A model generated the notes under the pieces. That model was not told the DNA's origin, ran no database searches, and saw only the letters and a list, made by a program, of their open reading frames with translations. The position numbers were made by a program, and so were the translations under genes. 64,000 nt of DNA, from positions 24,601-88,600 of the forward strand of contig CAYVZB010000001.1 of the NCBI GenBank assembly GCA_964456405.1, read 5' to 3'. Positions 1-64,000 of the stretch are shown here, piece after piece. The DNA comes from an uncultured Candidatus Saccharibacteria bacterium (GTDB taxonomy: Bacteria > Patescibacteriota > Minisyncoccia > Phycocordibacterales > DATGWK01). Each line of letters starts with the position of its first letter. Positions within the stretch are counted from its first letter, which is position 1.

Positions 1-200
1 AAGTAAAGATTGAGGGTGACCTCAAGCGCGAGGTTGAAGCTAACGTCAAACGACTCCGAGACATCAAAGCATACCGTGGCACTCGCCACATGCGTGGTTT
101 GCCGTCACGTGGTCAGAGAACAAAGACAAATTCTCGAACTCGACGAGGTAACGTTCGTAAGACTATGGGTAGCGGTAAGAAGACCGTAGATAAGAAATAA
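1..200 (+). CDS. rpsM: 30S ribosomal protein S13, C-terminal part (5' end lies outside the window)
   Basis: Frame 3 translates to ...[44 protein letters not shown], the conserved S13 C-terminus. It sits directly upstream of rpsK, as in the canonical alpha-operon order. Confidence 0.85.
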
Positions 201-214
201 AACATAATAATCCG

Positions 215-652
215 ATGGGTAAGAAACGAACAGTAGAAAAGGAAGAAAAACCAGCAGAAGGCGCTGCAGAGGAAAAGAAGGCTCAGCCTGTTTCTTCAAA
301 GCGCAAAGTTGAAAGCGCTCGACTTTGTGTCGAATCTACATACAACAACACCAAGGTTGTTCTTACCGATATGAACGGCAATACACTTGCTCAATCTTCT
401 TCTGGTGCTCTCGGGTTTGCTGGTGCAAAGAAGGGAACACCTTTTGCTGCTGCGAAAGTTGGTGAAACTCTTGCTCTCAAAGCTCAAACTTTGGGTGTAA
501 AAGAAATCTCTGTTTTTGTTCGAGGTGTTGGCTCTGGTCGAGAGGCTGCGATTCGAGGTTTTATTTCACGCGGTACTACTATCAAGTCAATTTCTGATAT
601 CACACCGGTTCCACACAACGGTCCACGCCCTCCACGGCCACGACGCGTATAA
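215..652 (+). CDS. rpsK: 30S ribosomal protein S11
   Basis: 145 aa ending ...ISDITPVPHNGPRPPRPRRV, the hallmark S11 C-terminus. Sits in the rpsM-rpsK-rpsD-rpoA-rplQ order. Confidence 0.95.
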   Translation: MGKKRTVEKEEKPAEGAAEEKKAQPVSSKRKVESARLCVESTYNNTKVVLTDMNGNTLAQSSSGALGFAGAKKGTPFAAAKVGETLALKAQTLGVKEISVFVRGVGSGREAAIRGFISRGTTIKSISDITPVPHNGPRPPRPRRV

Positions 653-667
653 CATTTATATATATTT

Positions 668-1282
668 ATGATTATCGGACCAAAATACAAAATTGCTCGA
701 CGTTTGAATGCTCCTGTATTTGAGAAAACTCAAACACAGAAGTATGCGCTTTCTGCAGCTCGAAAAACAAAGAAAGGAAAAAGCGGTGGCCCTCGCCAAA
801 AGACAGCTTTTGGAGAGCAAATGGCAGAAAAGCAAAAGGCACGATTTACATATCTTCTTACAGAAAAAACATTTTCTAATTACGTTAAAAAGGCTGTAAA
901 CTCAAAAGAAAATACAATTCCTACACTATTCGGCCTTCTCGAACGAAGAATGGACAACGTTGTATACCGAATGGGTCTTGCAACAACTCGATCCGGTGCG
1001 CGACAAATGGTTTCTCACGGACACATTACCGTTAACGGAAAACGAGTAACTATTCCTTCAATGCATGTTTCTCAGGGTGACAAAATCTCTGTTCGCCCAG
1101 CAAGTCTTAAAAAGCCTCTTTTTGCAGGTGCAACTGACAGAATGAAAGCGATTACCGCTCCAACATGGATCAAGGCTGACGCTGAAAAGGTTGAGGCTAC
1201 CATTTTGGGTCTTCCGACAATGACGCACAAGACCGATACGATCTTCGATTTAAATACCGTTATCGAATTTTATAGTCGTTAA
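668..1282 (+). CDS. rpsD: 30S ribosomal protein S4
   Basis: 204 aa with the S4 N-terminal domain and an S4 RNA-binding domain (RMDNVVYRMGLATTRSGARQMVSHGHITVNGKRV). Confidence 0.95.
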   Translation: MIIGPKYKIARRLNAPVFEKTQTQKYALSAARKTKKGKSGGPRQKTAFGEQMAEKQKARFTYLLTEKTFSNYVKKAVNSKENTIPTLFGLLERRMDNVVYRMGLATTRSGARQMVSHGHITVNGKRVTIPSMHVSQGDKISVRPASLKKPLFAGATDRMKAITAPTWIKADAEKVEATILGLPTMTHKTDTIFDLNTVIEFYSR

Positions 1283-1296
1283 TTAATTTTAATAAT

Positions 1297-2250
1297 ATGA
1301 TTCATCATTCAATTGTTTTGCCATCAAAGCCTAAGGTAGTCAGTGAAACTGACTTCGCGGGTACATATGAGATTGACGGTTTTTATCCAGGGTATGGTCA
1401 CACTCTCGGCAATTCATTGCGCCGAATGATTTTGTCCTCACTTCCGGGAGCAGCTATTACTTCAGTAAAAATTGCTGGTGTCAGCCATGAATTTTCAACG
1501 ATTTCAGGTGTAAAGGAAGACGTGATCACATTACTTCTCAACCTAAAGAAGGTTCGCATTAAGATGCTTACAGACGAACCACAAACTCTTACACTTAAGA
1601 TTAAAGGTGCACAGCAAATTACCGCTGGCGACATTAAGGCTCCTGGTCAGGTTTCAATTCTTAATCCTGAATTGGTTATTGCTCACACAACAGATAAGAC
1701 AGTCGAGCTTTCACTCGAAATCACAGTTGAAAAGGGTCTCGGTTTCGTTTCAAAGGAATCATTGCAAAAAAATCGAGTTGATATCGGCACAATCACTGTT
1801 GATGCAGTGTTTACTCCGATCCGAAAAGTAAGTTACGAAGTAGAAAATATGCGAGTTGGTGACCGAACAGATTTCAATCGGCTTCGAATTAACATCGAAA
1901 CAGATGGAACAATTACACCTCGAGAAGCTTTGGAAAAATCAATCGAGATTATGATCAACCAGCTCAAGGCAATCGTTGGTTTCAAAGAAGAAGAAATCAT
2001 GTCTTCAGAAGCCGCTCCTGAAGAAGCTGGTCCAAGCAAGGAACTTGATCAAGAATTCCTCAAGACTCGAATCGAGACTCTTGAACTTTCACAACGAACT
2101 ATCAACGCGCTTACCACAGCAAATATCCGAACCCTTGGTGGTTTGGTCAGAAAAAAGAAAAAGGACATTCTTGAAGTCGAAGGTCTTGGAGCAAAGGGAA
2201 TTAGCGAAATCAAGAAGGTTTTGGAAGGAATGGGGATTAATTTGAAGTAG
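1297..2250 (+). CDS. rpoA: DNA-directed RNA polymerase subunit alpha
   Basis: 317 aa. The N-terminal dimerisation domain motif GHTLGNSLRRMILSSLPGAAIT is present, with a C-terminal alpha-CTD region. The operon context fits. Confidence 0.95.
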   Translation: MIHHSIVLPSKPKVVSETDFAGTYEIDGFYPGYGHTLGNSLRRMILSSLPGAAITSVKIAGVSHEFSTISGVKEDVITLLLNLKKVRIKMLTDEPQTLTLKIKGAQQITAGDIKAPGQVSILNPELVIAHTTDKTVELSLEITVEKGLGFVSKESLQKNRVDIGTITVDAVFTPIRKVSYEVENMRVGDRTDFNRLRINIETDGTITPREALEKSIEIMINQLKAIVGFKEEEIMSSEAAPEEAGPSKELDQEFLKTRIETLELSQRTINALTTANIRTLGGLVRKKKKDILEVEGLGAKGISEIKKVLEGMGINLK

Positions 2251-2281
2251 AGTTTCTACCGTGATATAGTTTTAAACCGCA

Positions 2282-2629
2282 ATGAGACACCATAGCAAAA
2301 CAAAGAAATTTGGACGAGAACGAGGTCAGCGAAAAGCACTGATGCGTTCTTTGGCCGTGTCTTTGGTTCGCGATGGCAAAATCAAGACTACAGAAGAAAA
2401 GGCCAAGGCTCTTCGACCTTTGATCGAACGACTTGTAACAAATGGCAAAAAAGGCGACCTCGCAGCTCGACGAAGTATCGGTGAAATCATCGGCATGGAC
2501 AGTGCCCGAAAGATTGTTGTGAGCATTAGCCCAAAATACAGTTCTCGAAAGGGTGGTTATACACGAATCACCAAACTTGTTCGACGAGAGTCTGATGGTG
2601 CAAAGCAAGCAATAATCGAATTTGTATAA
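2282..2629 (+). CDS. rplQ: 50S ribosomal protein L17
   Basis: 115 aa. MRHHSKTKKFGRERGQRKALMRSL... and ...GGYTRITKLVRRESDGAKQAIIEFV are L17 signatures. Confidence 0.95.
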   Translation: MRHHSKTKKFGRERGQRKALMRSLAVSLVRDGKIKTTEEKAKALRPLIERLVTNGKKGDLAARRSIGEIIGMDSARKIVVSISPKYSSRKGGYTRITKLVRRESDGAKQAIIEFV

Positions 2630-2978
2630 ACACATGGAATACACCATCGACACAGCAAATAAGGCCCTTGGACGAACCGCTGCGCAGGCAGCTCATATCC
2701 TTATGGGTAAAAATTCCACTTCGTATGCTCGAAACAAGGTTGTTCCTGTTAAGGTTCACATCAAAAATGCCGCTCAGGTCAAGGTTACTGCAAAAAAACT
2801 TGAAACCATGCTATTCCGACATCACACTGGTTTCCGTGGTGGTTTGAAGGAAATGAATCTTGATCGATTCATTAAGGAAAAAGGTTACAAGGAGCTTTTC
2901 CGACATACAGTGCACGGCATGCTCCCAAAAAATAAGCTTCGAAATGAAATGATTAAGAACCTCTACGTGACTGAATAA
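2622..2978 (+). CDS. rplM: 50S ribosomal protein L13 (short N-terminus; alternative ATG at 2634)
   Basis: YTIDTANKALGRTAAQAAHIL... and ...GMLPKNKLRNEMIKNLYV match conserved L13 blocks. It is followed by rpsI as in the rplM-rpsI operon. Confidence 0.9.
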   Translation: MYKHMEYTIDTANKALGRTAAQAAHILMGKNSTSYARNKVVPVKVHIKNAAQVKVTAKKLETMLFRHHTGFRGGLKEMNLDRFIKEKGYKELFRHTVHGMLPKNKLRNEMIKNLYVTE

Positions 2979-2979
2979 T

Positions 2980-3399
2980 ATGGAAGCTACAATTACAAAA
3001 AAACAAACAGAAAAATACATTGAGGCAGTTGGCCGACGCAAAACCGCTATTGCACGTGTTCGAATTTACGAAGCATCTAAGGCTTCTTTTGATATTAACG
3101 AACGAGAAATTGAAAATTATTTTCCGACAAACCAGCTTCAAATTATCGTTAAAGATCCATTCACAAAAATCAAACTTCCAGTAAAATTCCGTGTAACAGC
3201 TCGAATCCATGGTGGTGGCATCAACTCTCAGGCTGAGGCACTTCGACACGGTATTGCTCGAGCCCTTATTGCCTACGACCTCACACTCCGAAAGGATCTT
3301 AAGCCTTTAGGTTTCCTCAAACGAGATCCACGAGCAAAAGAGCGACGAAAGTTCGGTTTGAAAAAGGCTCGAAAGTCTCCACAGTGGTCAAAGCGATAA
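2980..3399 (+). CDS. rpsI: 30S ribosomal protein S9
   Basis: 139 aa ending GGGINSQAEALRHGIARALIAYDLTLRKDLKPLGFLKRDPRAKERRKFGLKKARKSPQWSKR, which is the S9 signature. Confidence 0.95.
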   Translation: MEATITKKQTEKYIEAVGRRKTAIARVRIYEASKASFDINEREIENYFPTNQLQIIVKDPFTKIKLPVKFRVTARIHGGGINSQAEALRHGIARALIAYDLTLRKDLKPLGFLKRDPRAKERRKFGLKKARKSPQWSKR

Positions 3400-3481
3400 A
3401 GGATCCACAAAACAAATTTCTTTGGCACCTTTGGTCCATACGAAATTTGTTTTGTTTCGCAGGGTGAATACGAAGCAAATT

Positions 3482-3510
3482 TTGACATTTGTTTTTAAAG
3501 AGAATAAGCT
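3482..3510 (+). promoter_or_regulatory. candidate sigma70-type promoter for grpE-dnaK-dnaJ (TTGACA-17 nt-TAAGCT)
   Basis: TTGACA at 3482-3487, a 17 nt spacer and TAAGCT at 3505-3510, about 20 nt upstream of the grpE ATG. No CIRCE inverted repeat is present. Confidence 0.35.
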
Positions 3511-3529
3511 CTAAGCAAATATTTTTCGT

Positions 3530-4120
3530 ATGAATGATCAAGAAAAAAATCTAAATCACGAAGAAACTCCAGAAGAAAACGACATTGAATTAGAAAAAGA
3601 CAGCGAATTCGCTGCGCACGAAGCACACAAATCAAAAGATGTAGTTGCCGATCTCCGAGAAAAACTCAAGAAAGCGGTTGAAGAAAAGACAGAATATTTA
3701 AATGGTTGGCAACGTGCCAAGGCGGATTTTATCAATTCTCGTAAGCGAGATGAAGAAGATACCCGCAATGCGATTAAATATGCCGAAGCAGCGCTTATCG
3801 AAGAATTAATCCCGGTACTCGATAGTTACGACATGGCGTTTGGAAACAAAACTGCTTGGGAAAGTCTTCCGGGAGAATGGCGAAAGGGGATGGAGCAAAT
3901 TCACAACCAACTGATTTCTATCCTCAAATCTCACAACGTAGAAGTCCTCGAACCTCTGGGGAAAGAGTTTGATCCGAAAGAGTCAGAGGCAGTTGGTATG
4001 GTAGATACCAAAAACGAATCAGAAGACCACGTAGTGCTCGCAGTTTTCCAGAAAGGATATAAGCTTCATGACCGGATTATTCGCCCCGCAAAGGTCAGAG
4101 TTGGTAGATACGAACCGTAG
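3530..4120 (+). CDS. grpE: nucleotide exchange factor GrpE
   Basis: 196 aa with an acidic N-terminus, a coiled-coil region and a C-terminal beta-domain (...VLAVFQKGYKLHDRIIRPAKVRVG). It lies immediately upstream of dnaK-dnaJ. Confidence 0.9.
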   Translation: MNDQEKNLNHEETPEENDIELEKDSEFAAHEAHKSKDVVADLREKLKKAVEEKTEYLNGWQRAKADFINSRKRDEEDTRNAIKYAEAALIEELIPVLDSYDMAFGNKTAWESLPGEWRKGMEQIHNQLISILKSHNVEVLEPLGKEFDPKESEAVGMVDTKNESEDHVVLAVFQKGYKLHDRIIRPAKVRVGRYEP

Positions 4121-4195
4121 CTCTTGCAGGGCAGTGAGTCAGAATGATATGTTTGTAGTGCTTTCTTTAAAAACTAATTAAATTTTCAAAAAACC

Positions 4196-6097
4196 ATGGC
4201 AAAAATAATTGGAATTGATCTTGGAACAACGTTTTCAGCTGTTGCTGTCATGGAGGCAGGTGGCCCGAAGATTCTTGAGAATTCTGAAGGTGCACGAACG
4301 ACTCCATCTATCGTTGCAACATCAAAAAATGGTGAACGACTTGTTGGTTTGCTTGCAAAACGACAGGCAGTAACAAATCCTAAGGGCACAATCGTTGGTA
4401 TCAAACGATTTATTGGTCATACATACGAAGACCCCGCTGTTCAAAAAGATAAGGCAAACGTTCCATACGAAATCGCAAAAGGAGCTGACGGTGGCGTACT
4501 GGTAAAAATGTCTGGAAAGGATTACCGACCAGAAGAAATTTCTGCGATGATCTTGCAAAAGCTTAAGGCTGATGCAGAAGCTAAGCTCGGAGAAAAAGTA
4601 ACGGAGGCAATCATTACGGTGCCTGCGTACTTTAACGATGCCCAGCGAAAAGCAACAAAAGATGCCGGTCAGATTGCTGGCCTTGATGTAAAACGAATCA
4701 TCAATGAACCAACAGCTGCTGCACTTGCGTATGGTTTTAATAAAAAGAAAGATGAAAAAATCGCTGTCTTCGACTTCGGTGGAGGCACATTCGATATTTC
4801 TATTCTCGAAGTCGGTGATGATGTCGTAGAAGTGAAGTCTACAGATGGCGACAGTCATTTGGGTGGTCGTGACATTGATCAGAAGATCATTAACTGGCTT
4901 GCTGATGAATTCAAGAAGGATCAGGGTATTGATCTTCGGGGCGATGCATTTGCTCTTCAGCGACTTGATGAGGCTGCAGAAAAGGCAAAAATTGAGCTTT
5001 CAACTGCTACAGAAACCGAAATCAACATTCCGTTCATTACTTCAGACGCAAGTGGCCCTAAGCATCTTGTGATTCGAATGAGTCGTGCAAAACTCGAAGA
5101 GTTGGCTCGAGAATTTATTGATCGAGCAATCATGATTACAAAGCGAGCCATGGAAGCATCACCATTTAAGGTTGGTGATTTGAACGAAGTGGTACTTGTT
5201 GGAGGTCAAACTCGAATGCCACTGATTGCTGAAGAAGTGAAGAAATTCTTTGGCAAAGAACCAAACAAATCTATCAATCCTGACGAAGTTGTGGCACTCG
5301 GCGCTGCGATCCAGGGTGGAATTATTACTGGTGATGTAAAAGATATTCTTTTGCTCGACGTTATTCCGCTTTCACTTGGTATCGAAACCATGGGTGGTGT
5401 GTCTACAAAGCTGATCGAAAAGAACACAACCGTTCCTGCTTCTAAGTCGCAAACATTTTCAACTGCGGCAGATAACCAGACTTCGGTAGAAATTCACGTG
5501 CTCCAAGGCGAACGACCAATGGCGACTGATAACAAAAGCCTCGGACGATTTATTCTCGATGGAATTCCTCCAGCTCCACGTGGCATGCCACAAGTTGAAG
5601 TTACTTTCGACATTGATGCAAACGGAATCTTGAGCGTAAAGGCAAAAGACAAGGCTTCAGGTCGCGAACAATCTATTCGAATCGAAGCAAGTTCAGGTCT
5701 TTCCAAAGAAGAAATTGCAAAAATGCAAAAAGATGCAGAAGCTCATGCTGCCGAAGATGCAAAGAAGAAAGATTTGGTTGAAGCAAAGAATATTGCTGAA
5801 CAAATGATCTACACATCAGAAAAGTCTCTCGCTGATGCTGGTAGCAAAGTTCCAGAAGACGTGAAAAAGGCAGTTACAGAGAAAGTTGACGCCCTCAAAA
5901 AAGCAAAAGATGGTTCAGACATCGATGCTATCAAAAAGGCAACATCTGAGCTCTCTACTGAAATACAAAAAATTGGTCAGCATATGAACCAACAGGCGGG
6001 TGGCCAAACTCCTCCGGGCCCAGAGGCAAACAAGGACAATGTTCGAGATGCAGAATACAAAGAAAGTCCGAACGAAGGCGAGCAGCCAAAACAATAA
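4196..6097 (+). CDS. dnaK: molecular chaperone DnaK (Hsp70)
   Basis: 633 aa. [18 protein letters not shown]..., the DLGGGTFD motif as [14 protein letters not shown], and a C-terminal substrate-binding domain and lid. Confidence 0.97.
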
Positions 6098-6104
6098 TTA
6101 ATTA

Positions 6105-7160
6105 ATGGCGAAAGACTATTACAAAATTCTTGGTGTAGAAAAGAGTGCTTCAAAAGACGATATCAAAAAAGCGTTTCGAACACTTGCGCACAAGTATCAT
6201 CCGGACAAAAAGGGTGGCGATGAGGCGAAGTTCAAGGAAGTGAATGAAGCATACTCGGTACTGAATGACGAGAAAAAGCGCGCTGAGTATGATGCGTATG
6301 GTCAAACCTTTGCTGGTGGCGCCGGTCCAGGTGGTTTTGATTTCTCTGGATTCCAAGGACAAGGTGGAGAAGGATTTGGCTTTGATTTTGGTGAAATTTT
6401 CTCTGACTTCTTTGGCGGAGGTGGTGGTGGACGAGTAAAGCGTGGCCGAGACATTTCTATTGATGTCGAACTTAGCTTCGAGGAAGCGGTTTTCGGTGTA
6501 TCACGAAAGATTCTCCTCAATAAAACTTCTACTTGCAAAACATGTAACGGAAACGGTGGGGAACCGAACACTAAGTTTTCAACTTGTACGGTGTGTAACG
6601 GAAAAGGAAAGATTCGCGAGGTTCGTGGCACAATTCTTGGTTCATTTGCAACAGAACGACCGTGTGCAAACTGTCACGCGACAGGCAAGGTACCTGAAAA
6701 GAAATGTCACACCTGTCATGGTGCGGGCGTAAGCCGACAAGAAAGCGAAATCAACGTAAAGATTCCTGCTGGAATCGAAAACGGAGAAATGATCCGACTT
6801 ACCGGCGCAGGCGAAGGTCTTGCTGGTGGCTCTAGTGGTGATCTCTATATCAAGGTTCATGTTCGAAAACATGCACTCTATACCAAAGATGGTAAGAACC
6901 TTTTGACTGATCTCAAAATTAAGCTTTCTGATGCGCTTTTGGGTGGGGAATATGTACTCAAAACTCTTGATGGTAATGTAACTCTCAAAATTCCTGCTGG
7001 AATTACATTTGGCGAAACTTTACGCGTAAAAGGCAAAGGTGTGCCAGATGACCGAAGTAAACGCGGCGATATTCTCGTTCGGGTTGTAATCGAGCTTCCA
7101 AAATCTCTTTCACGAGATGCGAAAAAGGCTATAGAGCAACTAAAGAAAGAGGGGATTTAA
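6105..7160 (+). CDS. dnaJ: molecular chaperone DnaJ (J-domain, G/F-rich linker, 4x CxxCxGxG zinc finger)
   Basis: 351 aa. DYYKILGV...HPDK J-domain, a Gly/Phe-rich region, and [24 protein letters not shown] and CHTCHGAG repeats. Confidence 0.95.
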
Positions 7161-7241
7161 ATAAATAGTTCTAGTTCAAGACGGGCAGCAGCAGTCAACG
7201 TAGTATCGGGGCGTGACCGGAGAGCCTAATGCTATGATCTT

Positions 7242-8234
7242 GTGGTTATGCAATCTTTGTTAGAAAAAATTCAAGATAATAAATTAAATGAAATCATTGA
7301 CTGTCTTTCACGAGAAGATTCGAAAGTAAGTATTGAAGATCAATTTAAAGATATTCAAGTTCGATTTCCTAATTATGATGTTTCATTTTTATGGCTGTTA
7401 TCTTATCCCTATGAGCATGCTCCAAATGTTAAAAAATATATTAATGAAAATTATCAAAGATTCCAACAGTACTTAGATTCTTCTTTTCCAAAACTAATTT
7501 CTAAAAAAGGGAAATTTAACTCACGCATGTGGGAAATGATATTGTGCGATCTCTTGTCCCATTCTGGAAAATTGGTACCTAAATCTGCTGCTGGTTCAGA
7601 CTTTCTGTTAAAATCAAAAAACGGTCAAGAAATACAGATTGAAGCTGTATGCCCAAACGAAGCAACTAATCCAGATCTGCGTTCTTTCCGGCCGATTTTA
7701 ACAAAAGAAAACCCTGTTTATTCTGGCGGAGAAAATATTGACGATTTGGAAAAACCAGTATTGCTAAGATCACTTCAAGGCTTTGATACTAAGGCAAAAC
7801 TTGATAAATATGACAGTAACAAACCTTTAATTATTGCAATTAATTCCTGCAATGCTGTTGGTTTAATTTCTAGAGATGATTACATCCTTCGTCGCCTGTT
7901 GTTTGGTCTTGGTAATCAAACAATTACAAAAAAGTCAGATGGTACATTTGTAAATGGCCTTCAATATAATCCTCTTTTAAATAAACCTAATAAACCAGAA
8001 TTTCAAATCGCTCGTTTCTTGAGTTTGGAGTATGCTCATGTAAGCGGTGTAATCTATACCTCCCAAAATTCTATGGGATTAGTTCCGGGCGGTTATGGTT
8101 GGCATAATTCCGGAATATTTTACAGTCCTAATCCAAACGCTAAGTATAAAATTGATCTTGATTTTCCATTTTTTAAAAAAATGATATGCAATCAAAAAAT
8201 TTACGAAGTAAGAGAAGCCGATAAAACTTTTTAA
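7242..8234 (+). CDS. hypothetical protein (AT-rich orphan gene, no recognisable motif)
   Basis: 330 aa uninterrupted ORF. It is markedly more AT-rich (~30% GC by eye) than the flanking dnaJ and trpS, and Asn/Lys/Ser-rich. I recognise no conserved family motif. Confidence 0.55.
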   Translation: MVMQSLLEKIQDNKLNEIIDCLSREDSKVSIEDQFKDIQVRFPNYDVSFLWLLSYPYEHAPNVKKYINENYQRFQQYLDSSFPKLISKKGKFNSRMWEMILCDLLSHSGKLVPKSAAGSDFLLKSKNGQEIQIEAVCPNEATNPDLRSFRPILTKENPVYSGGENIDDLEKPVLLRSLQGFDTKAKLDKYDSNKPLIIAINSCNAVGLISRDDYILRRLLFGLGNQTITKKSDGTFVNGLQYNPLLNKPNKPEFQIARFLSLEYAHVSGVIYTSQNSMGLVPGGYGWHNSGIFYSPNPNAKYKIDLDFPFFKKMICNQKIYEVREADKTF

Positions 8235-8431
8235 ATTCTGTTAGAGACTCAATCAAAATATTGTGAAGCTGTTTAATTAAGTGTAATTTTTTTGTTCCTC
8301 ATTACAATTTGGCTCTTTAGATTTGAGAGTAATTCTCTTTTGCCCATAATTCCAGAGTGGAATCTTTTGAGTCGCTCAATCTCAACTTCAGGTTTCTTCA
8401 TCTTAAGCCACATTTTTGCTACTATATACCC

Positions 8432-8521
8432 ATGGCAGACAGAAAAATCATGGTCTCTGGCGTGAAGCCAACTGGCCGACTCCATATTGGTAACTACTTC
8501 GGTGCAACAGGACTTTTGTAA
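8432..8521 (+). pseudogene. duplicated 5' fragment of trpS (29-codon ORF MADRKIMVSGVKPTGRLHIGNYFGATGLL*)
   Basis: Segment 8436-8508 is about 95% identical to 9421-9491, the start of the intact trpS. The copy has its own ATG, encodes TrpS residues ~1-25, then diverges to a stop. Confidence 0.8.
8436..8508 (+). repeat. direct repeat copy A (trpS 5' core, ~70 bp); partner at 9421-9491
   Basis: aaaatcatggtctctggcgtgaagccAactggccgactccatattggtaactacttCggTgca versus aaaatcatggtctctggcgtgaagccGactggccgactccatattggtaactacttTggAgca. Confidence 0.85.
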
Positions 8522-8552
8522 GCTCACTCTCGCTCAAAATATAATCAATCCC

Positions 8553-8586
8553 TAATGAAAAACTGTCACCGGTAGCGGTAACAGTT
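8553..8586 (-). terminator. candidate rho-independent terminator for the 8603-9013 minus-strand gene
   Basis: Hairpin aactgtcacc-ggtagc-ggtaacagtt, preceded on the + strand by an A-tract, which is a T-tract on the minus strand. Confidence 0.45.
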
Positions 8587-8602
8587 TGAGTGCTCGAGAA
8601 AA

Positions 8603-9013
8603 CTAGAAAACCTGAGCCGCCCGAGTTATGGGTTCGAGAAGGGACTCAAACTCAGGAATCTTCTCTGACAGACCAGAGAGAAGAAAAGGTAACGACTCCC
8701 ACACCTTTTGAACATTTTTCGTAGCTGGTGCGTCTGACCTAAGTGGCCTGTTCTCGAAACTATAGATAGCCCTACGAGAAATGGGCTCGAGAAGAACTAT
8801 GCTATCTCCTTTGATTTCCCATACATATTCTGGATCAGGAAAACCCTCGTGGACCACTCGGATGCATCCGCCTTCGTTGAGATGATTTGTCTTGGAAAAA
8901 ATCACATGGTATGTGGTTTGCAACACAATGTGAATTTCGCGCCTCATCCGGTCAATGTTGTGGGTACCTCGCACAATTTCATCACGCAAATCACGTTCAG
9001 TCTGGTTAGACAT
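8603..9013 (-). CDS. hypothetical protein (136 aa) inside the trpS-duplication-bounded islet
   Basis: Clean 136 aa ORF with a balanced composition and its own downstream hairpin plus T-tract. No family motif recognised. Confidence 0.5.
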   Translation of the reverse strand: MSNQTERDLRDEIVRGTHNIDRMRREIHIVLQTTYHVIFSKTNHLNEGGCIRVVHEGFPDPEYVWEIKGDSIVLLEPISRRAIYSFENRPLRSDAPATKNVQKVWESLPFLLSGLSEKIPEFESLLEPITRAAQVF

Positions 9014-9183
9014 TTCAAACCCCTTATTCCTAAGGACCTTCCGGTTGATTATGAAAGAACGTCTTTCATACTATCAATACAATAAAATAAATCTTTTTGA
9101 ATGTCAAAATATGCTTGACGTATACAAATTATATGTTAAAATTTTTTAAGAACTCGAAATACAAACCAAACAAGGAGACTGCA

Positions 9184-9348
9184 ATGAACCTCGGAATTCG
9201 GCTCGGTATCTTTTGGGTCGGACTCATTGTTCTTGCTTTGGGTCTACACAACCCCATTCTTGTAGTTGCGGGCCTGCTGGTTGCAGTTACCGGGGTGTGC
9301 GCACTGTTTATCTATGAACCACCAGACAACAGTGCATATGGACCATAA
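9184..9348 (+). CDS. small hydrophobic membrane protein (55 aa; MNLGIRLGIFWVGLIVLALGLHNPILVVAGLLVAVTGVCALFIYEPPDNSAYGP)
   Basis: A perfect AAGGAG sits 6 nt upstream of the ATG at 9184. There are two predicted TM helices, and a hairpin plus T-run follows at ~9354-9392. The track ORF 9097-9348 is the same frame with an earlier, less likely start. Confidence 0.55.
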   Translation: MNLGIRLGIFWVGLIVLALGLHNPILVVAGLLVAVTGVCALFIYEPPDNSAYGP

Positions 9349-9353
9349 AACCA

Positions 9354-9392
9354 AACCCGATCCGCCATTCCCGGCGGGTCGTTTCGTTTTAA
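9354..9392 (+). terminator. candidate rho-independent terminator
   Basis: ccgcc-attcc-cggcgg stem-loop followed by gtttcgtttt. Confidence 0.4.
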
Positions 9393-9417
9393 GCCGCATT
9401 CTTGTTATTATTCTTGT

Positions 9418-10401
9418 ATGACAAACCGCAAAATCATGGTCTCTGGCGTGAAGCCGACTGGCCGACTCCATATTGGTAACTACTTTGGAGCAATCAGACA
9501 GTTTGTTGAGTTAAGCAACACACACGAATCATACGTGTTTCTTGCAGATCTTCATGCGCTCAACTCTGTTCAGAACAGAGCAGAAATGGCTGAGAACGTG
9601 CTCAATGCGGCAATTGATTATGTTGCACTTGGCCTCGACCCGCGAAAGGTAACAATTTTCCTCCAGTCACAAGTCAGCGCTCATGCTGAACTCGCATGGA
9701 TCTTCAACACACTTACTACCATGCCGTACCTAATGCGAGCACATGCGTTCAAAGACGCTGAGGCAAAGAACAAAGAAATCAGCGTTGGTGTGTTTGATTA
9801 TCCACTCCTTATGGCAGCAGATATTTTGTTGTATTCACCAGACGTCGTGCCCGTTGGAAATGATCAGAAGCAACACGTAGAAATCGCTCGCGATACAGCC
9901 GAGAAATTCAATAGAACTTTTAATGCAGAAGTATTTAGGCTTCCTCAGCCAGTAATCATCGCCGATGTTGGAACTGTTCCAGGTACTGACGGCCGCAAGA
10001 TGAGCAAGAGTTATGGAAACACTATTGGTATTTTTGCCGAAGATGGTGAAATTCGAGCTGCTGTTATGAAGATTCCTACAGATTCTAAGGGTGTAAACGA
10101 TCCGAAAGATCCAGAAACTGATAATGTCTTTGCTCTCCATAAACTTTTCGCTACTCCAGAAGAACTTGCAGATCTGCGAAACAAATACACAAATGGTGGA
10201 ATTGGATATAAGGACTCAAAAGAACTTTTGGCTTCACGAATTTCTCGATTCGTTACTCCATTTCGTGAAAAACGAAAACTGATTGCTCGAAGGCCACGAA
10301 AGATTGTAAAAATGCTGATTAAAGGTTCAAAGCGAGCAAATAAAATCAGTCAAATGAAAATGGACGAGGTTCGCAAGGCTGTTGGAATCGCTCTCAAATA
10401 A
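9418..10401 (+). CDS. trpS: tryptophan--tRNA ligase
   Basis: 327 aa. The class I HIGH motif appears as TGRLHIGNYFG, the KMSKS motif is present, and the length is typical of bacterial TrpRS. Confidence 0.95.
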   Translation: MTNRKIMVSGVKPTGRLHIGNYFGAIRQFVELSNTHESYVFLADLHALNSVQNRAEMAENVLNAAIDYVALGLDPRKVTIFLQSQVSAHAELAWIFNTLTTMPYLMRAHAFKDAEAKNKEISVGVFDYPLLMAADILLYSPDVVPVGNDQKQHVEIARDTAEKFNRTFNAEVFRLPQPVIIADVGTVPGTDGRKMSKSYGNTIGIFAEDGEIRAAVMKIPTDSKGVNDPKDPETDNVFALHKLFATPEELADLRNKYTNGGIGYKDSKELLASRISRFVTPFREKRKLIARRPRKIVKMLIKGSKRANKISQMKMDEVRKAVGIALK

Positions 10402-10407
10402 CAAAAG

Positions 10408-11127
10408 ATGGGTTTTGAAATTGAACATGAACATTTTAAAGGACCGTTTGAACTCCTGCTTAACCTTATCGAAGAGCGAAAACTTTTAGTTAACGAAATT
10501 TCTCTTTCAAAAGTCACCGATGACTTCATTCAGTATTTGCAACAGCAGGAAAAATTCCCAATGGGGGAAAGTGCTCATTTTATTCTCGTTGCAGCGACAC
10601 TGATTTTAATCAAATCAAAATCACTTCTACCAACACTTGAACTTACCACCGAGGAACAGGGCGACATTAAATCACTCGAGCTGCGGTTGCAGATGTATAA
10701 AAGAATTCGTGAGGCAGGCGCAACAATTCAGGCGCGGTTTGGTAAGCAGATTGCATTTGCCCCTGCCAAGCGAGACTTTATGGAAACGGTTTTTTCTCCC
10801 GGAAAAATTAAAAAAACTAGTATTTCTGAGGCAATACGCCGTGTACTCATGACCTTACCAAAGATCGAAAGTCTGCCAAAGGTTATTGTCCAAAAAGTTA
10901 TTAGTTTGGAGGAAATGATTGGTCGACTCACAACCAGAGTTCAGAATGGTATCAAAATGAATTTCAAGGATTTTGCCGGAAGCAAAGAGGAAAAGGTAAA
11001 CGTGATCGTAGGTTTCCTTGCAATGCTTGAACTTGTAAAAAGGGGACTGATCGAAGTTGAGCAGCAAAATACTTTTTCTGATATTGAAATGCAAACAAGG
11101 GACATTGGTATTCCAAAATATACGTAA
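10408..11127 (+). CDS. scpA: segregation and condensation protein A
   Basis: 239 aa. The N-terminus FKGPFELLLNLIEERKLLVNEISLSKVTDDFIQYL is typical of ScpA, and it is followed by scpB. Confidence 0.85.
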   Translation: MGFEIEHEHFKGPFELLLNLIEERKLLVNEISLSKVTDDFIQYLQQQEKFPMGESAHFILVAATLILIKSKSLLPTLELTTEEQGDIKSLELRLQMYKRIREAGATIQARFGKQIAFAPAKRDFMETVFSPGKIKKTSISEAIRRVLMTLPKIESLPKVIVQKVISLEEMIGRLTTRVQNGIKMNFKDFAGSKEEKVNVIVGFLAMLELVKRGLIEVEQQNTFSDIEMQTRDIGIPKYT

Positions 11128-11145
11128 AGAAATTACAATAAAGAG

Positions 11146-11691
11146 ATGTCGCTCGAATCAAAAATCGAGGCTTTGCTTTTTTGGAAAGGCGAGCCTGTGC
11201 ATATAAAAGATATTGCTAAAATTTTGAAAGTTGATTCAGAGCAGGTTGAGTCTGCCCTAAATGATTTAGAAAAATCTCTTGCAGGACGTGGAATCACATT
11301 GGCTCGAAACGAGGGAGACGTAATGCTCTACACATCACCAGAGGCAAGTGAACTCATCCAAGACCTTACAAAAGAAGAATTGGCACGAGATGTTAGTAAG
11401 GCTGGGGTAGAGGTTCTTTCGTTAATTGTCTACCGTGGCCCAATCTCTAAACGTGATATAGACTATATACGAGGCGTCAATTCGAGCTATATTATCCGGA
11501 ATTTGATGGTACGTGGCCTTATTGAGCGCTCTGAAGGCAAAGATGAACGTAGTTTTGCCTACCAACCAACATTTGAACTTTTAGCCCATTTGGGTGTTTC
11601 AAAAAAAGAGGATTTGGAAGATTTTGCATCAGTTCAAAAGGACTTGGCTGCCTTTATGGAAACGGGTACAGGGCAAGAACAAAATGGATAA
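11146..11691 (+). CDS. scpB: segregation and condensation protein B
   Basis: 181 aa. IEALLFWKGEPVHIKDIAKIL... winged-helix repeats typical of ScpB. Confidence 0.85.
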   Translation: MSLESKIEALLFWKGEPVHIKDIAKILKVDSEQVESALNDLEKSLAGRGITLARNEGDVMLYTSPEASELIQDLTKEELARDVSKAGVEVLSLIVYRGPISKRDIDYIRGVNSSYIIRNLMVRGLIERSEGKDERSFAYQPTFELLAHLGVSKKEDLEDFASVQKDLAAFMETGTGQEQNG

Positions 11692-12643
11692 TTTTGCTAC
11701 TCAACAAAAAAAAGACAAGGTGTTGCTTGCAATCGGGGTTGTGGCTCTGGTTGTTTTCGTGCTTCTCATTTTGCTTATTTATGCTCAGGGACCGTATTCT
11801 CGTACAGACGATATCAGTCAGCCAGTCGTTCACAAATCTTCTGAAAAAATTTCAATTTCAAACGACATTGTTCTTTCTGCTAAGGCTGCAGTGGTTTGGG
11901 ACATGAAAAACAAGAAATTTATTTACGAAAAAAATAAAGACGAGGTATTACCGCTCGCGTCTCTTGCAAAACTCATGACTGCGCTTACCGCAACTGAACT
12001 CCTTCCTAAAAAATCAACAGTCACGATTGCAGGGAAATACCTTGGCGATGACACGAAAGACATCGGTCTTCTGGCAAATGAACATTGGCAGGCCGATGAT
12101 TTGCTTGCACTCACGCTAGTTTCTTCTTCAAACGACGGTGCAAAGGCAATTGCTTCTGTTGCTGGTGCCTTTTTACCAAAGAGCCAGTCTATTGATCCGC
12201 GTGTTGCGTTTCTTCAAAACCTCAATGAAAAGGCAGTAGAAATCGGTCTTGATTCCACCCATTTTTATAATGAAAGTGGTCTTGATGTTGATCTTGTTCA
12301 AAGTGGTGCATATGGCAACGCAAAAGATGTTGCAACACTTATGGATTACATTTTGAAAAATCATCCAGAACTTTTGGCTGCAACAACCAATTCACGAATG
12401 TTTATTTCTTCCGAGGACACCACTCACAATGTAAAAAATACAAATAGCACGGTCGCACAAATACCCGGCGCCTTGGGTTCGAAGACCGGTTATACAGATT
12501 TGGCTCAGGGTAATTTGGTTGTGGCTTTTTCACCAGGACTCGAGGGGCCATACATAGCAGTTGTGCTCGGTTCGACATATGACGGCCGTTTTGAAGACAT
12601 TAATACACTAATTGCTGCTACTCTCGAAGCAACAAACAAGTAG
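11684..12643 (+). CDS. D-alanyl-D-alanine carboxypeptidase (serine-type, PBP5/DacA-like)
   Basis: Start placed at the ATG at 11684, which overlaps the scpB stop by 8 nt. N-terminal TM anchor, SxxK motif (PLASLAKLMT), SSSNDGA (SxN) and KTGYT (KTG) motifs. Confidence 0.85.
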   Translation: MDNFATQQKKDKVLLAIGVVALVVFVLLILLIYAQGPYSRTDDISQPVVHKSSEKISISNDIVLSAKAAVVWDMKNKKFIYEKNKDEVLPLASLAKLMTALTATELLPKKSTVTIAGKYLGDDTKDIGLLANEHWQADDLLALTLVSSSNDGAKAIASVAGAFLPKSQSIDPRVAFLQNLNEKAVEIGLDSTHFYNESGLDVDLVQSGAYGNAKDVATLMDYILKNHPELLAATTNSRMFISSEDTTHNVKNTNSTVAQIPGALGSKTGYTDLAQGNLVVAFSPGLEGPYIAVVLGSTYDGRFEDINTLIAATLEATNK

Positions 12644-12657
12644 CTTATACTATTCCT

Positions 12658-13737
12658 ATGATTATCGACATTGTAAAAGTTGTTGTGCCGTCAGTCTTTG
12701 CATTCTGTATTGGAATTGGTATAACACCGACCCTGACAAACTTCTTGTATGCCCACAAAATGTGGAAGAAAAAAAGTGTTTTGCGATCAATTGACGGTGG
12801 TTCTGCCACAATTTCCGCTTCTCTCCACAACGATGAAAACAAAAAAACTCCGCGCATGGGTGGAATCGTTGTGTGGGCGAGTGCCGCAGTTACTTGTATC
12901 GGCATTTGGCTTCTTGCACGATTCGTTAACGCAGATATTTTTTATAACCTCGACTTTCTTTCACGAAATCAGACCTGGATTCCTTTGCTTACGCTGATCA
13001 TTGGGGGTCTGGTCGGTTTAATCGATGATTATCTGGTCACAAAAGAAGTACCAGATGGCACATATGTCGGGGGTGGCTTGTCACTTTCAAAACGGCTCCT
13101 CGTTGTGGGGACTGTTGGACTGCTTTGCGCCCTATGGTTCTATTTCAAACTCGAAGTCCATTCAATCGGCCTGCCGTTTGGATTGCCAGATTTACAACTT
13201 GGTCTTTTGTTTATCCCGTTTTTTATTCTCGTCATCCTTTCAATTTATGCAGGAGGGGTAATCGACGGCGTAGATGGTCTTTCTGGTGGAGTTTTTGCCA
13301 CAATTTTTGCCGCATATGGAGGTATCGCTTTTTACCAAAACCAGTACGACCTTGCGGCTTTTTGTGCCACAATTTTTGGAGCAATATTGGCTTTTTTGTG
13401 GTTTAACATTCCGCCTGCCCGATACTACATGTCTGATACCGGCACCATGGGACTGACCTTAACTCTCGGAGTAGTGGCTTTTATGACTGACTCGCTTGGG
13501 GGTGGACATGGAGTAATTGTTTTACCGATTATTGGATTTTTACTCGTTGCTACCGTTGCCTCGGTTATCATTCAGGTCGCATCCAAAAAATTCAGAGGTA
13601 AAAAGGTCTTTCTTGTGGCACCAATTCATAATCATTTTCAGGCAATAGGTTGGCCAGCATATAAGGTAACAATGAGATTCTGGGTTATCGGAGTGGTGTG
13701 TGCACTTTTGGGGCTTATCGTTGCATTAGTGGGATAG
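12658..13737 (+). CDS. mraY: phospho-N-acetylmuramoyl-pentapeptide transferase
   Basis: 359 aa polytopic membrane protein with the DGVDGLSGG and HNHFQ motifs characteristic of MraY. Confidence 0.92.
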   Translation: MIIDIVKVVVPSVFAFCIGIGITPTLTNFLYAHKMWKKKSVLRSIDGGSATISASLHNDENKKTPRMGGIVVWASAAVTCIGIWLLARFVNADIFYNLDFLSRNQTWIPLLTLIIGGLVGLIDDYLVTKEVPDGTYVGGGLSLSKRLLVVGTVGLLCALWFYFKLEVHSIGLPFGLPDLQLGLLFIPFFILVILSIYAGGVIDGVDGLSGGVFATIFAAYGGIAFYQNQYDLAAFCATIFGAILAFLWFNIPPARYYMSDTGTMGLTLTLGVVAFMTDSLGGGHGVIVLPIIGFLLVATVASVIIQVASKKFRGKKVFLVAPIHNHFQAIGWPAYKVTMRFWVIGVVCALLGLIVALVG

Positions 13738-13774
13738 GGAAGTGTGTTGGGGCATAGTAGAATAGATCTTTACG

Positions 13775-14887
13775 ATGAGACAAGAAAATCGAGTCGATTG
13801 GTGGTTCCTTGTGTTGGTGATTGTCCTGGCGGCAGTTGGTTTTTTTATTTTCTCTTCTGCATCATTGGGATTATTTGCTCGAGAGGGCGCGCGCTTTTCA
13901 AGTGTTGCCTTTTCACAGATTTTTTTGGGTCTTTTCATGGGTTCGGTTGCATGTGTCATTACTTCGCGTATCAACTATCAATTCTGGCGAAAATACGCTT
14001 TTTATTTTTTCATACTCTCAATAATCGCTACACTTCTGGTTTTTGTACCAGGAATAGGATTTTCCCACGGTGGCGCTGCCCGTTGGATTCTTGTTGGGCC
14101 ACTTTCCCTTCAACCCTCGGAGTTACTCAAAATCGGTTTTCTGATTTACATTGCCGCCTGGATTTCAGGCGTGAAAAAAAATATCGAAACATTTAAATAC
14201 GGCATCCTGCCTTTTTGCCTACTCTGTGGACTCGTTGGTGTGATCTTGCTCGCTCAGCCTGATACAGATACATATGTGATCCTTGCTGGCACAGCACTGG
14301 GTATGTTTGCGATTAGTGGTGGTAAATGGAAGCATATAGCGTCTGTTATCCTGATAGCTCTTATTGCTCTGAGTATTGTGGCATATACACGGCCGTATAT
14401 CCGAGAACGTCTGATGGTTTTCATACACCCAACTCATGATCAGTTGGGATCAAGTTATCAGCTCAATCAGTCGCTTATTGCGATTGGCTCCGGTGGATTT
14501 CTCGGAAGGGGATTCGGTCAGAGTGTTCAGAAGTTTAACTTTCTGCCAGAACCCATTGGTGACTCTATATTTGCAGTCATGGCAGAAGAATTCGGTTTTG
14601 TGGGTGGCGTTGCCCTTATTTTTCTCTACGTTTTCTTTACCTTTAGGGGAATGAGAATTTCAATGAATTCACCGGACACCTTTGGTGGACTGCTCGCGTT
14701 TGGAATTGTTATACTCATTGTGTCCCAGTCTTTCGTGAATATTGGTGCCATGTTGGGCGTCTTACCATTGTCTGGTATTCCACTTTTGTTTGTAAGTCAC
14801 GGTGGTTCAGCGTTGTTTATTACTCTTGCTGAAGTTGGAATCGTTCTCAACATTTCTCGATATCAAAGAAAGCACGAGAAAGTCTAA
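13775..14887 (+). CDS. ftsW: FtsW/RodA/SpoVE family peptidoglycan glycosyltransferase (SEDS)
   Basis: 370 aa multi-TM protein with conserved SEDS blocks (QPSELLKIGFLIYIAAW, IPLLFVSHGGSALF). It lies between mraY and murG. Confidence 0.88.
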   Translation: MRQENRVDWWFLVLVIVLAAVGFFIFSSASLGLFAREGARFSSVAFSQIFLGLFMGSVACVITSRINYQFWRKYAFYFFILSIIATLLVFVPGIGFSHGGAARWILVGPLSLQPSELLKIGFLIYIAAWISGVKKNIETFKYGILPFCLLCGLVGVILLAQPDTDTYVILAGTALGMFAISGGKWKHIASVILIALIALSIVAYTRPYIRERLMVFIHPTHDQLGSSYQLNQSLIAIGSGGFLGRGFGQSVQKFNFLPEPIGDSIFAVMAEEFGFVGGVALIFLYVFFTFRGMRISMNSPDTFGGLLAFGIVILIVSQSFVNIGAMLGVLPLSGIPLLFVSHGGSALFITLAEVGIVLNISRYQRKHEKV

Positions 14888-14896
14888 AAAATATTT

Positions 14897-16024
14897 ATGA
14901 AGATTCTTTTTACAGGTGGCGGGTCGGGTGGGCATTTTTATCCAATTCTTTCAGTAGCGAACGAAGTTCAAAAACTCGCAAAGGAAAATCGACTTTTAGC
15001 ACCAGAATTGTATTACGTATCCGATAGCCCATATAACGAAGGGCTTTTGTACGATAACAACATTGTGTACAGAAAAAATGCTGCGGGTAAGCGCCGTGTG
15101 TATTTTTCAATACGCAACTTTTTCGATATTTTTAAAACCGGATGGGGAATAGTGACTGCGTTCTGGACTGTTTTTAGTATTTATCCCGACGTTGTTTTTA
15201 GTAAGGGCGGATACCCTTCCTTTCCGATCGTTATCGCTGCTCGTTTTTTTAGAATTCCGATTGTTATTCACGAATCTGATAGCGTACCCGGCAGAGCAAA
15301 CACATTTGCAGGCACATTTGCAACCAAAATCGCAGTTTCATTCCAAGAAGCAGCAAAATTCTTTCCGGCAGAAAAAGTGGCGGTTACCGGCAACCCAATT
15401 CGCGAACAAATAATGCAACCGATTACCGACGGGGCCCACGACGCGCTTGGCTTGGACAGTTCAGTTCCAACTATTTTGGTACTTGGAGGTTCGCTTGGGG
15501 CACAAATAATCAACAACATTATCACCGACACTCTTTCCCAACTGATCGAAAATTACCAAGTCATTCATCAGGTTGGTAAAAATAATTACGAAGAAGTAGT
15601 CGAGAGGGTTGACGCGGTGATTTACAAGAGTATGTATCGAAATCGATATAAGCCCTTTGATTATTTAACAGAACTACAGATGCGTCAGGCTGCTGGTGCG
15701 GCTGACATCATCATTTCACGAGCAGGTTCAGCAATTTTTGAGATAGCTTCATGGGGCAAACCATCGATCCTAATTCCGATTACCGTTTCAAATGGCGATC
15801 ACCAGAGAAAAAATGCCTACGCATACGCACGAACAAAGGCAGCGGTTGTGATCGAAGAGGCAAACCTGACATCGAATATTTTAATTTCAGAAATTAACCG
15901 GATTATAAATAGTAGAGAAGAAAAAGAAAAAATGAGCAAGGCCGCAAAGGATTTTTTTAAACCCGATGCAGCACGTATTATCGCCAAAGAACTGCTTGCA
16001 ATTTCACTTCGTCACGAAAAGTAG
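14897..16024 (+). CDS. murG: undecaprenyldiphospho-muramoylpentapeptide beta-N-acetylglucosaminyltransferase
   Basis: 375 aa. MKILFTGGGSGGHFYPIL N-terminal G-loop and GT28 C-terminal domain. Sits in the dcw context after ftsW. Confidence 0.9.
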   Translation: MKILFTGGGSGGHFYPILSVANEVQKLAKENRLLAPELYYVSDSPYNEGLLYDNNIVYRKNAAGKRRVYFSIRNFFDIFKTGWGIVTAFWTVFSIYPDVVFSKGGYPSFPIVIAARFFRIPIVIHESDSVPGRANTFAGTFATKIAVSFQEAAKFFPAEKVAVTGNPIREQIMQPITDGAHDALGLDSSVPTILVLGGSLGAQIINNIITDTLSQLIENYQVIHQVGKNNYEEVVERVDAVIYKSMYRNRYKPFDYLTELQMRQAAGAADIIISRAGSAIFEIASWGKPSILIPITVSNGDHQRKNAYAYARTKAAVVIEEANLTSNILISEINRIINSREEKEKMSKAAKDFFKPDAARIIAKELLAISLRHEK

Positions 16025-16046
16025 TCTGCTAAACTCACCATAAACA

Positions 16047-17429
16047 ATGTCCAAACCACACAACAAAAAAATAATCACTCGATTTCCTCCAAGCCCAACA
16101 GGTTTTATTCAGATGGGTAATGTTCGAACCGCGATTTACAATTACATTTACGCAAAGCAGCACGGCGGTCAGTTTATTTTTCGAATTGAAGACACTGACA
16201 AGGAGCGTTCAAAAAAAGAATATGAGGATATTCTTATCGATAATTTGAAATGGCTTGGTTTACATTGGGATAATGAAAAAATTGTCCATCAGTCCGAACG
16301 GGGAACAGTGTATAACCACTATCTTGAGAAAATGGTGAAGGATGGTTTTGCCTATCTTTCTAAAGAAGACACGGGTGGTGACACCACAAAAAGATCGGAG
16401 GTAATTCGCTTTAAAAATCCCAATAAAAAAGTTACCTTTTCTGACTTGGTTCGTGGAGAAATCACCTTTGACACAACGGAGCTTGGCGATTTTATTATCG
16501 CCCGCAGTATGACAGAGCCGGTATACCATCTCGCAGTCGTAATCGATGATTTTGAAGCTGGGGTAACCCATATAATCCGCGGAGAAGACCACATTTCCAA
16601 TACTCCACGCCAAATCATCATCCAAGAGGCTATCGGTGCACCACGGCCAATATATGCTCATTTACCGCTAATCCTCGACAGCGACCGCGCCAAACTCTCA
16701 AAAAGAAAGCATGGTTTTAAGGTTGCGCTTAAGTTTTATATTGAACAAGGCTATCTTCCATCTGCAGTTATCAACTACATGGCCATGTTGGGCTGGAACC
16801 CTGGCTCTTCAAAAGAACTTTTTACCTTTGAGGAATTGATCAAGGAATTTGATATTACCAAAGTGCAAAAATCTGGCGCAGTCTTTAATGAAGTTAAACT
16901 TCGCTGGGTTAACAAAGAATATTTAAAGAGAAAACCTCATATTGAAATTGCCAATGAGGTCAGAAAATTTATTGATGATTCAGAAAAATTCAAAAAAAAT
17001 AACTGGAAACTTTCTGATGAACTTCTTTTAAAATTGGTTCCAGTTATTCTCGATCGAATTGATGTCTATGCTGATGCGACGGTAATGGCCGATGCCGGTG
17101 ATTTTGATTATCTTTTTGACAGTCCTGAATATGATCCCAAGGATCTGATGTGGCGGGATGAAACTGGCCCAGAACGTACTCGAGAGTTCTTTAAGCACAT
17201 CATAAAAGTCCTTACGGACGCTCCCGATGAGGATCTTGCCGACGGAGAAAAGGTAAAATCTTATCTGTGGAACTATGCGACTGAACAAGGCCGGGGAGCG
17301 GTGCTTTGGCCAATGCGTTTTGCCCTGACCGGTAAGATGAAGTCTCCTGATCCGTTTACTTTGGTAACAATCCTTGGCAAAAAGGAGAGTTTAAAACGAC
17401 TTAAACACGCGTCCGGATTTCTAAAATGA
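16047..17429 (+). CDS. gltX: glutamate--tRNA ligase
   Basis: 460 aa. RFPPSPTGFIQMGNVRTAIYNY carries the HIGH-class motif as GFIQMGNV, with KLSKRK (KMSKS) and a C-terminal anticodon-binding domain. Confidence 0.92.
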   Translation: MSKPHNKKIITRFPPSPTGFIQMGNVRTAIYNYIYAKQHGGQFIFRIEDTDKERSKKEYEDILIDNLKWLGLHWDNEKIVHQSERGTVYNHYLEKMVKDGFAYLSKEDTGGDTTKRSEVIRFKNPNKKVTFSDLVRGEITFDTTELGDFIIARSMTEPVYHLAVVIDDFEAGVTHIIRGEDHISNTPRQIIIQEAIGAPRPIYAHLPLILDSDRAKLSKRKHGFKVALKFYIEQGYLPSAVINYMAMLGWNPGSSKELFTFEELIKEFDITKVQKSGAVFNEVKLRWVNKEYLKRKPHIEIANEVRKFIDDSEKFKKNNWKLSDELLLKLVPVILDRIDVYADATVMADAGDFDYLFDSPEYDPKDLMWRDETGPERTREFFKHIIKVLTDAPDEDLADGEKVKSYLWNYATEQGRGAVLWPMRFALTGKMKSPDPFTLVTILGKKESLKRLKHASGFLK

Positions 17430-18721
17430 TACGAAAAATCCTACTCAATATAATTTCTTTGTGCTTGATAGTGTCTGTAATCTCACCTCACATTGTTCAA
17501 GTTCACGCTGCTGATGAGGATCAAATCAATATCCTGAAACAGAACATTGCAGAGAAAAACGCCCAGATCGAAAAGCTCAACAACGAAATTAGAGCTTTGG
17601 ATTCTCAGGTCCAAACTACCGCTGCGCAGGGCCAGTCGTTAAAAACTGCTCTGGCAACTCTTGAAGCGTCACGAAACAAACTTCTCAAAGAAATTCAAGC
17701 AATACAAAGCAAGGTTTCTGCTACAACATTAAACATCAACAAACTTGGTCTTGAAATCAAAAATAAAGAACAAGAAATTATCACCAATAAAGAAGCACTT
17801 GCAGAAACAATACGAGAACTGAGTCAGGCAGAAGATTCGCCGTTGATTGAAAACTTGTTGGTTTACGACACCATGGCGGATATTTGGAATGAAATTGAAG
17901 CACTGACTCGTTTTCAAAAAGGAGTGAGACAAAAAATAATTCAAACGAAAGAATTAAAGGACGAACTTGCGGAAAAGAAAAATGAAACTGAGGGCCAGAA
18001 AAAAACCCTTGTCAGTTTTCAAGCTGAACTTACTGACCAACAAAAAATTGTTGAGCAGAATAAAACTGAAAAGGCTCGACTCCTAACCGCCACTCAGAAT
18101 CAAGAAGCGGAATATCGAAAACAAATCGCAGAGAAAAAAGCCATTGCAGAAGCCTTTGTACAAGAAATTCTTAGTTACGAGAGCCAACTCCAACTCATCA
18201 TTGATCCGGGAAGTTATCCCGAGGCTGGTAATGCTGTATTAGCTTGGCCACTTAAAAATGTGATTTTGACTCAGTATTTTGGTGATACAGCCTTTGCAAA
18301 ATCTGGTGCATACAATGGCAAAGGACACAACGGTATTGACCTCGGAGCTTCTCCAGGAACACCGGTTATGTCATCACTAAGCGGTACAGTTACGGGTACA
18401 GGCAATACTGACTTAGTTGCTGGCTGTTATTCATACGGAAAATGGGTTTTAATTGCACACGATAATGGACTTTCAACTCTGTATGCTCATTTAAGTTTGA
18501 TTAAAGTTGAAAAGGGCCAAAGAGTTTCTACCGGAGAGGTTATTGGCTACAGTGGAAACACTGGTTACACCACTGGTCCACACCTTCACTTTGGCGTGTA
18601 CGCATCTCAAGGTGTTAAGATAGTTCAATATACGAATAGTATAAATTGTAAAAATGCCGTGATCCCAGTTGCGGATTTACGGGCGTATCTTAATCCAATT
18701 CAATATTTACCAAAACTATAA
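17426..18721 (+). CDS. M23-family metallopeptidase with an N-terminal coiled coil (EnvC-like murein hydrolase or activator)
   Basis: 431 aa. Signal/TM, then ~250 aa of heptad-rich Q/E/K sequence, then the M23 motifs HNGIDLGA and HLHFGVY. Its start overlaps the gltX stop (ATGA). Confidence 0.85.
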   Translation: MIRKILLNIISLCLIVSVISPHIVQVHAADEDQINILKQNIAEKNAQIEKLNNEIRALDSQVQTTAAQGQSLKTALATLEASRNKLLKEIQAIQSKVSATTLNINKLGLEIKNKEQEIITNKEALAETIRELSQAEDSPLIENLLVYDTMADIWNEIEALTRFQKGVRQKIIQTKELKDELAEKKNETEGQKKTLVSFQAELTDQQKIVEQNKTEKARLLTATQNQEAEYRKQIAEKKAIAEAFVQEILSYESQLQLIIDPGSYPEAGNAVLAWPLKNVILTQYFGDTAFAKSGAYNGKGHNGIDLGASPGTPVMSSLSGTVTGTGNTDLVAGCYSYGKWVLIAHDNGLSTLYAHLSLIKVEKGQRVSTGEVIGYSGNTGYTTGPHLHFGVYASQGVKIVQYTNSINCKNAVIPVADLRAYLNPIQYLPKL

Positions 18722-18915
18722 TGAACAAAGGATTTATAAAATATATTGTCATAATCATTGCAGCAATTATTCTTCTGAAATTTTGGCTGCACATAGACGT
18801 TATTGCTTGGCTTAACAAACCAGAGGTCAAAGACTGGATCACTGGTTCCTGGAAGACGTATGTTCAACCAACCCTTGTCGCATTGATAAAGTACATTCGT
18901 GAGATTGTGACATAG
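18721..18915 (+). CDS. small membrane protein (64 aa), start overlapping the M23 gene stop (TAATG)
   Basis: Single strongly hydrophobic segment (YIVIIIAAIILLKFWL). Translational-coupling geometry with the upstream gene. Confidence 0.4.
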   Translation: MNKGFIKYIVIIIAAIILLKFWLHIDVIAWLNKPEVKDWITGSWKTYVQPTLVALIKYIREIVT

Positions 18916-18954
18916 AAAGCAATCTACTCTGCTATAATTTGAAAATAAACTGCA

Positions 18955-20202
18955 ATGAAACACGTACTCCGATTTCCGCAAAACTTTCTCTGGGGTGCGG
19001 CAACATCTTCTTTTCAGGTTGAGGGTGGCATAGAAAACATTGACTGGGCAAAATATGCGAGAGACGGAAAACTTCCCGCTATTGGGGCTGCATGCGACCA
19101 TTACAATCGATATGAGCAAGATTTCGATTTAGTAAAATCTCTTGGACATACCTGCCACAGACTTTCTATCGAGTGGGCTCGAATCGAACCAGAAGAAGGA
19201 AAGTTTGACGAAAAAGAAATTGAACATTACCGGCATGTGCTCCAGGCCCTCCAAGTACGAGGAGTTAAACCGTTTATTACCTTATGGCATTTTTCATTAC
19301 CCCTTTGGTTTTCAGAATCTGGTGGATTTGAAAAAAGAAAAGATGCACCGGAAATTTTTGCACGGTATTCAGCATTCATCGTTGAAAGACTTGGGGATTT
19401 GTGCACACACTTCGCAACTATAAACGAACCCTTACCATATGTTTCAAACGGTTGGAGACGTGGTACATGGCCGCCATTTAAGAAATGGCCACTAATCGAC
19501 ATCATCGGCACTGCATCATATACCAACTCACATCGTGCAAAAGAAGATATCAGTATAAAAAATGTCCTTGCGTATTTTAAGGTTCTGCATGTGTTAAGTA
19601 AGTCTCATAATGCTGCTTATGATGCAATGAAAAAAGTCCGACCCGATGTTGATGTTGGAATCATTGCGCATATCATTTATTTTCATTCCAACGGTAATCC
19701 ATTCAATAAATTATCTGCAAAAATAATGAATTGGCATTTTAACCATCACTTTTTAGGGCATGTGGCAACAAAATGCGATTCGATTGGTCTCAATTATTAT
19801 TTTCATAAAAAATTTGGTGATACTGCTACATATGAAAAAACCGATATGGGTTGGGATGCGTATCCAGAGGGTATTTATGGTGCTCTCAAAACTTTAGGAC
19901 GATACAATAAACCAATTTACATTAGCGAAGCCGGAATCGCTGACGCAGAAGACAAAATGCGTGCAAAATATATTCAAGGTCTCGTAGCTGGCACCCACAG
20001 AGCAATTCAAGAGGGGATAGATGTCTTAGGCTTCATGTATTGGTCACTTTTGGATAATTACGAACTCGCACACGGATACACAAAAAGATTCGGCCTGATT
20101 GAAGTCGATTTTGTAACTCAACAGAGGACTATTCGACCTTCGGCTTATGTGTACAAAAGAATATGCGAAACAAATACGTTAGAATTAAACAAGCATGAGT
20201 AA
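18955..20202 (+). CDS. glycoside hydrolase family 1 (beta-glucosidase-like) protein
   Basis: 415 aa. FLWGAATSSFQVEGG N-terminal GH1 signature and a TINEP acid/base motif. The nucleophile region is atypical (YISEAG rather than ITENG). Confidence 0.7.
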   Translation: MKHVLRFPQNFLWGAATSSFQVEGGIENIDWAKYARDGKLPAIGAACDHYNRYEQDFDLVKSLGHTCHRLSIEWARIEPEEGKFDEKEIEHYRHVLQALQVRGVKPFITLWHFSLPLWFSESGGFEKRKDAPEIFARYSAFIVERLGDLCTHFATINEPLPYVSNGWRRGTWPPFKKWPLIDIIGTASYTNSHRAKEDISIKNVLAYFKVLHVLSKSHNAAYDAMKKVRPDVDVGIIAHIIYFHSNGNPFNKLSAKIMNWHFNHHFLGHVATKCDSIGLNYYFHKKFGDTATYEKTDMGWDAYPEGIYGALKTLGRYNKPIYISEAGIADAEDKMRAKYIQGLVAGTHRAIQEGIDVLGFMYWSLLDNYELAHGYTKRFGLIEVDFVTQQRTIRPSAYVYKRICETNTLELNKHE

Positions 20203-21088
20203 TTGGGTTCTTTTTGTAATCATCGGGCAATTTTTATACGCGATTGCGGTTCTTATTGATCGTTTTATTGTCACAAAGAAAGTTGTTTCAAAACCAATCG
20301 TATATGTGTTTTATGTTAACTTTCTTTCACTCTTTGCCTTGGGCGCAATACCGTTTGGTGTCACATTGCCGTCGACGTGGACAGTTCTTTTATCTCTTTG
20401 CGCGGCAGTGAGTTTTGCGGCATCAATATTTTTCTTATATGAATCATTAAACAACTCAAATGCCTCAGAAGTTGTTCCGGTCATTGGAGGTGTTTCTGCG
20501 ATCTCGGCATTTTCACTGAGCGCAGTATTGCTTGGTGATGGACTACCGACCCGTTTTATTGCCGGTTTCATTATCTTGGTTATTGGAATGTTGATTATTT
20601 CTCATTTCCGATTCACTGCGCGTTCATTTTTCTTTCTAACCGGTTCAGGATTCTTTTTCGGACTTTCAACTGTTCTGATGAAAATGCTTTTTGTCTCGTC
20701 GTCATTTGTCGACGGTTTTTTCTGGTCACGAATGGCCAATGTCGTGGTTGCTTTGGCCTTACTCGCACTACCATCCGTTTACAAAGCGATTCATCACGAC
20801 CATCATTATCATAAAACTCCAAAAACCCACAAAGCATTTTTTGTGATAGGGAACAAGGCACTGGGAGCAATTGGTTTTATTTTTATTTTACTCGCCATCA
20901 AGCAGGGAAATGCTGCAATTATTAACGCTCTTAGTGCCCTACAATATGTTTTCCTTTTGATCTTTGCCCTATTTTTTGCTCGACTTCTACCGGAATATTT
21001 CGAGGAAAAGATTCATAAGCACGAATTTCTCCATAAATCACTTGCAACGGCGCTTATTGTTATTGGATTCTTTGTTTTGTTTTTATAA
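20195..21088 (+). CDS. polytopic membrane protein (possibly EamA/DMT-like)
   Basis: 297 aa with ~9-10 hydrophobic segments. It overlaps the GH1 stop by 8 nt. No firm family motif. Confidence 0.5.
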   Translation: MSNWVLFVIIGQFLYAIAVLIDRFIVTKKVVSKPIVYVFYVNFLSLFALGAIPFGVTLPSTWTVLLSLCAAVSFAASIFFLYESLNNSNASEVVPVIGGVSAISAFSLSAVLLGDGLPTRFIAGFIILVIGMLIISHFRFTARSFFFLTGSGFFFGLSTVLMKMLFVSSSFVDGFFWSRMANVVVALALLALPSVYKAIHHDHHYHKTPKTHKAFFVIGNKALGAIGFIFILLAIKQGNAAIINALSALQYVFLLIFALFFARLLPEYFEEKIHKHEFLHKSLATALIVIGFFVLFL

Positions 21089-21093
21089 TTGCA

Positions 21094-22080
21094 ATGAACA
21101 AAAAGAAAATTTTACTTGTAGCACTTGTACTCGTCATTGCTGGTTTGTGGTGGTTAGCCCTTCGCCCGATTCCTGAAAAAGTGACGTACGGCGTATCATT
21201 CAGCGTTCTTCACGCAAATGAGCTTAAACTTGATTGGAAAAAAGTCTATGTGGCCATTTTGGACGACCTAAATGTAAAAAAACTCCGACTTTCAGCTCAT
21301 TGGCCGATGATTGAACCAACCAAGGGTGATTTTAATTGGTCAGAAATGGATTATCAGATCCAAGAGGCAGAAAAACACAACGCAGAGGTCATTTTGGCTG
21401 TTGGACGACGCCTTCCAGGCTGGCCTGAATGCCATGAGCCTACATGGGCATACACGATGAGCAAAGAAGAAAAAAGGGCTGCTTTACTCGAATATATTAC
21501 TCAGACTATCAACCATTACAAGAATTCAAAGGCCATTAAGTACTGGCAGATTGAAAACGAACCGTTTTTAACTCGATATGCAACATATCATTGTGAGAAT
21601 TTTCTTGATTTAGAGTTTTTGCAAAAAGAGATTGCTCTGGTTAAATCACTTGATCCGAGTCGCCAAATAATTGTTACAGACAGTGGTGAAATTAGTCTTT
21701 GGTACAAAGCATACAAAACTGGAGATGTGTTTGGGACAACAATGTATTTGTATATCTGGAATCATTATTTTGGCCCGATGAGATATCCGATCCCACCTGC
21801 CTTCTTTAGAATCAAAAGAAGCATTGTGGAGCAAATCTATGGCCCCAAAGAAGCATTACTGATCGAATTATCTGGCGAACCGTGGCTTTTAGAGCCAATA
21901 GTTGATACTGATATCAAGGTTCAGCTTGAACAAATGAATCTTGAAAGATTTGACTATATTTTGAATTTTGCTCAAAAATCAGGTTTTGAAACTCAATATT
22001 TATGGGGTGCTGAATGGTGGTATTACATGAAAGAAAATAATCATCCAGAATTTTGGAATAGAGCACAAGAAATTTTCTAA
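21094..22080 (+). CDS. secreted or anchored clan GH-A (GH5-like) glycoside hydrolase
   Basis: 328 aa. N-terminal TM/signal, a (beta/alpha)8-like pattern with YWQIENEP (NEP acid/base) and a candidate nucleophile ELSGEPW. Confidence 0.5.
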   Translation: MNKKKILLVALVLVIAGLWWLALRPIPEKVTYGVSFSVLHANELKLDWKKVYVAILDDLNVKKLRLSAHWPMIEPTKGDFNWSEMDYQIQEAEKHNAEVILAVGRRLPGWPECHEPTWAYTMSKEEKRAALLEYITQTINHYKNSKAIKYWQIENEPFLTRYATYHCENFLDLEFLQKEIALVKSLDPSRQIIVTDSGEISLWYKAYKTGDVFGTTMYLYIWNHYFGPMRYPIPPAFFRIKRSIVEQIYGPKEALLIELSGEPWLLEPIVDTDIKVQLEQMNLERFDYILNFAQKSGFETQYLWGAEWWYYMKENNHPEFWNRAQEIF

Positions 22081-22390
22081 ATAAATTTATTTTTTATATT
22101 TCTTAAAAGTTCTACAAATTTTTAAAATCAGAAGGGGGAAGGGGTTTGATTAAAAGTTCCAGTCTTTACTATATCTACGTGTCGCAAAAGATATATTGTG
22201 CGACGTTCAGGTATAGGACAAGTCAGCCGGCCCAAACAAGTTAAGGTCTGCTCCCTACCGACCTGTTACGTATAAAATTTTAGGGATTAATATTTCCTTT
22301 TTTATAAATTAATATCGAAATAAATCTGAGTTGAATTATGCAACCCCACCACTCCCCTCAAAAATCGATGTGGGCGGGGAATTTAGATAA

Positions 22391-22430
22391 CAAAAAACCG
22401 CCTCGAAGTGAATCGAAACGGTTTTTTTGT
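22391..22430. terminator. bidirectional rho-independent terminator between convergent genes
   Basis: caaaaaaaccg-cctcgaagtgaatcgaaa-cggtttttttg, a stem flanked by an A-tract and a T-tract. Confidence 0.5.
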
Positions 22431-22434
22431 TTAA

Positions 22435-22884
22435 TTACTTTTTCGCAATTTCTTTAGATTTTGCCCAACATGGAGCCGAAGCTAACCATGGTCGAGCTCC
22501 CTGTTCTTCGTAGAGGTGTCGAGCGTAGTCGAGATTACCATCAAGAGTGTGAATGTCGTAACCAAGCTTGGAAGCTCGGTCGAGATGGTAGGTTTCGTTA
22601 ATTTGCATCACACCAACGTCAGCTGGAACAGCCTTACCTCGCAAAACCTTTCCACTCTTCGTAAACTGAGTGAAATGAGACTCACAACGAGCTACTTCAA
22701 CCATGATCGGTATATCTGAGAAGTATTCACGAACATGAGCTTCAACGTCCTTATCGATCTCGTTATCTGCTTCCTTTTTTGTCTCGACAAGGATTGGTGT
22801 TGCAAAATCCGGTTGTGTATTTGTGACCTCTGCAGTGTCTGTAAAGACACCAGAGAGCATCATAAGCGCAACGATATTTAGCAT
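22435..22884 (-). CDS. secreted lysozyme-like / lytic transglycosylase-like protein
   Basis: 149 aa. Signal peptide, then ARCESHF...GVMQINETYH, which resembles the SLT-domain E-S...G-x-M-Q-I catalytic blocks. Confidence 0.45.
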   Translation of the reverse strand: MLNIVALMMLSGVFTDTAEVTNTQPDFATPILVETKKEADNEIDKDVEAHVREYFSDIPIMVEVARCESHFTQFTKSGKVLRGKAVPADVGVMQINETYHLDRASKLGYDIHTLDGNLDYARHLYEEQGARPWLASAPCWAKSKEIAKK

Positions 22885-22966
22885 ATTTTAGATGTTAGAG
22901 ATCTAATAAAAACAAAAGCTCAGTCGTTTCAACTGAGCATTAACATAGTAGCATGTTTGAAACCCC

Positions 22967-22979
22967 TTGTCAATGACAA
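22967..22979. promoter_or_regulatory. perfect palindrome TTGTCAaTGACAA in the divergent promoter region upstream of the glycan cluster (candidate operator)
   Basis: 13 bp perfect inverted repeat at 22967-22979, between the divergently transcribed 22435-22884(-) and 23132-24394(+). Confidence 0.3.
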
Positions 22980-23131
22980 AATGGAAATTTCGTGGTGTAA
23001 GTGGTTGCCATTATATGGCTTTAAATAAGGATATTTTGGCTAAAATTGGGTTTAATAAGCCACCTAAAATGCCCCGGTCCCAGCCTCGATCACAATTGCC
23101 CGTTCGGCATTAATAGGCTACTCTTATATTT

Positions 23132-24394
23132 GTGATACAAAAGTCTAAAGTTTGGCTCTACCCTTGGTTTAAATTTGCCGAAAAACACCTCAAAACCGAT
23201 ACTATTTACCTTGCAAGGGGTGGTTTTTGGCTTGTAACGAGCCAGATTATCGCCATGGCAGCTGGCTTCGGCATTTCTTTGGCATTTGCTCACCTCTTCC
23301 CCAAGGAAGGTTATGGTACCTACAAGTTCATTCTTTCTGTGGCCGGAATTCTGTCTGTCTTCTCTTTGACCCAAATGGGTACTGCCGTTACCCGTGCTGT
23401 TGCTCGTGGTTACGAGGGGTCGCTTGAAAGGGGTTTTAAGATTAACCTCAAGCTTGGCATTCTCATTTTTTTGGGAGGATTAGCGCTTACTGTTTACTAT
23501 GCCATCAATGAAAATTATGTTTTAGCCATTTCGTTTGCTCTTGCGGGTATTTTCATTCCAATCACCTCGAGCTCAGCTCTTTATGATGCGTACTTGCTCG
23601 GTAAAAAAGACTTTAGGAGCAGTACGCTGTTTAGCATAATGAGGAACACCACACCAGCGATCTTCCTGATCGCGACTCTATTTCTCACAGATAGTGTTGT
23701 GATTTTGATGGCTGTTTATTTTATTACTGGGGCCATTATCCCCTTTTTACTTTATCGACTTGCACTTACGAAAAGCAGGAAACAGAATGCAACAGTTGAT
23801 CCTGAACTTAAATCATACAGTGCTCATTTAAGTGCCATGGAGGTCCTTGGGCAGGCAGCAAATCTTTTAGATAAGATTTTGGTTTTCCATTTTTTGGGTG
23901 CAGTACCACTCGCAATTTATGCTTTTGCAACCGCACCAGTTGAGCAGCTGCAGGGGGGCAAAAAAATCTTAAGCTCATTAATTTTTCCTAAAGTAAGTGA
24001 ACGAACATTCGAAGAACTTCAGGAATCCGGTCCTCGAAAAGCGGTGTTACTAACCCTGTACGCCCTTGGACTTTCTGGAGCCTATATTTTAATTGCGCCT
24101 TATTTTTATAGTTTTTTTTATCCACAGTATATTGATTCGGTCATATATTCACAGGTATACTCCCTTACCCTACTTGCCGTGTCTGGAACTATTTTTGATT
24201 CAACACTGACCGCACATAATAAAAAGAAAGAACTGTACGTCCACAGAATTACAATGCCAATTATTAAGATTGGGCTTTTTGTTACCCTCTTGCCCCTCTA
24301 TGGAATAATGGGACTTATTGTAAGTCATGTAATTGTAAGGGTTTCTGCAGGAATATTAGGCTACTATTTGGTGAAGCATCCGTTTAGAGGATAA
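23132..24394 (+). CDS. oligosaccharide flippase (Wzx/MOP superfamily, polysaccharide biosynthesis protein)
   Basis: 420 aa with ~12-14 TM segments and MOP-family organisation. First gene of the glycan cluster. Confidence 0.7.
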   Translation: MIQKSKVWLYPWFKFAEKHLKTDTIYLARGGFWLVTSQIIAMAAGFGISLAFAHLFPKEGYGTYKFILSVAGILSVFSLTQMGTAVTRAVARGYEGSLERGFKINLKLGILIFLGGLALTVYYAINENYVLAISFALAGIFIPITSSSALYDAYLLGKKDFRSSTLFSIMRNTTPAIFLIATLFLTDSVVILMAVYFITGAIIPFLLYRLALTKSRKQNATVDPELKSYSAHLSAMEVLGQAANLLDKILVFHFLGAVPLAIYAFATAPVEQLQGGKKILSSLIFPKVSERTFEELQESGPRKAVLLTLYALGLSGAYILIAPYFYSFFYPQYIDSVIYSQVYSLTLLAVSGTIFDSTLTAHNKKKELYVHRITMPIIKIGLFVTLLPLYGIMGLIVSHVIVRVSAGILGYYLVKHPFRG

Positions 24395-24405
24395 GAACAG
24401 CAAAA

Positions 24406-25056
24406 ATGGCATATATTTACAAGACAGGAAGAGCGGAACTTCATGATCAAATCAAAAAGCATGCTCATGTTATTTCAGGCAAGGTTTTGGATATTGGTTC
24501 GAGTTCATTTGCGCGGTATCAAAACCTTTTTACTTTTTCTGAGTATATAAAGATGGATGTTGAAAAGAAAAAGGGTGTTGATGTTGTGGGAAAAATAGAA
24601 AACTTGCCCTTTCCTGATAATTCTTTCGACTCAATTGTCTGTACCCAGGTTCTCGGTGATGTGTTCGAACTCAAGAAAGCCTTCATGGAAATGAAGAGGG
24701 TTTTAAAACCAAATGGTGTGGCGCTAATTACAGAAAGTTTGTTCGATCCGCTTCACGATGAGCCAAATGACTTCTGGAGATTTACTGAACACAGTCTGAA
24801 TCGTCTTGCAAAAGAAGCGGGCCTTAACGTTGAAATTATCGAAAAAAGGGGTGGGTTTTGGAGCATGATGGTTCAATTAAAAGCACGATATGCAATAGAA
24901 CTCCTGCACGCGAACAAGTGGTTCATCGGTAGACTCATGAGTCCATTTCTCAAAGTTGAAGGAACGATCGCTCGTTTTCTTGATCGTATTGATTCTTCAC
25001 AATCAAACAAGTCATTTACTCATGGATATATTTTAATTATTCGTAAACATGCTTAA
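24406..25056 (+). CDS. class I SAM-dependent methyltransferase
   Basis: 216 aa. Motif I VLDIGSSS and a post-I acidic residue. Rossmann-like MTase order. Confidence 0.7.
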   Translation: MAYIYKTGRAELHDQIKKHAHVISGKVLDIGSSSFARYQNLFTFSEYIKMDVEKKKGVDVVGKIENLPFPDNSFDSIVCTQVLGDVFELKKAFMEMKRVLKPNGVALITESLFDPLHDEPNDFWRFTEHSLNRLAKEAGLNVEIIEKRGGFWSMMVQLKARYAIELLHANKWFIGRLMSPFLKVEGTIARFLDRIDSSQSNKSFTHGYILIIRKHA

Positions 25057-25780
25057 GGTCACAACAAGTTGGGATGATGGTGATATTCTCGACAAAAAAC
25101 TTGCCGATTTATTAACCCAATACGGCATTAAGGGCACCTTTTACATTACAAAAACATATCGACCCGAACGATTATCTGAATCTGAGATTAAAACTCTTTC
25201 TGAATCACATGAAGTCGGCGCACATACACTCACCCACCCTGATCTCCGGCTACTCGCAGTAGAAAAACTCCAAGAAGAAATTGGTGGCAGTAAAAAATGG
25301 CTCGAAGAAGTTACTCAAAAGCCCGTCACAATGTTTTGTTATACAAAAGGTCAGTACACACCTGAAGTTGCGAAAAAAGTCCAAGAAAACGGCTTTTGCG
25401 GCGCCAGAAGCACGATACTTGGGTCATTAATTTCTGGAAAAAAGTTCGATTTGGAAACCACTCTTCAGGTCTATCCCTTCCCTTTCAGAAAAATTGATAA
25501 GCATCGATATTATTTCAGAAAAATTCTTCAACCATATCTACAGCGAGCAAAAGGATTGCGAAAAACTGGAGTTCCAATCACTGCGATGCATTCTTGGCTC
25601 AGTTCTTCAAAAGCTGCGTTTGATTATGCTCTCAAACACGGCAGGGTGTTTCATGTGTGGGGGCATTCGTGGGAAATCGAGAAATATGGAATGTGGAATG
25701 AGCTTGAAAAGCTACTTCAATATATTTCAAAAAGACAAAACTGCGAGTATGTCGTAAACAGTGACTTGGTTAAGGAGTAG
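25049..25780 (+). CDS. polysaccharide deacetylase (NodB-homology) family protein
   Basis: 243 aa. TTSWDDGD (NodB motif 1) and HTLTHPDL (His motif 2). Confidence 0.75.
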   Translation: MLKVTTSWDDGDILDKKLADLLTQYGIKGTFYITKTYRPERLSESEIKTLSESHEVGAHTLTHPDLRLLAVEKLQEEIGGSKKWLEEVTQKPVTMFCYTKGQYTPEVAKKVQENGFCGARSTILGSLISGKKFDLETTLQVYPFPFRKIDKHRYYFRKILQPYLQRAKGLRKTGVPITAMHSWLSSSKAAFDYALKHGRVFHVWGHSWEIEKYGMWNELEKLLQYISKRQNCEYVVNSDLVKE

Positions 25781-27452
25781 AAATTCCTTTCTCTAATTCA
25801 TCTACAAGCCACGCACTGCCATTTTGATACGGATTTCCGAAATACCTCTTTTGTAAATCTAGTAATATTTCTTTTGACACATTTCGAACTGTCATAATTT
25901 TTGTTATTAGTTCGTCTGGATTCTCGGCAAAAAAGGTTCGATTTGAATCATATTCTCTAAGTGAATAGTAATCACCCCATTTATTTGAATTAAAGAAAAG
26001 CGGCATTTTTTCTTTAAGAAGCATTTCTAGTACAGCAGTGCTATGAGAGCCGACGGCGACTTCTGATTCTTCAATTGCCCGAACCAATCCACTTGTGGCA
26101 ATTTTTACCCTTGGATTCGATAGGATTTCTGGTCTGTTCTTTTCTATCCAATTTTTAAATCCATCACCAAATTGCCTGAAGGTAAAAAGAATTTCAACAT
26201 TGTCTTGTTCCAATAATTTTTCCAAGTATGGAATAACTTCTTCTGGAACGGCAAGTTGCTCGGAAACAAATAATACCTTTATTGGTCCGGTTTTTTCCAT
26301 TTCATGCAATGTGGTTACACCATCTTCTCTTTCAAGTGGTCGGATTGGCCCTGAGACAACAAGTTGATCAGACGTATAGGCAGCGCCATGCTTTAAATAG
26401 TATTCCTTCCACCAATCGCTCCAAACTCCGTATTTATCAAGAGACAACCGTTTGTCACCATCAAAACTCGGTAAAAAATCGTATCCATTGTAATATCGTG
26501 AAGCAACGCCGTGCAGAATACCAACCGTCTTAACTCTATTTAATTTTGCACCAATAACCGCTGGATAGTTTCTATCCAACGCCGCTGAAAAGTAAGCGGC
26601 TTTAATACCAATACCTTTGATAACCCAGGTTGAAATACGAATCGCCCAAATATCAGAATATACTGAGCGTAAGTAACTCGTTCCAATCAAAAGTTTAAAC
26701 TTGTAGTCAGGATCTGCTACATGGTCAAAATTTCCGACATCATATTTTCTTGAAAAAAAGCTTAATCCTTTAGAAATAAAAGCAACGGCTTCCGAATATA
26801 TCACTGGTCTACGTCTTGTTATTGCGTGTGATACAACTGTTTTCCACGAACTCAAACTGCGAATAAACTCGGCAAAGTACAAATTTCGTTTTCTCAATTC
26901 GGCATATACGAACCTCATACGAAAATCGAAATCCTTTCCGGGTTCAAACTTATCACCTGCGAACACGAGTATCGCTGGCCTTGTAATAATTAGAATTGGC
27001 AACGAGATAAGGGTAATGCAAATTTGTATCAAAATTCCAAACGGCAACAATTTTTCAGGTTTAAAATCCTTAATTATTTTTACCGAAATTCCATGTGCGG
27101 AAAGATAATGAATGAACAGTGGTTTGAAAGATGGCTTATACAGATCAACCGATGAGTACTGAGTCAGAGTATTAAGTAAGTTTTTGTACTGAGAAAGTGG
27201 CAACCCGAAATAATAAAATAAATCGTTGTAATGAATCCACCACAATTCAAAGCCTTTATACACGTAAGACTTCGAAAGTCGAAGTCCGTCTGGCAAAACA
27301 ACCTTAGGTAAAGATTCAACGAGTTCTGTCGCTTCATAAATACTTCCAGGTAATACAAAATCTTTTGCATGAAGTACTACATCATACTCTTTAGTATTGA
27401 TTGCTTCTGATCCACCATCAAAAATTACGAGTGCCTTGCCTTTTTTGCCCAT
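25770..27452 (-). CDS. putative GT-B fold glycosyl/glycerophospho-transferase (TagB/TagF-like capsule/teichoic-acid type)
   Basis: 560 aa from the ATG at 27452. The track's earlier start at 27482 would overlap the upstream gene by 29 nt. C-terminal GT-B like region (ILHGVASRYYNGYDFL..., VAVGSHSTAVLEML). No sharp motif. Confidence 0.35.
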   Translation of the reverse strand: MGKKGKALVIFDGGSEAINTKEYDVVLHAKDFVLPGSIYEATELVESLPKVVLPDGLRLSKSYVYKGFELWWIHYNDLFYYFGLPLSQYKNLLNTLTQYSSVDLYKPSFKPLFIHYLSAHGISVKIIKDFKPEKLLPFGILIQICITLISLPILIITRPAILVFAGDKFEPGKDFDFRMRFVYAELRKRNLYFAEFIRSLSSWKTVVSHAITRRRPVIYSEAVAFISKGLSFFSRKYDVGNFDHVADPDYKFKLLIGTSYLRSVYSDIWAIRISTWVIKGIGIKAAYFSAALDRNYPAVIGAKLNRVKTVGILHGVASRYYNGYDFLPSFDGDKRLSLDKYGVWSDWWKEYYLKHGAAYTSDQLVVSGPIRPLEREDGVTTLHEMEKTGPIKVLFVSEQLAVPEEVIPYLEKLLEQDNVEILFTFRQFGDGFKNWIEKNRPEILSNPRVKIATSGLVRAIEESEVAVGSHSTAVLEMLLKEKMPLFFNSNKWGDYYSLREYDSNRTFFAENPDELITKIMTVRNVSKEILLDLQKRYFGNPYQNGSAWLVDELEKGISTP

Positions 27453-27453
27453 A

Positions 27454-28383
27454 TTATTTTCTTGTAGACTCCTTAAGACCAATGATCAGATTATTTACTG
27501 TATTTTGATGTACAAAGTTCCATGCTTTTGGTCCTGAATTTGTATTATGCGGAGAAAGAATGACATTTTCCATAGTCCGAAGCGGACTGTCTTTTGGCAA
27601 AGGTTCATCCTCAAACACATCGAGTGCGGCACCAGCAATAATCTTATTTTGCAAGGCTTCGATTAAATCTTTTTCCACCACAACCGGTCCGCGCGAAGCA
27701 TTAATTAGGAATGCAGTTGGTTTCATCATAGCAAGTCGTTCCTTATTCATGAGTTGGCGACTCGTTGGGTTAAGATCGGTATTGAGACTTACGAAATCTG
27801 ATTCTTTGAGTAATTGTTCGAGGGCAACAAGATCAGTCGCGACTGGTTTGATATCACAAGCAATTACTTTCATACCAAAAGCCTCAGCTCGTTTTTTGAT
27901 TGCCTTTCCAACATTTCCAAGTCCAATGATTCCAAGGGTTCGTTCTTCCAATGTATATGTCATTCTTTTTGACCAAATACCCTGTCTCATTTCTCTATCG
28001 AGATTAATGATGTCACGAGCAAAACAAAGAATGTATCCAAGAACACTATCAGCAACAGGAATCGTAAACGCGTTCACGGTGTTTTTGATGAGAATATTAA
28101 ATTCTTTTGCCGCTACCTGATCGAGAGAATCGATACCAGTTCCCCATTTTGAAAGCACCTTAAGTTTTGGTGCATTTTCCATTACTTTTCGGGTCACTCG
28201 ATCATCACCACAAAGCATTCCATCGACATCCCCAATAATCTTTAGGAGTTCCTCTTCTGAAAGCCGTTCTTTGACTGGGGGAATAAACATTTCAATTCCC
28301 TCTTTTTCGAACTGATCTCGAAACTGTTCTGCAATAGGTTGGAAATAAGGAGCAGAAATGAGGGCCTTGTATTTGTATTTCAT
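27454..28383 (-). CDS. D-isomer-specific 2-hydroxyacid dehydrogenase (PGDH/GyaR-like)
   Basis: 309 aa. NAD-binding GLGNVGKAIKKRAEAFGMKV and catalytic-domain blocks (RGPVVVEKDLIEAL, the D-2-HDH His region SPHNT). Confidence 0.85.
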   Translation of the reverse strand: MKYKYKALISAPYFQPIAEQFRDQFEKEGIEMFIPPVKERLSEEELLKIIGDVDGMLCGDDRVTRKVMENAPKLKVLSKWGTGIDSLDQVAAKEFNILIKNTVNAFTIPVADSVLGYILCFARDIINLDREMRQGIWSKRMTYTLEERTLGIIGLGNVGKAIKKRAEAFGMKVIACDIKPVATDLVALEQLLKESDFVSLNTDLNPTSRQLMNKERLAMMKPTAFLINASRGPVVVEKDLIEALQNKIIAGAALDVFEDEPLPKDSPLRTMENVILSPHNTNSGPKAWNFVHQNTVNNLIIGLKESTRK

Positions 28384-28411
28384 ACCTGTATCTTAGCAAA
28401 AATAAGGGGTT

Positions 28412-28446
28412 TTAAAAGAAAAAACCGCCACATTGCTGTGGCGGTC
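28412..28446 (-). terminator. rho-independent terminator following the GC-rich cassette gene
   Basis: ccgccaca-ttgc-tgtggcgg stem. A-tract aaaagaaaaaa is on the + side, which gives a T-tract on the minus strand. Confidence 0.6.
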
Positions 28447-28485
28447 ACTAATGATGAAACCGAAGTTATTCGGTCGGTAGCAGTG

Positions 28486-28938
28486 CTACCTGGTCTCCGA
28501 CTCCTCGGTCGTATCCGGAAGGTACTTAAACCTCCAGATCGTGACGACGGTATCCCAAGGCGGCAATTCATCCTTGCCAACCGGACTGAGCGCAGCGAGG
28601 TAAAACCTCACGAGCTCCGGGGTCGCACAGTCGGGAGCGCAGCCGGCAAGATCATCCGGCGTGAGCTCCTCGATCTTCTTGGCGAAGCACTCCGTCCGTT
28701 CGAAGGTCAGACCCTCGTCGGGAACGAGGTTACCCGGCACTCCAACCTTCGGCTCGCCAAACCCCTCGATGAATCGGATCGCGAGGGGTTCGTTGGGCGG
28801 GATGTAGTTCACATGCCCTGGATCCGTGCGGTCGCCCTTGCGAACCACCGCCGTGATCTTCCTGCTGCGAAATCCTTCCATCGTCGACTTCCTGTTCCAG
28901 AAGCCACGATCTCCGTAAAGTCGACATCGATCAAGCAT
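28486..28938 (-). CDS. hypothetical protein encoded in a ~0.55 kb GC-rich insert (150 aa from the ATG at 28938; GTG alternative at 29004)
   Basis: Minus-strand ORF with a balanced, acidic composition. GGAGGG sits 4-5 nt upstream of the ATG at 28938. Local GC is far above the flanking genes. The overlapping + strand ORF is Arg-rich nonsense. Confidence 0.55.
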   Translation of the reverse strand: MLDRCRLYGDRGFWNRKSTMEGFRSRKITAVVRKGDRTDPGHVNYIPPNEPLAIRFIEGFGEPKVGVPGNLVPDEGLTFERTECFAKKIEELTPDDLAGCAPDCATPELVRFYLAALSPVGKDELPPWDTVVTIWRFKYLPDTTEESETR

Positions 28939-29035
28939 GATACCCTCCGCTATGAGAAAAAAACCTCCTAGACACAGCGAATTGCTGGTCTTTCTAGACG
29001 ACACTATAACAGATTAAACAATACTAGTCAATTAG

Positions 29036-29665
29036 TTACTTTTTGATCAAAATAGCTCGTACAGGAGCAGCTTCAAGGCCTATAAATTTAATAGGTAAGC
29101 AAAAGAGTTGGTATTCCCCTGTTTCAACTGCTTGTAAACTAATTCCTTCTAGGAGCGCAATGCCTTGTTCCAACAAAACCCTGTGCACGTCTGCAGCTTC
29201 ATCAAATTTTGCAATTGAAAGATAATCAACACCGATAAGCTTCATATCTCTTTTTGCTAACCACTCAGCACCACTGACAGAAATTCCAACATAATTTTTT
29301 GTAAATTCGTTCGTTGTACCCCACAGTTTTGAGTTTTTCGTTTTAAAAAGAATTCTTTGTGTTTGTTCTGGAATATTCAACTTTTCTAGTTCAGTTGCTC
29401 CAATTTCGTTTGCATTTGGCAATTCCACAACAAGAGAATCGCCAACAAATGTTTGAAGAGGTAATGCATCAATAGATTTTCCATTTTTAATAAAATGTTT
29501 TGGCGCATCGATATGCGTACCCGTATGCATACCCATTCGAATATTGCTGTCATTACACACGTCTCCCTTTTCTATACTTAGAAACTTAGGAAAATCTGGC
29601 CGAGCGGCTTTTGGCCAGACAGGAATTGAATCATCCACCGGAACTGAGATATCGATTATTTTCAT
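29036..29665 (-). CDS. cyclase-family protein (kynurenine formamidase / arylformamidase-like)
   Basis: 209 aa with HTGTHIDAPKHF, the metal-binding signature of the cyclase/KynB family. Confidence 0.8.
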   Translation of the reverse strand: MKIIDISVPVDDSIPVWPKAARPDFPKFLSIEKGDVCNDSNIRMGMHTGTHIDAPKHFIKNGKSIDALPLQTFVGDSLVVELPNANEIGATELEKLNIPEQTQRILFKTKNSKLWGTTNEFTKNYVGISVSGAEWLAKRDMKLIGVDYLSIAKFDEAADVHRVLLEQGIALLEGISLQAVETGEYQLFCLPIKFIGLEAAPVRAILIKK

Positions 29666-31518
29666 GGCTGAAGAATGATTTTAAACTTACTTCCCTCTCG
29701 AAGCAGATCCCAAGCTTTTTCAAAATCACTGAGAGGTAGTGTGTTTTCTAAAAATGGGTTCATATCAAGTTTTGGCATCATCTTAAGCGCAAGTTCAAAG
29801 TCCTCATCCTCTGCACCAACTGAACCAACAAAAACTTTTTCTAGCCCAACAAGATCTTCAAAATTGTAGCTAATATCTGCGTAAGGAAAGCCGAGGAGTA
29901 GTAGGGTTGCATCACCAGTACTACCGCGAAGAACAGCATTAAGTGCGTCGGCAGAACCAGTTGCCTCTATGATAAGTCTGAAGTGATCAATGTTTTCTAT
30001 TGTTGTAGATATTTTTTCAACTTTTTCCTCAAGAAGTTTGAGACGGTCAGGTCTTTTATCAAATACGGTTACCTTAAAACCCTCCAATGCGAGAACTTGT
30101 GCGGCAAAATTTCCAATTGGACCCGCGCCAACAATACCAATTTTTGCACCTGGAGTGAGACGACTCCTAACTCGTCGAATGCCACGAAGGACAACAGCGA
30201 GTGGCTCAGAAATCGCTGCGGTCTTTAGATCAATTTCCTTTGGTATGTGATGAATCGCATTACCTGGAACAATCACATACTTGCTATAAGCACCGTTGTG
30301 ATTAATCACACCGACCTCCTTTCGATCCTTCAATGAGCCTCGAGTAAGAATGCATTCTCCTACAACCCTATCTCCAACTTTGAAACGCTCGCGGAATTTA
30401 TTATTTGAGCCAACTCGCGCAATTGTTCCAGAAAATTCGTGACCGGGAATAATTGGATAATGCGCATAATGATCGCGATAGTACCCAAGTGTGCCTTCAA
30501 AAACCTCTAGATCGGTTCGACAAATACCAACATATGCAACCTGGATTAAAATATCGCCTGGACGCATTTCTGGTGCAGGAATTTCCTGATATCTGGCTTT
30601 CCCTTCTTTTTCAATAACAACAGCGTGGTTAACGCTCGGTAATGGGAAGTAGAGATTTTCTGTGTCCTTATCGATATCCAAACCTCGATCCTTGTACCAA
30701 CCTTGGCGACTTCCCTTCCACTGGTAGTAACGGAATCGAATAATTTCTTCGATACGATTAATAGAAAAATTCGGATACGAAGCAACAAGATCAGTACCGG
30801 TTCGCCATAGTAATGAGAAGTAACTCAACTTAACTTGAGGTGGATGAGCCATGCCAATACGAAATGCTGCGATTGCCTCTCGACGGTATCGGTTATAGAC
30901 CTGATGCCATTTTTCATTATGAATATGGTACACAACAGCACTCGGTTCATACACGACTTCAAACCCCTTACTACGTTGATGTTTTGCCCACTCAATATCT
31001 TCAAGACCAAACAGATTTTCATCAAACTGATGCTTTTCCCACAGCTCTTTTCTGATTGCTGAGTTTGCATTATTTGCAAAATCAAATGGTACACCCTTAT
31101 TAATTGGATGTTTTCCGAAAAGCCTTTTGAAATCTCTTTTTTCAGAGAACTTTGAGCTCACGTGGCCAACCTGTCTACCGTACAACATTGCAATCTTATT
31201 GTTCTTAAATCCATCAATGAGCTTTGAAACCCACCGCTCATCAACCGGCAAGACGTGTGCAGAAGCAAAAACAAGGTATTTTCCTTTTGCTTCTTTACAA
31301 CCAATATTCAATGCATATCCAAATGTAAAATCTCTGCTTTCAATTTTAAAAATTCTCGCTCCAAATTTTTCGGCAATTTCAAGTGTGCGGTCAGTAGATC
31401 CAGAATCAACAATGACCACTTCGAAGTTTTTATACTCTTGCTTCTTAACCGCTTCGAGTAAATTACCGAGATGTTTCTCTTCGTTATATGTGCGGATGAC
31501 AATACTAGTTTCAGGCAT
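29662..31518 (-). CDS. fusion protein: N-terminal family-2 glycosyltransferase, C-terminal Zn-dependent medium-chain dehydrogenase/reductase (sorbitol/threonine-DH-like)
   Basis: 618 aa. N-terminus IVIRTYNEEKHL...VVIVDSGSTDRT (GT2). C-terminus has GICRTDLEVFEG, PIIPGHEFSGTI (Zn-ADH signature) and GAGPIGNFAAQV (Rossmann). Confidence 0.75.
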   Translation of the reverse strand: MPETSIVIRTYNEEKHLGNLLEAVKKQEYKNFEVVIVDSGSTDRTLEIAEKFGARIFKIESRDFTFGYALNIGCKEAKGKYLVFASAHVLPVDERWVSKLIDGFKNNKIAMLYGRQVGHVSSKFSEKRDFKRLFGKHPINKGVPFDFANNANSAIRKELWEKHQFDENLFGLEDIEWAKHQRSKGFEVVYEPSAVVYHIHNEKWHQVYNRYRREAIAAFRIGMAHPPQVKLSYFSLLWRTGTDLVASYPNFSINRIEEIIRFRYYQWKGSRQGWYKDRGLDIDKDTENLYFPLPSVNHAVVIEKEGKARYQEIPAPEMRPGDILIQVAYVGICRTDLEVFEGTLGYYRDHYAHYPIIPGHEFSGTIARVGSNNKFRERFKVGDRVVGECILTRGSLKDRKEVGVINHNGAYSKYVIVPGNAIHHIPKEIDLKTAAISEPLAVVLRGIRRVRSRLTPGAKIGIVGAGPIGNFAAQVLALEGFKVTVFDKRPDRLKLLEEKVEKISTTIENIDHFRLIIEATGSADALNAVLRGSTGDATLLLLGFPYADISYNFEDLVGLEKVFVGSVGAEDEDFELALKMMPKLDMNPFLENTLPLSDFEKAWDLLREGSKFKIILQP

Positions 31519-32296
31519 ACGTCTTTACAAGTGGGTCGGTCGCCATTTTTGCATCAACTTTTTTCAAATCTTCCGGAGTATCAACGCTGTATGTTTCAAA
31601 TTCTTCGTAGACCATTTTTACCTTGTGTCCCTTTTCAAGAACTCGAAGCATGTCGATAGATTCGATACCTTCGAGTAACGTTCTGCCCCACATATTAAAT
31701 TGCTCCAGAAAATCTCGCCTAAATGGAATGACGCAAACCTGCTTGTACATTGGGATTGAATCGCCTTTGAATTTTTTCCAAGACGGAATCGGTTCGCGAG
31801 ACATGTATATAGCAAAATTTTGTTCGTCGACAACCACCTTTGGACAATTCATGTCGTTGTGCTCTTCTCGGCTTCGGATTGGTGCCATCAAATTTAAAAC
31901 TTCAATCGAATCATCTTCAAGCATTGGCTTTACTGCCATATCAATCATTTCTGGAACAATCATTGGCTCATCACCTTGAAGCATCACGACGATGTCAGTC
32001 TTTTGCCTGGTTTCCTTTTCTACTTTTAAAATAACTTCAGCAGTGATATCAGAACAACCGGGATGGTCATTTCGACCAATCACTGCTTTTGCTCCAATAG
32101 ATTCTGCATATTTCTTGATAACTTTATCAGGAGTAGCAATATACACTTCATCAAGCATTTTGCTCATTTTGGCTCGTTTATAGCAGTGACCAATCATCGG
32201 CATACCCTGGATCATTTCCATAGGTTTACCAGGATAACGAGATGAACCCATTCGAGCTGGAATAATGCCTATAATATTGAGTTTTTTGGTGCTCAT
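31511..32296 (-). CDS. sugar-nucleotide cytidylyltransferase (KdsB / acylneuraminate cytidylyltransferase family)
   Basis: 261 aa. IGIIPARMGSSRYPGKP N-terminal nucleotide-binding motif, typical of CMP-Kdo and CMP-NeuAc synthetases. Confidence 0.7.
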   Translation of the reverse strand: MSTKKLNIIGIIPARMGSSRYPGKPMEMIQGMPMIGHCYKRAKMSKMLDEVYIATPDKVIKKYAESIGAKAVIGRNDHPGCSDITAEVILKVEKETRQKTDIVVMLQGDEPMIVPEMIDMAVKPMLEDDSIEVLNLMAPIRSREEHNDMNCPKVVVDEQNFAIYMSREPIPSWKKFKGDSIPMYKQVCVIPFRRDFLEQFNMWGRTLLEGIESIDMLRVLEKGHKVKMVYEEFETYSVDTPEDLKKVDAKMATDPLVKTYA

Positions 32297-32313
32297 GAGG
32301 CTATTATAGCTGT

Positions 32314-33225
32314 TTATTTCACCTCTTCCAATGATAGGTTTTTAATTATCTCAAACTGCTTTTCTAAACTTCCGTATCGTTGAATCGTCACTGGATTTGG
32401 ATAAAATGCCTCCTCAGCTGAGAGTTCCTTAAATTTTCCTTGGACCACATCCTTCCTAAGAAAGAAAGCATCATGACCATGTGTATCGCAAGCAACCAAA
32501 ACATATCCTTTTGTGTGGGCAAGTCTTACAAGAGCCGGTAACGAAACTCCGAAGTACAACGGATTTTCTTTGTAAGTATTTTGGAAATGAAATTTTGGAT
32601 CGTACTTCATGGTGACTGAATTCAAACCGAAAGCCGCGTTGTATTCCATTACAACAACCCGCGGATTGATTACTGAGATGTTTTTCCAAACAAAATAGTC
32701 ATTGCTATCGATATCAACTGAAAGCAAATCAATTTCTCCTGAGATACCAGCATCAGCAATCGTTTTATTAATATTTTCTGCTGTAACAAAGCTTGTAACA
32801 ATTTTTACCTTGCCTGATCGAGAGCCTAGTTTCTCTTTGTAAAAAGTTCTGGCAGAATTTAGCCATCCATCATTAGCGTCAATCATTAGTCCATTCCAAC
32901 CAAAATTCAAAGCGAGGTTTGCAGTATTACATTCCCTGCCCTGTTCAACTCCAATTTCAACAAATGTTCTGTTTGTAACGCCAATTTTTGAGAATAGGAA
33001 TGCAAGAATTCCGTCATTTCCGTGTTTTGAATACACCTTGAATTCAGCGTTTCGAAATACAGTTTTCTGATCCATATCTGGGGCAGCAATTTCGTAGTTC
33101 CGAGTAAGAAAATCGTTCATTATACGTTCTTCCAACACATCAATTTTCTCTGGATAGATAATTTTTCTCACAGCTGCGAATAATCGATACGGCACATACT
33201 TTTTGATTATTTGTTTAATTGTCAT
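32314..33225 (-). CDS. FkbM-family methyltransferase-like protein
   Basis: 303 aa. IDLLSVDIDSNDYFVW...VVMEYN resembles the FkbM IDLLKIDVEG block. Confidence 0.45.
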   Translation of the reverse strand: MTIKQIIKKYVPYRLFAAVRKIIYPEKIDVLEERIMNDFLTRNYEIAAPDMDQKTVFRNAEFKVYSKHGNDGILAFLFSKIGVTNRTFVEIGVEQGRECNTANLALNFGWNGLMIDANDGWLNSARTFYKEKLGSRSGKVKIVTSFVTAENINKTIADAGISGEIDLLSVDIDSNDYFVWKNISVINPRVVVMEYNAAFGLNSVTMKYDPKFHFQNTYKENPLYFGVSLPALVRLAHTKGYVLVACDTHGHDAFFLRKDVVQGKFKELSAEEAFYPNPVTIQRYGSLEKQFEIIKNLSLEEVK

Positions 33226-34459
33226 GTTTGGTGAGTAACTGCTCGTAATGCTCTAAAAGTTCTTGAGTCTTTGCATGCGATGAAAAGGCTGTGATTACCC
33301 TTCTTCGACCAGCCTCGCCGAAACGTTTACTTTTTTCTTCATCAAGGAGCAAATCAATTACTTTCTCAGCCATCTCATCAATGTGATGCGGATCGATTAC
33401 ATACCCAGTCTCTCCATCTACAACAATTTCTGAGGCGCCGCCGTAACAGGTTCCAACGACCGGTCGACCAGCCGCCATCGCCTCAACAACCAGTCGCGGA
33501 AGTGAATCGAAAATAACTGACGGAACAAGAACCACGTCTGCGCATGCGTAGGCGAATTTCATTTCATGTTCCGAAATCCAGCCAGTAAAAATGAGCCTGC
33601 CACCGAGCCCGAGCTTTTCAGCCTCTTTTTGCATTCTTTCGGTATACTCATCTACCCTTCCCGCCACAAGCAGGACTGCATTTGGTACTCGGTCGACTAT
33701 TTTGACCAATGCCTCAATTGCCTTATCACCCCCCTTTGCGGCACTCAGTCTGCCGCCAAATAGAATTACTTTTTTATTTTCCACACCAAATTTCTGTTTG
33801 TATTTTTGCACTTCTTCAGCTGACACATTCCATGATCCAACATCAGCGCCGGTATGTAACACTTCCACATTTCTGATTCCGTTAGCGTCTAGTGCGTCCT
33901 TGAGTGCATAACTTACCGCAAATCTTTTATCTACTCCGGCTAAATATTTCCTGATGATTATGTTTCTAAATGGATTCCAGCGCTTTCGAGCAAGTTTGAT
34001 GTGATCAATCCAGGTTGTTTTGTAATCAAGACGGTCCAAGTACTGTGGAGTTTTCAACTTTCCATAGGTAAACGACATGACATCTCGAGCAGTCCACACG
34101 ACCGCCTTTGCATACTTCTTAGCAATTTTTAGTGAATGATATGAAAGATATGTGTGAATATTATTTGCGTGAACAATATCTGGCTTAAGATCTTTAAGAA
34201 TTCTTTCTACTTTTCTTACAGCCTTCGGATTGTAGAGACTAACATATGCTCTCCATCGTGGATTGTAGTCACTTTGAATTCTAATTACTGTAAGCCCTTC
34301 ATACTCAAACTCTTGGGCGTCTGCAACAGATCGACATGTTGTGATAACAAACACTTCATGACCAGCATCTTTAACAGCTAATGCCATTTTGAATGTTGAG
34401 ATTCCTGCTCCACCCAATGCCCGTGGTGGAAAGTCATCGGCTAAATACACGATTCTCAT
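33215..34459 (-). CDS. glycosyltransferase family 4 (GT-B)
   Basis: Start taken at the ATG at 34459 (MRIVYLADDF...), which forms an ATGA overlap with the upstream gene. C-terminal EGLPRLVVEAMAAGRPVV block typical of GT4. Confidence 0.8.
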   Translation of the reverse strand: MRIVYLADDFPPRALGGAGISTFKMALAVKDAGHEVFVITTCRSVADAQEFEYEGLTVIRIQSDYNPRWRAYVSLYNPKAVRKVERILKDLKPDIVHANNIHTYLSYHSLKIAKKYAKAVVWTARDVMSFTYGKLKTPQYLDRLDYKTTWIDHIKLARKRWNPFRNIIIRKYLAGVDKRFAVSYALKDALDANGIRNVEVLHTGADVGSWNVSAEEVQKYKQKFGVENKKVILFGGRLSAAKGGDKAIEALVKIVDRVPNAVLLVAGRVDEYTERMQKEAEKLGLGGRLIFTGWISEHEMKFAYACADVVLVPSVIFDSLPRLVVEAMAAGRPVVGTCYGGASEIVVDGETGYVIDPHHIDEMAEKVIDLLLDEEKSKRFGEAGRRRVITAFSSHAKTQELLEHYEQLLTKHDN

Positions 34460-36231
34460 TTTGTTGTATAAATCACAATATCGCCAAATACTGCCGCTTT
34501 TTTCAGAAACATGTACTGTTCTAATGCCCAATCCGGATCATTCTTTTTATCCCAAACAATATATTTGATCTCGTATTTAGAAAGCATATCTTCTATCCAA
34601 CGAGCACTTGGAGTGGTAAGTGTCTTTTTATACAGTTCGATTATCTCATTTATCTTTTCATCACTTACAGCATCATAGTCTCCATAGAGTTTTCGGTAAT
34701 AAATACCATATATCTGAGTCGAAATAAATCCACGCTCTCTTTCAAAAACCTCATTCACAGTATCAACCCCAACACCCCTAATTCGATAAAACAAAAAAAC
34801 GGTATCGAGCATTTGTTCATCCGTTGCAGAAAGAGTCGTGCAACACACTGCTCGATGAAATAAAACATTAAGTGGAGTATAGATCACAGTTAAATGCGAC
34901 GTTTCATCATTTCCCAAAACCATTTCTTCCTTTTCGCCGTGGGCATTGAGCCATGCCATTACGGGCGCATATTTCTGCCTCTCTACGGCAACACTTCCAC
35001 CGTCCTTCCTTTCATACCAATACGAATGAATCTGAACAAAAGTACCAGTCACAATACTGACTAGAATAATTCCGATAGCCAAAATCTTTTTTTGTCGAAC
35101 AAAACCACGACGTTCAAGAACAAAAAATAAAGTCATTACAACAAGAAGCACGGCGATTGGCTTATGAAAGAACCAGTGATAATGATCAGCCTGCATAATT
35201 TTTCCCGTCAGAATTTGTTGGTTCATTGTCAGAAATGGGGTAACAAGTAAGGCCAAACCAAAAATCCTCCTGTCACCCTGATCTTTTGGAAAGAAAATGT
35301 AAAAAATAATGAGCGCAAAGATAACCGTTGTCCCAACGAACAATGGTTGATGTGTCATTATAATTCCCAACCGTTTTCCAACCTCTTCATACGCTGGGAA
35401 ATGACTTGCCCTATAGAGATTAATGAAATACGGGATTGCCAAAACAGCTCCAAAGAAATAGACACTACCGACCTCGAGTGCTTCTCGCCAACGTTTTTGA
35501 AAAATTAGGAATAGCGTAAAAAAACCACCAAATGCATACAAATACGTCCATGAATAAAAATAGTTGTAGAAATTCAGACTCAGCAAAACTGAGCTAATCA
35601 CACCTGGCCCGAGTCTTTTTTCTTTAAAAAATTTCCAAAAATAAATCAAGAAACCGAAAAAGAAAACATAGATCATGGCAGGATTAACTGGCCTTGCAAT
35701 TCTCAAAAAACTTTCAGGACTGACACCATGGATCAAAGATGATATTCCCGTGTAGGTAAGAAATGGGTCTGCAAGAAGAAAAATTGCCGCAATTACAATA
35801 GAAACTAATTTGTCACGGGAAAGCAAAAGCGCGAACCAATAAATAAGTAAAAAAACAACAAACGGTAGGACAATTCGAGAAAGTAAAATCGTGTTATTTA
35901 TTCCAAGCGAAAACAACATTCCCATGTAGGCAACAATCATTGAGCCAAGTGGCTGAAACAAATACGGATTATCCTTACCTTGCTTATTATAGATATTTCC
36001 AAACGAGTGCCCGTCTTGAATTTCTCGAACACGGGGTGACCATGGTGAATCGGGTAACAGTTCAATACGTTCTGTGCTTTGTTCCGGAACCTTGTGTTCA
36101 ATACGAAAGAGAATTTGCGGCAGAACCACTAATATAGAGACAAAAATCGCACATGCCAGCGCTCCCCAATGACTAATTATGAAATCTTTAATTTTTAATT
36201 TCATGTCTGATTTATTTAGCGGACTTAGCAC
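34456..36231 (-). CDS. large polytopic membrane protein, GT-C-like glycosyltransferase or polymerase (alternative start at 36204)
   Basis: 591 aa with >12 TM segments in the N-terminal two-thirds and a soluble C-terminal domain. This architecture fits ArnT/PMT-like GT-C enzymes. No motif-level assignment. Confidence 0.4.
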   Translation of the reverse strand: MLSPLNKSDMKLKIKDFIISHWGALACAIFVSILVVLPQILFRIEHKVPEQSTERIELLPDSPWSPRVREIQDGHSFGNIYNKQGKDNPYLFQPLGSMIVAYMGMLFSLGINNTILLSRIVLPFVVFLLIYWFALLLSRDKLVSIVIAAIFLLADPFLTYTGISSLIHGVSPESFLRIARPVNPAMIYVFFFGFLIYFWKFFKEKRLGPGVISSVLLSLNFYNYFYSWTYLYAFGGFFTLFLIFQKRWREALEVGSVYFFGAVLAIPYFINLYRASHFPAYEEVGKRLGIIMTHQPLFVGTTVIFALIIFYIFFPKDQGDRRIFGLALLVTPFLTMNQQILTGKIMQADHYHWFFHKPIAVLLVVMTLFFVLERRGFVRQKKILAIGIILVSIVTGTFVQIHSYWYERKDGGSVAVERQKYAPVMAWLNAHGEKEEMVLGNDETSHLTVIYTPLNVLFHRAVCCTTLSATDEQMLDTVFLFYRIRGVGVDTVNEVFERERGFISTQIYGIYYRKLYGDYDAVSDEKINEIIELYKKTLTTPSARWIEDMLSKYEIKYIVWDKKNDPDWALEQYMFLKKAAVFGDIVIYTTK

Positions 36232-36811
36232 TTACAACAATTGTCCAAGGGAATGGTGCTCTGGTTTTTTGAACTTCAAAAAATTTACCGACAAGTTTCC
36301 TAATACCTCTCGTTGACCAGTGTTGGATATGTTCAATATCATTACCCCACCTGGTTAGATTTTTACCACGCAAAAAATTAGCCATCTGAAAGAAGGGTTC
36401 GTTGGGTACCGAAACAATACAATATTTCCTGGCCACACGCTGGAGTTCCTTGAGCGCTCTTTCGGGGTACTCAAGATGTTCTAACACCTCAAGACACAGA
36501 ACAACATCAAATGAGTTGTCTTCGTATGGTAATTCATAAATATTACCCTGTTTTAAAGAAAGTTCGGGGTGGGTGATTTTTCCAAGTTGAATCGCACGAT
36601 CTAGAAAATCCAAGCCTTCAAGCCTTGTTCCAATGGCTGCCCTTCGAACTCTTTCTAGTGTGAACCCCTCACCACATCCTGCGTCAAGAATAGAATCTGG
36701 TCCTAGTGCTTTGAGCTCTGAAATAAATGTATCGAAAAAACGATCTATAAGAAATCTCTGCAGAAAATTTTTCGTAGTGTGTTTCTTGAAATTATCAGTT
36801 TTCATTTTCAT
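36212..36811 (-). CDS. class I SAM-dependent methyltransferase
   Basis: 199 aa. ILDAGCGEGFTL motif I and the LEVLEH motif. Confidence 0.75.
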   Translation of the reverse strand: MKMKTDNFKKHTTKNFLQRFLIDRFFDTFISELKALGPDSILDAGCGEGFTLERVRRAAIGTRLEGLDFLDRAIQLGKITHPELSLKQGNIYELPYEDNSFDVVLCLEVLEHLEYPERALKELQRVARKYCIVSVPNEPFFQMANFLRGKNLTRWGNDIEHIQHWSTRGIRKLVGKFFEVQKTRAPFPWTIVVSAKSAK

Positions 36812-37724
36812 TTCTTACAACATACACAGAACGGTTTGAATTCTGGCGAATAAGAAGTTCTGCCAGAAAACCTGATGAAAAGAGCTGAATTCCGACAATG
36901 ACCATGAGTACACCCAAAATTAGCAATGGTCGATTACCAATAGCAACCCCATCAAAAATCTTTATGTAAGCCAGATGAGAAAGCACCACAACTCCAACAA
37001 AAGAAAAGAGGCTACCGATCATACCAAAAAAATGCATTGGGCGATCAATAAATCGGCGAATAAGAAGAAGTGTAATGAAATCAAAAAAACTCTTTGAAAA
37101 TCGACGGAAATTGCCGTATTTAGAAACGCCGAATTTTCTGTCTCTGTGATTCACCGGAATCTCAGTTATTTTAAACCCGAGTGTTGAAACAAGCGCTGGA
37201 ATATATCTATGCATATCACCATAAAGATTGAGAGATTTTGTCACTTCCTTACGATACAATTTATAGCCGCAATTCATGTCGTGAACTCGTGTACCAGTAA
37301 AAAAACGGGTCAGGCTATTTGCCACTTTTGAAACACTTCGCTTGGCAAAACTATCGATTCGGTTTCTTTTCCAACCACATACCAAATCTGCCCGCTCGTC
37401 CTCCATCGCACTCAAAAAACGAGGGATTTCGTGCGGATCATCTTGCAAATCCCCATCCATAGTAAAAACATACTCCCCTTTTGCCGCTCTGAAACCTGCT
37501 TGGAGTGCCTGAGACTTGCCAAAATTCCTCGTAAACGCAATCAGGTTTATATTTTTTAACTTTTTAAGCTCAGAGATTGAATCATCTGTTGAGCCATCAT
37601 CAATAAAAATAATTTCAAATTGGTGACCCGTCTTTTGGAGGACACCAACAAGCTCACGGTAGAGCGTGGCCACACTCTGCCTTTCATTAAAGACCGGAAT
37701 AAGTACTGAAATCATGGTTTCCAA
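36795..37724 (-). CDS. polyprenol-phosphate glycosyltransferase (GT2, ArnC/DPM1-like)
   Basis: 309 aa. ISVLIPVFNE...IFIDDGSTD...FTMDGDLQDDP plus two C-terminal TM helices. Confidence 0.85.
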   Translation of the reverse strand: METMISVLIPVFNERQSVATLYRELVGVLQKTGHQFEIIFIDDGSTDDSISELKKLKNINLIAFTRNFGKSQALQAGFRAAKGEYVFTMDGDLQDDPHEIPRFLSAMEDERADLVCGWKRNRIDSFAKRSVSKVANSLTRFFTGTRVHDMNCGYKLYRKEVTKSLNLYGDMHRYIPALVSTLGFKITEIPVNHRDRKFGVSKYGNFRRFSKSFFDFITLLLIRRFIDRPMHFFGMIGSLFSFVGVVVLSHLAYIKIFDGVAIGNRPLLILGVLMVIVGIQLFSSGFLAELLIRQNSNRSVYVVRNENEN

Positions 37725-37729
37725 TTATG

Positions 37730-37984
37730 CTACACGACCTTAAGGAAATCAAACAACACGTAACGAATAATAAACGTTGTTGCAACTACAATAATACTGG
37801 AGATAACGGTCGGAATATCAATGATGTCGATAAGAAGCCAAAGAAGAAAAATGTTGAGTATAGAGATGAAAAGACTTGCCCAGGTGTAATGTATGAATTT
37901 TTTATCCAAAAACAATCTACCTATTGAATTTTGACGTCCACGAATGATTAATTTGCTCCAAAAACCATCTTCATTTGGCGTCAT
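37730..37984 (-). CDS. GtrA-family small membrane protein
   Basis: 84 aa hydrophobic protein immediately downstream of the ArnC-like GT2, which is the classical GtrA-GtrB pairing. Confidence 0.55.
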   Translation of the reverse strand: MTPNEDGFWSKLIIRGRQNSIGRLFLDKKFIHYTWASLFISILNIFLLWLLIDIIDIPTVISSIIVVATTFIIRYVLFDFLKVV

Positions 37985-37994
37985 AATTCTAAGA

Positions 37995-39155
37995 CTATAT
38001 CATGGTTTTTGTGCCAAGATCCAAGATTAGTTGATCAACAACTTTTGCTACATCTTCAACCGAAATTGATTTTGTTTGCCGTTCAGCTTCAGCAATATCA
38101 TACGTTCGAGCGTTAAGTATAGAGAGTTGAGCCTTGTTTCGTTGTGGCACAACATTTCTGTGAATAAATCCGCGAGGTGGTTGAACATTTTCATCCACAG
38201 GCCCCACAATATCGACTGTCGGTACATTGAATGCTTCGGCGATATAAATTGGACCAGTATCAACTGAAATGAAAAGATGAACCATCGATACGAACGCCTT
38301 TAATTCATCGATACTAAAATGCGTCACGGGTATTACAGAAATCCCCTCCTTAATCTGAGAAATCGTTTGGTTAACAAGATCACGATCATTTGGTCCGCCA
38401 ATAACAACCACTCTTGCATTGTGTTTCGTGACAAGATGTTCAGCAATTTTTGCAAACCGGTCCGATGGCCACTCCTTTATTTTATTACCAGCTGATGGAG
38501 AAATGACAGTAATAAAATCTAAATCAGGGTTAATGTGATTATCGATAAAGAACTTTTTAACATTATTAAATGCCACACTAGAATACCCAAGCTGTTTTTT
38601 AGTGTCAGATGAAAAAATTCCAATTGACTCAAGCACCTTCAGACGTTCACTGGGTGCATATCCATTAATGTCATATGGAAATGTCACAATGAATTTTTTA
38701 ATGAGTTGGTATGGCTTTGTTTCTGAGGGAGAGAAACCGTCAACGACTCGAGCAGATACCACGAATGGTATGCCGGCCACAAATGCCATGGCGGCTGGCA
38801 CAAATGATGGTCCGGTGATCAAGGCAACGTCAGCATTGACCTTTCTCAATTTCTCTATACCATCCTCATTTTGAATATCTACGTATTCATCGACCAAACC
38901 ACTGTTTTCAAGGACTGGTTTTTGAATTTTACTAGATCCAGCAACGACAATATGGATATCGGGCATTGCCTGGCGTATTGCTCGTAAAACTGGGGTGCCA
39001 CACACGACATCACCCAACTTACCCGTAAGCACAACAACAATTTTCTTTATTGAATGTGGGGCTTTTTGAGCTCTTCCATGAACTAGAAATGTTCCAATAC
39101 ACTGAACAAGGAGTCCGACACGGTAAAGTCTTTTACGAAGTCTGTGCATATACAA
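37995..39155 (-). CDS. glycosyltransferase family 9 (heptosyltransferase-like)
   Basis: 386 aa. IVVVLTGKLGDVVCGTPVLRAIRQAMPD is the GT9 N-terminal signature. Confidence 0.75.
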   Translation of the reverse strand: MYMHRLRKRLYRVGLLVQCIGTFLVHGRAQKAPHSIKKIVVVLTGKLGDVVCGTPVLRAIRQAMPDIHIVVAGSSKIQKPVLENSGLVDEYVDIQNEDGIEKLRKVNADVALITGPSFVPAAMAFVAGIPFVVSARVVDGFSPSETKPYQLIKKFIVTFPYDINGYAPSERLKVLESIGIFSSDTKKQLGYSSVAFNNVKKFFIDNHINPDLDFITVISPSAGNKIKEWPSDRFAKIAEHLVTKHNARVVVIGGPNDRDLVNQTISQIKEGISVIPVTHFSIDELKAFVSMVHLFISVDTGPIYIAEAFNVPTVDIVGPVDENVQPPRGFIHRNVVPQRNKAQLSILNARTYDIAEAERQTKSISVEDVAKVVDQLILDLGTKTMI

Positions 39156-39173
39156 GATAGAAACATACTTCCA

Positions 39174-40283
39174 CTATTTGTTCAATTCAGCTTGAATGAA
39201 GCGTGAAATCATTTCCCCACGCTTTTCCCATGTATACGCATTCACATCCATCCGCGCATGAGATGCTAAATCCTGAGCCTTGTTTTTATTGGCAAATATT
39301 TTTTCAATTCCCTGGACTAATGAATCAGGATTTTCTGGTTCAACTAAAACCGCATTTGAATCGTTAAGAATTTCACAAAGAGATGGCAACCTTGAGGCAA
39401 CAATGGGAACACCCGACGCCATATACTCAAATAATTTCATCGGAGACTGAGAATACTCCCCCCTAGGATGTGGCAATAGAAGCACGTCTGCCGCTTGCAA
39501 CAATGTCGGAATTTCTTTTTGATCTCTTTTACCTAAAAGTTTTATGTTTTCAGGTAAATCAACGTTTTTAAATTCTGGAGCAATAATTCCAGCAAGTAAA
39601 AAATCAACATCTGATAACCTAGTTGCTGCATTTACAACGTAAGGTATACCCTTGAGATTACTTACCGTACCAGAATACACCGCTATTCTTTTTTCTTGCG
39701 GAAATCCGAGTAGATTTCGAGCCTTCTCTCTACCCAAAGAGTTATTAAAACTTTCTAAAGAAACCGCATCATGCGAAACAAGCATTCTTTTTTCATACTG
39801 TACGTAATACGATTTTAAATACTCACTTATCACAACAATACCGGTAACCAACCTACTAAGGATTCTATCTCGAATCTTTTCGCCTGACGTCATTGGTTTA
39901 CGGTGCGATTCGTATATAACCGGCACTTGAAGCAAAAACGCAACAAACACAAGTGGCAAGAAAAGATTTGCCCGCACGTAGATAAAATCCGCCTTTCCTT
40001 TTATCCTTTTTGAAATCAAAAACCATATGGCAGGAATATTGCACAGGATGAATGCAGCGGCACCTGGTTTTTTAATACCAAAGTTATTAAGAAAAACGAT
40101 TGGCGGCATTATCCTCACATTTGAATTTTGCTGTACTGTCTCAAGTCTGATTTCCCCAGCATATCGTGGCAATACAAGCTCTACCCGCATGTTTTTTTGC
40201 ATATTCGCTACTGTATTCAAAATCTGACTCATGTGAGCCCGAGTGTTCCTGACATCTGTATTGTGAAAATAAAAACCCTTCAT
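39174..40283 (-). CDS. glycosyltransferase family 4 (GT-B)
   Basis: 369 aa. The C-terminal block EYSQSPMKLFEYMASGVPIVASR is the GT4 E-x7-E region. Confidence 0.8.
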   Translation of the reverse strand: MKGFYFHNTDVRNTRAHMSQILNTVANMQKNMRVELVLPRYAGEIRLETVQQNSNVRIMPPIVFLNNFGIKKPGAAAFILCNIPAIWFLISKRIKGKADFIYVRANLFLPLVFVAFLLQVPVIYESHRKPMTSGEKIRDRILSRLVTGIVVISEYLKSYYVQYEKRMLVSHDAVSLESFNNSLGREKARNLLGFPQEKRIAVYSGTVSNLKGIPYVVNAATRLSDVDFLLAGIIAPEFKNVDLPENIKLLGKRDQKEIPTLLQAADVLLLPHPRGEYSQSPMKLFEYMASGVPIVASRLPSLCEILNDSNAVLVEPENPDSLVQGIEKIFANKNKAQDLASHARMDVNAYTWEKRGEMISRFIQAELNK

Positions 40284-40293
40284 GTTTTAAATT

Positions 40294-41175
40294 TTATAGC
40301 GCCTCAAAATCTGAAATAATTTTTTTTGCTGTTAGATTTCCGATTCCCCTAGGCTTTCTTTTTAGATACTCAACTGCGTGATACAGAAAACAAAGCCCGT
40401 GAATCTCCTCGTCACTTAATACAACACTGATTGCGGTAAAATAATCTTTTAGACATTTTTTACATTGAGCAAGAATTTCCCCCTTTCTATAGAATCGTTT
40501 ACAAAAACCGAAAAGATCAAAGCCCGGCACATCAGTAACGCCAACAAAGTCATAATCAACAACACACAGCCCCCTGGAAGACCCAAGTAAATTATCAAAT
40601 GTCATATCTCCGTGTTGAATAATTTTTGGTAATTTTATACTGAGATTTAAACCATCAATGTAGGCGAATAAATCTGTCTCATCGGCTGATTCCAAACCCA
40701 GCTCGGCAATTAATCCCTTAACATCAGAAACAACATCACGCGCTTCTGGATCCTTTTTAGCGAGGTATGCGTGTAATGCTACATGTTGTTGCAAGACCTT
40801 TTTAAAATTTTCTTCATTGGAAACCATTTTGGTACCAATACAGGCAGTTTCAATACTAAATACAAATTCGCCATCATCATGGAGATACAGGGGTGTGACA
40901 AACATATCAGCAAACTGACTATCCTCTACAAGATTGTGAAGTGTCTTTAAATTATTAAAATTTTTAACAATAATTTCCCGCGCACCGTAACTTCTAACCG
41001 TTTTCACACACAGAAAGGGCTTGTCTTCACCTTTTTTAAAAACAAGAAAAATAACCTTATCATTAAGTGTTTTTCCTGACGTTGGTGTGCACAGCCTGAG
41101 AAAGACCAATTTAGACCCTTCGGGTAGTAAATGTCCAAGTTTATCTGTAATAACTTTTTCTACAAAAGCAATCAT
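40294..41175 (-). CDS. phosphotransferase (APH / choline-kinase fold) family protein
   Basis: 293 aa. Brenner motif IIQHGDMTFDNLL and VVDYDFVG (the D-x-D/E of the kinase fold). Confidence 0.6.
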   Translation of the reverse strand: MIAFVEKVITDKLGHLLPEGSKLVFLRLCTPTSGKTLNDKVIFLVFKKGEDKPFLCVKTVRSYGAREIIVKNFNNLKTLHNLVEDSQFADMFVTPLYLHDDGEFVFSIETACIGTKMVSNEENFKKVLQQHVALHAYLAKKDPEARDVVSDVKGLIAELGLESADETDLFAYIDGLNLSIKLPKIIQHGDMTFDNLLGSSRGLCVVDYDFVGVTDVPGFDLFGFCKRFYRKGEILAQCKKCLKDYFTAISVVLSDEEIHGLCFLYHAVEYLKRKPRGIGNLTAKKIISDFEAL

Positions 41176-41198
41176 CTGTTTATGTTTGCAAGCATGAA

Positions 41199-41774
41199 TT
41201 ACTTTTTCGGTTCTTCATCGAGCATTGCGACACAGGTTAGGTTCGGGTTCTGAAGACGAAGGAGTGTGGGAATGTATTTGAGAAAGATATTGTGACTTGC
41301 TGCAGTATATAGGTTATAAAATCTACAAAGAAAACCGATTCTGTTCAGACTATATTCAAGGCTCTCCTTATCCCACAAAAAGTAATGCTTACCGTGTTCT
41401 GGCATATAAACCCTCGCTTCATTATTAAATCCAAATCTATTTGGAACGACAATAAGCACCCTACCGAACGGATTTAAAATTTTCTTGATTTCGAGCATAA
41501 GGCCAAGAGGATTTTTCATATGCTCAAACACCTGATTCATAATAACGAGATCAAAACCATCCTGGATATTGAGATTTTCTAAATCGTGCTGAACAAACTC
41601 GACCTTGCTGTGTAACTTTTCTGGTTTGTGGAAATAATCAACGGCAACAACCTTTTTTAAATGTGGAATAGACTCAGCAATTGCATTTATTAATTCACCG
41701 TTACCACAACCCAACTCCAAAACAGCAGTCTTATTCTTAATATTTCCTTTAACGATATTTAGCAGGTTATCCAT
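41199..41774 (-). CDS. class I SAM-dependent methyltransferase
   Basis: 191 aa. VLELGCGNGELI motif I. Confidence 0.75.
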   Translation of the reverse strand: MDNLLNIVKGNIKNKTAVLELGCGNGELINAIAESIPHLKKVVAVDYFHKPEKLHSKVEFVQHDLENLNIQDGFDLVIMNQVFEHMKNPLGLMLEIKKILNPFGRVLIVVPNRFGFNNEARVYMPEHGKHYFLWDKESLEYSLNRIGFLCRFYNLYTAASHNIFLKYIPTLLRLQNPNLTCVAMLDEEPKK

Positions 41775-42720
41775 TGTTTTGTACGACTATACCATAGCTA
41801 AAAAAAACATAACGATAGAGTCGTAAAGTGAAGGGCCACCGCGCAAGAAATTGGGCTAACTTTCTTTTTAAACCAACTGCGGGCATAAGTGAACGAACCG
41901 TATAGCCTAAAACATTCAGATCATCATAAGGAATCATTATTCGCGGATTATTGTAGCCAGGATATGGCAAATAAAATGTTGAATTTGTTAAGCCTGCTTC
42001 GTGAAGCAATTTTTCATACCCACGTTTTGTGTAGGTATATGTGTCGTATTTTCTTCCCTTTCGAATTTTCGTATACGCATTAGCGATAAAACGTGGCATA
42101 TAGCTTGTGAACCGCATACCACTATGGTCAATACCTCGCAAATACGAAGCAGCGAAACGATTTTCAATTCCGATATATAAATATCCACCCTCCTTAAGAA
42201 GTTTTTTACAAAGTCTTAAGCTTTCAAGCTGAGCTTCACGGGGGTTGTCGAAACGGTCAGTTGCACCAATCCATTCCAAAAGTCCGTTCATTACAATTAC
42301 ATCAAAACTCCCTTCTGGAAAATGCGCATCGAACAAATCACCAACACACACTTCAATATTGTTAATTCCCTCTTTCTCTGCTCGGAGTTTTAGAAATTTT
42401 GCCCGCAAAAATGACTGGTCGAGCGCTACAACCTTTCCAACCACTCGCGACAATGGAATACTAATTCGTCCCATACCCGCCCCCGCATCAAGCACCGTAA
42501 AATCCTTAGTCATTGGGATCACAAATCGCCAATCCGCCCTATTTTCTTCAAATGTAACGTCAAATTTATTTTGATACTCAGACTTAAAAAATTCCCAACC
42601 CTTTTGTTCTAAAGCATTGAGTGCTTTTTCTAAATCTCCCTTAGGTGATTTCCCCCAGTAACGATCCTCAGAAAAAAAGGGAATACCCTCTACTATTTTA
42701 ATATAGGCACCGGCTTTCAT
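41767..42720 (-). CDS. class I SAM-dependent methyltransferase (start at the internal ATG at 42720 avoids a 64 nt overlap; the track start is 42819)
   Basis: VLDAGAGMGRISIPL motif I in the C-terminal half. Confidence 0.65.
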   Translation of the reverse strand: MKAGAYIKIVEGIPFFSEDRYWGKSPKGDLEKALNALEQKGWEFFKSEYQNKFDVTFEENRADWRFVIPMTKDFTVLDAGAGMGRISIPLSRVVGKVVALDQSFLRAKFLKLRAEKEGINNIEVCVGDLFDAHFPEGSFDVIVMNGLLEWIGATDRFDNPREAQLESLRLCKKLLKEGGYLYIGIENRFAASYLRGIDHSGMRFTSYMPRFIANAYTKIRKGRKYDTYTYTKRGYEKLLHEAGLTNSTFYLPYPGYNNPRIMIPYDDLNVLGYTVRSLMPAVGLKRKLAQFLARWPFTLRLYRYVFFSYGIVVQNNG

Positions 42721-42755
42721 TATTGTTGAGATAATTGGTTTAGTGATAGATCTTA

Positions 42756-44312
42756 TTACCTTTGCTTCTCCAAAACGACAATAATTGTTTTGAGCAAAAT
42801 TCCATAATGTATCCCACAAAAAGCAAGGATTTTCTTAATTACTCGTCTGTATCCCCTACTACCTTGGGCATTATACACAATTCGCAATCCCGCCTTTTTC
42901 GCCCATTTTTTAAGTTTAAAATAACTAATAAAATGTAAATTCCAGTCTTCAAGAGGACTTGACCTAAAGAGCTTTAAGAAAAATTGAGCGAGTGGGCGCG
43001 GCATCCAACTGATACCCCACAACCCCGTATGACTTTCTTTCGGCGCATATCGGTTCGGGAAAGAAAGATAGAACTTTCCACCAGGCACCAAGGTGCGAGC
43101 AATCTCTGTAATTACTTCTTGAGGATATGACATATGCTCGAGCACACTGGTTGAATATGCATAGTCAAACGTATTATCTGCAAAAGGAAAGGTCTTACCA
43201 TCATAAATTCTTAGCACGACCGTTTTATTTTCTGTCTTGAAACGGTCTTCTGCCATAGAAAGAAGCGCGGCTTCTGTTTCAAGTCCAAAAGGCTTCGCAC
43301 CAGCACGGGCGAATTCTAAAAGCATAATCCCATTGCCGAAACCTACATCAAGAATATTCTTGTCTCTTGGATCTCCAACATCTTTGATAAATTCACTCAA
43401 AAAAGCCTTGGCATTTTTTTCTTTTTTTAACCAATCACCGATAAATTTCTGTTTTTCATAAAAACTACCGCGCGGAAGAAATGTATTTGTATACTCACGA
43501 GCAATTGATTCAAATGGAGAAGTTCTTTTAAGAATAAAAATGTGTTCAGATGTTGCACCGCATGATTCCAAAATCGAACGAATGAGATCAAAACCAAAAC
43601 CATAACCAGAAAAAGCGGGTCCAGAAGTGACAGAAACAATTGAATACCCAGCCTCAATAAACATTTGGGCCCATTGCTTTTTACCATAAGCAATAAATTC
43701 ACTCACATGCCCTGGAAAGTTTCCGTGCGGAGTTGGTATAAAAATTTTTTTAAGTCGAGAAGTCGTAGCAGATTTTTTTTTCGCATTGATGTTATTTTCA
43801 AGATCTATTTTTGCACCTCGAAAAATTGGTTTGCCCTTTAGTCTTCCAATCGCTCGGTCAAGAATCAGTAATGCAAGTTTGGGATAAAAAAGAATCAGAT
43901 ACGAAATTTTAATATGTCTACTTGGAATAATATGAACCGCATAACCGTCATCGGTAAGCATAGACTGAGTTACTGTAAGAAATTTTCTTGGATCACGAAT
44001 ATGTTCAAGAACATTTGAAGAAAAAATGAAATCAAATTTTTTCGTGGCAAATTTTCCCTCGATCGCATCAGCATCAATGACTTCATATGTGACCCCGGGA
44101 AGTTTAAGTGAGTCACTAATTCTCTTAAAATTGAGATCTGAAGATATAAGTCTCTCAATGTGCGGGGCTATGAGTGTTGTCTGAAAACCATCTCCGGCCC
44201 CAATTTCAAGTCCGGATTTAAAATTAGTTTTTGGTAGACGTGAAAAAACAATATCAATCTCTCTTTTCCGTATCGTATGTAGATACTCTTTCCAATCCGT
44301 AGAAACTATCAT
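42756..44312 (-). CDS. tandem double methyltransferase-domain protein
   Basis: 518 aa with two separate motif-I blocks (GLEIGAGDGFQT near the N-terminus, ILDVGFGNGIMLLEF in the C-terminal half). Confidence 0.7.
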   Translation of the reverse strand: MIVSTDWKEYLHTIRKREIDIVFSRLPKTNFKSGLEIGAGDGFQTTLIAPHIERLISSDLNFKRISDSLKLPGVTYEVIDADAIEGKFATKKFDFIFSSNVLEHIRDPRKFLTVTQSMLTDDGYAVHIIPSRHIKISYLILFYPKLALLILDRAIGRLKGKPIFRGAKIDLENNINAKKKSATTSRLKKIFIPTPHGNFPGHVSEFIAYGKKQWAQMFIEAGYSIVSVTSGPAFSGYGFGFDLIRSILESCGATSEHIFILKRTSPFESIAREYTNTFLPRGSFYEKQKFIGDWLKKEKNAKAFLSEFIKDVGDPRDKNILDVGFGNGIMLLEFARAGAKPFGLETEAALLSMAEDRFKTENKTVVLRIYDGKTFPFADNTFDYAYSTSVLEHMSYPQEVITEIARTLVPGGKFYLSFPNRYAPKESHTGLWGISWMPRPLAQFFLKLFRSSPLEDWNLHFISYFKLKKWAKKAGLRIVYNAQGSRGYRRVIKKILAFCGIHYGILLKTIIVVLEKQR

Positions 44313-44313
44313 C

Positions 44314-45411
44314 TTAGGTCAATTCGTTAGTGTATCGCAGTATAGCACGCACGTGATGAGAAATTGAGAATTGGTCGGAGGTTTTTTTTGCTCCGGCAGC
44401 AAGTTTAACTCTGAGTGATTCATCTTTAACAATCCGATTCATTGCCGTGGCAAGTTTTTCACTATCTTCACGTGGCACAATAAGTCCGTTTACCTCGTTA
44501 ATGATTACCTCTTGTGCCGCTTCAAAGTCGCTAACAATAATTGGTACTCCCGCGGCACAAGCCTCAGCCAAGACAAGTGGCAATCCTTCGTAGCGCGATG
44601 GCAACACAAAACAACCCGATGCGAGTAACAACTGAGGTATGTCGTTTCTTATTCCCACAAATGTAACTCTTGATGTGATGTCAGTTTTGCTTACCAAGTT
44701 CTCTAATTTTTCACGTTCCCTTCCCTGTCCCACAATTATTAAATGCGAATCTTCAGAAACCGTTTTAAACGCCCGAATAAGCACATCAACTGCTTTTTGG
44801 TGAATCAGTCTGCCAATAAAAACAAACACAAACGCTGAGTCTGAAATATGGAATTCCTTTTTTATATTGAATATATTATTCAGTACTTCAAATTTTGAAA
44901 CATCAACGCTATTGTACAAAACATCAATTTTGGATTTTTTGATGGAATGGGCAACAAGGGATTTTTTAACCGTCTGCGACACAGCAATAATTTTTGTTGA
45001 AAGGTTTTGAAGCAACCAATCCACAAAAAACATTTTTTTTGTTTTAACAGTGTCATACACGTTTTGCTCAAACGTAAGCACAATCGGTACCCCAACACAT
45101 CGCGCTGCGATCCTCCCGATAGTGTTCGCATACCAGAGTTGAGTAATTACCATGGCGGGCTTAAGCCGACGGATAGCATGAAGAAGTTTTATCCAAGAAA
45201 AAATATTGAAAAAACTACCAAAAGGAACGCAGACTCGTTGTTCTGGTGGTAATTTTAATTCATTATAGAAACTCTTTTGTGGCTCAGGAGCAAGTGTAAT
45301 GAGCGAGACATCAACTCCAATTCGCAACATTTCATTAATATCATCAACCACAAGACGTTCTGCACCGCCAATTCCTAAATTGTTTATAATGATAAGAATT
45401 TTTTTATTCAT
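44314..45411 (-). CDS. glycosyltransferase family 4 (GT-B)
   Basis: 365 aa. The N-terminus ILIIINNLGIGGAERLV and C-terminal EGLPLVLAEACAAGVPII are GT4 signatures. Confidence 0.85.
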   Translation of the reverse strand: MNKKILIIINNLGIGGAERLVVDDINEMLRIGVDVSLITLAPEPQKSFYNELKLPPEQRVCVPFGSFFNIFSWIKLLHAIRRLKPAMVITQLWYANTIGRIAARCVGVPIVLTFEQNVYDTVKTKKMFFVDWLLQNLSTKIIAVSQTVKKSLVAHSIKKSKIDVLYNSVDVSKFEVLNNIFNIKKEFHISDSAFVFVFIGRLIHQKAVDVLIRAFKTVSEDSHLIIVGQGREREKLENLVSKTDITSRVTFVGIRNDIPQLLLASGCFVLPSRYEGLPLVLAEACAAGVPIIVSDFEAAQEVIINEVNGLIVPREDSEKLATAMNRIVKDESLRVKLAAGAKKTSDQFSISHHVRAILRYTNELT

Positions 45412-45413
45412 AT

Positions 45414-46472
45414 CTAATGCGCCATAACTTCTTTAAAAATGTGCGCTAATTTTTTAGAAAAAATTTCAATTGTTAACTCATTCTTAATTTTTTCCTGAGC
45501 TGCCCTACCCATCACATTGGTTTTTGTCGGGTCATTCCACAGTTGCATAATCGCTTTTTTGAGCTCATCAACATCTTGAGGCTTAACCGTCAGACCATGT
45601 TTGCCCGATGTGAAATATTCTTTGAGAGTACTTCGTTCAGACGTAATAACGGCCTTACCACATGCCATAGAACGCAATAAAGCATACTGACCGGAACAAT
45701 CAGAACCCACAAGGTGTTCTTCTCCAATCGTTGGTATAACCACAAAAGACGCACCCTTAATTAATCCCGTCATCTTTTCCTGATTAAAATGAGCAACCTC
45801 AACATTGGCAGGCAAATCGGCGATATCGCTTAAATTTCTTGGCAATGTTGCAATAAGGAGCCTAACGGGTAACCCGTCAACCGCCTTAATAAGTGTTTGA
45901 TAGTCTCGGCCAATATCTCGACCCGAACTCAGAATGTACCGGCGATCTGATTTTGCTGGCTCTGTTTCGGCCTTATTAAAAAAATCATAGTTAATTCCGT
46001 ATGGATCATGGAAGTTCTTTTCATCCGGCAAACCCTGAGACTTCAAAAATTCCTGCTGAGACAATGATGGTGAAACAATCGCATCAGCAGAAAAAACCGC
46101 TTTTCTAATTATCCATGCCTTTAAACCCATCTTATTTCTCTTCAAAAGATTTGTAAGGTATGTATTGTAAATAACCCATTTCGGTCGCGTAAATCGGAGA
46201 ACATATTTCATCAAAAACAACGTAAAGATTCCGGAACCCGAAAAAATTACATCATATTTATGAAGATGCAAAAAAACTGGCAGTTGAGTTAGATTGAAAG
46301 AAATTTTTCTAAAAAACTCAGTCAGACGGTTTTCAAGAAAATCTGCAGTAACTCCATTTTCTGCCATGTGATTAAACCCGACGAGATCAATGCCTGGGGT
46401 TTTGCCACTTTTGTATTCCTCGTAAATTTTTCGTCTCGCTCCAGCAAACAAATACAGTACTCGGAGATTCAT
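45414..46472 (-). CDS. GT-B fold glycosyltransferase (GT4-like, divergent)
   Basis: 352 aa. C-terminal EEHLVGSDCSGQYALLRSMACGKAVI resembles the GT-B donor-binding region. Confidence 0.55.
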   Translation of the reverse strand: MNLRVLYLFAGARRKIYEEYKSGKTPGIDLVGFNHMAENGVTADFLENRLTEFFRKISFNLTQLPVFLHLHKYDVIFSGSGIFTLFLMKYVLRFTRPKWVIYNTYLTNLLKRNKMGLKAWIIRKAVFSADAIVSPSLSQQEFLKSQGLPDEKNFHDPYGINYDFFNKAETEPAKSDRRYILSSGRDIGRDYQTLIKAVDGLPVRLLIATLPRNLSDIADLPANVEVAHFNQEKMTGLIKGASFVVIPTIGEEHLVGSDCSGQYALLRSMACGKAVITSERSTLKEYFTSGKHGLTVKPQDVDELKKAIMQLWNDPTKTNVMGRAAQEKIKNELTIEIFSKKLAHIFKEVMAH

Positions 46473-47035
46473 TGTGTAGCAGTTAATTGTTCAAATAAGC
46501 TCGCAATTTCTTTCCATGAATATACCACATGAAAATGAGGATGCTCGAGATGATCATTTAGTTCATTCTTGAACACAACAATTTCTGTCTTTAAATTATC
46601 AAAGGTTTCTAAAATTTGTGGCTCATCCTCGATCACCAAAAGAATCTCACCCAGATGTTGTTGAATATATTTATTCTTTTCTTTTGTAAATAAAAGTAAA
46701 TCGAATTGAATACTATATTTTTCTAACCATTTTTCTGTAGTTTTTTTTATCTCCGGATTTTTAGCTGGATTCCGGGCCGACAAAAGAACAATATGGTATC
46801 CGGTTTTTTTAAAGTACGAAATGGTTTCACTAGCTCCGTCGCGTGGTAAGAGATAATTGAGAACAGTGCTGTGTCTATATGTTTCCTTTAAGTAATCAAA
46901 ATCATTCTGCTTTTTAATAGATTCTTTTGCAGATTTATTATCAAGGCCCGACACAACCTCTGCCCACAACTGAAGTGGTGCGGGGTACATATTTAGACAT
47001 CCATCAATGTCAATAAGAATTGTTTTCTTGTTCAT
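46469..47035 (-). CDS. HAD-superfamily hydrolase-like protein
   Basis: 188 aa. ILIDIDGCL is consistent with HAD motif I (DxDG). Confidence 0.4.
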   Translation of the reverse strand: MNKKTILIDIDGCLNMYPAPLQLWAEVVSGLDNKSAKESIKKQNDFDYLKETYRHSTVLNYLLPRDGASETISYFKKTGYHIVLLSARNPAKNPEIKKTTEKWLEKYSIQFDLLLFTKEKNKYIQQHLGEILLVIEDEPQILETFDNLKTEIVVFKNELNDHLEHPHFHVVYSWKEIASLFEQLTATQ

Positions 47036-47743
47036 TTAATGGTCTAGCAGTTCAGAATCAATTCCGGATTTTTTTAAATACTGTTTTAAAAGATATGCAT
47101 TGTACTGAGTCCACGAGCTAACGTCTGAAAAGTCTTTAATTTCCACGGCTTTTGTGTTTTCTGTAACATTTGAATCAGAGAGTTTTTTGAATGCATCCTT
47201 CACAAAACCGAATGAAACTGAAATTCCATTAAAGTCTTCTGGATTTTTAGGCTTATAACCAAATTTCACCGCTTTTTTGTCCCGGATTAACACTGAATCA
47301 TAATTTTTAATACGCACTACAGATTTCTCCATTTTATACACGCAAACAAATTCCTGACTGTTTAAGTTTTCTACCATCTCATTAATAAAGTCGCCTTGAA
47401 CAATCAGATTTGGAATGAGGACAAGATTTTTATCTTTAAATTTTGATTCAAGAGATGTTAGTGTACTAAAAATACTTGTAACTGGTGTATTTAAAGAAAT
47501 CACTTCAAGATCAAGCATTTCTGAATACTTTTTCTTAACAAATTCAACAACATCTTTTTTACCGGGTCCGGCAACAAGAATAACTTTGACCTGAAGTTTG
47601 CTTTTTAAAATATGTTGAAACGAAGAATCGATAACGTTCATATCATCAGAAATTTGCGCAAGTTCAGCTGAATACGACGCAAATTTAGCAATAGACTCAA
47701 GACAGGGTAAGACGATCAGGATTGATTCTTTATTGTTTTTCAT
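47036..47743 (-). CDS. hypothetical protein (weak resemblance to an NTP-transferase G-loop)
   Basis: 235 aa. VKVILVAGPGKK loosely resembles the LAGGxG nucleotidyltransferase loop. It is the last gene of the glycan cluster. Confidence 0.3.
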   Translation of the reverse strand: MKNNKESILIVLPCLESIAKFASYSAELAQISDDMNVIDSSFQHILKSKLQVKVILVAGPGKKDVVEFVKKKYSEMLDLEVISLNTPVTSIFSTLTSLESKFKDKNLVLIPNLIVQGDFINEMVENLNSQEFVCVYKMEKSVVRIKNYDSVLIRDKKAVKFGYKPKNPEDFNGISVSFGFVKDAFKKLSDSNVTENTKAVEIKDFSDVSSWTQYNAYLLKQYLKKSGIDSELLDH

Positions 47744-47770
47744 GTCTGAGAAATATAGCAGAAAACAAAT

Positions 47771-48355
47771 TTAGAGCGATATTGGGTAACTCTTAAATTC
47801 CTCAAGAAGATTTTTTCCATACAACAACCGCGACAGCGCCTCTGCCTCCCAAAGGGCGCCATTGAGAGCAATGTGAGGCTTGGGTTCGGCCGGTATGCCG
47901 ACATAGGCCATAATGCTGTCAGAATTTATATCACTTTTCTTGTTTTTAAATGGTGGCTCAATTCCCCTTTTCACCATATGCATAAATGCCAATGTATGAA
48001 CATCGATCGATCGATGAGCCAGCTTGTAGTCTTCACCGGCACGGTATGCTGCATTTTGCAAGAACCCCAGATCAAACATTGGATTTTGAGCTACGACCAG
48101 CTGATTATCCCGTTTTTCAAACCAAGCGAGAAAATGTTTGATCGTTTCACTTTCTGTTGGTTTTTTCGGATCACGAATTTGTTCTTCGGTAAAACCATTC
48201 ACAACGAGCGCGGCAGGTTCAATATGCGCACCATCCCAAATTTGGCACTCTTCGTAAAATCGTTCGTTTGGATTATCAAAATCAACGGCACCAATACTCA
48301 CTAAAGAATTTTTAGTTGGATTTGTTCCTGTTGTTTCTACGTCAATTATGATCAT
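47771..48355 (-). CDS. DEDDh 3'-5' exonuclease (DnaQ/RNase T/oligoribonuclease-like)
   Basis: Start at the ATG at 48355, which forms an ATGA overlap with the upstream gene. MIIIDVETTG (Exo I), a FD motif and a H-x4-D motif region are present. Confidence 0.8.
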   Translation of the reverse strand: MIIIDVETTGTNPTKNSLVSIGAVDFDNPNERFYEECQIWDGAHIEPAALVVNGFTEEQIRDPKKPTESETIKHFLAWFEKRDNQLVVAQNPMFDLGFLQNAAYRAGEDYKLAHRSIDVHTLAFMHMVKRGIEPPFKNKKSDINSDSIMAYVGIPAEPKPHIALNGALWEAEALSRLLYGKNLLEEFKSYPISL

Positions 48356-48705
48356 TGCGATTTTAGTCCGGGACAATTAGCAGCCGGAGAGTACCCCGCC
48401 CTCTCTGCATCGGCCGGAGAAGCAAAAACCACTTTGTTTTTTTCGGCTATGGTCTTGGCCCCCGGACAGTCTGGTAAATGGTATTTGGAGCCTGTTTTTG
48501 AGGCAATAACAAGCCCAATTTGGCTTGTTTTTGCCTTATTTTGAGCCGATAAATCAATAGTTGGGCCAAATATCCTAACCGGCTCTTTTGCCCTTGAAAT
48601 TGAGCCCAATTTAAGACCCCCAGTCGTAACCATTACCCCCAAAACCACGCAAACCGCTATCAAAACGACAATATTGATCTTTTTTAGAGGTTTAGGTATA
48701 CTCAT
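48352..48705 (-). CDS. membrane-anchored small protein with a C-terminal Cys motif (...YHLPDCPGAKTI...FASPADAERAGYSPAANCPG)
   Basis: 117 aa with an N-terminal TM helix. The C-terminal YHxPxC...F.S..eAe.AGY.P...C pattern looks like small metal-binding (Ada-like) domains. Confidence 0.45.
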   Translation of the reverse strand: MSIPKPLKKINIVVLIAVCVVLGVMVTTGGLKLGSISRAKEPVRIFGPTIDLSAQNKAKTSQIGLVIASKTGSKYHLPDCPGAKTIAEKNKVVFASPADAERAGYSPAANCPGLKSQ

Positions 48706-48732
48706 TGAGCTAAATTATAACAAGAAAGGACT

Positions 48733-49005
48733 ATGGCAACAAAAAAAGCCGGTGGCTCAACAAAAAACGGTAGAGATTCAAATCCAAAATATCTAGGCAT
48801 TAAGGTCAATGCCGGTGAACACGCACAAGCGGGTGCAATTTTGGTACGCCAACGAGGTACAGACATTCTTCCAGGCCGAAACATCGGTATGGGTACTGAC
48901 CACACTCTCTACGCCCTCAAAGCAGGAAAAATCACTATAACCTCAGGCCGACGAACACATTTTGACAATTCATCAAAAAGCAAGAAAATCATTCACGTCT
49001 CTTAA
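48733..49005 (+). CDS. rpmA: 50S ribosomal protein L27
   Basis: 90 aa. [24 protein letters not shown]...[14 protein letters not shown] is the L27 signature. Confidence 0.95.
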
Positions 49006-49023
49006 GACTCAATTTGATATATC

Positions 49024-49060
49024 AAAATAAAAGCCACTCTATATGAGTGGTTTTTATTTT
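49024..49060. terminator. bidirectional rho-independent terminator between rpmA and rplI
   Basis: aaaataaaa-gccactc-tatat-gagtggc-tttttatttt. Confidence 0.6.
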
Positions 49061-49086
49061 ACTCAGAACAAAAATCTAAGAGGATA

Positions 49087-49530
49087 TTATTCTGCCTTTA
49101 TTTCTACTACCAATGTCTGGCTTTTCTCCGAATTCCCTACTTTAATCTTGCATTCGCCAACCTCTTTGATTGGTTTATCAAGATGAATAAAACCAACGGG
49201 GATTTCAAGATGAATTTGTTTCTTTATTTCTTCGGCAATTTGTTCTTTGTGAACTGAGGAGAACAAATGGCCTTTTTCATTAACCTTAGCGTTTATGGTA
49301 ATGACTGTTTCGGAAAGAGTTTTGAGGTTTTTATCAAGCAACGCGTCTTGAACTTTCTTTTCTGTAGCGTGTGCCTGCTGTACTTGTGCCACTTCCTTTT
49401 CAGCCTGAGGTGTAGCAATTACCGCATATCCATTAGGAATAAGAAAATTGACCGCATAGCCATCAGCAACATCTTTAACCTGAAACTTTTTGCCCATTCT
49501 TCCAAAATCTTTCTTAAAAATTACTTTCAT
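49087..49530 (-). CDS. rplI: 50S ribosomal protein L9
   Basis: Start at the internal ATG ([37 protein letters not shown]), the classic L9 N-domain. The track's longer start adds 23 non-conserved residues. Confidence 0.9.
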
Positions 49531-49552
49531 AGTGACAACAGTATAGGAGAAT

Positions 49553-50782
49553 TTACTTATTAAGCAAGTAATTAATTGCTGCGTTGAATTGAACATCACG
49601 ACCGGTTTTTACCTGAGCCTCGGTCGGTATAACCTTAATATCCGGCTCAATGCCCTTCAGAGTAATAGAGTTACCATTTGGTGTAAGCCACTGAGCAATA
49701 GTTACCTTGAGTGAAGAGTCTGGAGTAATTTTTACCAATTCCTGAACTGAACCCTTTCCGAATGAGGTGTCACCAACAAGTGCGGCAATGCCGTTTTCCT
49801 TGAGAGCACCGGCCAGAATTTCTGACGCTGACGCAGAACCCTTGTCGATGAGAATTGCCATTTTCAGTGAATCCGGGAAAATATCATAGCCATGGCTTCG
49901 GTGTACAAGCTCTTCGCGACCATCTCGGTATGATTCTCGAACCACTACATCACCCGCAGGCAAGAACCATGAAGCCATATCAACTGCCGCTTCAAGATAC
50001 CCGCCAGGATTACCCCGAAGATCGAGCACAAGCTTATTTGAACCAGAGCGAACAAACTCCCTCAAAGCACCACGGAAAAGATTCGGTGAAGTAGCAGAAA
50101 AATTATAAAGACGAATTACAAATATACCGTCCGGTCGCATTTCATAATCAAGGGTTGGAATATCGATCACCTCACGAATCATTTTCACTTCGAAAGGATC
50201 TTTAACTCCTTCTCGGAATACCAGAACGGTGACCTGTGTTCCACCCTTACCACGGATGAGTAGCACTGCTTGGTCAGTTGAAAGCCCCTCAGTGCTTTTA
50301 TCATTAATCTTCAAAATTTTGTCTCCCGGTTTGATACCCATCCTGTATGCTGGAGTATTTTTAAGGGGCGCAACCACGGTAAGGACACCGTCACGAACGT
50401 CAATTTCCATTCCAACACCTTCAAAATTACCAGCAATGTCACTTTCGAAGATTTTTGCTTCTTCTGGAGGAAGAAAAACAGTGTATGGATCACCCAAAGA
50501 ATCCACCATACCACTGATAGCGCCCCAGACTCGTTCCTGACTTGTTACAGGTTTTGTTGAGGTTGAAGAAGAAATAAATTTTTCATCAACAGTTTTCCAA
50601 GCTTTCCAAAATGGTGCAAAGTCGGCAGAAATTTCTGGAGGTGACACTTGATTTGTAATCGAAACAATTGATGAATCGTTAGCCGCCTTACGTTCGCCAA
50701 TTTGCACACCAATAAAAAAAGAAGCTCCAACGATAATAAGAGCTGTGATGGAATACGTCAGTCGTTTTTTGCTATCAAGCAT
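49553..50782 (-). CDS. ctpA: carboxyl-terminal processing protease (S41 family, PDZ-containing)
   Basis: 409 aa. N-terminal TM, a PDZ region, [14 protein letters not shown]41 catalytic block and a downstream Lys region. Confidence 0.85.
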
Positions 50783-50845
50783 TTAGAACATTGTCTCAAA
50801 GTTAACAAGTTCAAGCAACTCGGTGAGGTAGAAAGAATGCAATTC

Positions 50846-51001
50846 GATACAAATGTATTCGTATCCCCTTCCCAAACCACCACTTCGAGAGAGTGAGGAG
50901 CGGGACGAGCCGGTGCGTCAATGCCCGAGCGACGACTAGTAAAATCCTCCGCTGGGAGGATTTTACGCTCTCGAGAAGTGGTGGTTAAAAAATTGCTATA
51001 A
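50846..51001 (+). repeat. structured intergenic repeat, copy 1 (MITE-like, ends in an extended -10 TGcTATAAT six nt before the cysS ATG)
   Basis: Near-identical to 56192-56376. Terminal inverted repeats ccaccacttcgagagag / ctctcgagaagtggtgg, and an internal perfect hairpin gtaaaatcctcc-gctg-ggaggattttac. A palindrome lies at the 5' edge. Confidence 0.8.
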
Positions 51002-51008
51002 TAATTTC

Positions 51009-52424
51009 ATGAAACTCCATAACACCTTATCTGGAAAGACGGAAGACTTTAAACCAGAATCCGGAAATACTGTACGAATGTATAATTGCGGTCCAACTGT
51101 TTATAATTATGCCCACATTGGAAACCTTAGAAGTTATGTTTTTGCAGACACACTAAAACGCACACTGCTCTTTTCTGGTTATTCCGTTAAACAAATAATT
51201 AACATAACAGACGTTGGCCACCTTACTGGAGACAGCGATACTGGTTTAGACAAAGTTGAAGAAGGAGCAAAAAAAGAAAAGAAAACTGTTTCAGAAATTA
51301 TTAATTTCTACACTGACGCCTTTATCGACGATCTTAAAAAATTAAATATAAATACATCCGGCACACTCTTCCCAAGAGCGACCGAACACATTGCAGAGCA
51401 GATAGATTTAATTAAAAAACTCCAAAATAAAGGATATACGTATAAAACATCTGATGGTATCTATTTCGATACAAGTAAATTTAAAGAATATGGCAAGTTA
51501 GGAAACATTAAGCTTGCAAATCTCGAGGAGGGTGCTCGAATTGGTATCAATCCAGAGAAGAAAAACCCAACCGATTTTGCGCTTTGGAAGTTTTCCCCAA
51601 TGACTGAAAAACGTGAACAAGAATGGCCATCACCGTGGGGAGTCGGTTTTCCCGGTTGGCATATTGAATGTTCGGCAATGGCTATGAAATATTTGGGTGA
51701 AACATTAGACATTCACACGGGTGGAATTGACCATATCCCCGTCCATCACAACAATGAAATTGCTCAGTCTGAAGCCGTAACCGGAAAACCATTTTCTCGG
51801 TTTTGGCTACACAACGCTTTCATAACGGTTGATTCGGGTAAAATGGCAAAATCTGCTGGGAATTTCACTCGTCTTGCCACCCTTGAAGAACAACATATTC
51901 ACCCGCTTGCGTATCGATACTGGCTTTTGACTGCTCACTACCGTTCTCCTGTTATGTTTAGTTTTGAAGCAGTTAAAGACCAACAAAGCGGACTTAATTC
52001 ATTACTCCACAGTATTGCTTTTGCAAAAGAGCGAGAAACAATCTTTAGCAGAATCCTTAAAAATCCAATTGGGGTTAAGAAAAAATTGATTGAAATTTTA
52101 GAAAATGATCTCGATACGCCGAGGGCAATTGCTTACCTACATAAAACCGTTACAAGCATTATTATTGACCAAAAAGCGATCACAAAAACACTAAATTATT
52201 TCGATCAAGCACTAGGGCTAAGATTAAATTATCTCGCTAATTATATTATTGACTTACCAGACGACATCAAAAAAATCGCTAGTCAACGTGACAGATACAG
52301 AAAAGAACAAAATTGGACAAAATCAGACGAATTAAGAAATGAGCTTGTGAATAAAGGGTATTACGTTAAGGACATTGTGGGTGGCAGTCGAGTTTATAAA
52401 ATAATAGGTAACACCTATCCATAG
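51009..52424 (+). CDS. cysS: cysteine--tRNA ligase
   Basis: 471 aa. MYNCGPTVYNYAHIGNLRSY (HIGH), KMAKSAGN (KMSKS) and Zn-binding Cys/His positions. Confidence 0.93.
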   Translation: MKLHNTLSGKTEDFKPESGNTVRMYNCGPTVYNYAHIGNLRSYVFADTLKRTLLFSGYSVKQIINITDVGHLTGDSDTGLDKVEEGAKKEKKTVSEIINFYTDAFIDDLKKLNINTSGTLFPRATEHIAEQIDLIKKLQNKGYTYKTSDGIYFDTSKFKEYGKLGNIKLANLEEGARIGINPEKKNPTDFALWKFSPMTEKREQEWPSPWGVGFPGWHIECSAMAMKYLGETLDIHTGGIDHIPVHHNNEIAQSEAVTGKPFSRFWLHNAFITVDSGKMAKSAGNFTRLATLEEQHIHPLAYRYWLLTAHYRSPVMFSFEAVKDQQSGLNSLLHSIAFAKERETIFSRILKNPIGVKKKLIEILENDLDTPRAIAYLHKTVTSIIIDQKAITKTLNYFDQALGLRLNYLANYIIDLPDDIKKIASQRDRYRKEQNWTKSDELRNELVNKGYYVKDIVGGSRVYKIIGNTYP

Positions 52425-52448
52425 CCTATAAACAGTTTGTAAACGAAT

Positions 52449-53876
52449 ATGGCAAAAATCAATACAAATTATCAGACATACTCTGGTACTATTGGTGCCA
52501 TGCAAGGTGGAAGAAATAATCTAAGAATTCCTCCACAAAACCTCGAAGCCGAGGCGGCTCTTTTGGGTTCGATCATGCAGCGACCCGATGCCATGTATGA
52601 ACTTATGGACATCGTTTCTGCTGATTCTTTTTATTCAGAGAGGCATCGTTTTGTGTTTAACGCCATGATGGAGCTCTTTAAAAAGAGTAGTCCGATCGAT
52701 CTACTTTCTGTCTCATCAAAATTAAAAGAAAACAACCAGCTGGAACAAATTGGTGGTGGTTCGTATTTAGCTGAACTGGTACAGATGGTACCAAGCTCTT
52801 CGAATGCAAAATATTACGCTGAAATTGTTCAGAAAAAGTTCATGATGCGTCGACTGATCGAGGCGTCTGAACATATTGGCAATCTTGGATACGAGGAATC
52901 CCTTGAACTCGAAGAAATTCTCGACAAGGCCGAGAAAAAAGTTTTTGATGTTACTAATTTCTCTTCAACTCATAAATTTATTGAGCTTAAAGACGAACTA
53001 ACCGAAGCCTGGGAGCGTATGGATAAACTCCATAACTCCGGGCAGGGTTTGCGTGGTGTTCCCACTGGCTTTGCAGAGCTCGACAATAAACTTTCTGGTT
53101 TTCAGAATTCAGACCTGATCATACTTGCCGCCCGACCTTCAATGGGAAAAACTTCCCTTGCTCTTGATATTGCCCGCCAATCTGCAGTGAATCACGGCAC
53201 ACCAGTCGGCATCTTTTCTCTTGAGATGAGTTCGCAACAGCTCGTAGACCGTATGCTTGCTTCACAAGCCAACGTTGACGCATGGAAACTTCGAACCGGC
53301 CGACTCAATCGCGAGGATGAGTTCGAAGCAATTCGCCAATCCCTCGACGCTCTTTCCAAGGCTCCTATATATATCGACGACCAACCAGGAAACAATATTT
53401 TGAAAATGCGCTCTATCGCCCGCCGACTTAAAAGTGAAAAGGGTCTAAAGCTCCTTGTTGTTGACTACCTTCAGCTCATGGTACCGACCAATAATCGAAA
53501 CTCTGACAACGTCGTCCAACAAGTTACAGAAATTTCTCGTTCGCTCAAAAACCTCGCCAGGGAGCTCGATGTTCCTGTTCTGGCCCTTTCACAGCTTTCA
53601 CGTGCGGTAGAACAACGCGGGGGCCGTCCACGGCTTTCCGATCTTCGTGACTCTGGTTCTATCGAACAAGATGCGGACGTTGTTATGTTCATCCACCGAG
53701 AAGACAAGTATAAAGAGCAGGCGGAAAAAAATAATATTGCCGAAATTCTTATCGAAAAACATCGAAACGGTGAGGTCGGTAAAGTTGAACTCTATTTCAA
53801 CGACAAGAAAGTTACATTCCAGAGCCTACAAAAAGGTGAATTTGGTGGAGCTGAAAAAGAATTTGCGAATTTCTGA
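52449..53876 (+). CDS. dnaB: replicative DNA helicase DnaB
   Basis: 475 aa. N-terminal NLEAEAALLGSIM, Walker A ARPSMGKTSLALDIA, and RecA-like C-terminal domain motifs. Confidence 0.93.
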   Translation: MAKINTNYQTYSGTIGAMQGGRNNLRIPPQNLEAEAALLGSIMQRPDAMYELMDIVSADSFYSERHRFVFNAMMELFKKSSPIDLLSVSSKLKENNQLEQIGGGSYLAELVQMVPSSSNAKYYAEIVQKKFMMRRLIEASEHIGNLGYEESLELEEILDKAEKKVFDVTNFSSTHKFIELKDELTEAWERMDKLHNSGQGLRGVPTGFAELDNKLSGFQNSDLIILAARPSMGKTSLALDIARQSAVNHGTPVGIFSLEMSSQQLVDRMLASQANVDAWKLRTGRLNREDEFEAIRQSLDALSKAPIYIDDQPGNNILKMRSIARRLKSEKGLKLLVVDYLQLMVPTNNRNSDNVVQQVTEISRSLKNLARELDVPVLALSQLSRAVEQRGGRPRLSDLRDSGSIEQDADVVMFIHREDKYKEQAEKNNIAEILIEKHRNGEVGKVELYFNDKKVTFQSLQKGEFGGAEKEFANF

Positions 53877-53922
53877 TATTTTGCTCTTCGGGCGAATTTT
53901 TTGCTAAAATCGCTGTACTAAG

Positions 53923-54537
53923 ATGAACCCATTCAACCGCCTGACAGAAATATTTTCAGAATTTCCAGGCATTGGCCCACGACAAGCCAAACGTTTTGTT
54001 TATTTCCTTTTAACGAAGAACAATGGGTTTACGAAGGATCTCACAAGACTAATAGAAGAACTGAAGCAAAACACATTAACCTGCACATCTTGCTATCGCA
54101 TTTTTACCAAAAACGCTTCAGACTCCCACATCTGCGCTATTTGCTCAAATAAAAATCGTGACCGATCAATTCTTGCAGTGGTTGCAAGAGACACCGACCT
54201 TGAAAGCCTTGAAAAAAGCGGTTCGTTCAACGGCCTCTACTTTGTCCTTGGTGGCGTTGTGCCAATTCTCGAAACTGACCCAGAAAAAAAGATCCGGTCT
54301 CGAGAACTTTTTAATACAGTTTTAACCCGCTTCCCAAGTGAACTTAAAGAAGTAATTCTTGCCCTCAGCGCCAATGCGGATAGCGAAAATACCGCAGATT
54401 ACATCGTTAAACTCCTTTCGCAATTCAAAACAAATGGGCTAAAAATTACCCTTCTCGGCCGTGGGCTTTCTACAGGAACCGAGCTTGAGTATTCGGATGC
54501 TGAGACATTAAAGAATGCGATGGGAAATAGGAAATAA
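53923..54537 (+). CDS. recR: recombination protein RecR
   Basis: 204 aa. N-terminal helix-hairpin-helix (FPGIGPRQAKRFVYFLL), a C4 zinc finger (CTSCYRIF...CAICSN) and a Toprim domain. Confidence 0.9.
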   Translation: MNPFNRLTEIFSEFPGIGPRQAKRFVYFLLTKNNGFTKDLTRLIEELKQNTLTCTSCYRIFTKNASDSHICAICSNKNRDRSILAVVARDTDLESLEKSGSFNGLYFVLGGVVPILETDPEKKIRSRELFNTVLTRFPSELKEVILALSANADSENTADYIVKLLSQFKTNGLKITLLGRGLSTGTELEYSDAETLKNAMGNRK

Positions 54538-54575
54538 AAAAACCCTCGAGTGAGGGTTTTTTATTTTTCAGAAGC
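54534..54575. terminator. bidirectional rho-independent terminator between recR and rplU
   Basis: aaaaaaaccctcgagtgagggttttttattttt. Confidence 0.65.
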
Positions 54576-54587
54576 AGTAGTCAGAAA

Positions 54588-54908
54588 TTATTTGATTTTT
54601 GAGATCTCGACCTTGCTGAATGGCTGTCGATGACCATTTTTCTTGTAGTATCGGCTCTTTTGTTTGTATTTGATTACAGTTACCTTTGGAAGCCGGCCAG
54701 TTGCTTTGTAAGTAGCTTCTACCTTTGCACCGCTAATGTACGGAGTGCCAATAGTAGTGTTTGAACCATCATCAACCAGGAGAACCTTGTCGAAAGTTAC
54801 CTTATCTCCGGCTTTCATTTCACCCGGAAGGAGTTCAATGGTAATAACGTCACCAGATTTTACCTGGTATTGCTTACCTCCTGTTTCGATGACTGCAAAC
54901 TCTGTCAT
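54588..54908 (-). CDS. rplU: 50S ribosomal protein L21
   Basis: 106 aa. MTEFAVIETGGKQYQVKSGDVI... is the L21 signature. Confidence 0.93.
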   Translation of the reverse strand: MTEFAVIETGGKQYQVKSGDVITIELLPGEMKAGDKVTFDKVLLVDDGSNTTIGTPYISGAKVEATYKATGRLPKVTVIKYKQKSRYYKKNGHRQPFSKVEISKIK

Positions 54909-54978
54909 AGGGCCTTATTCTACATAAACAGCCAGAAAATGCAATAAGTAGGCTCTATGAGGCCATTTTTAGCCTATT

Positions 54979-56043
54979 TTACTCATTTTCCTCAATTTCG
55001 GGCCTATTTATGGCCAAGGTTTCAAGCCCACCATTAGTACCAGTGATTCGCAACACGTCCTTATCAATTTTCTTAAATTCTTTACTGCCGTTGTTGTAAT
55101 GATTCACAACCGTCGTAAGCGAGGTGCCAATTTTGTTGTAATACTCTTCGTAACTCTTCAGGTGATTCACCAAATTTGAAACATTCTTTTGGATTTCTTT
55201 AGTTTTTTCTTCAATCTGCATTGCTTTAAGGCCCTGAAGCACGGTTTGAAGGTATGCCAAGAAAGATGTCGGTGAAACAATAATGACCTTATATTTTCCG
55301 GCTGCACGTTGAATAAGATTTTCAGTATCCTCAGTCACCGCGCCAACTTTATTAATCAAAAGATCGTAATAAATTGCCTCATGAGGGATAAACATGAAAG
55401 CAAATTCCATGGTTCCCTCTTCGGGACGAATATATTTTGCCGTTTCGGTAATTCGAATCTTTAAATCATTCACAAAAAGCTTTTCAAGACGAGATTTTTC
55501 GGCCGGATCAGTCGTGCTTGTCATTCGATTATAATTTTCAAGTGAAAACTTCGAATCAACTGGAATAATTTTGTCCTTCACAAAAACCACTGCATCGACA
55601 ATCTCACCGTTCTTGAACCCATACTGCATTTGGTACTGACTTGGAGCAAGCACGTTCTTCAAAAGTGTTTCGAGATAATATTCACCCAAAATTCCACGCT
55701 GTTTTGGGTTTTTGAGAATATCTTGCAAAGACTGAAGCTGATCAGCAAAAGAAATGACCTGCTTATTTGTTTCATCGAGCTTGGTAAGACCTTGGGTAAC
55801 ATCCCGAATGAGTCGTGCCGACTCGCCAAACTGAGTTTTCATGGAGTCATGCACCTGACGACTTGTTTCCCCCATCTTGGCATCAATCGTGCGACTTAGG
55901 TCATTAATATGTTGCAAGAGCAATGACATGCTCTGACTATCTTCCTTTGGAGTTTCATTTTTCTTTCGAGAAATAAACCAAACGAATGCCGCATTGAGCA
56001 GAAATAGAACGACAACGACAATAATTACGGTTTCGGATGACAT
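54979..56043 (-). CDS. rmuC: DNA recombination protein RmuC
   Basis: 354 aa. N-terminal TM, a long coiled coil and a C-terminal RmuC nuclease-like domain. Confidence 0.8.
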   Translation of the reverse strand: MSSETVIIVVVVLFLLNAAFVWFISRKKNETPKEDSQSMSLLLQHINDLSRTIDAKMGETSRQVHDSMKTQFGESARLIRDVTQGLTKLDETNKQVISFADQLQSLQDILKNPKQRGILGEYYLETLLKNVLAPSQYQMQYGFKNGEIVDAVVFVKDKIIPVDSKFSLENYNRMTSTTDPAEKSRLEKLFVNDLKIRITETAKYIRPEEGTMEFAFMFIPHEAIYYDLLINKVGAVTEDTENLIQRAAGKYKVIIVSPTSFLAYLQTVLQGLKAMQIEEKTKEIQKNVSNLVNHLKSYEEYYNKIGTSLTTVVNHYNNGSKEFKKIDKDVLRITGTNGGLETLAINRPEIEENE

Positions 56044-56191
56044 ATTAGAGAATTATACCATTCCCCGTAGGAGTGGGTTTCAACCAGCCCTTCAGGAGGG
56101 CGCCGTCGATTTCTACTGAAATCGCGGCTCCTCTCGGCTCGTCAGCCTGCGAGACCCTCCATTCAGGGCTGGTTGGGAGAAAGGAAATACA

Positions 56192-56376
56192 ATACAAATG
56201 CATTTGTATTCCCTTCCCAAACCACCACTTCGAGAGAGTGAGGAGCGGGACGAGCCGGTGCGTCAATGCCCGAGCGAAGCGAGTGGCTTGACGCGAGTCC
56301 GAGCGACGACTAGTAAAATCCTCCGCTGGGAGGATTTTACGCTCTCGAGAAGTGGTGGTTAAAAAATTGCTATAAT
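56192..56376 (+). repeat. structured intergenic repeat, copy 2 (same element as 50846-51001, with a 29 bp internal expansion; ends TGcTATAAT six nt before the ATG)
   Basis: Shares the palindromic 5' edge atacaaatgcatttgtat, the terminal inverted repeats, the internal hairpin and the 3' ttgctataat. Carries an extra agcgagtggcttgacgcgagtccgagcga. Confidence 0.8.
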
Positions 56377-56382
56377 ATCCCC

Positions 56383-56835
56383 ATGACAATCCCAGAAAAA
56401 ATCAAAGCCGACATGGTTCAAGCTATGCGTGACAAAAACACAATAAAAGTAACCGCACTACGCGGACTCATTGCAAACTTCGCAACTGAACACATGACAA
56501 AGAAGAAAAAGGTTGATGAAACGCTTTCGGATGATGAAGCGACAACTGTAATCATGAGAGCAATCAAACAAAGAAAAGATTCGATTGACCAATTTACAAA
56601 AGGCGGACGAATGGATTTAGTTGCGAGTGAAGAAAATGAACTAAAAATAATCGAAACCTATGCTCCCAAACTCATGTCTCGCAATGATATTCTTTCTCTA
56701 GCAAAAATGAAAAAAGAAGAAATGGGCATTACTGACAAAGCCAAAATGGGCCAACTTATGAGCACTCTGATGAAAGACCTCAAGGGCAAAGCGGATGGGG
56801 CTGATGTTAAATCAGTCGTAGAGTCTCTTTTTTAG
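56383..56835 (+). CDS. GatB/YqeY domain-containing protein
   Basis: 150 aa. The pattern ...AMRDKNTIKVTALRGLIANF...LMKDLKGKADG matches the YqeY/GatB C-terminal domain family. Confidence 0.8.
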   Translation: MTIPEKIKADMVQAMRDKNTIKVTALRGLIANFATEHMTKKKKVDETLSDDEATTVIMRAIKQRKDSIDQFTKGGRMDLVASEENELKIIETYAPKLMSRNDILSLAKMKKEEMGITDKAKMGQLMSTLMKDLKGKADGADVKSVVESLF

Positions 56836-56870
56836 ACATCTATTCCCTATCCCCAACTTTTTTGTTTGGT

Positions 56871-56899
56871 TTGACAGAAAGTATTTTTGTAGTATAAAT
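56871..56899 (+). promoter_or_regulatory. candidate promoter TTGACA-17-TATAAA for the GC-rich orphan gene
   Basis: TTGACA at 56871-56876, a 17 nt spacer, TATAAA at 56894-56899. GGAGGTGA RBS lies before the ATG at 56942. Confidence 0.5.
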
Positions 56900-56941
56900 A
56901 TTGCAGGATCGTACACACAAACATCAACATGGAGGTGAGGG

Positions 56942-57274
56942 ATGGTTGCATCTGCAAAAAGTCGGAGGGAACCGAGTCTTGAAATTCAGAGGTTGGCGGA
57001 CAAAGCCGCAGAACTGTACCGCAAAGACAAGCTCGAAGGCCGGGAGGCAGAACGCTTCAGCGATTATGCCAGAAAAGTTCTGGAGAAGGCTGGCCTTCTG
57101 ACCGACGAGAGGGTCTCGATGATCACCCGGATTCTCGGCCGACGTGGTGGCAGGATGACGCAGAAACTTGTCCGGGCTGGAGTGATCCAACCCCAACGGA
57201 CACTCAGGCCAACACGCACGACGCCCCGTTTCAGTGAATTCCTTTTCAACCCCAACGGCAGTCGAGTTCTCTGA
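56942..57274 (+). CDS. hypothetical protein (110 aa, GC-rich, Arg/Lys-rich)
   Basis: Own promoter, strong RBS and a downstream terminator. Its GC content is well above the neighbours. It lies immediately upstream of tRNA-Glu and the recombinase. Confidence 0.55.
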   Translation: MVASAKSRREPSLEIQRLADKAAELYRKDKLEGREAERFSDYARKVLEKAGLLTDERVSMITRILGRRGGRMTQKLVRAGVIQPQRTLRPTRTTPRFSEFLFNPNGSRVL

Positions 57275-57294
57275 CACCGGGCGCACAAGCCCAT

Positions 57295-57324
57295 GGAGCG
57301 GTGACATAACCGCTCCTTTTTTAT
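57295..57324 (+). terminator. rho-independent terminator
   Basis: ggagcgg-tgacataa-ccgctcc followed by tttttta. Confidence 0.65.
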
Positions 57325-57361
57325 TTGAAATTTCTTATTTTAGCGATACTATGATGACCAC

Positions 57362-57433
57362 GGCCCTATCGTCTAACGGTTAGGACAGTGCCTTCTCAAG
57401 GCATAAATCGGGGTTCGATTCCCCGTAGGGTCA
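57362..57433 (+). tRNA. tRNA-Glu (anticodon CUC)
   Basis: 72 nt cloverleaf folded by hand. Acceptor ggcccta/tagggtc, D-arm gtct/ggac, anticodon stem gtgcc/ggcat with loop ttCTCaa, T-arm cgggg-ttcgatt-ccccg, discriminator A. No encoded CCA. Confidence 0.8.
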
Positions 57434-57468
57434 CAACTAAGGCCGATGCGGAGGCCTAGAAATAAACC

Positions 57469-57705
57469 GTGAGGACACAAAAAGCAAAATTTAAAGAAGG
57501 TGAGATTATTAAAAATCTTCATAATAATTTTCAGCGAATTATTCGCCGGATTGCTTATGTGGAAAAGAATGGAATGCTTGAAGTGCGCTACTTCTACTCT
57601 GGTGAAAAGCTAGATGATTCTTTGAAACCAACTGGTCGTTTTAGTGATGAGATAGCTGGCAATTGTAGCCAGACCACCATGCTGAATTGGCAGAAAAAAC
57701 AATAA
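57469..57705 (+). CDS. hypothetical small protein (78 aa)
   Basis: AT-rich ORF between the tRNA and the recombinase. No motif recognised. Confidence 0.3.
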   Translation: MRTQKAKFKEGEIIKNLHNNFQRIIRRIAYVEKNGMLEVRYFYSGEKLDDSLKPTGRFSDEIAGNCSQTTMLNWQKKQ

Positions 57706-57707
57706 TT

Positions 57708-59027
57708 CTATTCCAAACCTAACTTTTTGTCCCTTAATAGTATTCTGCTCTTGATACAACTTAGTATTTCTCGTTTTTGAAGCATCGTACCATGTCGTAG
57801 CATATGTTTGGCAAATGTTTTTATGGAGATATCTTTGTGTTTTTTTGACTGATTTAAATCAATCCCAAGCACCCCGCTCTGAAATAAAGCATACCTCGCT
57901 ACTTCCTCTTCCAGTTTCTTTTTCAGCTCGCTCTTGTCCATGCTCATCTTGTCGATGATCAGCATAACTTCGTCTATGAGTATCGATTCCTTGACCGATT
58001 CGTTCTGGCATTCTCGGTTCTTCACTTTCGTACATCGGTAGTAGACGTGGGTGTTCGAGCCCCCATCTTTCAGCTCTTTTATCTTTTCTTCCGCCGTTAT
58101 GCCCGACTCGCAGTAGGCGCAGTGAAGCATTCTCGTGAATGCGAACTCTCTACCGTACGCCTTCTTTTTCTCGACTTTTATTTTTTCCTGTACTGCTTCA
58201 AATAATTCTCTCGATATGATCGGCGTGTGTTTGCCTGTGTACCATTCGCCGCTATCCTCAGGGTATTCGAACACTCCGTAATAGAAGGTCATTCTAAGTA
58301 TTCGATATATGTTGCCAAGTGTGACATATTTCCCATTCTTATTCTTGAAATCGATTTCCTTGAGCCATTTGTATATTTTTCGGCCAGAATAATTTTCGTT
58401 TGCCACTTTCTCAAACATTTCCTTGATGATTGGTGCTCTCTTTGAATCCACGATCACTTGGCATTTTTCATCCTTATTCTTGCTATTAAGGTAGCCAGTC
58501 GGTGCCATCGACGGCCGAAGTCCCATGGCCGCCCTCGTTCGCAATCCTCGCTTTACGTTGATCACCTTGTTGTCGTTTTCAAGCTTTGCCTGTGATCCGA
58601 GAATCATCAGCATGAACTTGTCGTTCGGCGTGTTCGTAAATTTCTGCCCGTAGGTTCGTATCTCGATGAGTTTTTTCTGGTCCATCAAGTCCACAACTCT
58701 GCCGAGGTCGCCTGCGTTTCGGGCGATTCGGTCTGGTGCCCATGTAAGAATGCCATTGTATTTTCCTTGCTTGAGTTCCTCCACGATCTCGTTGAAGACT
58801 GGCCGCTGTCCGGCTTCCTTCGCTGAGTGAGATTCTTTCTTCGTGACCACGATTTCTAATCCATCAGCAACTGCCATTTTCTCCATTTCTTTAATTTGAG
58901 AGTCGATAGATAGAACTTGCTTATCCTCTTGTTCCGTACTTTTTCTGGCGTAAAGGCAGTACGAAAGCCTTACGGGGCTTGCTGGTTTGGCCGTAGCCCC
59001 AGACGGCGCTGTGGTTGCATATGTCAT
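57708..59027 (-). CDS. large serine recombinase (resolvase N-domain, recombinase domain and zinc ribbon); the track start at 59084 is less likely
   Basis: LYARKSTEQ catalytic-Ser motif, DRIARN, a recombinase-domain block and a C-terminal CAYCESG...YYRCTK zinc ribbon. About 440 aa. Confidence 0.8.
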   Translation of the reverse strand: MTYATTAPSGATAKPASPVRLSYCLYARKSTEQEDKQVLSIDSQIKEMEKMAVADGLEIVVTKKESHSAKEAGQRPVFNEIVEELKQGKYNGILTWAPDRIARNAGDLGRVVDLMDQKKLIEIRTYGQKFTNTPNDKFMLMILGSQAKLENDNKVINVKRGLRTRAAMGLRPSMAPTGYLNSKNKDEKCQVIVDSKRAPIIKEMFEKVANENYSGRKIYKWLKEIDFKNKNGKYVTLGNIYRILRMTFYYGVFEYPEDSGEWYTGKHTPIISRELFEAVQEKIKVEKKKAYGREFAFTRMLHCAYCESGITAEEKIKELKDGGSNTHVYYRCTKVKNRECQNESVKESILIDEVMLIIDKMSMDKSELKKKLEEEVARYALFQSGVLGIDLNQSKKHKDISIKTFAKHMLRHGTMLQKREILSCIKSRILLRDKKLGLE

Positions 59028-59135
59028 ACATACACATTGATGACACAACCCCTCCGGGGAGTCCAGGCTCCCCAGAGTTAGCAACTATTTCTCCAAATAT
59101 TCAAATATACTTACGATCCGTATAGAATCGCCCGA

Positions 59136-60397
59136 GGTGCAAACGGTTTTGGGTGGCCACTTAACCACATAAAACAATGAATAAAATGTTAACTTATAGT
59201 CAGTACCTTAAACGAACAAAAGAATTGAAGACTCCGGAGGATGTTGCTGCATTCGCGCAGGAGTTAATCGCTCCTTTTGTTGGAAATGTAGTCAAAGAAG
59301 AGCCTGTTTCTGTGAGCGAAGAAGCCGCCGGTAGCTTGGCGGCTTCTATTGAGGAAACTCCCGCACCTGTAAAACAGAAATATAATCGCAGGAATCCGTA
59401 CGCGATCGAGCAGGTCAATCCGTGGCACGATGTCGCAAGTAACGAGACTGAGCTCATGGTAATTGATCTCTATGCAAAAGGTCTCACCACTCGAGACATT
59501 GTGAATCACTTAAAACGCAGTCATGGCATCGAACTATCACAACCAACAATCTCAAACATCACCGATAAGGTATTTCCTTTGGTGAAAGAATGGCAGTCGC
59601 GAGCGCTCTCGTCATGCTACCCAATATTGTACCTCGATGGCATGCACTTTAAGGTACGCGAGGCAGGCAAGATTGCTTCCAAGGTGGCATATATTGCTCT
59701 GGGCATAAATCAGTTTGGGCAAAAGGAAGTTCTCGGTATGTGGATTAGCGAGACTGAGGGCGCAAAATTCTGGATGCACGTCTTGAATGACCTCAAGAAT
59801 CGCGGTGTGGATGATATTCTCATTGCCTGCGTTGATGGTCTCAAAGGATTCCCGGAAGCAATCAAAGCAATGTATCCACACACAGACGTTCAAGTATGTA
59901 TCGTTCACCAGATCAGGCATACGGTCATGTTTATCGCAACAAAGGATAAGGACCAATTCTGCATTGAACTTAAATCTGTTTACAACGCTCCAAGTGAACA
60001 AGCGGGACTCGATGCACTTAAAGACATGATGGAACGATGGCCGCAGTATCGGGCATATCTCAAAAGTTGGGAGACGCGATGGTCTGATATCGCTCCGTTC
60101 TTCAGCTATCCGCAGTCAGTTCGTAAGACGGTCTACACCACAAATGCGATTGAAAACTTAAATCGCCAATTCAGAAAGGTAACAAAGACAACCCAAATCT
60201 TTCCTCATGATGACGCACTACTGAAATTGCTCTGGCTCGCCCAAGCTGATCTCACACAGAAATGGGTTCTCGGGACACGTAATTGGTCGGAAGTTATGGC
60301 ACAACTTAGCATCATGTTCCCAGACCGCGTTCACTTCTAGTCACTAAACAAATCAGAAAAATTAATTAACGTGGCGCATTCAAAAACGTTTAGCACC
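59136..60397 (+). mobile_element. IS256-family insertion sequence (~1.26 kb)
   Basis: Imperfect terminal inverted repeats GGTGCAAACGGTTTTGGGTGGCCAC (59136-59160) and the reverse complement of 60371-60397 (GGTGCTAAACGTTTTTGAATGCGCCAC), flanking one transposase gene. No clear target-site duplication. Confidence 0.6.
59177..60340 (+). CDS. IS256-family (Mutator-type) transposase
   Basis: 387 aa. YLDGMHFKVR, IACVDGLKGFPEAI and CIVHQIRH blocks are typical of the IS256 DDE transposase. Confidence 0.85.
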   Translation: MNKMLTYSQYLKRTKELKTPEDVAAFAQELIAPFVGNVVKEEPVSVSEEAAGSLAASIEETPAPVKQKYNRRNPYAIEQVNPWHDVASNETELMVIDLYAKGLTTRDIVNHLKRSHGIELSQPTISNITDKVFPLVKEWQSRALSSCYPILYLDGMHFKVREAGKIASKVAYIALGINQFGQKEVLGMWISETEGAKFWMHVLNDLKNRGVDDILIACVDGLKGFPEAIKAMYPHTDVQVCIVHQIRHTVMFIATKDKDQFCIELKSVYNAPSEQAGLDALKDMMERWPQYRAYLKSWETRWSDIAPFFSYPQSVRKTVYTTNAIENLNRQFRKVTKTTQIFPHDDALLKLLWLAQADLTQKWVLGTRNWSEVMAQLSIMFPDRVHF

Positions 60398-60531
60398 TGG
60401 CAAAAAATCGTGGCCTAGAGCTGCGGTTTTTTGTTTTAATATAAAAATCGGGATAATTGACATGTGTATTTTTTTACTATATGGTATTGACCAGACAGTT
60501 ATTTCATAACACAATTCACAAGGAGTCAGAA

Positions 60532-61512
60532 ATGACTATTCTCGATGCGATGCAAACCGTTCTAAAAAGTGGCTGCGGAATTTCGTTCGAGGAAGCAGTC
60601 CGCTCGGAGCGGTATGCTGAGCTCGAGTCTCAATTCAAGTCTCTGCCCAAGTGTTTTCCAGCCAGAACCCATCGGGGTATCGCTCTACGCGCTGGTCATC
60701 TACAAATGGGTCGCCTTCTCAACACAACAAGTGAGAGGGGGGCGATCAAGCTTCCTCGGTCCGTTCAGTCAGAATTTGGTCGCGGTCAAGCAATGGCGCC
60801 GCTCGTCCAATTGGTGGGCGAGTGTCTCGTCAAAGCCGCGGCTGAGTGCCTACCGGATGACGTGGTTGCTTTGGCCAAGGAATGGCGTGAAGCTGATGTC
60901 GATCGTCAGATCGAAATTGCTCGGACGCTTTTCTTCAGATTCAACTCTGAAGGCCAGCGTCACGACGAGGAGTTTCATCTGGACACAGTGACTCAGAACA
61001 TCAGCAAAAGGATTTTGATGAACGAGCACGCGAGTGAGAGAATTTTGCCGAAGCAGTTTGGGATGTGGGATCCAAAAACCTGCATTGCCAACTGCCAGGG
61101 CAAGACTCAAATGCTCACTGCGTTCGGCCGGCTTGCCGGAACCGATGTTCTCGCTGTTAGTCCGCTCACGACCGCACATGAGGTCGTCGAGGGCTGGCGA
61201 TCGATCGTGGCAGACAGAATCCGCGAAGACTTGGCTCAAAGGAAGATCGAATTCCCCGAGCCGGTTTTCATGGACAGTCTGAAAGCCTACGAAATCGACA
61301 AGGTGTTCAGTGATTTCGATTCACACTTTCACGTCGGCGCGGCTCTGAAGCTGCGAGATGGACGGTGGGTGCTGATCGATTCGCACGCGATGAGTTGGGG
61401 CGTGTTTACCCCCGACTGGCATCTTGAGAGAATCGTTGGCTTGCTTGATAAGTACGGAGTGGTTCTTCCAGGCATTCATTTACTTGGTCACAGCTACGAA
61501 GCTCGTGACTAA
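60532..61512 (+). CDS. hypothetical protein with a possible transglutaminase-like Cys-His-Asp core
   Basis: 326 aa from the ATG at 60532, with AAGGAG 6 nt upstream. ANCQGKTQMLTAFGRLAG (Cys), HVGAALKLRDGRWVLIDSH (His...Asp) spacing resembles the transglutaminase-like cysteine protease superfamily. GC-rich. Confidence 0.5.
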   Translation: MTILDAMQTVLKSGCGISFEEAVRSERYAELESQFKSLPKCFPARTHRGIALRAGHLQMGRLLNTTSERGAIKLPRSVQSEFGRGQAMAPLVQLVGECLVKAAAECLPDDVVALAKEWREADVDRQIEIARTLFFRFNSEGQRHDEEFHLDTVTQNISKRILMNEHASERILPKQFGMWDPKTCIANCQGKTQMLTAFGRLAGTDVLAVSPLTTAHEVVEGWRSIVADRIREDLAQRKIEFPEPVFMDSLKAYEIDKVFSDFDSHFHVGAALKLRDGRWVLIDSHAMSWGVFTPDWHLERIVGLLDKYGVVLPGIHLLGHSYEARD

Positions 61513-61515
61513 CAC

Positions 61516-62154
61516 TTGAAGGTCATTACCGCAAAGGTTGATGACCTCTTGGCTCACTCCCGAAAACTTGAGCAGCTCACGGCTTCGGTCAAGTCGGTTC
61601 CCAATTTGCTCGAAGTCTTCGCCACAAGCGGCGAAGCACTCTACATCGCAAACGCTACGCGAGGCGAGTCGGAACCAGTCAGTGATACTCCGGGTGGCGA
61701 GGTGTCTCGATTCGTGGCAACAAAAATGATCGCGGGTGAGTCAGCGGCGGAGACAGTGCGATTTGTCGCACTGTCAAAGACCGACCCAACCCTGATCCGA
61801 AAGAAAATTGGGTCGATCCTCACGTTCTACCACGCTCTAGCAATGGAGTGTGCAAAGAATCAGTTGACTGACGCGGGCAAGTTAATTCATCCGGAGTGTG
61901 AATTCGCTTTGGCTGAGTACAACATTGCCGTGTCGGCAATCAACTCGATCATTCCGGAGACCACAATCGAAAGTCAGCACTTCTTCCTCAACTACACCTT
62001 CAACCAGATGAGTCTCTTCAATTCGCTTAGTGAGTTCCGACCGAAGTCTTGGAGAGACAATGATCCCAAGATTGCGATCGCTGCGGCACAGGCCTTGGAG
62101 GTCATGCCGTTTGTCCATCCGCTTGCGCAACGCGCCTTGCGGTTTGTCCGCTAG
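61516..62154 (+). CDS. hypothetical protein (212 aa, apparent TTG start, translationally coupled to the upstream gene)
   Basis: Long GC-rich ORF beginning 4 nt after the upstream stop. No family motif recognised. Confidence 0.45.
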   Translation: MKVITAKVDDLLAHSRKLEQLTASVKSVPNLLEVFATSGEALYIANATRGESEPVSDTPGGEVSRFVATKMIAGESAAETVRFVALSKTDPTLIRKKIGSILTFYHALAMECAKNQLTDAGKLIHPECEFALAEYNIAVSAINSIIPETTIESQHFFLNYTFNQMSLFNSLSEFRPKSWRDNDPKIAIAAAQALEVMPFVHPLAQRALRFVR

Positions 62155-62183
62155 TCAGTCTGACAAAAGAAAGGAGGTAAAAA

Positions 62184-62423
62184 ATGATGAAAGATCCAGA
62201 AAAACTTTCTCCAGGCGCTCGTGAGATTGCTGACAAGCTCGGGCTTAACGGAGATGTTGCTGAATACATTCAGAAACATCCCGAGTCCATCGGCTCTCTC
62301 AACGAGTACATCGAATGGCGAGAGCATGAAAAGGTCGCTGTTAGCCAAACGGCGGCTGTGCCAAGCATCAAACATCCTCTCGTCGATGCTCTCAAGAAGA
62401 GAGTCTCGGCTGTCCCCATGTGA
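62184..62423 (+). CDS. hypothetical small protein (79 aa)
   Basis: AAAGGAGG sits 6 nt upstream of the ATG, and a strong terminator lies at 62428-62464. Confidence 0.55.
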   Translation: MMKDPEKLSPGAREIADKLGLNGDVAEYIQKHPESIGSLNEYIEWREHEKVAVSQTAAVPSIKHPLVDALKKRVSAVPM

Positions 62424-62427
62424 ATCG

Positions 62428-62464
62428 TGAACCGCAGGTCTTCGGGCTTGCGGTTTTTTTATTT
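62428..62464 (+). terminator. rho-independent terminator ending the GC-rich cargo operon
   Basis: aaccgca-ggtcttcgggc-ttgcggtt followed by ttttttt. Confidence 0.6.
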
Positions 62465-62468
62465 ATAT

Positions 62469-62508
62469 AAAAGAAAACCGCCCCTCAACGTTGTCGCGGA
62501 AGGGCGGA
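62469..62508 (-). terminator. candidate terminator for the convergent minus-strand gene
   Basis: ccgccc...gggcgg stem with an inner caacgttg palindrome. An A-tract on the + side gives a T-tract on the minus strand. Confidence 0.45.
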
Positions 62509-62525
62509 TTGTGTTCGTTGCCGAG

Positions 62526-62936
62526 TTACGCCCGGCTGAACATCCTGTTCGCGTTCATCATGCTGTCCTCGTACGGATCAGCGATACGGAAGAACAGCTC
62601 GGAACTGTGGATGGACTCGCCGTTGGAGCAAGGCACGAATGTGCTCTTGTTCTCATCGACGCGCAGTCCCAGCTCCTGCTCCATGAAGACACGCAGGTCC
62701 TTCCAGGTTGTCTGGACACAGCGGCCAAGCCAGACCTGGCAGTCCGGGAAGACCATGACGATCATCCCGTTGTTGGCGTTCCACTTGCCAGCGTCCTGGT
62801 AGCTCCCCTGAATGGGGGCAGACTCGCTCCTTGCCGAGCCTTGATCCTTGTAGGCCGTGAGGCCGGTGACATGAACGAACCCGAACATCCGAAGTTTATT
62901 CAGATGTTCCATCGACAGTTTCTGAAACGCGGTCAT
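62526..62936 (-). CDS. hypothetical protein (136 aa from the ATG at 62936; the track start at 62981 is a TTG)
   Basis: GGAG sits 8 nt upstream of the ATG at 62936. GC-rich. The overlapping + strand ORF 62427-63071 runs across two terminators and is rejected. Confidence 0.45.
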   Translation of the reverse strand: MTAFQKLSMEHLNKLRMFGFVHVTGLTAYKDQGSARSESAPIQGSYQDAGKWNANNGMIVMVFPDCQVWLGRCVQTTWKDLRVFMEQELGLRVDENKSTFVPCSNGESIHSSELFFRIADPYEDSMMNANRMFSRA

Positions 62937-63080
62937 AAAAAGAACTCCAAAAGTGGATGCCCGTTGGTACTCCAGCGACAAAGTGTCGTTGCAAGCCCAT
63001 TGGTACTTCCTGCGATATTATGCATCAGGTTGGTTTTTAAGTCAATCCCACGTAATGCTTCAATCGCCTAGTGGTAAAAT

Positions 63081-63728
63081 ATGCAAATAATGAAACTAAA
63101 ATTTGAATATAGTAAAGAAAAAGATATTTGGTGCTTGTTAAATAAAGGGAAAAGCTCGAAGAACTCCCCATTGCCCACCAAGGTATATTCAGAACTGGTA
63201 ACGGCTTATGGGGAAAATCCTGATGAAATTTCGACGTCTAAATTTATCGACGAACATCTCATCGTGAATAATGTGGACATCACGGAACTTCTGAAAAATT
63301 ACCAAAAAGAGTGGAGTATAGTTTCCAACGAATTCGAGAAAATTGCAGAAAGAATTTTTGGCGTGTCTCTCGAAAAAGAAATTACAGTATATCTAACCAT
63401 AAACAACAGGTGTCCATACAGCGTCGAAGAAAATTGGTTTTTTGTTTCAATCTCAAAAAATTCTCCGGTCAAAACAATAATGCACGAAATCTGGCATTTT
63501 TATACATGGTATAAATTCGGCGTCGTTGAACATGAAAGACTGGGAGCCGAAAAGTACAATGACGTAAAGGAAGCTTTGACTGTTTTGCTGAATATTGAAT
63601 GTAAGCATCTATTACCTGAAGGAGTAGAAGATAAAGGTTACCACCAGCATCAAGAATTAAGAGCTAAAATTTTAGAACTCTGGAAGCAAAATCCTGACAT
63701 TCAAAATGTGTGGAGAAAACTTTTGTAA
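63081..63728 (+). CDS. hypothetical protein with an HExxH motif (possible zinc metallopeptidase)
   Basis: 215 aa, AT-rich. IMHEIWHFY contains HExxH. Confidence 0.4.
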   Translation: MQIMKLKFEYSKEKDIWCLLNKGKSSKNSPLPTKVYSELVTAYGENPDEISTSKFIDEHLIVNNVDITELLKNYQKEWSIVSNEFEKIAERIFGVSLEKEITVYLTINNRCPYSVEENWFFVSISKNSPVKTIMHEIWHFYTWYKFGVVEHERLGAEKYNDVKEALTVLLNIECKHLLPEGVEDKGYHQHQELRAKILELWKQNPDIQNVWRKLL

Positions 63729-63768
63729 AGAAAAAACCCAGATGTGTTGTGACACACCTGGGTTGGCC
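63729..63768 (-). terminator. hairpin plus T-tract on the minus strand (3' region of the gene ending at 63881)
   Basis: aaaaaa-cccagatgtg-ttgtg-acacacctggg. The reverse complement ends in ttttttc. Confidence 0.4.
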
Positions 63769-63880
63769 TTCACGCCCTTTCGGGCGGGTAAACCTCTTGG
63801 TCTGGACTACATGGCCATCGTCCAGATTGCATCCTAGCGCACGCCTAGGATCGTACCAGTTCAATGAAAAGAACTGGTTG

Positions 63881-64000
63881 TTTGCCTGACGTCAGGCCTT
63901 GGCGTGGCGATCACGCGAGTTGCTCGCGGTGCCATTGCTGGCGCCGACGAGTTCCTCCTCGTGCTCACCACCCTCATCGCTCTCGTTCGCCGCGCTGCCG
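63881..64000 (-). CDS. C-terminal fragment of a GC-rich gene continuing beyond the window (...DEGGEHEEELVGASNGTASNSRDRHAKA*)
   Basis: Open minus-strand frame to the window edge, with its stop at 63881-63883. GC content is very high relative to the rest of the window. Confidence 0.4.

Follow-up and report, generated by a model that had tools for sequence, protein, structure and literature searches.

Is a single GC-rich gene inside an operon of lower GC content a recent arrival or an old resident, and what keeps it GC-rich? The question is raised by a 150-aa open reading frame (ORF) that lies in an operon of surface-glycan genes from a member of the Saccharibacteria (Patescibacteria). The initial annotation of the window, i.e. 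of the whole stretch of 64,000 nucleotides that was analysed, interpreted this ORF as a foreign cassette recently acquired from a high-GC donor. Under the amelioration model of Lawrence and Ochman, transferred genes are said to converge to the composition of their host once the synonymous sites are saturated.

Results

The GC-rich segment is a protein-coding gene

The GC content of the locus is not uniform. In 400-nt windows it amounts to 0.57-0.58 over positions 28400-28999 and to 0.35-0.42 on either side, which confirms the GC-rich segment that had been noticed before. The ORF itself has 59% GC as compared to ~39% in the surrounding operon. Codon usage shows the same difference: the GC3 of the ORF (Table 1) contrasts with values of 0.22-0.47 for all other real genes in the first 56 kb of the window. 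G/C-ending codons of every kind are enriched, rather than one codon class, and rare codons are used. The anomaly is confined to the ORF and its terminator; the promoter and the leader are AT-rich.

The start codon at 28938 is backed by a conserved MLDR N-terminus and by a GGAGGG at 28943-28948. In the first 15 codons the GC3 goes down to 0.48, which fits the expectation for a translated ORF, and dN/dS of the gene is 0.10-0.27. The product, which the initial annotation had called acidic, has a pI of 5.15 and is hence mildly so. The GC-rich insert is a real, self-contained protein-coding gene.

Table 1. Features of the GC-rich unit and of its operon, in positions of the window.
Feature	Position	Strand	Remarks
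GT-B-fold enzyme of ~560-590 aa, recurrent partner	25770..27452	(-)	no Pfam family; TagF/TarL- and NeuC-like fold
D-2-hydroxyacid dehydrogenase, downstream neighbour	27454..28383	(-)	Pfam PF02826/PF00389
Whole 656-nt unit, absent from sister genome L029 (6 nt there)	28385..29040	(-)	exact blastn collinearity break; alignment; L029 gene map
Putative restart extended -10 TGCTAAGAT	28390..28398	(-)	6 nt upstream of dehydrogenase ATG (28383)
Intrinsic terminator	28413..28446	(-)	GC-rich 10-bp stem (28446-28423), 4-nt loop, T-run; from sequence
CDS, 150-aa ASCH/PUA-like-fold protein (P0001)	28486..28938	(-)	GC 0.594, GC3 0.73
~60-nt 5' leader	28939..29002	(-)	Shine-Dalgarno GGAGGG at 28943-28948; sequence read
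Sigma-70-type promoter TTGACT-17-TATAGT with TG extended -10	29003..29031	(-)	10/12 matches, TG present
Cyclase/arylformamidase-like hydrolase, upstream neighbour	29036..29665	(-)	Pfam PF04199; NCBIfam arylformamidase below cutoff
KdsB-family cytidylyltransferase	31511..32296	(-)	NCBIfam NF009905, 283.6 bits vs cutoff 255; Pfam CTP_transf_3

The gene carries its own expression signals

The signals around the gene recur in its orthologs. The promoter pattern TTGACN-16..18-TANNNT is found upstream of 13/14 orthologs as compared to 7/146 control ORFs. A strong GGAGG/AGGAG ribosome-binding site precedes 11 of the 14; in the remaining three its place is taken by GAGGT or by a less strong site that resembles AGGAG. 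A hairpin plus T-run follows 9/14 orthologs under a strict filter and the others by eye; among the controls it follows 16/146. In the window (W) and at the loci L007, L009, L017, L021, L024 and L026, the next gene is preceded at a distance of 6-37 nt by an extended -10 or by a full promoter. In L015 the gene is on the strand opposite to the neighbouring genes. Further upstream, the leader in the window also has an AGGAGG with a T-run behind it (28959-28969).

The initial annotation had described the GGAGGG and the hairpin with its T-tract, and both are present. Its statement that the neighbours lack such signals holds broadly: the flanking operon genes overlap or abut, and only the few controls given above have such a promoter or terminator. 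It had missed the near-consensus sigma-70 promoter and the restart extended -10. Taken together, these elements would make up an autonomous transcription unit with promoter, strong ribosome-binding site, 150-aa ORF, intrinsic terminator and a restart promoter for the downstream genes; it would be nested within the surface-glycan operon and expressed independently of it. From its position, the restart -10 probably re-initiates transcription of the downstream genes past the terminator of the cassette. Such a design, terminator plus restart promoter, would allow an accessory unit to be nested without polarity.

Other GC-rich patches, at 56.9 and 60.5-64 kb, had been named as similar. The patches are real but unrelated to the gene: they belong to an island with a tRNA-Glu, a serine recombinase and an IS256, which is 28 kb away from it. 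The window contains no second copy of the gene, near these patches, near the IS256 or elsewhere. The only Rfam match in the whole window, and with a permissive threshold near 56-57.7 kb, was tRNA-Glu.

The protein belongs to a small ASCH/PUA-like family

The 150-aa protein has a PUA-like/ASCH beta-barrel fold and is the founding member of a small, hitherto unrecognised family of this fold without the catalytic motif. The family comprises 14 clusters among 5.8e9 proteins, and 86 profile matches among 1.84e9. All 14 known relatives are on Patescibacteria-type contigs and, wherever the flank suffices, in glycan loci. In agreement with the initial annotation, which recognised no family, neither Pfam nor NCBIfam matched the protein at E ≤ 0.1-1, ASCH (PF04266) included. 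The ASCH profile matched 0/48 members of the wider family, sequence searches of the PDB returned no ASCH chain, and hhalign against Escherichia coli YqfB gave a probability of 0.04. Searches of PHROGs and PADLOC yielded nothing meaningful. Weak matches to eS19 at E 0.015 were judged to be due to chance. In the PDB, the profile of the wider alignment (A2) matched mostly through its fused shikimate-dehydrogenase portion and told nothing about the ASCH-like domain. A homolog search from a distant member (P0032) returned only itself but gave access to its genomic context.

ASCH enzymes have an octapeptide, GxKxx(E/T)xR, in which the Lys and the Glu/Thr are essential (PMC6972931; bioRxiv 10.64898/2026.02.27.708502). 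A search with the expression GxKxx[ETSD]xR found it in the positive control YqfB but in none of the core (0/14) or wider (0/85) members. The corresponding strand has the sequence I-[TS]-x-V-V-R-x-G-D-R, in which the sole Lys (K27) is not conserved. The 14-member alignment has a signature of its own: W-x-R, I[TS]xVVRxGDR, PD[DE]G, SPD...TPELVRYHL and VVTIW. In size the protein is similar to ASCH proteins, e.g. the N4-acetylcytidine amidohydrolase YqfB (9kyf/1te7), the Lactobacillus crispatus protein (3s9x) and EF3133 (1t62). It differs from them in the missing Pfam match and octapeptide, in its own signature, and in a genomic context of glycan biosynthesis instead of RNA or nucleoside metabolism.

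The genomic context points to a Kdo-type pathway

A recurrent neighbour of the gene is the GT-B-fold enzyme, which in most lineages is encoded directly downstream or one gene further. With >385 clusters, this partner family is much larger than the ASCH-like family with its 14. The position of the cyclase is variable, being taken in other lineages by an SGL lactonase-like or an inositol-phosphatase-like gene.

The operon also includes the KdsB-family cytidylyltransferase, which from its sequence is predicted to supply the cytidylyl-activated donor of the operon. The linkage of the ASCH-like gene to this enzyme and to sugar-acid enzymes is conserved. A CTP_transf_3 gene is located a few genes away in the window/L001, L004, L006/L007, L009, L012 and L015. 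In L033 the order is kdsB-kdsA-SIS-homolog-Hydrolase_3-AroE-like, and a distant homolog is translationally coupled between kdsD-like and kdsC-like genes, beside a true kdsA. In the wider family the domain is fused to Shikimate_DH (AroE-like) in five cases and to SKI (AroK-like kinase) in one. The fold of the GT-B partner resembles that of enzymes using CDP- or CMP-activated donors (TagF/TarL-type, NeuC-like).

The operon of the window thus resembles Kdo/CMP-Kdo operons (kdsA, kdsB, kdsC, kdsD) in its KdsB-family gene, which scores above the NCBIfam cutoff. It contains no kdsA, kdsC or kdsD; there are 2-hydroxyacid and Zn-ADH dehydrogenases and a cyclase-family hydrolase instead. Because kdsA is missing, the label Kdo-type refers in the window to the KdsB-family match alone, and the product of the pathway is probably a sugar other than Kdo. 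An ASCH-like component is not part of the canonical Kdo pathway. LPS synthesis is not known from Patescibacteria, and a search of the literature for GC-rich genes or for Kdo in this phylum gave nothing of direct relevance. The family appears to be functionally tied to the biosynthesis or transfer of a cytidylyl-activated Kdo-type sugar acid. From context and fusions, the protein may be a ligand-binding or tailoring accessory of this pathway, and it possibly recognises a cytidine-nucleotide or ulosonic-acid moiety; the known ligand of ASCH proteins is a cytidine derivative, which would fit.

The gene is probably old at this junction

The closest relative that was found is L029, the flanking proteins of which are 73-96% identical to those of the window. 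Here the cyclase and dehydrogenase genes are 4 nt apart (TAA-TAAT-ATG) and there is no insert. The description as a discrete cassette that interrupts a tightly coupled operon is therefore correct. Two outgroup Saccharibacteria, L004 and L032, have an ortholog at the identical cyclase/dehydrogenase junction. These orthologs have 71-76% aa identity, with dS ~2 between W and L004, and this divergence equals that of the flanking genes. The same junction and the flank-like divergence make ancestral presence, with a loss in L029, the more parsimonious reading.

The same relationship holds on a wider scale. Across the Patescibacteria, orthologs are found in operons of this kind, their identity tracks that of the neighbouring genes, and the gene co-diverges with its GT-B partner (r = 0.72). 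A few identity pairs are discordant, e.g. L009-L020 with 0.58 vs 0.74. At the L004 junction there are four stand-alone units in a row. Neither integrase nor transposase genes flank the gene or occur within the operon, and the alignment shows no target-site duplication or repeats at the junctions; thus the mobility genes, tRNA or repeats that would border a recent genomic islet are missing. No homolog from a high-GC donor, a phage or a plasmid was found among the 5.8e9 and 1.84e9 proteins, and there were no relatives among the viral loci of IMG/VR and no PHROG match. Phylogenetic incongruence, an identifiable donor and a decay of the composition towards the host were likewise not found.

The empty site in the sister genome and the ratio of 14 to >385 clusters mean that many losses, or some horizontal spread, must be assumed. 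The initial annotation had named conservation in place, with a housekeeping function, as evidence against its proposal. The gene is conserved in place in L004 and L032; it is accessory and not housekeeping. The common ancestor of several Saccharibacteria probably had the unit at this junction already, and some descendants, such as L029, then lost it. A recent import from a high-GC donor is not supported.

The GC-richness is kept in spite of turnover

At every locus examined the gene has 52-64% GC, in hosts of 37-53% GC. The gene mean is 0.571±0.030 and that of the hosts 0.441±0.039, with hardly any correlation between the two (r = 0.12); in the lowest-GC hosts the copy is as GC-rich as any. 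Identity at fourfold sites is near the random expectation, i.e. saturated, and fourfold G+C is still 0.60-0.83. Synonymous sites have 54-84% G+C despite their complete turnover.

The gene and its flanks differ in substitutions from G/C to A/T (S→W). Synonymous S→W fixations number 27/374 in the gene, and for flanking genes from the same genomes the count is 153/962 (OR 0.41, p = 1.6e-5), where the polarised counts are small and from overlapping trios, and a less-overlapping subset gives p = 0.045. The suppression is seen in situ within a clade of 41-42% GC. W→S rates are similar for gene and flanks, and the implied equilibrium GC3 is 0.62 vs 0.45. The GC-richness is probably kept because synonymous G/C→A/T changes are preferentially rejected. 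In absolute numbers S→W still exceeds W→S, and the GC-richness may be slowly eroding. Translational selection on codon bias was ruled out as a cause: the ribosomal-protein, rpoA and dnaK genes of the window have a GC3 of 0.29-0.35, so that the GC3 of the ASCH-like gene does not reflect host-optimal codon use.

The mRNA folds more strongly than expected from its codons. Relative to synonymous-codon permutations the mean folding z is -2.36 in 13 orthologs (7 at ≤ -2) and -0.44 in six neighbour-gene controls (MWU p = 0.018). The excess is stronger in lower-GC hosts and is missing in 4-5 of the 13; for the whole transcript of the window gene, z = -5.7. A conserved secondary structure or covariation was not found among the orthologs: the RNAalifold consensus is only -15 kcal/mol, and its covariation term is positive, i.e. 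unfavourable. These data suggest that the GC-richness is a maintained property of the gene, held by selection at the nucleotide level. The likeliest cause would be that selection favours a globally stable or compactly folded mRNA, in a transcript that stands alone and is strongly expressed.

Discussion

The best explanation, and in our view a probable one, is that the gene is an ancient, independently transcribed, ASCH-like accessory of a Kdo-type pathway whose composition is held by nucleotide-level selection. Like other compositional islands it has an atypical GC content and codon usage limited to one gene, and a patchy distribution. These features, the rare codons, the self-contained signals, the clean empty site in L029 and the sporadic occurrence relative to the GT-B family could also be explained by a foreign cassette from a high-GC donor, which has not yet ameliorated. 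This interpretation is largely refuted and very improbable. It is at odds with the orthologs of L004 and L032, and with a composition that is host-independent, contrary to the amelioration model, and is kept with saturated synonymous sites even in hosts of 37-42% GC. For such an import one would expect more S→W fixation than in the flanks, but the rate is about half of theirs. Donor homologs, viral contigs included, and traces of integration at the junctions are missing as well. A mobile cassette that circulates among glycan operons of Patescibacteria, e.g. by homologous recombination via the conserved flanks, is unlikely; its composition would reflect a higher-GC reservoir in this phylum and not selection. 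Phage morons are transcription units of their own that have been inserted between the genes of an operon (Cumby, Davidson and Maxwell 2012, PMC3594210), and the unit conforms to this descriptive definition with its own promoter and terminator, its deviant GC and its presence or absence at one position between genes that are adjacent in a relative. The accumulation of units at the L004 junction, the patchy occurrence, the discordant identity pairs and the small anomaly in hosts of 47-53% GC also fit. Unlike a moron, however, the unit is not in a phage or prophage and has no phage association; its flanks are chromosomal glycan genes, with which, as with the partner, it co-diverges overall. No sign of recent transfer is seen, since all major lineages are saturated at fourfold sites relative to each other. 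The gene's GC is independent of host GC even in higher-GC hosts, copies in the lowest-GC hosts are not poorer in GC, and S→W changes are suppressed in situ; the difference in composition is maintained and not a transient sign of transfer. The putative restart promoter, which would preserve downstream expression, is a further difference.

GC-biased gene conversion, or some local peculiarity of mutation at a hotspot of recombination or transcription, would need no selection on function. The gene is a conserved island in a hypervariable glycan locus, a setting in which crossovers could become concentrated; the enrichment extends to all G/C-ending codons, and the implied equilibrium GC3 is raised. 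Yet GT2-ADH and 2-Hacid_dh, flanking genes that are equally conserved (93-94% between W and L029), lack the high GC, the anomaly stops at the ORF and terminator, W→S rates are not raised as gene conversion predicts, and other highly transcribed genes are low in GC3, all of which makes this account quite improbable. It is very improbable that the composition is due to a second product, be it a non-coding RNA with a structure or the product of a gene that overlaps the ORF or runs antisense to it. A GC content independent of the host is typical of structural RNAs, several orthologs have a strong folding excess, and a full-length antisense ORF (210 aa, 28339-28971) is open in W, L004 and L015. There is, however, no Rfam family, the consensus structure is weak with unfavourable covariation, and there is no conservation at fourfold sites. 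Stops in the antisense frame in L007, L009, L012 and L014 led to the rejection of an overlapping or antisense gene; since the frame is open only without TTA, CTA and TCA codons, an open frame is expected from the composition. It is also conceivable, albeit unlikely, that the composition itself is under strong phylum-wide selection and that the GC-rich mRNA with its unusually tight folding, or the GC-rich DNA block between promoter, terminator and restart promoter, is functional beyond coding. Candidate functions are an exceptionally long-lived transcript, which sustains a glycan-pathway factor in slow-growing epibionts, or a transcriptional insulator that splits the operon; in a wilder variant the codon usage would be tuned to translation outside the normal tRNA regime of the host. 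If any of these composition-locked versions is true, synonymous-site selection beats AT mutation pressure in symbionts with tiny genomes, and this selection goes together with a new family of the ASCH fold whose members recognise cytidylyl-sugars.

The persistence of a GC-rich gene in many AT-rich genomes is unusual for a protein-coding gene. The results overturn the way in which a compositional island is read by default: one gene may look foreign for very long, with saturated synonymous sites and in several Patescibacteria lineages, and nevertheless be an old resident. This bears on methods for the detection of horizontal gene transfer and on the strength of synonymous-site selection in symbionts with reduced genomes. 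The findings also point to the surface-glycan biosynthesis genes of Saccharibacteria and other CPR bacteria, the cell-surface chemistry of which is largely unknown, including an unannotated GT-B family of >385 clusters. The new ASCH/PUA-fold family, which is very small, is not covered by a Pfam model and has conserved motifs of its own, provides a lead to a missing component of a Kdo-type pathway.

A GC-rich transcription unit in the glycan operon

The ASCH-like gene differs in composition from the surface-glycan operon in which it lies. The mean GC of the window is 41%; in 400-nt windows the GC is 0.57-0.58 across 28400-28999 and 0.35-0.42 on either flank. All remaining genuine genes in the first 56 kb have a GC3 of 0.22-0.47. 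The initial annotation described a GC-rich unit with its own ribosome-binding site and terminator; both signals are present, and the case is somewhat stronger than it was made, since a near-consensus promoter, absent from that annotation, precedes the gene. This strong promoter is conserved, being found upstream of 13/14 orthologs versus 7/146 controls; the gene also has a strong Shine-Dalgarno sequence and a terminator. Five contigs, assembled independently, encode an identical protein in unchanged gene order, which excludes an assembly artefact.

Positions of the features discussed, in window coordinates
Feature	Position	Strand	Description
GT-B-fold partner gene	25770-27452	-	~560-590 aa family
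Extended -10	28390-28398		TGCTAAGAT; 6 nt before dehydrogenase ATG (next gene)
Terminator of ASCH-like gene	28446-28413		3' of stop; 10-bp GC-rich hairpin and T-run
ASCH-like ORF	28486-28938	-	150 aa; GC 0.594, GC3 0.73
Ribosome-binding site			GGAGGG, 4-5 nt 5' of ASCH-like gene ATG
Leader hairpin region	28959-28990	-	CAGCAATTCGCTG, then AGGAGG and T-run
Promoter of ASCH-like gene	29031-29003		TTGACT-17-TATAGT, near-consensus, extended -10 TG
GT2-Zn-ADH fusion	29662-31518	-	618 aa; unusual; N-terminal GT2 glycosyltransferase, C-terminal Zn-dependent alcohol/threonine-dehydrogenase-like domain
ORF upstream of tRNA-Glu	56924-57307	-	127 aa; GC 0.57; GC1/GC2/GC3 0.60/0.51/0.59, atypical for coding
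tRNA-Glu(CTC)	57362-57434
Large serine recombinase	57708-59084	-
IS256/Mutator-family transposase	59177-60340	+
Three GC-rich ORFs	60457-63071	+	GC 0.52-0.53

The small hairpin, AGGAGG and T-run in the 5' leader lie upstream of the real ribosome-binding site and are a possible leader or attenuator feature; in three loci of other genomes (L016-L018) the leader is longer and has duplicated GGAGGTG-like elements. The gaps equivalent to window 28384-28422 in six further loci (L007, L009, L017, L021, L024, L026) contain an extended -10 or a full promoter. There and in the window this element lies directly past the cassette terminator, 6-37 nt from the next start codon, which implies that the downstream glycan genes have leaderless or very short-leader transcripts.

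A small protein family without the ASCH sequence motif

A search of 5.8 billion proteins returned 14 clusters in total, all unnamed and without Pfam domains, which are 45-76% identical and share an MLDR start and many invariant residues. Close pairs have a dN/dS of 0.10-0.27, and the GC3 falls to 0.48 over the first 15 codons, a pattern of translated genes. Judged from its sequence, the ORF is a true protein-coding gene. Across 1.84 billion representatives, an exhaustive profile search brought up just 86 relatives.

By sequence, the protein does not qualify as a member of the ASCH family. It matched no Pfam or NCBIfam model, none of 48 wider-family members matched ASCH, and hhalign against YqfB (sequence checked against 1te7) gave a probability of 0.04. 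The octapeptide GxKxx(E/T)xR, in which Lys and Glu/Thr are essential for catalysis (PMC6972931; bioRxiv 10.64898/2026.02.27.708502), occurs in 0/14 core and 0/85 wider family members. The protein represents a new sequence family with a known (ASCH) fold.

The unit is old at its junction

The initial annotation proposed a cassette that was recently acquired from a high-GC donor. A search with the partner protein provided a sample of loci independent of the ASCH-like gene. In the closest relative, L029, which is collinear with the window to either side (flanking proteins 73-96% identical, nucleotide identity ~82%), only TAAT separates the cyclase and dehydrogenase genes; 656 nt of the window (28385-29040) correspond to 6 nt, and the segment is therefore a discrete unit. 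By their flanking genes the window and L029 are sisters (94%, 2-Hacid_dh and ADH part), with L004 and L032 as outgroups (71-81%). In each outgroup the gene is found at this junction, with 71-76% identity, as for the flanks. A single loss in L029 is a more parsimonious account than three insertions at one position. Pairwise identities of the ASCH-like and partner proteins are correlated (Pearson 0.72; 45 pairs, ten lineages), and neither mobility genes nor repeats nor viral relatives were found for the unit. Some lateral movement of promoter-terminator units among related operons may nevertheless have occurred. The partner family comprises >385 clusters versus 14, which marks the ASCH-like gene as a patchily distributed accessory, and the cyclase/dehydrogenase junction of L004 (Ca. 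Saccharibacteria CAZBJL010000001.1, 8811-11208), a hotspot for nested accessory genes, holds four stand-alone units (YdjM-like (-), an 86-aa ORF, the ASCH-like gene and a 172-aa ORF), each with a near-consensus promoter and terminator. The ASCH-like unit is the sole strongly GC-rich one of these four. The proposal is hence partly supported: the architecture is moron-like and cassette-like, but the unit is neither recent nor from a detectable high-GC donor.

The other GC-rich patches that had been likened to it are real at 57.4-63 kb, but that region contains neither a copy nor a relative of the gene. The segment 57362-63071 looks like a conventional tRNA-adjacent integrated mobile island and is probably foreign; its three GC-rich ORFs had no Pfam, PHROG or PADLOC match. 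The ORF just upstream of the tRNA, without a protein family or Rfam match, may be a non-gene, an unrecognised RNA or the island border.

GC-richness is conserved and maintained

The gene has a GC of 52-64% in 14/14 lineages examined (mean 0.571 ± 0.030); the GC of the host loci is 37-53% (0.441 ± 0.039), and the two are uncorrelated (r = 0.12). It is the lone compositional outlier in almost all loci; one further outlier was seen, an HpcH/HpaI-family aldolase gene in another locus with the ASCH-like gene (L012 185-961(-); GC 0.59, GC3 0.73, above its contig). Between major lineages, fourfold-degenerate sites have reached saturation (identity 0.20-0.45 versus 0.23-0.36 expected by composition; dS ~2 between the window and L004) and are still 60-83% G+C. 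Three trios of close relatives served to polarise synonymous third-position changes, with flanking genes from these genomes as the comparison set. G/C->A/T fixations were depleted in the gene (27/374 versus 153/962; odds ratio 0.41, p = 1.6e-5; less-overlapping subset p = 0.045), whereas A/T->G/C rates were alike (15/128 versus 191/1480); the implied equilibrium GC3 is ~0.62 for the gene and 0.45 for the flanks. A distant homolog in a Kdo operon (~55% GC context) has the composition of its neighbours, which assigns the anomaly to the stand-alone Patescibacteria branch. The anomaly is a long-lasting, unusual compositional signature, both conserved and maintained.

Host-optimal codon usage does not account for it: the preferred codons (ACG, CCG, TCG, GCG, AAG, CTC/CTG) are those least used by the host, and ribosomal-protein, rpoA and dnaK genes of the window have a GC3 of 0.29-0.35. 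A known RNA family and a conserved overlapping or antisense ORF were also tested and rejected, as was a conserved RNA structure (consensus -15 kcal/mol, unfavourable covariation term). Against permutations preserving protein and codon set, the folding z averaged -2.36 over 13 orthologs (7/13 at <= -2; window -4.05) and -0.44 in six neighbour-gene controls (Mann-Whitney p = 0.018); the excess tends to be stronger with lower host GC (rho 0.55, p = 0.05). The whole transcript has a z of -5.7 versus dinucleotide shuffles. Together with the conserved promoter, Shine-Dalgarno sequence and terminator, this makes selection favouring a stand-alone mRNA that is compact, stable and strongly expressed the best-supported, albeit unproven, explanation; as alternatives, gBGC and a higher-GC reservoir are weaker.

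Link to Kdo-type pathways

The named loci with relatives come from Ca. Saccharibacteria, Ca. Kaiserbacteria and other Patescibacteria. In every locus with enough flank, the gene lies in the same type of glycan operon, with this order: a KdsB-family cytidylyltransferase (window copy 283.6 bits versus cutoff 255, NF009905), a D-2-hydroxyacid dehydrogenase, the GT2-Zn-ADH fusion, a variable small hydrolase (cyclase, SGL or inositol-phosphatase type), the ASCH-like gene and the partner. The fusion is kept in the window/L001, L004, L009, L012 and L029. The large, unannotated partner family, which has no Pfam or NCBIfam model, is widespread in Patescibacteria (Zambryskibacteria, Pacebacteria, others); its predicted fold is GT-B, akin to NeuC/UDP-GlcNAc 2-epimerases and TagF/TarL polymerases, and it is probably the transferase or polymerase for the cytidylyl-activated sugar.

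Among distant relatives of the ASCH-like protein, five are fused to shikimate-dehydrogenase-like (AroE-like, both domain orders) enzymes and one to a shikimate-kinase-like (AroK-like) enzyme (P0056, P0058, P0064, P0073, P0083, P0066). A stand-alone distant member, P0032 (X), is translationally coupled in kdsB - kdsA - SIS (kdsD-like) - X - Hydrolase_3 (kdsC-like) - AroE-like (L033 279-4390; kdsA 371.7 bits versus cutoff 242). The fusions and this operon suggest an uncharacterised Kdo-modification module. With the KdsB-linked operons they tie the family, through guilt by association and by fusion, to Kdo-type, cytidylyl-activated sugar-acid pathways as a putative accessory. In the operon of the window kdsA, kdsC and kdsD are missing, and its sugar is therefore probably not Kdo but a relative of it.

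The gene is an autonomous transcription unit for a constrained ASCH-fold protein, with conserved linkage to KdsB-family and GT-B genes. Its separate promoter would allow the level of the protein to be set apart from that of the operon; the terminator would divide the operon, and the extended -10 past it would, as a restart promoter, recover expression of the dehydrogenase and GT-B genes from near-leaderless transcripts. In the activated sugar of the pathway, the protein itself may bind or process the cytidine-nucleotide or the ulosonic-acid moiety and possibly pass it to tailoring dehydrogenases or kinases, which would explain the AroE-like and AroK-like fusions.

Follow-up and report, generated by a model that had tools for sequence, protein, structure and literature searches.

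A structured repeat upstream of cysS and yqeY belongs to a large family of palindromic elements in Patescibacteria

Among the described systems closest to the repeat studied here, the Rickettsia palindromic elements (RPEs) sit in-frame inside unrelated housekeeping genes, where they are translated, and also occur between genes (PMC10969869). Correia elements carry promoters and invert (PMC10969869), and the CGTC-tagged REPs have a conserved CGTC tetranucleotide (PMC3733652). In the literature searched, whose coverage was incomplete, no description of such elements in CPR/Patescibacteria was found, and the family of palindromic selfish repeats presented below is apparently undescribed in this phylum. 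Because CPR/Patescibacteria genomes are tiny and gene-dense, a selfish repeat family with units of 100 bp is also unexpected there.

The DNA analysed is a stretch of 64,000 nt (hereafter the window), whose host was placed in Patescibacteria (Paceibacteria/Parcubacteria-like MAGs) by its CysS and YqeY homologues, the nearest CysS being 72–75% identical. The original prediction was of a sequence of ~155 bp that recurs almost identically, and this was borne out: two copies, and only two, are present in the window, at 50846–51002 and 56191–56376, and probes of 56 and 46 nt match at 50877/56222 and 50939/56313, respectively, with 0 mismatches (0 matches expected in shuffles). A repeat finder returned blocks of 97 and 94 nt with 93–94% identity, flanks counted in. 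The sequence had been correctly located, with ends that needed small corrections: copy 1 extends to 51002, since TATAAT occupies 50997–51002 and an end at 51001 clips its last T, and copy 2 starts at 56191. Both copies do lie in divergent intergenic regions, the first between the genes for an S41 protease and cysS, and the second between rmuC and yqeY.

In the alignment, copy 1 equals copy 2 from CCCTTCCCAAA through TTGCTATAATA, bar one indel of 29 nt. The core is 100% identical between the copies, and the palindrome that flanks it differs at 5 of 20 positions, being GATACAAATGTATTCGTATC (20 nt, 50846–50865) in copy 1 and the perfect 20-nt palindrome AATACAAATGCATTTGTATT (56191–56210) in copy 2. 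The additional 29 nt, found by alignment and sequence in copy 2 only (56278–56306), are bounded by the 8-nt direct repeat CCGAGCGA (56270–56277 and 56299–56306), so that copy 1 appears to descend, by a slippage deletion, from a copy-2-like sequence. Copy 2 is the probable source copy.

We refer to the core as the type A element. Delimited by its sequence, its folds and the covariance model R1 described below, it spans 112 nt in copy 1 (50875–50986) and 141 nt in copy 2 (56220–56360), on the minus strand in both cases, and it is made up of a closing stem P1, P2 and a hairpin P3 (50939–50966 in copy 1). The predicted terminal inverted repeats are real. In copy 1, 50875–50886 pairs with 50975–50986 over 12 bp (AACCACCACTTC/GAAGTGGTGGTT), and inward of this 12-bp P1 both copies have a 2×2 internal loop and then 6 further bp, which gives a closing stem of 12 + 6 bp. 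The internal perfect hairpin of 12 bp, GTAAAATCCTCC-GCTG-GGAGGATTTTAC, was likewise found where it had been reported, at 50939–50966 and 56313–56340. Relative to copy 2, which retains a P4-like hairpin GCGTCAA.GCC...GGCTTGACGC, the P4 region of copy 1 is shortened by the 29-nt deletion. Folding compared with shuffles gave z = −5.3 for copy 1 and −6.7 for copy 2 on the plus strand, with about the same values on the minus strand. Both copies have one of the features of a MITE, namely terminal inverted repeats around a short non-coding segment.

A second element lies at 56080–56175 on the plus strand, directly upstream of rmuC and in the orientation opposite to type A copy 2, and the rmuC–yqeY spacer of the window accordingly holds two opposed elements around the perfect 20-nt palindrome. 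This second, GC-rich element (type B) resembles elements in L006 and L005 (L numbers denote the loci compared), and a short-word BLAST gave more relatives in remoter Paceibacteria. Nine elements other than type A were aligned, and RNAalifold folded them into two stems, the outer one closing the element, and a three-way junction that bears two hairpins, with compensatory changes in 30 of the 32 pairs. The covariance model R1, built from these nine aligned elements and comprising 97 modelled positions, had 26 matches in 1.44 Mb of cysS-anchored loci from GTDB genomes, and at least 95 plus at least 51 more in at least 120 loci from one pattern scan of JGI metagenomes, for a total of at least 172 elements in ~2.4 Mb of Patescibacteria DNA. 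Within the GTDB set, 90.6% of cells were paired, against 40–50% with the partners slid, and double changes were seen in 32 of 32 pairs, statistics that are inflated towards structure, as the alignment was fitted to R1.

The members of this family are palindromic repeats of ~95–140 bp, with a long closing stem of variable sequence (up to ~30 bp), a second stem, and a three-way junction that carries an A/T-rich hairpin (typically AAATTTC-UGCU-GAAATTT) and a G/C hairpin (typically GCGC-CGTC-GCGC). The junction bases CACG and CUC and the loops UGCU and CGUC are conserved across the family. Many members (L138, L149, L020 and L012/L155 among them) have an extra outer helix past a conserved asymmetric internal loop (5' CTTTCTC / 3' TTCAACG), and therefore the full element is nearer to 125–140 bp than to the 97 positions modelled.

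Type B is a canonical member of the family, with 84.3 bits under R1, a fold z of −5.9 and homologues in L006, L087 and L005/L092. On the minus strand, type A matched R1 with 27.4 bits in copy 1 (E 3e-6, 64 kb, filters off) and 24.9 bits in copy 2, which is absent from the seed, and both copies were also matched in a 67-kb search (E ~1e-5 to 1e-6 over 64–67 kb); these scores are modest, given that a lone long hairpin can reach ~17 bits with R1. The match spans P1, P2 and P3, and the rearranged P4 region gives no match. The flanks agree with this assignment: the canonical element upstream of rmuC in L003 is followed by ..AGGTGCTGTTTATAGAAGGGATACAAAT, type A copy 2 (minus strand) is followed by ..AGTGGTGGTTTGGGAAGGGAATACAAAT, and the copy 2 flank GGAAGGGAATACAAAT matches the flank of the L003 element at the same place upstream of rmuC, from which it follows that type A is a derived form on an old site. 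The type A core is, then, a lineage-specific and partly degenerate member of a large family of palindromic repeats in Patescibacteria (Paceibacteria-like CPR bacteria). A conserved secondary structure, which had been envisaged for the copies, was confirmed insofar as a family model with strong covariation matches both, and the reading of the repeat as a miniature element holds for the core, which is small, non-coding and bounded by inverted repeats, is of the MITE/palindromic-element kind, and belongs to a multi-copy family whose occupancy varies among relatives.

Type A itself was found only twice in the 2.46 Mb examined, both times in the source genome, and its own mobility therefore rests on one event. 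A two-arm pattern scan of genome contigs for type A gave 0 matches, and viral contigs gave 0 matches for either type A or the family hairpin, with no phage link found. The source genome has a fourth family member, with the tail described below, 3.4 kb before the start of the window, in L220, which overlaps the window at 100% over 7.2 kb.

Gene order around the two copies is conserved in L003/L004, L005, L006, L087 and L216, where the S41 protease gene (minus strand) is followed by cysS, dnaB and recR (all plus), L21 and rmuC (both minus) and yqeY (plus). The spacer between the protease gene and cysS measures 226 bp in the window, ~90 bp in L003 and L005, where there is no element, and 182 bp in L006 and L087, where a different GC-rich stem-closed element and the same palindrome are followed directly by ATGTTATTATTATTTCATG. 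The spacer between rmuC and yqeY measures 340 bp in the window (canonical element plus type A) and ~170 bp in the L005/L092 genome (canonical element only), and it has no element in L087 (96 bp, YqeY 92% identical), L214 (47 bp) and L216 (61 bp).

Some further features of these loci were recorded. In L091, the rmuC–yqeY spacer contains another stem-closed element of ~190 bp (4190–4375), which ends GACCAAACCCC...GGGGTTTGGTC and has no R1 match, and a reverse-transcriptase gene (RVT_1, 964–2298) is inserted between recR and L21. A small GC hairpin beside an A/T run, AAAACCCGCC(C)NGAGGGCA, terminator-like on the opposite strand, recurs near family elements and promoters in several relatives (L087 9960–9985; L091 4365–4385; L005 12995–13060 and 15705–15730; L220 ~6620–6640).

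The palindrome at the 5' side had been taken for an edge of the repeat. It is instead the tail of the adjacent canonical unit, and is found at cysS in relatives without type A. The tail GGGA(A/G)AAG(A)AAT..AATAC(A/G)AATGCATTTGTATT follows canonical elements in the window (56176–56210, after the element at 56080–56175), at the cysS locus of L006/L087 and in L220. In the protease–cysS spacer of the window, GATACAAATGTATTCGTATC plus CCCTTCCCA (50846–50874) lies outside type A, the palindrome belonging, as its 3' tail, to a canonical unit that has no core at this site, and in the rmuC–yqeY spacer AATACAAATGCATTTGTATT plus CCCTTCCCA (56191–56219) lies between the canonical element and type A copy 2.

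The same comparison bears on the promoter. The TATAAT stands exactly 6 nt before the ATG in both copies, as predicted (cysS ATG at 51009, yqeY ATG at 56383). At yqeY, the plus-strand segment 56361–56382 comprises an A-tract, TTGC-TATAAT (TATAAT at 56371–56376) and 6 nt, and it is also present in the element-free relative L087, which reads GAAAAAAATTGCTATAATAACCCCATG before yqeY; AAAAAATTGCTATAATA is thus the resident yqeY promoter. At cysS, the plus-strand segment 50987–51008, with the A-tract, the extended −10 (TTGC-TATAAT, 50993–51002) and the 6 nt up to the ATG, is a copy from the yqeY locus; the ancestral cysS sequence reads TGTTATTAT-TATTTC-ATG in L006 and L087 and TGTTATTAT-GGTGCA-ATG in L005. 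The direction of copying, from yqeY to cysS, follows because the yqeY of L087 has AAAAAATTGCTATAATA without an element and the cysS of L006/L087 has the palindrome and then ATGTTATTATTATTTCATG; the complete identity of the core, set against five differences in the 20-nt palindrome, is further evidence. Of the idea that the element donates a promoter, one part therefore stands, as the cysS −10 arrived together with the element, but the promoter is no part of the element, as L087 demonstrates.

We propose that the copy between rmuC and yqeY is old and that the one at cysS is recent. The segment from CCCTTCCCAAA through the element to the yqeY A-tract and extended −10, up to TATAATA, was copied into the protease–cysS spacer, probably by way of sequences already alike at both loci (to the left the tail of a canonical unit, to the right the −10 region). 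In the process the cysS TGtTATTAT was replaced by a copy of the yqeY TGcTATAAT, and copy 1 would afterwards have lost 29 nt by slippage between the CCGAGCGA repeats. Because the ends of the segment coincide with pre-existing similarity at both loci, we infer ectopic recombination or gene conversion rather than transposition, and not a cut-and-paste event with target duplication.

The results on target sites and insertion sequences also weigh against a classical MITE, mobilised in trans by an IS transposase and with an intrinsic outward promoter as in Correia elements. Such an origin would account for the inverted-repeat ends, the small size, the lack of coding capacity and the place right before two genes, with a perfect extended −10 to the 3' side, and the promoters and inversions of Correia elements (PMC10969869) offer a precedent. 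It does not account for the −10 and A-tract at yqeY in a relative without the element, or for a copied segment that, in the alignment of the copies, reaches past the inverted repeats on both sides. The target-site duplication and the partner IS that such an element might have were not found: set against the empty site of L006/L087, the filled site of the window has ATGTTATTATT replaced and nothing duplicated, the 21 family members that were inspected showed no direct repeats at their flanks, and the only IS in the window, of the IS256/Mutator family (59177–60340, ~3 kb from the repeat), has unrelated ends (GGTGCAAACGGTTTT..). Closing stems, moreover, differ between copies of one genome, so that not all of them can be the binding site of one transposase. 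A classical MITE is consequently an improbable origin.

Leaderless mRNAs had been predicted downstream of both copies, and the comparison backs this for both genes, whose orthologues share the −10 spacing, with the reservation already made that the promoter is not borne by the element. The predicted leaderless genes are cysS (cysteine–tRNA ligase, PF01406, 51009–52424) and yqeY (GatB/YqeY-domain protein, PF09424, 56383–56835), both on the plus strand and identified by Pfam and by comparison with orthologues. They fit what is expected of a leaderless-mRNA promoter, a TGnTATAAT-like motif 6–8 nt upstream of the ATG, conserved in orthologues, and no Shine–Dalgarno sequence. More broadly, the orthologues of four genes (yqeY, cysS, rmuC and the one for the protease) have TGnTAnnnT 6–10 nt upstream of the ATG; in the window, extended −10 motifs precede start codons at 50783–50800, 56044–56066, 195–214, 9400–9417, 28384–28400 and 54909–54925, and only 5 of the 30 genes that follow spacers have an SD-like motif, several having the extended −10 arrangement. 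Judging from these motifs, most mRNAs of the source genome and its lineage seem to be leaderless or nearly so. A consensus scan found no −35/−10 pair on the plus strand, which fits extended −10 promoters, and no terminators. Transcription of cysS and yqeY would then proceed from extended −10 promoters without a −35, starting at or next to the ATG. A terminator role of the element was considered and rejected, as no terminator-like sites were found and intrinsic terminators of the canonical form serve elsewhere, one of them between L27 and L9.

Taken together, the explanation that we regard as likely is that the repeat is a member of a selfish family whose cysS copy was recently copied from the yqeY locus along with its promoter, with leaderless starts from the extended −10. 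An essential aminoacyl-tRNA synthetase gene is now placed behind a promoter copied from another gene, which would amount to regulatory rewiring by recombination of dispersed repeats.

Some copies of the family lie inside conserved, even essential, protein-coding genes. Eight of the 172 listed elements (hence at least eight in the family) are in long ORFs that extend for 90 nt or more to either side, and all are in-frame: L104 2974–3068, L154 2053–2148, L141 5409–5503, L147 12469–12563, L111 738–834, L095 3869–3964, L188 3302–3396 and L180 841–935. The translated hosts include two UvrD/PcrA, a cysteine desulfurase, a phosphoglucosamine-mutase-like protein, TsaD and Dus, in which the element encodes an insert of ~32 residues (for example ..LGSATARARGIFQQKNIRA..). 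When TsaD was aligned with the E. coli TsaD structure 4wq5, residues 1–201 and 233–362 of the query corresponded to 1–188 and 190–315, and the insert is therefore of 31 residues; the cysteine desulfurase showed the same pattern against a solved structure. In-frame insertion with the host frame kept, as in RPEs, is thus a property of the family, the two copies of the window being intergenic. Stop codons are depleted, with at least one open frame in 89% of elements compared with 73% of shuffles, and minus frames open in 34–45% of elements compared with 15%. Intron-like splitting of genes was rejected, since the ORF pairs that tightly flank five elements are different, complete genes, and the preservation of the reading frame by in-gene copies also speaks against it. 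The family thereby adds unexplained insertions to protein alignments and creates spurious ORFs. An ORF of 114 codons on the minus strand of the window (56045–56389) spans both elements of the rmuC–yqeY spacer; it is most likely a by-product of the depletion of stop codons in the family, and no gene.

The distribution of the copies is that of a dispersed repeat. Multi-copy dispersal and presence/absence polymorphism are both evident at the family level (at least 172 matches, with empty orthologous sites); copies cluster, with up to five per locus, and some lineages have several per 10–20 kb. Among the 172 listed elements, 37 are between convergent genes and 17 between divergent genes, and those between co-directional genes are sense in 35 cases and antisense in 39. 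The same element of 119 nt is found inverted between L27 and L9 in L012 (7165–7282) and L015 (7169–7287), 88% identical, and the genes around it align directly at 75–79%, below the 88% of the element. Two copies in L005 have the closing stem and both flanks in common, and their inner hairpins differ by compensatory changes. We call the family mobile because of this distribution, with no mobilising enzyme, target-site duplication or defined ends identified. Several contigs end inside family elements (the ends of L003 and L005 and the starts of L092, L093 and L186), which suggests that the repeats interrupt metagenome assembly.

An alternative is a functional structured RNA transcribed from one strand, whether from a small RNA gene or as a leader or insulator acting in cis, which would explain the strong covariation and the loop and junction bases kept among distant Patescibacteria. 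Type A, for instance, could be read on the minus strand from TATTAT, with the A/T palindrome as a weak terminator, and some details are suggestive: the identity between the copies stops exactly at TATAATA (TATTAT on the minus strand), a T-rich stretch follows the palindrome on that strand, and a promoter-like minus-strand site is present inside the element. The helices of the 172 listed elements, however, comprise 4262 Watson–Crick cells, 169 G-U and 194 A-C, and so carry no strand signal, and neither an excess of G-U over A-C nor a consistent orientation was found among these elements, the orientation relative to genes being random (35:39). Furthermore, TsaD, cysteine desulfurase and UvrD contain in-frame, translated copies, occupancy differs between close relatives, and no terminator-like site was found. 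Rfam 15, searched with gathering and permissive thresholds, passed only a tRNA-Glu in the window, the best sub-threshold matches over the elements being at chance level (E 0.8–8), and these scans ruled out T-box, riboswitches, known ribozymes, 6S, Y RNA and families like them. Readings as an integron attC site, a hammerhead or a tRNA-like structure were dropped because R''/R' boxes, CUGANGA...GAAA and a 7-nt anticodon loop are unconserved across members. We consider a functional RNA quite unlikely for these reasons, and the same observations (no Rfam match, no strand signal, random orientation) make the cis-regulatory RNA that had been suggested for the two copies unlikely as well. The family acts as selfish DNA of the MITE/Rickettsia-palindromic-element kind, and not as a strand-specific RNA.

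That both copies in the window precede tRNA-related genes had been noted as a possible link. It is coincidental, since family members also flank recR, dnaB, L27/L9, ftsA, tyrS and many further genes, and the element is not a tRNA-related riboswitch or leader.

A DNA-level role that is beneficial to the host was also weighed, in which a domesticated element would be kept at promoters as a cruciform-prone insulator, a supercoiling sensor or a binding site for a host protein. Selection that is symmetric on both strands would suit it, as would the place of the element, which occupies the −35 position in promoters without a −35, the two opposed elements that flank the divergent rmuC/yqeY promoters, and the 88% conservation of the L012/L015 element compared with 75–79% for the flanking genes. 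Nevertheless, close relatives lack the element at the same promoters, many copies could play no part in a promoter, being inside genes or between convergent ones, and copy 1 has already lost part of its structure, all of which leaves domestication unlikely. Under the selfish reading, the junction and loops are still strongly conserved across a class-level clade, which is unusual for simple junk DNA and hints at a function of some kind. As a tentative suggestion, the core might be the recognition structure of dedicated machinery, whether a host protein or a mobilisation enzyme that is RNA-guided or acts on single-strand DNA; the element would then spread by means of its hairpins to spacers and to the surface loops of essential proteins, and would rewire leaderless promoters by recombination between copies, as at cysS.

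Other features of the window were observed alongside the repeat. The region 57362–60420 contains a tRNA-Glu (CTC), then a large serine recombinase (57708–59084, minus strand) and then the IS256/Mutator-family transposase (59177–60340), whose inverted repeats read GGTGC(A/T)AAACG..; from this region to the end of the window GC rises to 0.45–0.50, and L087 has a different serine recombinase at the same place. It is probably an integrated element at the tRNA. A GC-rich region at 28.5 kb was examined as a further copy of the repeat and rejected, as it is a GC-rich coding region; this region (28486–28939, minus strand) has a GC of 0.60–0.67 in a genome of ~0.40 and may have been acquired horizontally. 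A second repeat pair, at 8397–8507 and 9383–9493 (111 nt, 83% identity, 986 bp apart), is unrelated to the type A repeat.

Compared with the known systems, the family shares least with T-box and other aminoacyl-tRNA-synthetase leaders, the likeness being limited to a structured element upstream of cysS; there is no Rfam leader match, the same family flanks many unrelated genes, and the element, with the −10 on its downstream side, would stay outside the mRNA. REPs and BIMEs with their RAYT transposases resemble the family in being intergenic palindromes in which the hairpin, rather than a transposase gene, is the conserved feature. REPs, however, are single hairpins of 20–40 bp with a tag (GTAG or CGTC) at the 5' foot of the stem, whereas the elements described here are branched and of 95–140 bp, and their CGTC is in the loop of the P4 hairpin. 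Correia repeat-enclosed elements, which are Neisseria MITEs, are similarly small, have inverted repeats that form long RNA/DNA stems, occur just upstream of genes in association with promoters, and invert (PMC10969869); they differ in their conserved 26-bp ends, TA target duplication and intrinsic promoters, since here the ends vary, there is no duplication and the promoter is that of the host gene. RPEs are alike in size (~100–150 bp), in being multi-copy without coding of their own, in their reduced host genomes and in a mobilisation mechanism that is not known (PMC10969869). In contrast to RPEs, the present family keeps its three-way-junction core, with covariation, throughout a class-level clade and leaves the closing stem free to vary, and the two copies of the window are intergenic, not intragenic; as the host phylum is unrelated to Rickettsia, the likeness is an analogy of behaviour and not membership. 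The parallel with the unexplained RPEs nonetheless offers a second system, and a far wider one, for studying how such repeats move and why they are tolerated in proteins.

What the first reader, a model, noticed from the sequence alone, without database searches (positions are those of the whole stretch)
60457..62464. GC-rich three-gene cargo operon: transglutaminase-like Cys-His-Asp protein, 212 aa partner and a 79 aa protein with a perfect SD
Three co-directional GC-rich genes sit immediately downstream of the IS256 and end at a strong terminator. The first has AAGGAG-6 nt-ATG and a transglutaminase-like catalytic spacing (C in ANCQGKTQML, H in FHVGAAL, D in LIDSHA). The second is coupled 4 nt downstream with a TTG start. 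The third has AAAGGAGG-6 nt-ATG. A transglutaminase-like protease with small partners carried on a mobile element could be an effector/immunity or toxin-type module of unknown specificity.
Basis: inference. Interest (0 to 1): 0.5.

Follow-up and report, generated by a model that had tools for sequence, protein, structure and literature searches.

The report
Split transglutaminase-like enzyme gene plus partner
The "three-gene operon" is really a two-gene unit found only in tiny Patescibacteria: one uncharacterised ~540-residue cysteine enzyme, cut in two here by a premature stop codon, and a small ~80-residue partner. It was acquired as foreign DNA, and its substrate is unknown.

Summary
The sequence features are real: promoter-like site, two strong ribosome-binding sites, a terminator, high GC and the three motifs. 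The gene count is wrong.

- **One gene, not two.** ORF1 (60532-61512) and ORF2 (61516-62154) share a frame and are separated only by TAA + CAC. All 23 close homologues found, and 13 of 14 other genomic loci, encode one 517-574 aa protein colinear with ORF1+ORF2.
- **The stop is real.** TAA is this genome's commonest stop. It is identical in all five contigs that carry this allele, and no intact allele was found.
- **Partner is constant.** The 79-aa ORF3 has a homologue directly downstream in 14 of 14 other loci with downstream DNA.
- **Foreign, not IS cargo.** The unit lies outside the IS256 inverted repeats. Its GC3 is 0.61 against 0.35 for host genes, and neighbours vary between genomes.

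Verdict: an undescribed Patescibacteria enzyme-plus-partner module, here probably inactivated. The toxin or effector reading is untested.

The parts
60457..60485 (+). Promoter-like site TTGACA-17 nt-TATGGT upstream of the enzyme gene
   Evidence: 10 of 12 consensus matches. Most homologous loci also show a TTGACA-type hexamer upstream. This is a consensus match only; function is inferred.
60520..60525 (+). Ribosome-binding site AAGGAG, 6 nt before the ATG at 60532
   Evidence: Read directly from the sequence.
60532..62154 (+). One interrupted gene for a ~540-aa transglutaminase-like Cys-His-Asp enzyme (ORF1, in-frame TAA, ORF2)
   Evidence: Single frame with one internal stop. The homologues are single 529-565 aa proteins colinear with it. 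The gene is intact in 13 of 14 other genomic loci.
60532..61512 (+). ORF1: N-terminal helical domain plus catalytic core, 326 aa, ending at the premature TAA
   Evidence: Matches family profile positions 1-324. Catalytic codons: Cys188 at 61093-61095, His267 at 61330-61332, Asp283 at 61378-61380. Their conservation is shown.
61510..61512 (+). Premature in-frame TAA at the boundary between the catalytic and C-terminal domains
   Evidence: It aligns with a variable column, most often Lys or Glu in homologues. The column falls three residues into the helix that opens the C-terminal domain of the model. Identical in assemblies from three samples. TAA ends 29 of 49 long ORFs in the window.
61516..62154 (+). 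ORF2: C-terminal helical domain of the same enzyme, 212 aa from a TTG with no ribosome-binding site
   Evidence: Matches family profile positions 332-537. Keeps every invariant C-domain residue of alignment A1. No more diverged than C-domains of intact homologues: ratio 0.76, family range 0.70-0.85. Codon-position GC remains coding-like.
62170..62177 (+). Ribosome-binding site AAAGGAGG, 6 nt before the ATG at 62184
   Evidence: Read directly from the sequence.
62184..62423 (+). Small partner gene, 79 aa, soluble and predicted to be mostly helical
   Evidence: A homologue lies directly downstream of the enzyme gene in all 14 other distinct loci that have downstream DNA. Ala12, Pro33 and His64 are invariant; Ser9, Leu35, Glu41 and Trp45 are in at least 90%. 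No Pfam or PDB match.
62429..62466 (+). Intrinsic terminator: 12-bp stem, 4-nt loop, T-run
   Evidence: Most homologous loci show a hairpin plus T-run after the small gene.
59130..60401 (+). Context only: IS256/Mutator-family insertion sequence (transposase 59177-60340), next to the module but not containing it
   Evidence: Pfam Transposase_mut, E 6.7e-85. Imperfect inverted repeats at about 59130-59165 and 60366-60401. Single copy in the window.
57362..59084 (.). Context only: tRNA-Glu(CTC) 57362-57434 (+), a 78-aa ORF, and a large serine recombinase 57708-59084 (-). Probable left edge of a genomic island.
   Evidence: tRNA. (Resolvase, Recombinase and Zn_ribbon_recom domains). GC stays above the host level from here to beyond the window end.

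Best explanation
The locus is a self-contained two-gene transcription unit, acquired by horizontal transfer. It belongs to an undescribed family that, in the named records, is confined to Patescibacteria.

Gene 1 normally encodes one soluble ~540-aa enzyme with three parts:
- an N-terminal helical domain;
- a papain/transglutaminase-like catalytic core, with Cys188 at the start of a helix and His267 and Asp283 on neighbouring beta-strands;
- a C-terminal helical domain packed against the core.

Gene 2 encodes a ~80-aa partner that always follows it.

Inferred mechanism: the Cys-His-Asp triad forms a thioester (acyl-enzyme) intermediate with a protein or peptide substrate. It then hydrolyses or transfers the acyl group, acting as a protease, amidase, transamidase or acyltransferase. 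The C-terminal domain and the small protein would supply substrate recognition or regulation. The working analogy is vasohibin, a transglutaminase-like protease that needs its small helical partner SVBP.

In this window a point mutation has put a TAA at the linker between catalytic core and C-terminal domain. Most probably a Lys or Glu codon was changed. The full-length enzyme is therefore not made. The copy is most likely a recently inactivated gene, with the small gene left intact.

Shown: gene structure, the split, triad conservation, partner linkage, foreign composition. Inferred: chemistry, the partner's role, loss of function.
For: - **Single gene.** One frame with a single internal TAA. 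The 23 close homologues are 529-565 aa and colinear with ORF1+ORF2. The gene is intact in 13 of 14 other distinct genomic loci.
- **Real stop.** TAA ends 29 of 49 long ORFs in the window and TGA also serves as a stop. The only tRNA in the window is tRNA-Glu(CTC), so there is no suppressor. All five contigs that carry the allele, including assemblies from three samples, have the stop.
- **Fold and triad.** AlphaFold model of the intact homologue P0008: pLDDT 91.5, pTM 0.90, with helix(Cys)-strand-helical hairpin-three strands(His, Asp). His and Asp are invariant and Cys is in at least 90% of 129 representatives. Cys, Gly, His and Asp are invariant in the core alignment.
- **Partner.** A homologue sits directly downstream in every locus with downstream DNA.
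- **Autonomy and foreign origin.** Nearly every locus has a terminator after the small gene, and most have a TTGACA-type promoter hexamer upstream. GC3 is 0.61 against a mean of 0.35 (maximum 0.53) for 36 other long ORFs; the same excess appears in five other genomes. No neighbour is conserved apart from the partner.
- **Soluble.** No hydrophobic segment.
Against: - A core-only model gave only helical noise.
- Substrate and reaction type are unknown.
- The partner's role rests on gene linkage alone.
- ORF2 shows no extra divergence and sits exactly at a domain boundary. A working split enzyme is therefore not excluded.
Confidence: 0.6

Rival explanations
1. Conflict module (toxin-antitoxin, defence or effector-immunity). 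The enzyme would be a toxic protein-modifying or proteolytic effector, and the small downstream protein would neutralise it. The premature stop would then be a disarmed toxin.
For: - It is an autonomous two-gene unit, with a terminator in nearly every locus and a promoter-like hexamer in most.
- Its composition is foreign in six genomes.
- Its neighbours vary and include a type I restriction-modification system plus a diversity-generating retroelement, a phage terminase plus DNA methylase, and serine recombinases.
- The enzyme gene is disrupted independently in a second lineage.
- The small gene stays intact here, with a perfect ribosome-binding site.
Against: - No hit in PADLOC, PHROGs, Pfam or NCBIfam for either protein.
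- No recognisable DNA-binding domain in the small protein.
- No signal peptide, secretion-linked domain or polymorphic-toxin architecture.
- Absent from the phage, plasmid and IMG/VR collections.
- Other loci sit beside ordinary genes such as an ABC transporter, RsgA and sortases.
- Toxicity has not been tested.
Confidence: 0.22
2. Working split enzyme. The catalytic half (ORF1) and the C-terminal domain (ORF2) would be made as separate polypeptides and assemble non-covalently. ORF2 would be started at the TTG by ribosomes that have just terminated 3 nt upstream. That gives three functional proteins.
For: - The stop falls in a variable linker column, three residues into the first helix of the C-terminal domain.
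- A TTG lies 3 nt after the stop.
- ORF2 keeps all invariant residues, is no more diverged than in intact homologues, and keeps coding-like GC by codon position.
- The allele is the only one seen for this lineage, on all five contigs that carry it.
Against: - No ribosome-binding site precedes ORF2, whereas ORF1 and ORF3 have strong ones.
- No other lineage has this split. The one candidate, P0125, is a contig-end fragment.
- The three assemblies compared are 100% identical over 5-7 kb, so they represent one genotype and say nothing about how long the allele has persisted.
- A recent nonsense mutation would look exactly the same.
Confidence: 0.15
3. The small protein is the enzyme's substrate rather than its cofactor. 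It would be cleaved or cross-linked near its invariant His and its often Lys-rich C-terminal tail, as a processed or conjugated small protein.
For: - The gene linkage is strict.
- An invariant His, usually preceded by a small residue, sits near the C-terminus. It follows a poorly conserved stretch and in about half of the homologues is followed by a basic tail.
- Enzymes of this fold cleave or form amide bonds on proteins (PMC10318531).
Against: There is no direct evidence. The basic tail is missing from the window's own copy and several others. No known modifier family matches.
Confidence: 0.1
4. Artefact or recoding. The internal TAA would be an assembly error, or would be read as an amino acid in this organism.
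For: Some Patescibacteria lineages use altered genetic codes (general knowledge).
Against: The three assemblies from different samples that were compared have identical sequence. TAA is the commonest stop of long ORFs here, and TGA is also a stop. The only tRNA in the window is tRNA-Glu(CTC), so no suppressor tRNA is present.
Confidence: 0.02

Closest known systems
Transglutaminase-like cluster of papain-like cysteine enzymes (Pfam PF01841 Transglut_core and relatives; 'cluster III' of PMC10318531: vasohibins, menin, arylamine N-acetyltransferases, PNGase, NTAQ1)
   Same: - Residue order is Cys (start of a helix), then His, then Asp on adjacent strands; all three are conserved.
- One family member comes close to the Transglut_core threshold.
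   Different: - No significant sequence match for the window protein; the family is absent from Pfam and NCBIfam.
- A ~45-residue helical hairpin is inserted between the Cys helix and the His strand.
- It carries large family-specific N- and C-terminal helical domains.
- It has an obligate small gene partner.
- In the named records it is restricted to Patescibacteria.
Vasohibin-SVBP (tubulin detyrosinase plus small vasohibin-binding protein)
   Same: A transglutaminase-like cysteine enzyme that works with a small helical partner of about 66-80 aa (PMC9108980). This is a functional analogy only.
   Different: - Vasohibins use a non-canonical Cys-His-Leu/Ser triad; here it is Cys-His-Asp.
- Vasohibins are eukaryotic.
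- Binding of the partner is not shown here.
[quoted passage not shown]
   Same: An uncharacterised Patescibacteria/CPR family recognised as a transglutaminase-like protease only through structure.
   Different: - Profile searches against PDB sequences gave no significant match of any kind, so no CPR-C4 relationship was detected.
- CPR-C4 is a 221-aa homodimer with a Cys-His-Leu triad and a zinc site, with no partner protein.
- It is described as highly conserved, whereas this family is rare and patchy.
BtrH_N / CtaG-type papain-like acyltransferases and amide synthases
   Same: Non-significant Foldseek and HMM matches to CtaG (9qvl, 9qvk) cover the His-Asp strands. They are a reminder that the fold can transfer acyl groups as well as hydrolyse.
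   Different: The E-values are 1.2-3.0 and therefore not significant. The domain architecture differs, and the loci examined show no carrier-protein or biosynthetic genes.

Membership tests
Transglutaminase-like / papain-like cysteine enzyme superfamily | Catalytic Cys at the N-terminus of an alpha-helix, followed in sequence by His and Asp (or Asn) on adjacent antiparallel beta-strands | tested here: met
   In the model of P0008 (pLDDT 91.5), Cys193 opens helix 193-207, His272 opens strand 272-278 and Asp288 ends strand 284-288. The window equivalents are Cys188, His267 and Asp283.
Transglutaminase-like / papain-like cysteine enzyme superfamily | Triad residues conserved across the family | tested here: met
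   His and Asp are invariant and Cys is in at least 90% of 129 representatives that are 16-55% identical to the reference homologue. Cys, Gly, His and Asp are invariant in the 25-sequence core alignment.
Transglutaminase-like / papain-like cysteine enzyme superfamily | Sequence match to PF01841 Transglut_core at or above the gathering score (23 bits) | tested here: not met
   The window ORF1 has no Pfam hit even at E <= 1. The best family member, P0024, scores 21.6 bits, E 2.7e-4, over residues 139-282. Only 2 of 25 close members and 1 of 75 distant members give any hit.
Transglutaminase-like / papain-like cysteine enzyme superfamily | Significant structural similarity to a solved member | tested here: inconclusive
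Transglutaminase-like / papain-like cysteine enzyme superfamily | Cysteine-dependent hydrolase or transferase activity | not testable with these tools
   Needs biochemistry.
Vasohibin-SVBP-type enzyme-partner pair | A dedicated small helical partner protein | tested here: inconclusive
   Gene linkage is strict, in 14 of 14 other loci. Physical binding and a chaperone role cannot be tested here.
Vasohibin-SVBP-type enzyme-partner pair | Homology to vasohibin, with its non-canonical Cys-His-Leu/Ser triad | tested here: not met
CPR-C4 family (PMC9108980) | Sequence or structure relationship to the solved CPR-C4 protein | tested here: not met
Type II toxin-antitoxin or known anti-phage defence system | Match to a known toxin, antitoxin or defence family, or an antitoxin with a DNA-binding fold | tested here: not met
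   PADLOC gave no hits for any of the ORFs. The small protein has no significant Pfam or PDB match.
Type II toxin-antitoxin or known anti-phage defence system | Toxicity of one component that is neutralised by the other | not testable with these tools
   Needs expression experiments.
IS256 cargo or composite transposon | The genes lie between the IS inverted repeats, or between two IS copies | tested here: not met
   The IS inverted repeats end at about 60401, 56 nt before the module's -35 hexamer. There is no second IS copy in the window. DNA to the right of the window was not searched for one.

The most novel reading that the evidence does not exclude
The enzyme and its small partner form a new, horizontally mobile conflict or host-interaction system specific to Patescibacteria. 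A protein-modifying transglutaminase-like enzyme would be held in check or targeted by its ~80-aa partner. The system would live in a GC-richer mobile gene pool. That would explain why copies only 26-51% identical to each other still look compositionally foreign in many separate low-GC hosts. On this reading the domain-boundary split here would be either a disarmed toxin or a working two-chain variant.
Probability: 0.2. Interest if true: 0.6.

Novelty: new variant of a known kind. Interest (0 to 1): 0.35.

Why it matters
Patescibacteria make up a large share of bacterial diversity, and most of their proteins have no assigned function. This work defines a compact enzyme-plus-partner module in them:
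- at least 318 sequence clusters at 50% identity;
- no Pfam or NCBIfam family;
- a confident structural model and an invariant Cys-His-Asp centre;
- a strictly linked small partner.

That makes it a tractable target for biochemistry. Its repeated appearance as foreign DNA, and its repeated disruption, suggest an accessory and possibly costly function. Such a function could bear on how these epibionts deal with hosts, phages or each other.

For annotation the practical lesson is that the '326 aa + 212 aa' pair in public records is one broken gene.

Tried and rejected
- **Curated libraries.** Pfam, NCBIfam, PHROGs and PADLOC on all ORFs gave no credible hits.
- **PDB sequence searches.** The full-length, core-only and small-protein profiles gave nothing significant.
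- **Altered genetic code or suppressor tRNA.** Rejected.
- **Assembly error.** Rejected.
- **A second, independent split.** P0125 (214 aa, C-half only) is a fragment at the end of a 929-nt contig. P0072 and the other short hits are also fragments. P0180 (343 aa) is the same allele with a different start call.
- **IS256 cargo.** Rejected from the positions of the inverted repeats.
- **Phage or plasmid carriage.** No relatives in IMG/VR, INPHARED or PLSDB.
- **tRNA-derived direct repeat marking the island's right end.** None found within 14 kb.
- **Homologue search with the 79-aa protein alone.** It found only itself; the partner family was recovered from synteny instead.
- **Literature.** No paper links transglutaminase-like proteins with Patescibacteria apart from CPR-C4, which is a different family.
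Full report
**1. What is in the sequence**

- A promoter-like TTGACA-17-TATGGT sits at 60457-60485.
- AAGGAG lies 6 nt before an ATG at 60532.
- AAAGGAGG lies 6 nt before an ATG at 62184.
- A 12-bp hairpin with a T-run sits at 62429-62466.
- GC is about 0.53, against 0.40 for the first 56 kb of the window.
- The motifs ANCQGKTQML, FHVGAAL and LIDSHA are present. Their Cys, His and Asp codons are at 61093-61095, 61330-61332 and 61378-61380.

**2. ORF1 and ORF2 are one gene**

- Translating 60532-62154 in a single frame gives 326 residues, one TAA, His, and then the 212 residues of ORF2. ORF2 is therefore not a separate coupled gene.
- A search of 5.8 billion proteins with ORF1 found itself plus 23 relatives. 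All are 529-565 aa, 37-45% identical, and have no Pfam domain.
- They align colinearly with ORF1+ORF2 (alignment A1).
- In 14 other distinct genomic loci, 13 carry one uninterrupted ORF of 517-574 aa.
- ORF1 matches family profile positions 1-324 and ORF2 matches 332-537.

**3. The stop codon is genuine**

- TAA ends 29 of 49 long ORFs in the window. TAG and TGA are also used, so the standard code applies.
- The only tRNA in the window is tRNA-Glu(CTC).
- Contigs assembled from three samples (two ENA, one SRA) are 100% identical to the window over 5-7 kb, including the stop.
- The 90%-identity cluster holds only this allele. A 343-aa 'variant' is the same sequence with an earlier start call.
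- No intact allele of this lineage exists in the collection. The next best hit is 45% identical.

The TAA aligns with a variable column where homologues most often have Lys or Glu. A single transversion from AAA or GAA would create it. In the model the column lies three residues into the helix that opens the C-terminal domain.

ORF2 keeps every invariant residue of A1. Its divergence relative to the N-half (ratio 0.76) lies inside the family range of 0.70-0.85. Its codon-position GC is still coding-like. The mutation is therefore either recent or tolerated.

There is no ribosome-binding site before the TTG at 61516. Any ORF2 product would depend on re-initiation after termination. That is an inference.

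**4. What the protein is**

An AlphaFold2 model of the intact homologue P0008, built on 25 sequences, is confident: pLDDT 91.5, pTM 0.90. It has three parts.
- An N-terminal helical domain, residues about 1-170.
- A mixed alpha/beta core. Cys193 opens a helix. A strand and a ~45-residue helical hairpin follow. Then come three strands carrying His272 and Asp288.
- A C-terminal helical domain from about residue 329.

Conservation of the triad:
- A profile search of 1.84 billion cluster representatives found 318 related clusters, 122 of them at E <= 1e-30. Nearly all are 500-700 aa.
- In an alignment of 129 of them, only 16-55% identical to P0008, His272 and Asp288 are the only invariant columns. 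Cys193 and Gly195 are in at least 90%.
- In a 25-sequence core alignment Cys, Gly, His and Asp are all invariant.

Fold assignment is moderately supported:
- A published classification places these in one cluster of papain-like proteins with vasohibins, PNGase and NTAQ1 (PMC10318531).
- Foldseek found nothing significant. Its list is nevertheless dominated by Rad4/XPC, transglutaminase 2, factor XIII, the putative cysteine protease 3isr, UCH enzymes and N-acetyltransferases.
- One member, P0024, scores 21.6 bits on Pfam Transglut_core over residues 139-282, just under the 23-bit cut-off.
- The window protein itself has no Pfam, NCBIfam, PHROG or PADLOC hit. PDB sequence searches are empty.

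I conclude that this is an undescribed family with a transglutaminase-like Cys-His-Asp core. The chemistry is inferred, not shown.

**5. The small protein**

- An HMM built from four small ORFs found a homologue directly downstream of the enzyme gene in every locus with downstream DNA. That is 14 of 14 distinct loci besides the window's own.
- The gap is usually 20-45 nt, and the two genes overlap in one case.
- The family is 72-98 aa and soluble. Conserved motifs are LSPxA, PEL..GLDEY..W and an invariant His near the C-terminus. About half of the homologues end in a basic tail.
- It matches nothing in Pfam or the PDB.

The conserved unit is therefore enzyme plus partner.

**6. Context and mobility**

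To the left lie tRNA-Glu (57362-57434), a large serine recombinase (57708-59084, minus strand) and an IS256/Mutator-family element. The IS has imperfect inverted repeats at about 59130-59165 and 60366-60401. The module starts 56 nt beyond the right repeat, so it is a neighbour of the IS and not its cargo.

GC stays above host level for at least 8 kb past the window's end. The module therefore sits in a mosaic island whose right edge was not found.

Evidence of foreign origin:
- The enzyme gene has GC3 0.61, against a mean of 0.35 and a maximum of 0.53 for 36 other long ORFs in the window.
- The same excess, 0.2-0.27, appears in five other low-GC genomes.
- These copies are only 26-51% identical to one another. 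That combination is unexplained.

Other points on context:
- Nearly every locus has a terminator after the small gene, and most have a TTGACA-type promoter hexamer upstream.
- No neighbour apart from the partner is conserved.
- Neighbours include a type I restriction-modification system and a diversity-generating retroelement, sortases, a branched-chain amino-acid ABC transporter and RsgA, and a phage terminase with a DNA methylase.
- All named records are Patescibacteria, apart from one short contig binned as Bdellovibrionales. All are annotated 'hypothetical protein'.
- Nothing related was found in IMG/VR, phage or plasmid collections.
- In one other lineage the enzyme gene is cut at about residue 385 and followed by a 326-aa ORF with a weak HTH_32 match, right at the contig ends. 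This looks like an insertion.

**7. Interpretation**

- **Best reading (0.6).** A horizontally acquired accessory enzyme-partner unit. A Cys-His-Asp centre acts on a protein or peptide amide bond, and the C-terminal domain and small protein provide specificity or control. The window copy has been knocked out by a nonsense mutation. The vasohibin-SVBP pair is the nearest functional analogy (PMC9108980), but there is no homology to it.
- **Conflict module (0.22).** A toxin-antitoxin or defence-type system.
- **Working split enzyme (0.15).**
- **Partner as substrate (0.1).**
- **Artefact or recoding (0.02).**

These readings are not all mutually exclusive.

**8. Verdict**

- The transglutaminase-like idea is supported.
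- The three-gene and IS-cargo readings are wrong.
- The toxin or effector idea is open.

The family is new as a family but belongs to a well-known catalytic kind, and the copy in this window is probably broken. Interest is moderate.

Noticed in passing
window 56044-56382: A 339-nt GC-rich (0.52-0.57) intergenic stretch lies between RmuC and a YqeY-like gene. It folds far better than shuffled controls on both strands: z -8.2 on plus, -9.6 on minus. It has no Rfam match even at E <= 0.1, and no tmRNA was called. Candidate unannotated structured RNA.
   Followed up: partly
window 62526-62936 (-): A 136-aa minus-strand ORF runs convergent to the module. Its GC3 is 0.80, higher than the module's, and it has its own promoter-like site (63045-63017) and a hairpin. 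Public gene callers disagree here: one aa on the plus strand, another 136 aa on the minus strand. Codon-position GC favours the minus-strand gene. It has no family match and no homologue in the other module loci.
   Followed up: partly
window 57362-64000 and L001 13470-20981: tRNA-Glu followed by a large serine recombinase, an IS256-family element and at least 14 kb of DNA above host GC looks like a mosaic genomic island. Its right end lies beyond the window. No repeat of the tRNA 3' end was found within 14 kb.
   Followed up: partly
L001 14423-17765 (about 65.0-68.3 kb in window numbering, outside the window): A 3.3-kb stretch with no called gene lies inside the GC-rich island, upstream of a DinG-like helicase.
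   Followed up: no
window 60421-60447 and 62447-62473: Similar 26-27-nt sequences flank the module on both sides: CTGCGGTTTTTTGTTTTAATATAAAAA and CTTGCGGTTTTTTTATTTATATAAAAG (families D1 and I1). They could be two look-alike terminator tails or an insertion scar.
   Followed up: no
L022 4995-6176 and L024 4001-6230: A second disrupted allele of the enzyme gene (393 aa, protein P0044, listed in 47 blocks of the contig collection) is followed by a 326-aa ORF with a weak HTH_32 match. The contigs end there, which suggests an insertion sequence inside the gene.
   Followed up: partly
L004 1-5153 and 11201-12592: In the Patescibacteria genome that carries the intact homologue P0008, the module sits beside a complete type I restriction-modification system. 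It is also 3.5 kb from a reverse transcriptase plus bAvd pair, which is a diversity-generating retroelement.
   Followed up: no
L017 307-3509 and L018 510-3766: In two genomes the module lies within about 600 nt of a phage terminase large subunit and a DNA methylase. L018 also carries a serine-recombinase fragment 4 kb downstream. This suggests a prophage setting.
   Followed up: partly
loci L009, L010, L011, L013, L014 and the window: The enzyme gene keeps GC3 0.47-0.61 in hosts whose neighbouring genes have GC3 0.25-0.39. Yet the copies are only 26-51% identical to each other. Deep divergence combined with unameliorated composition is unexplained.
   Followed up: partly
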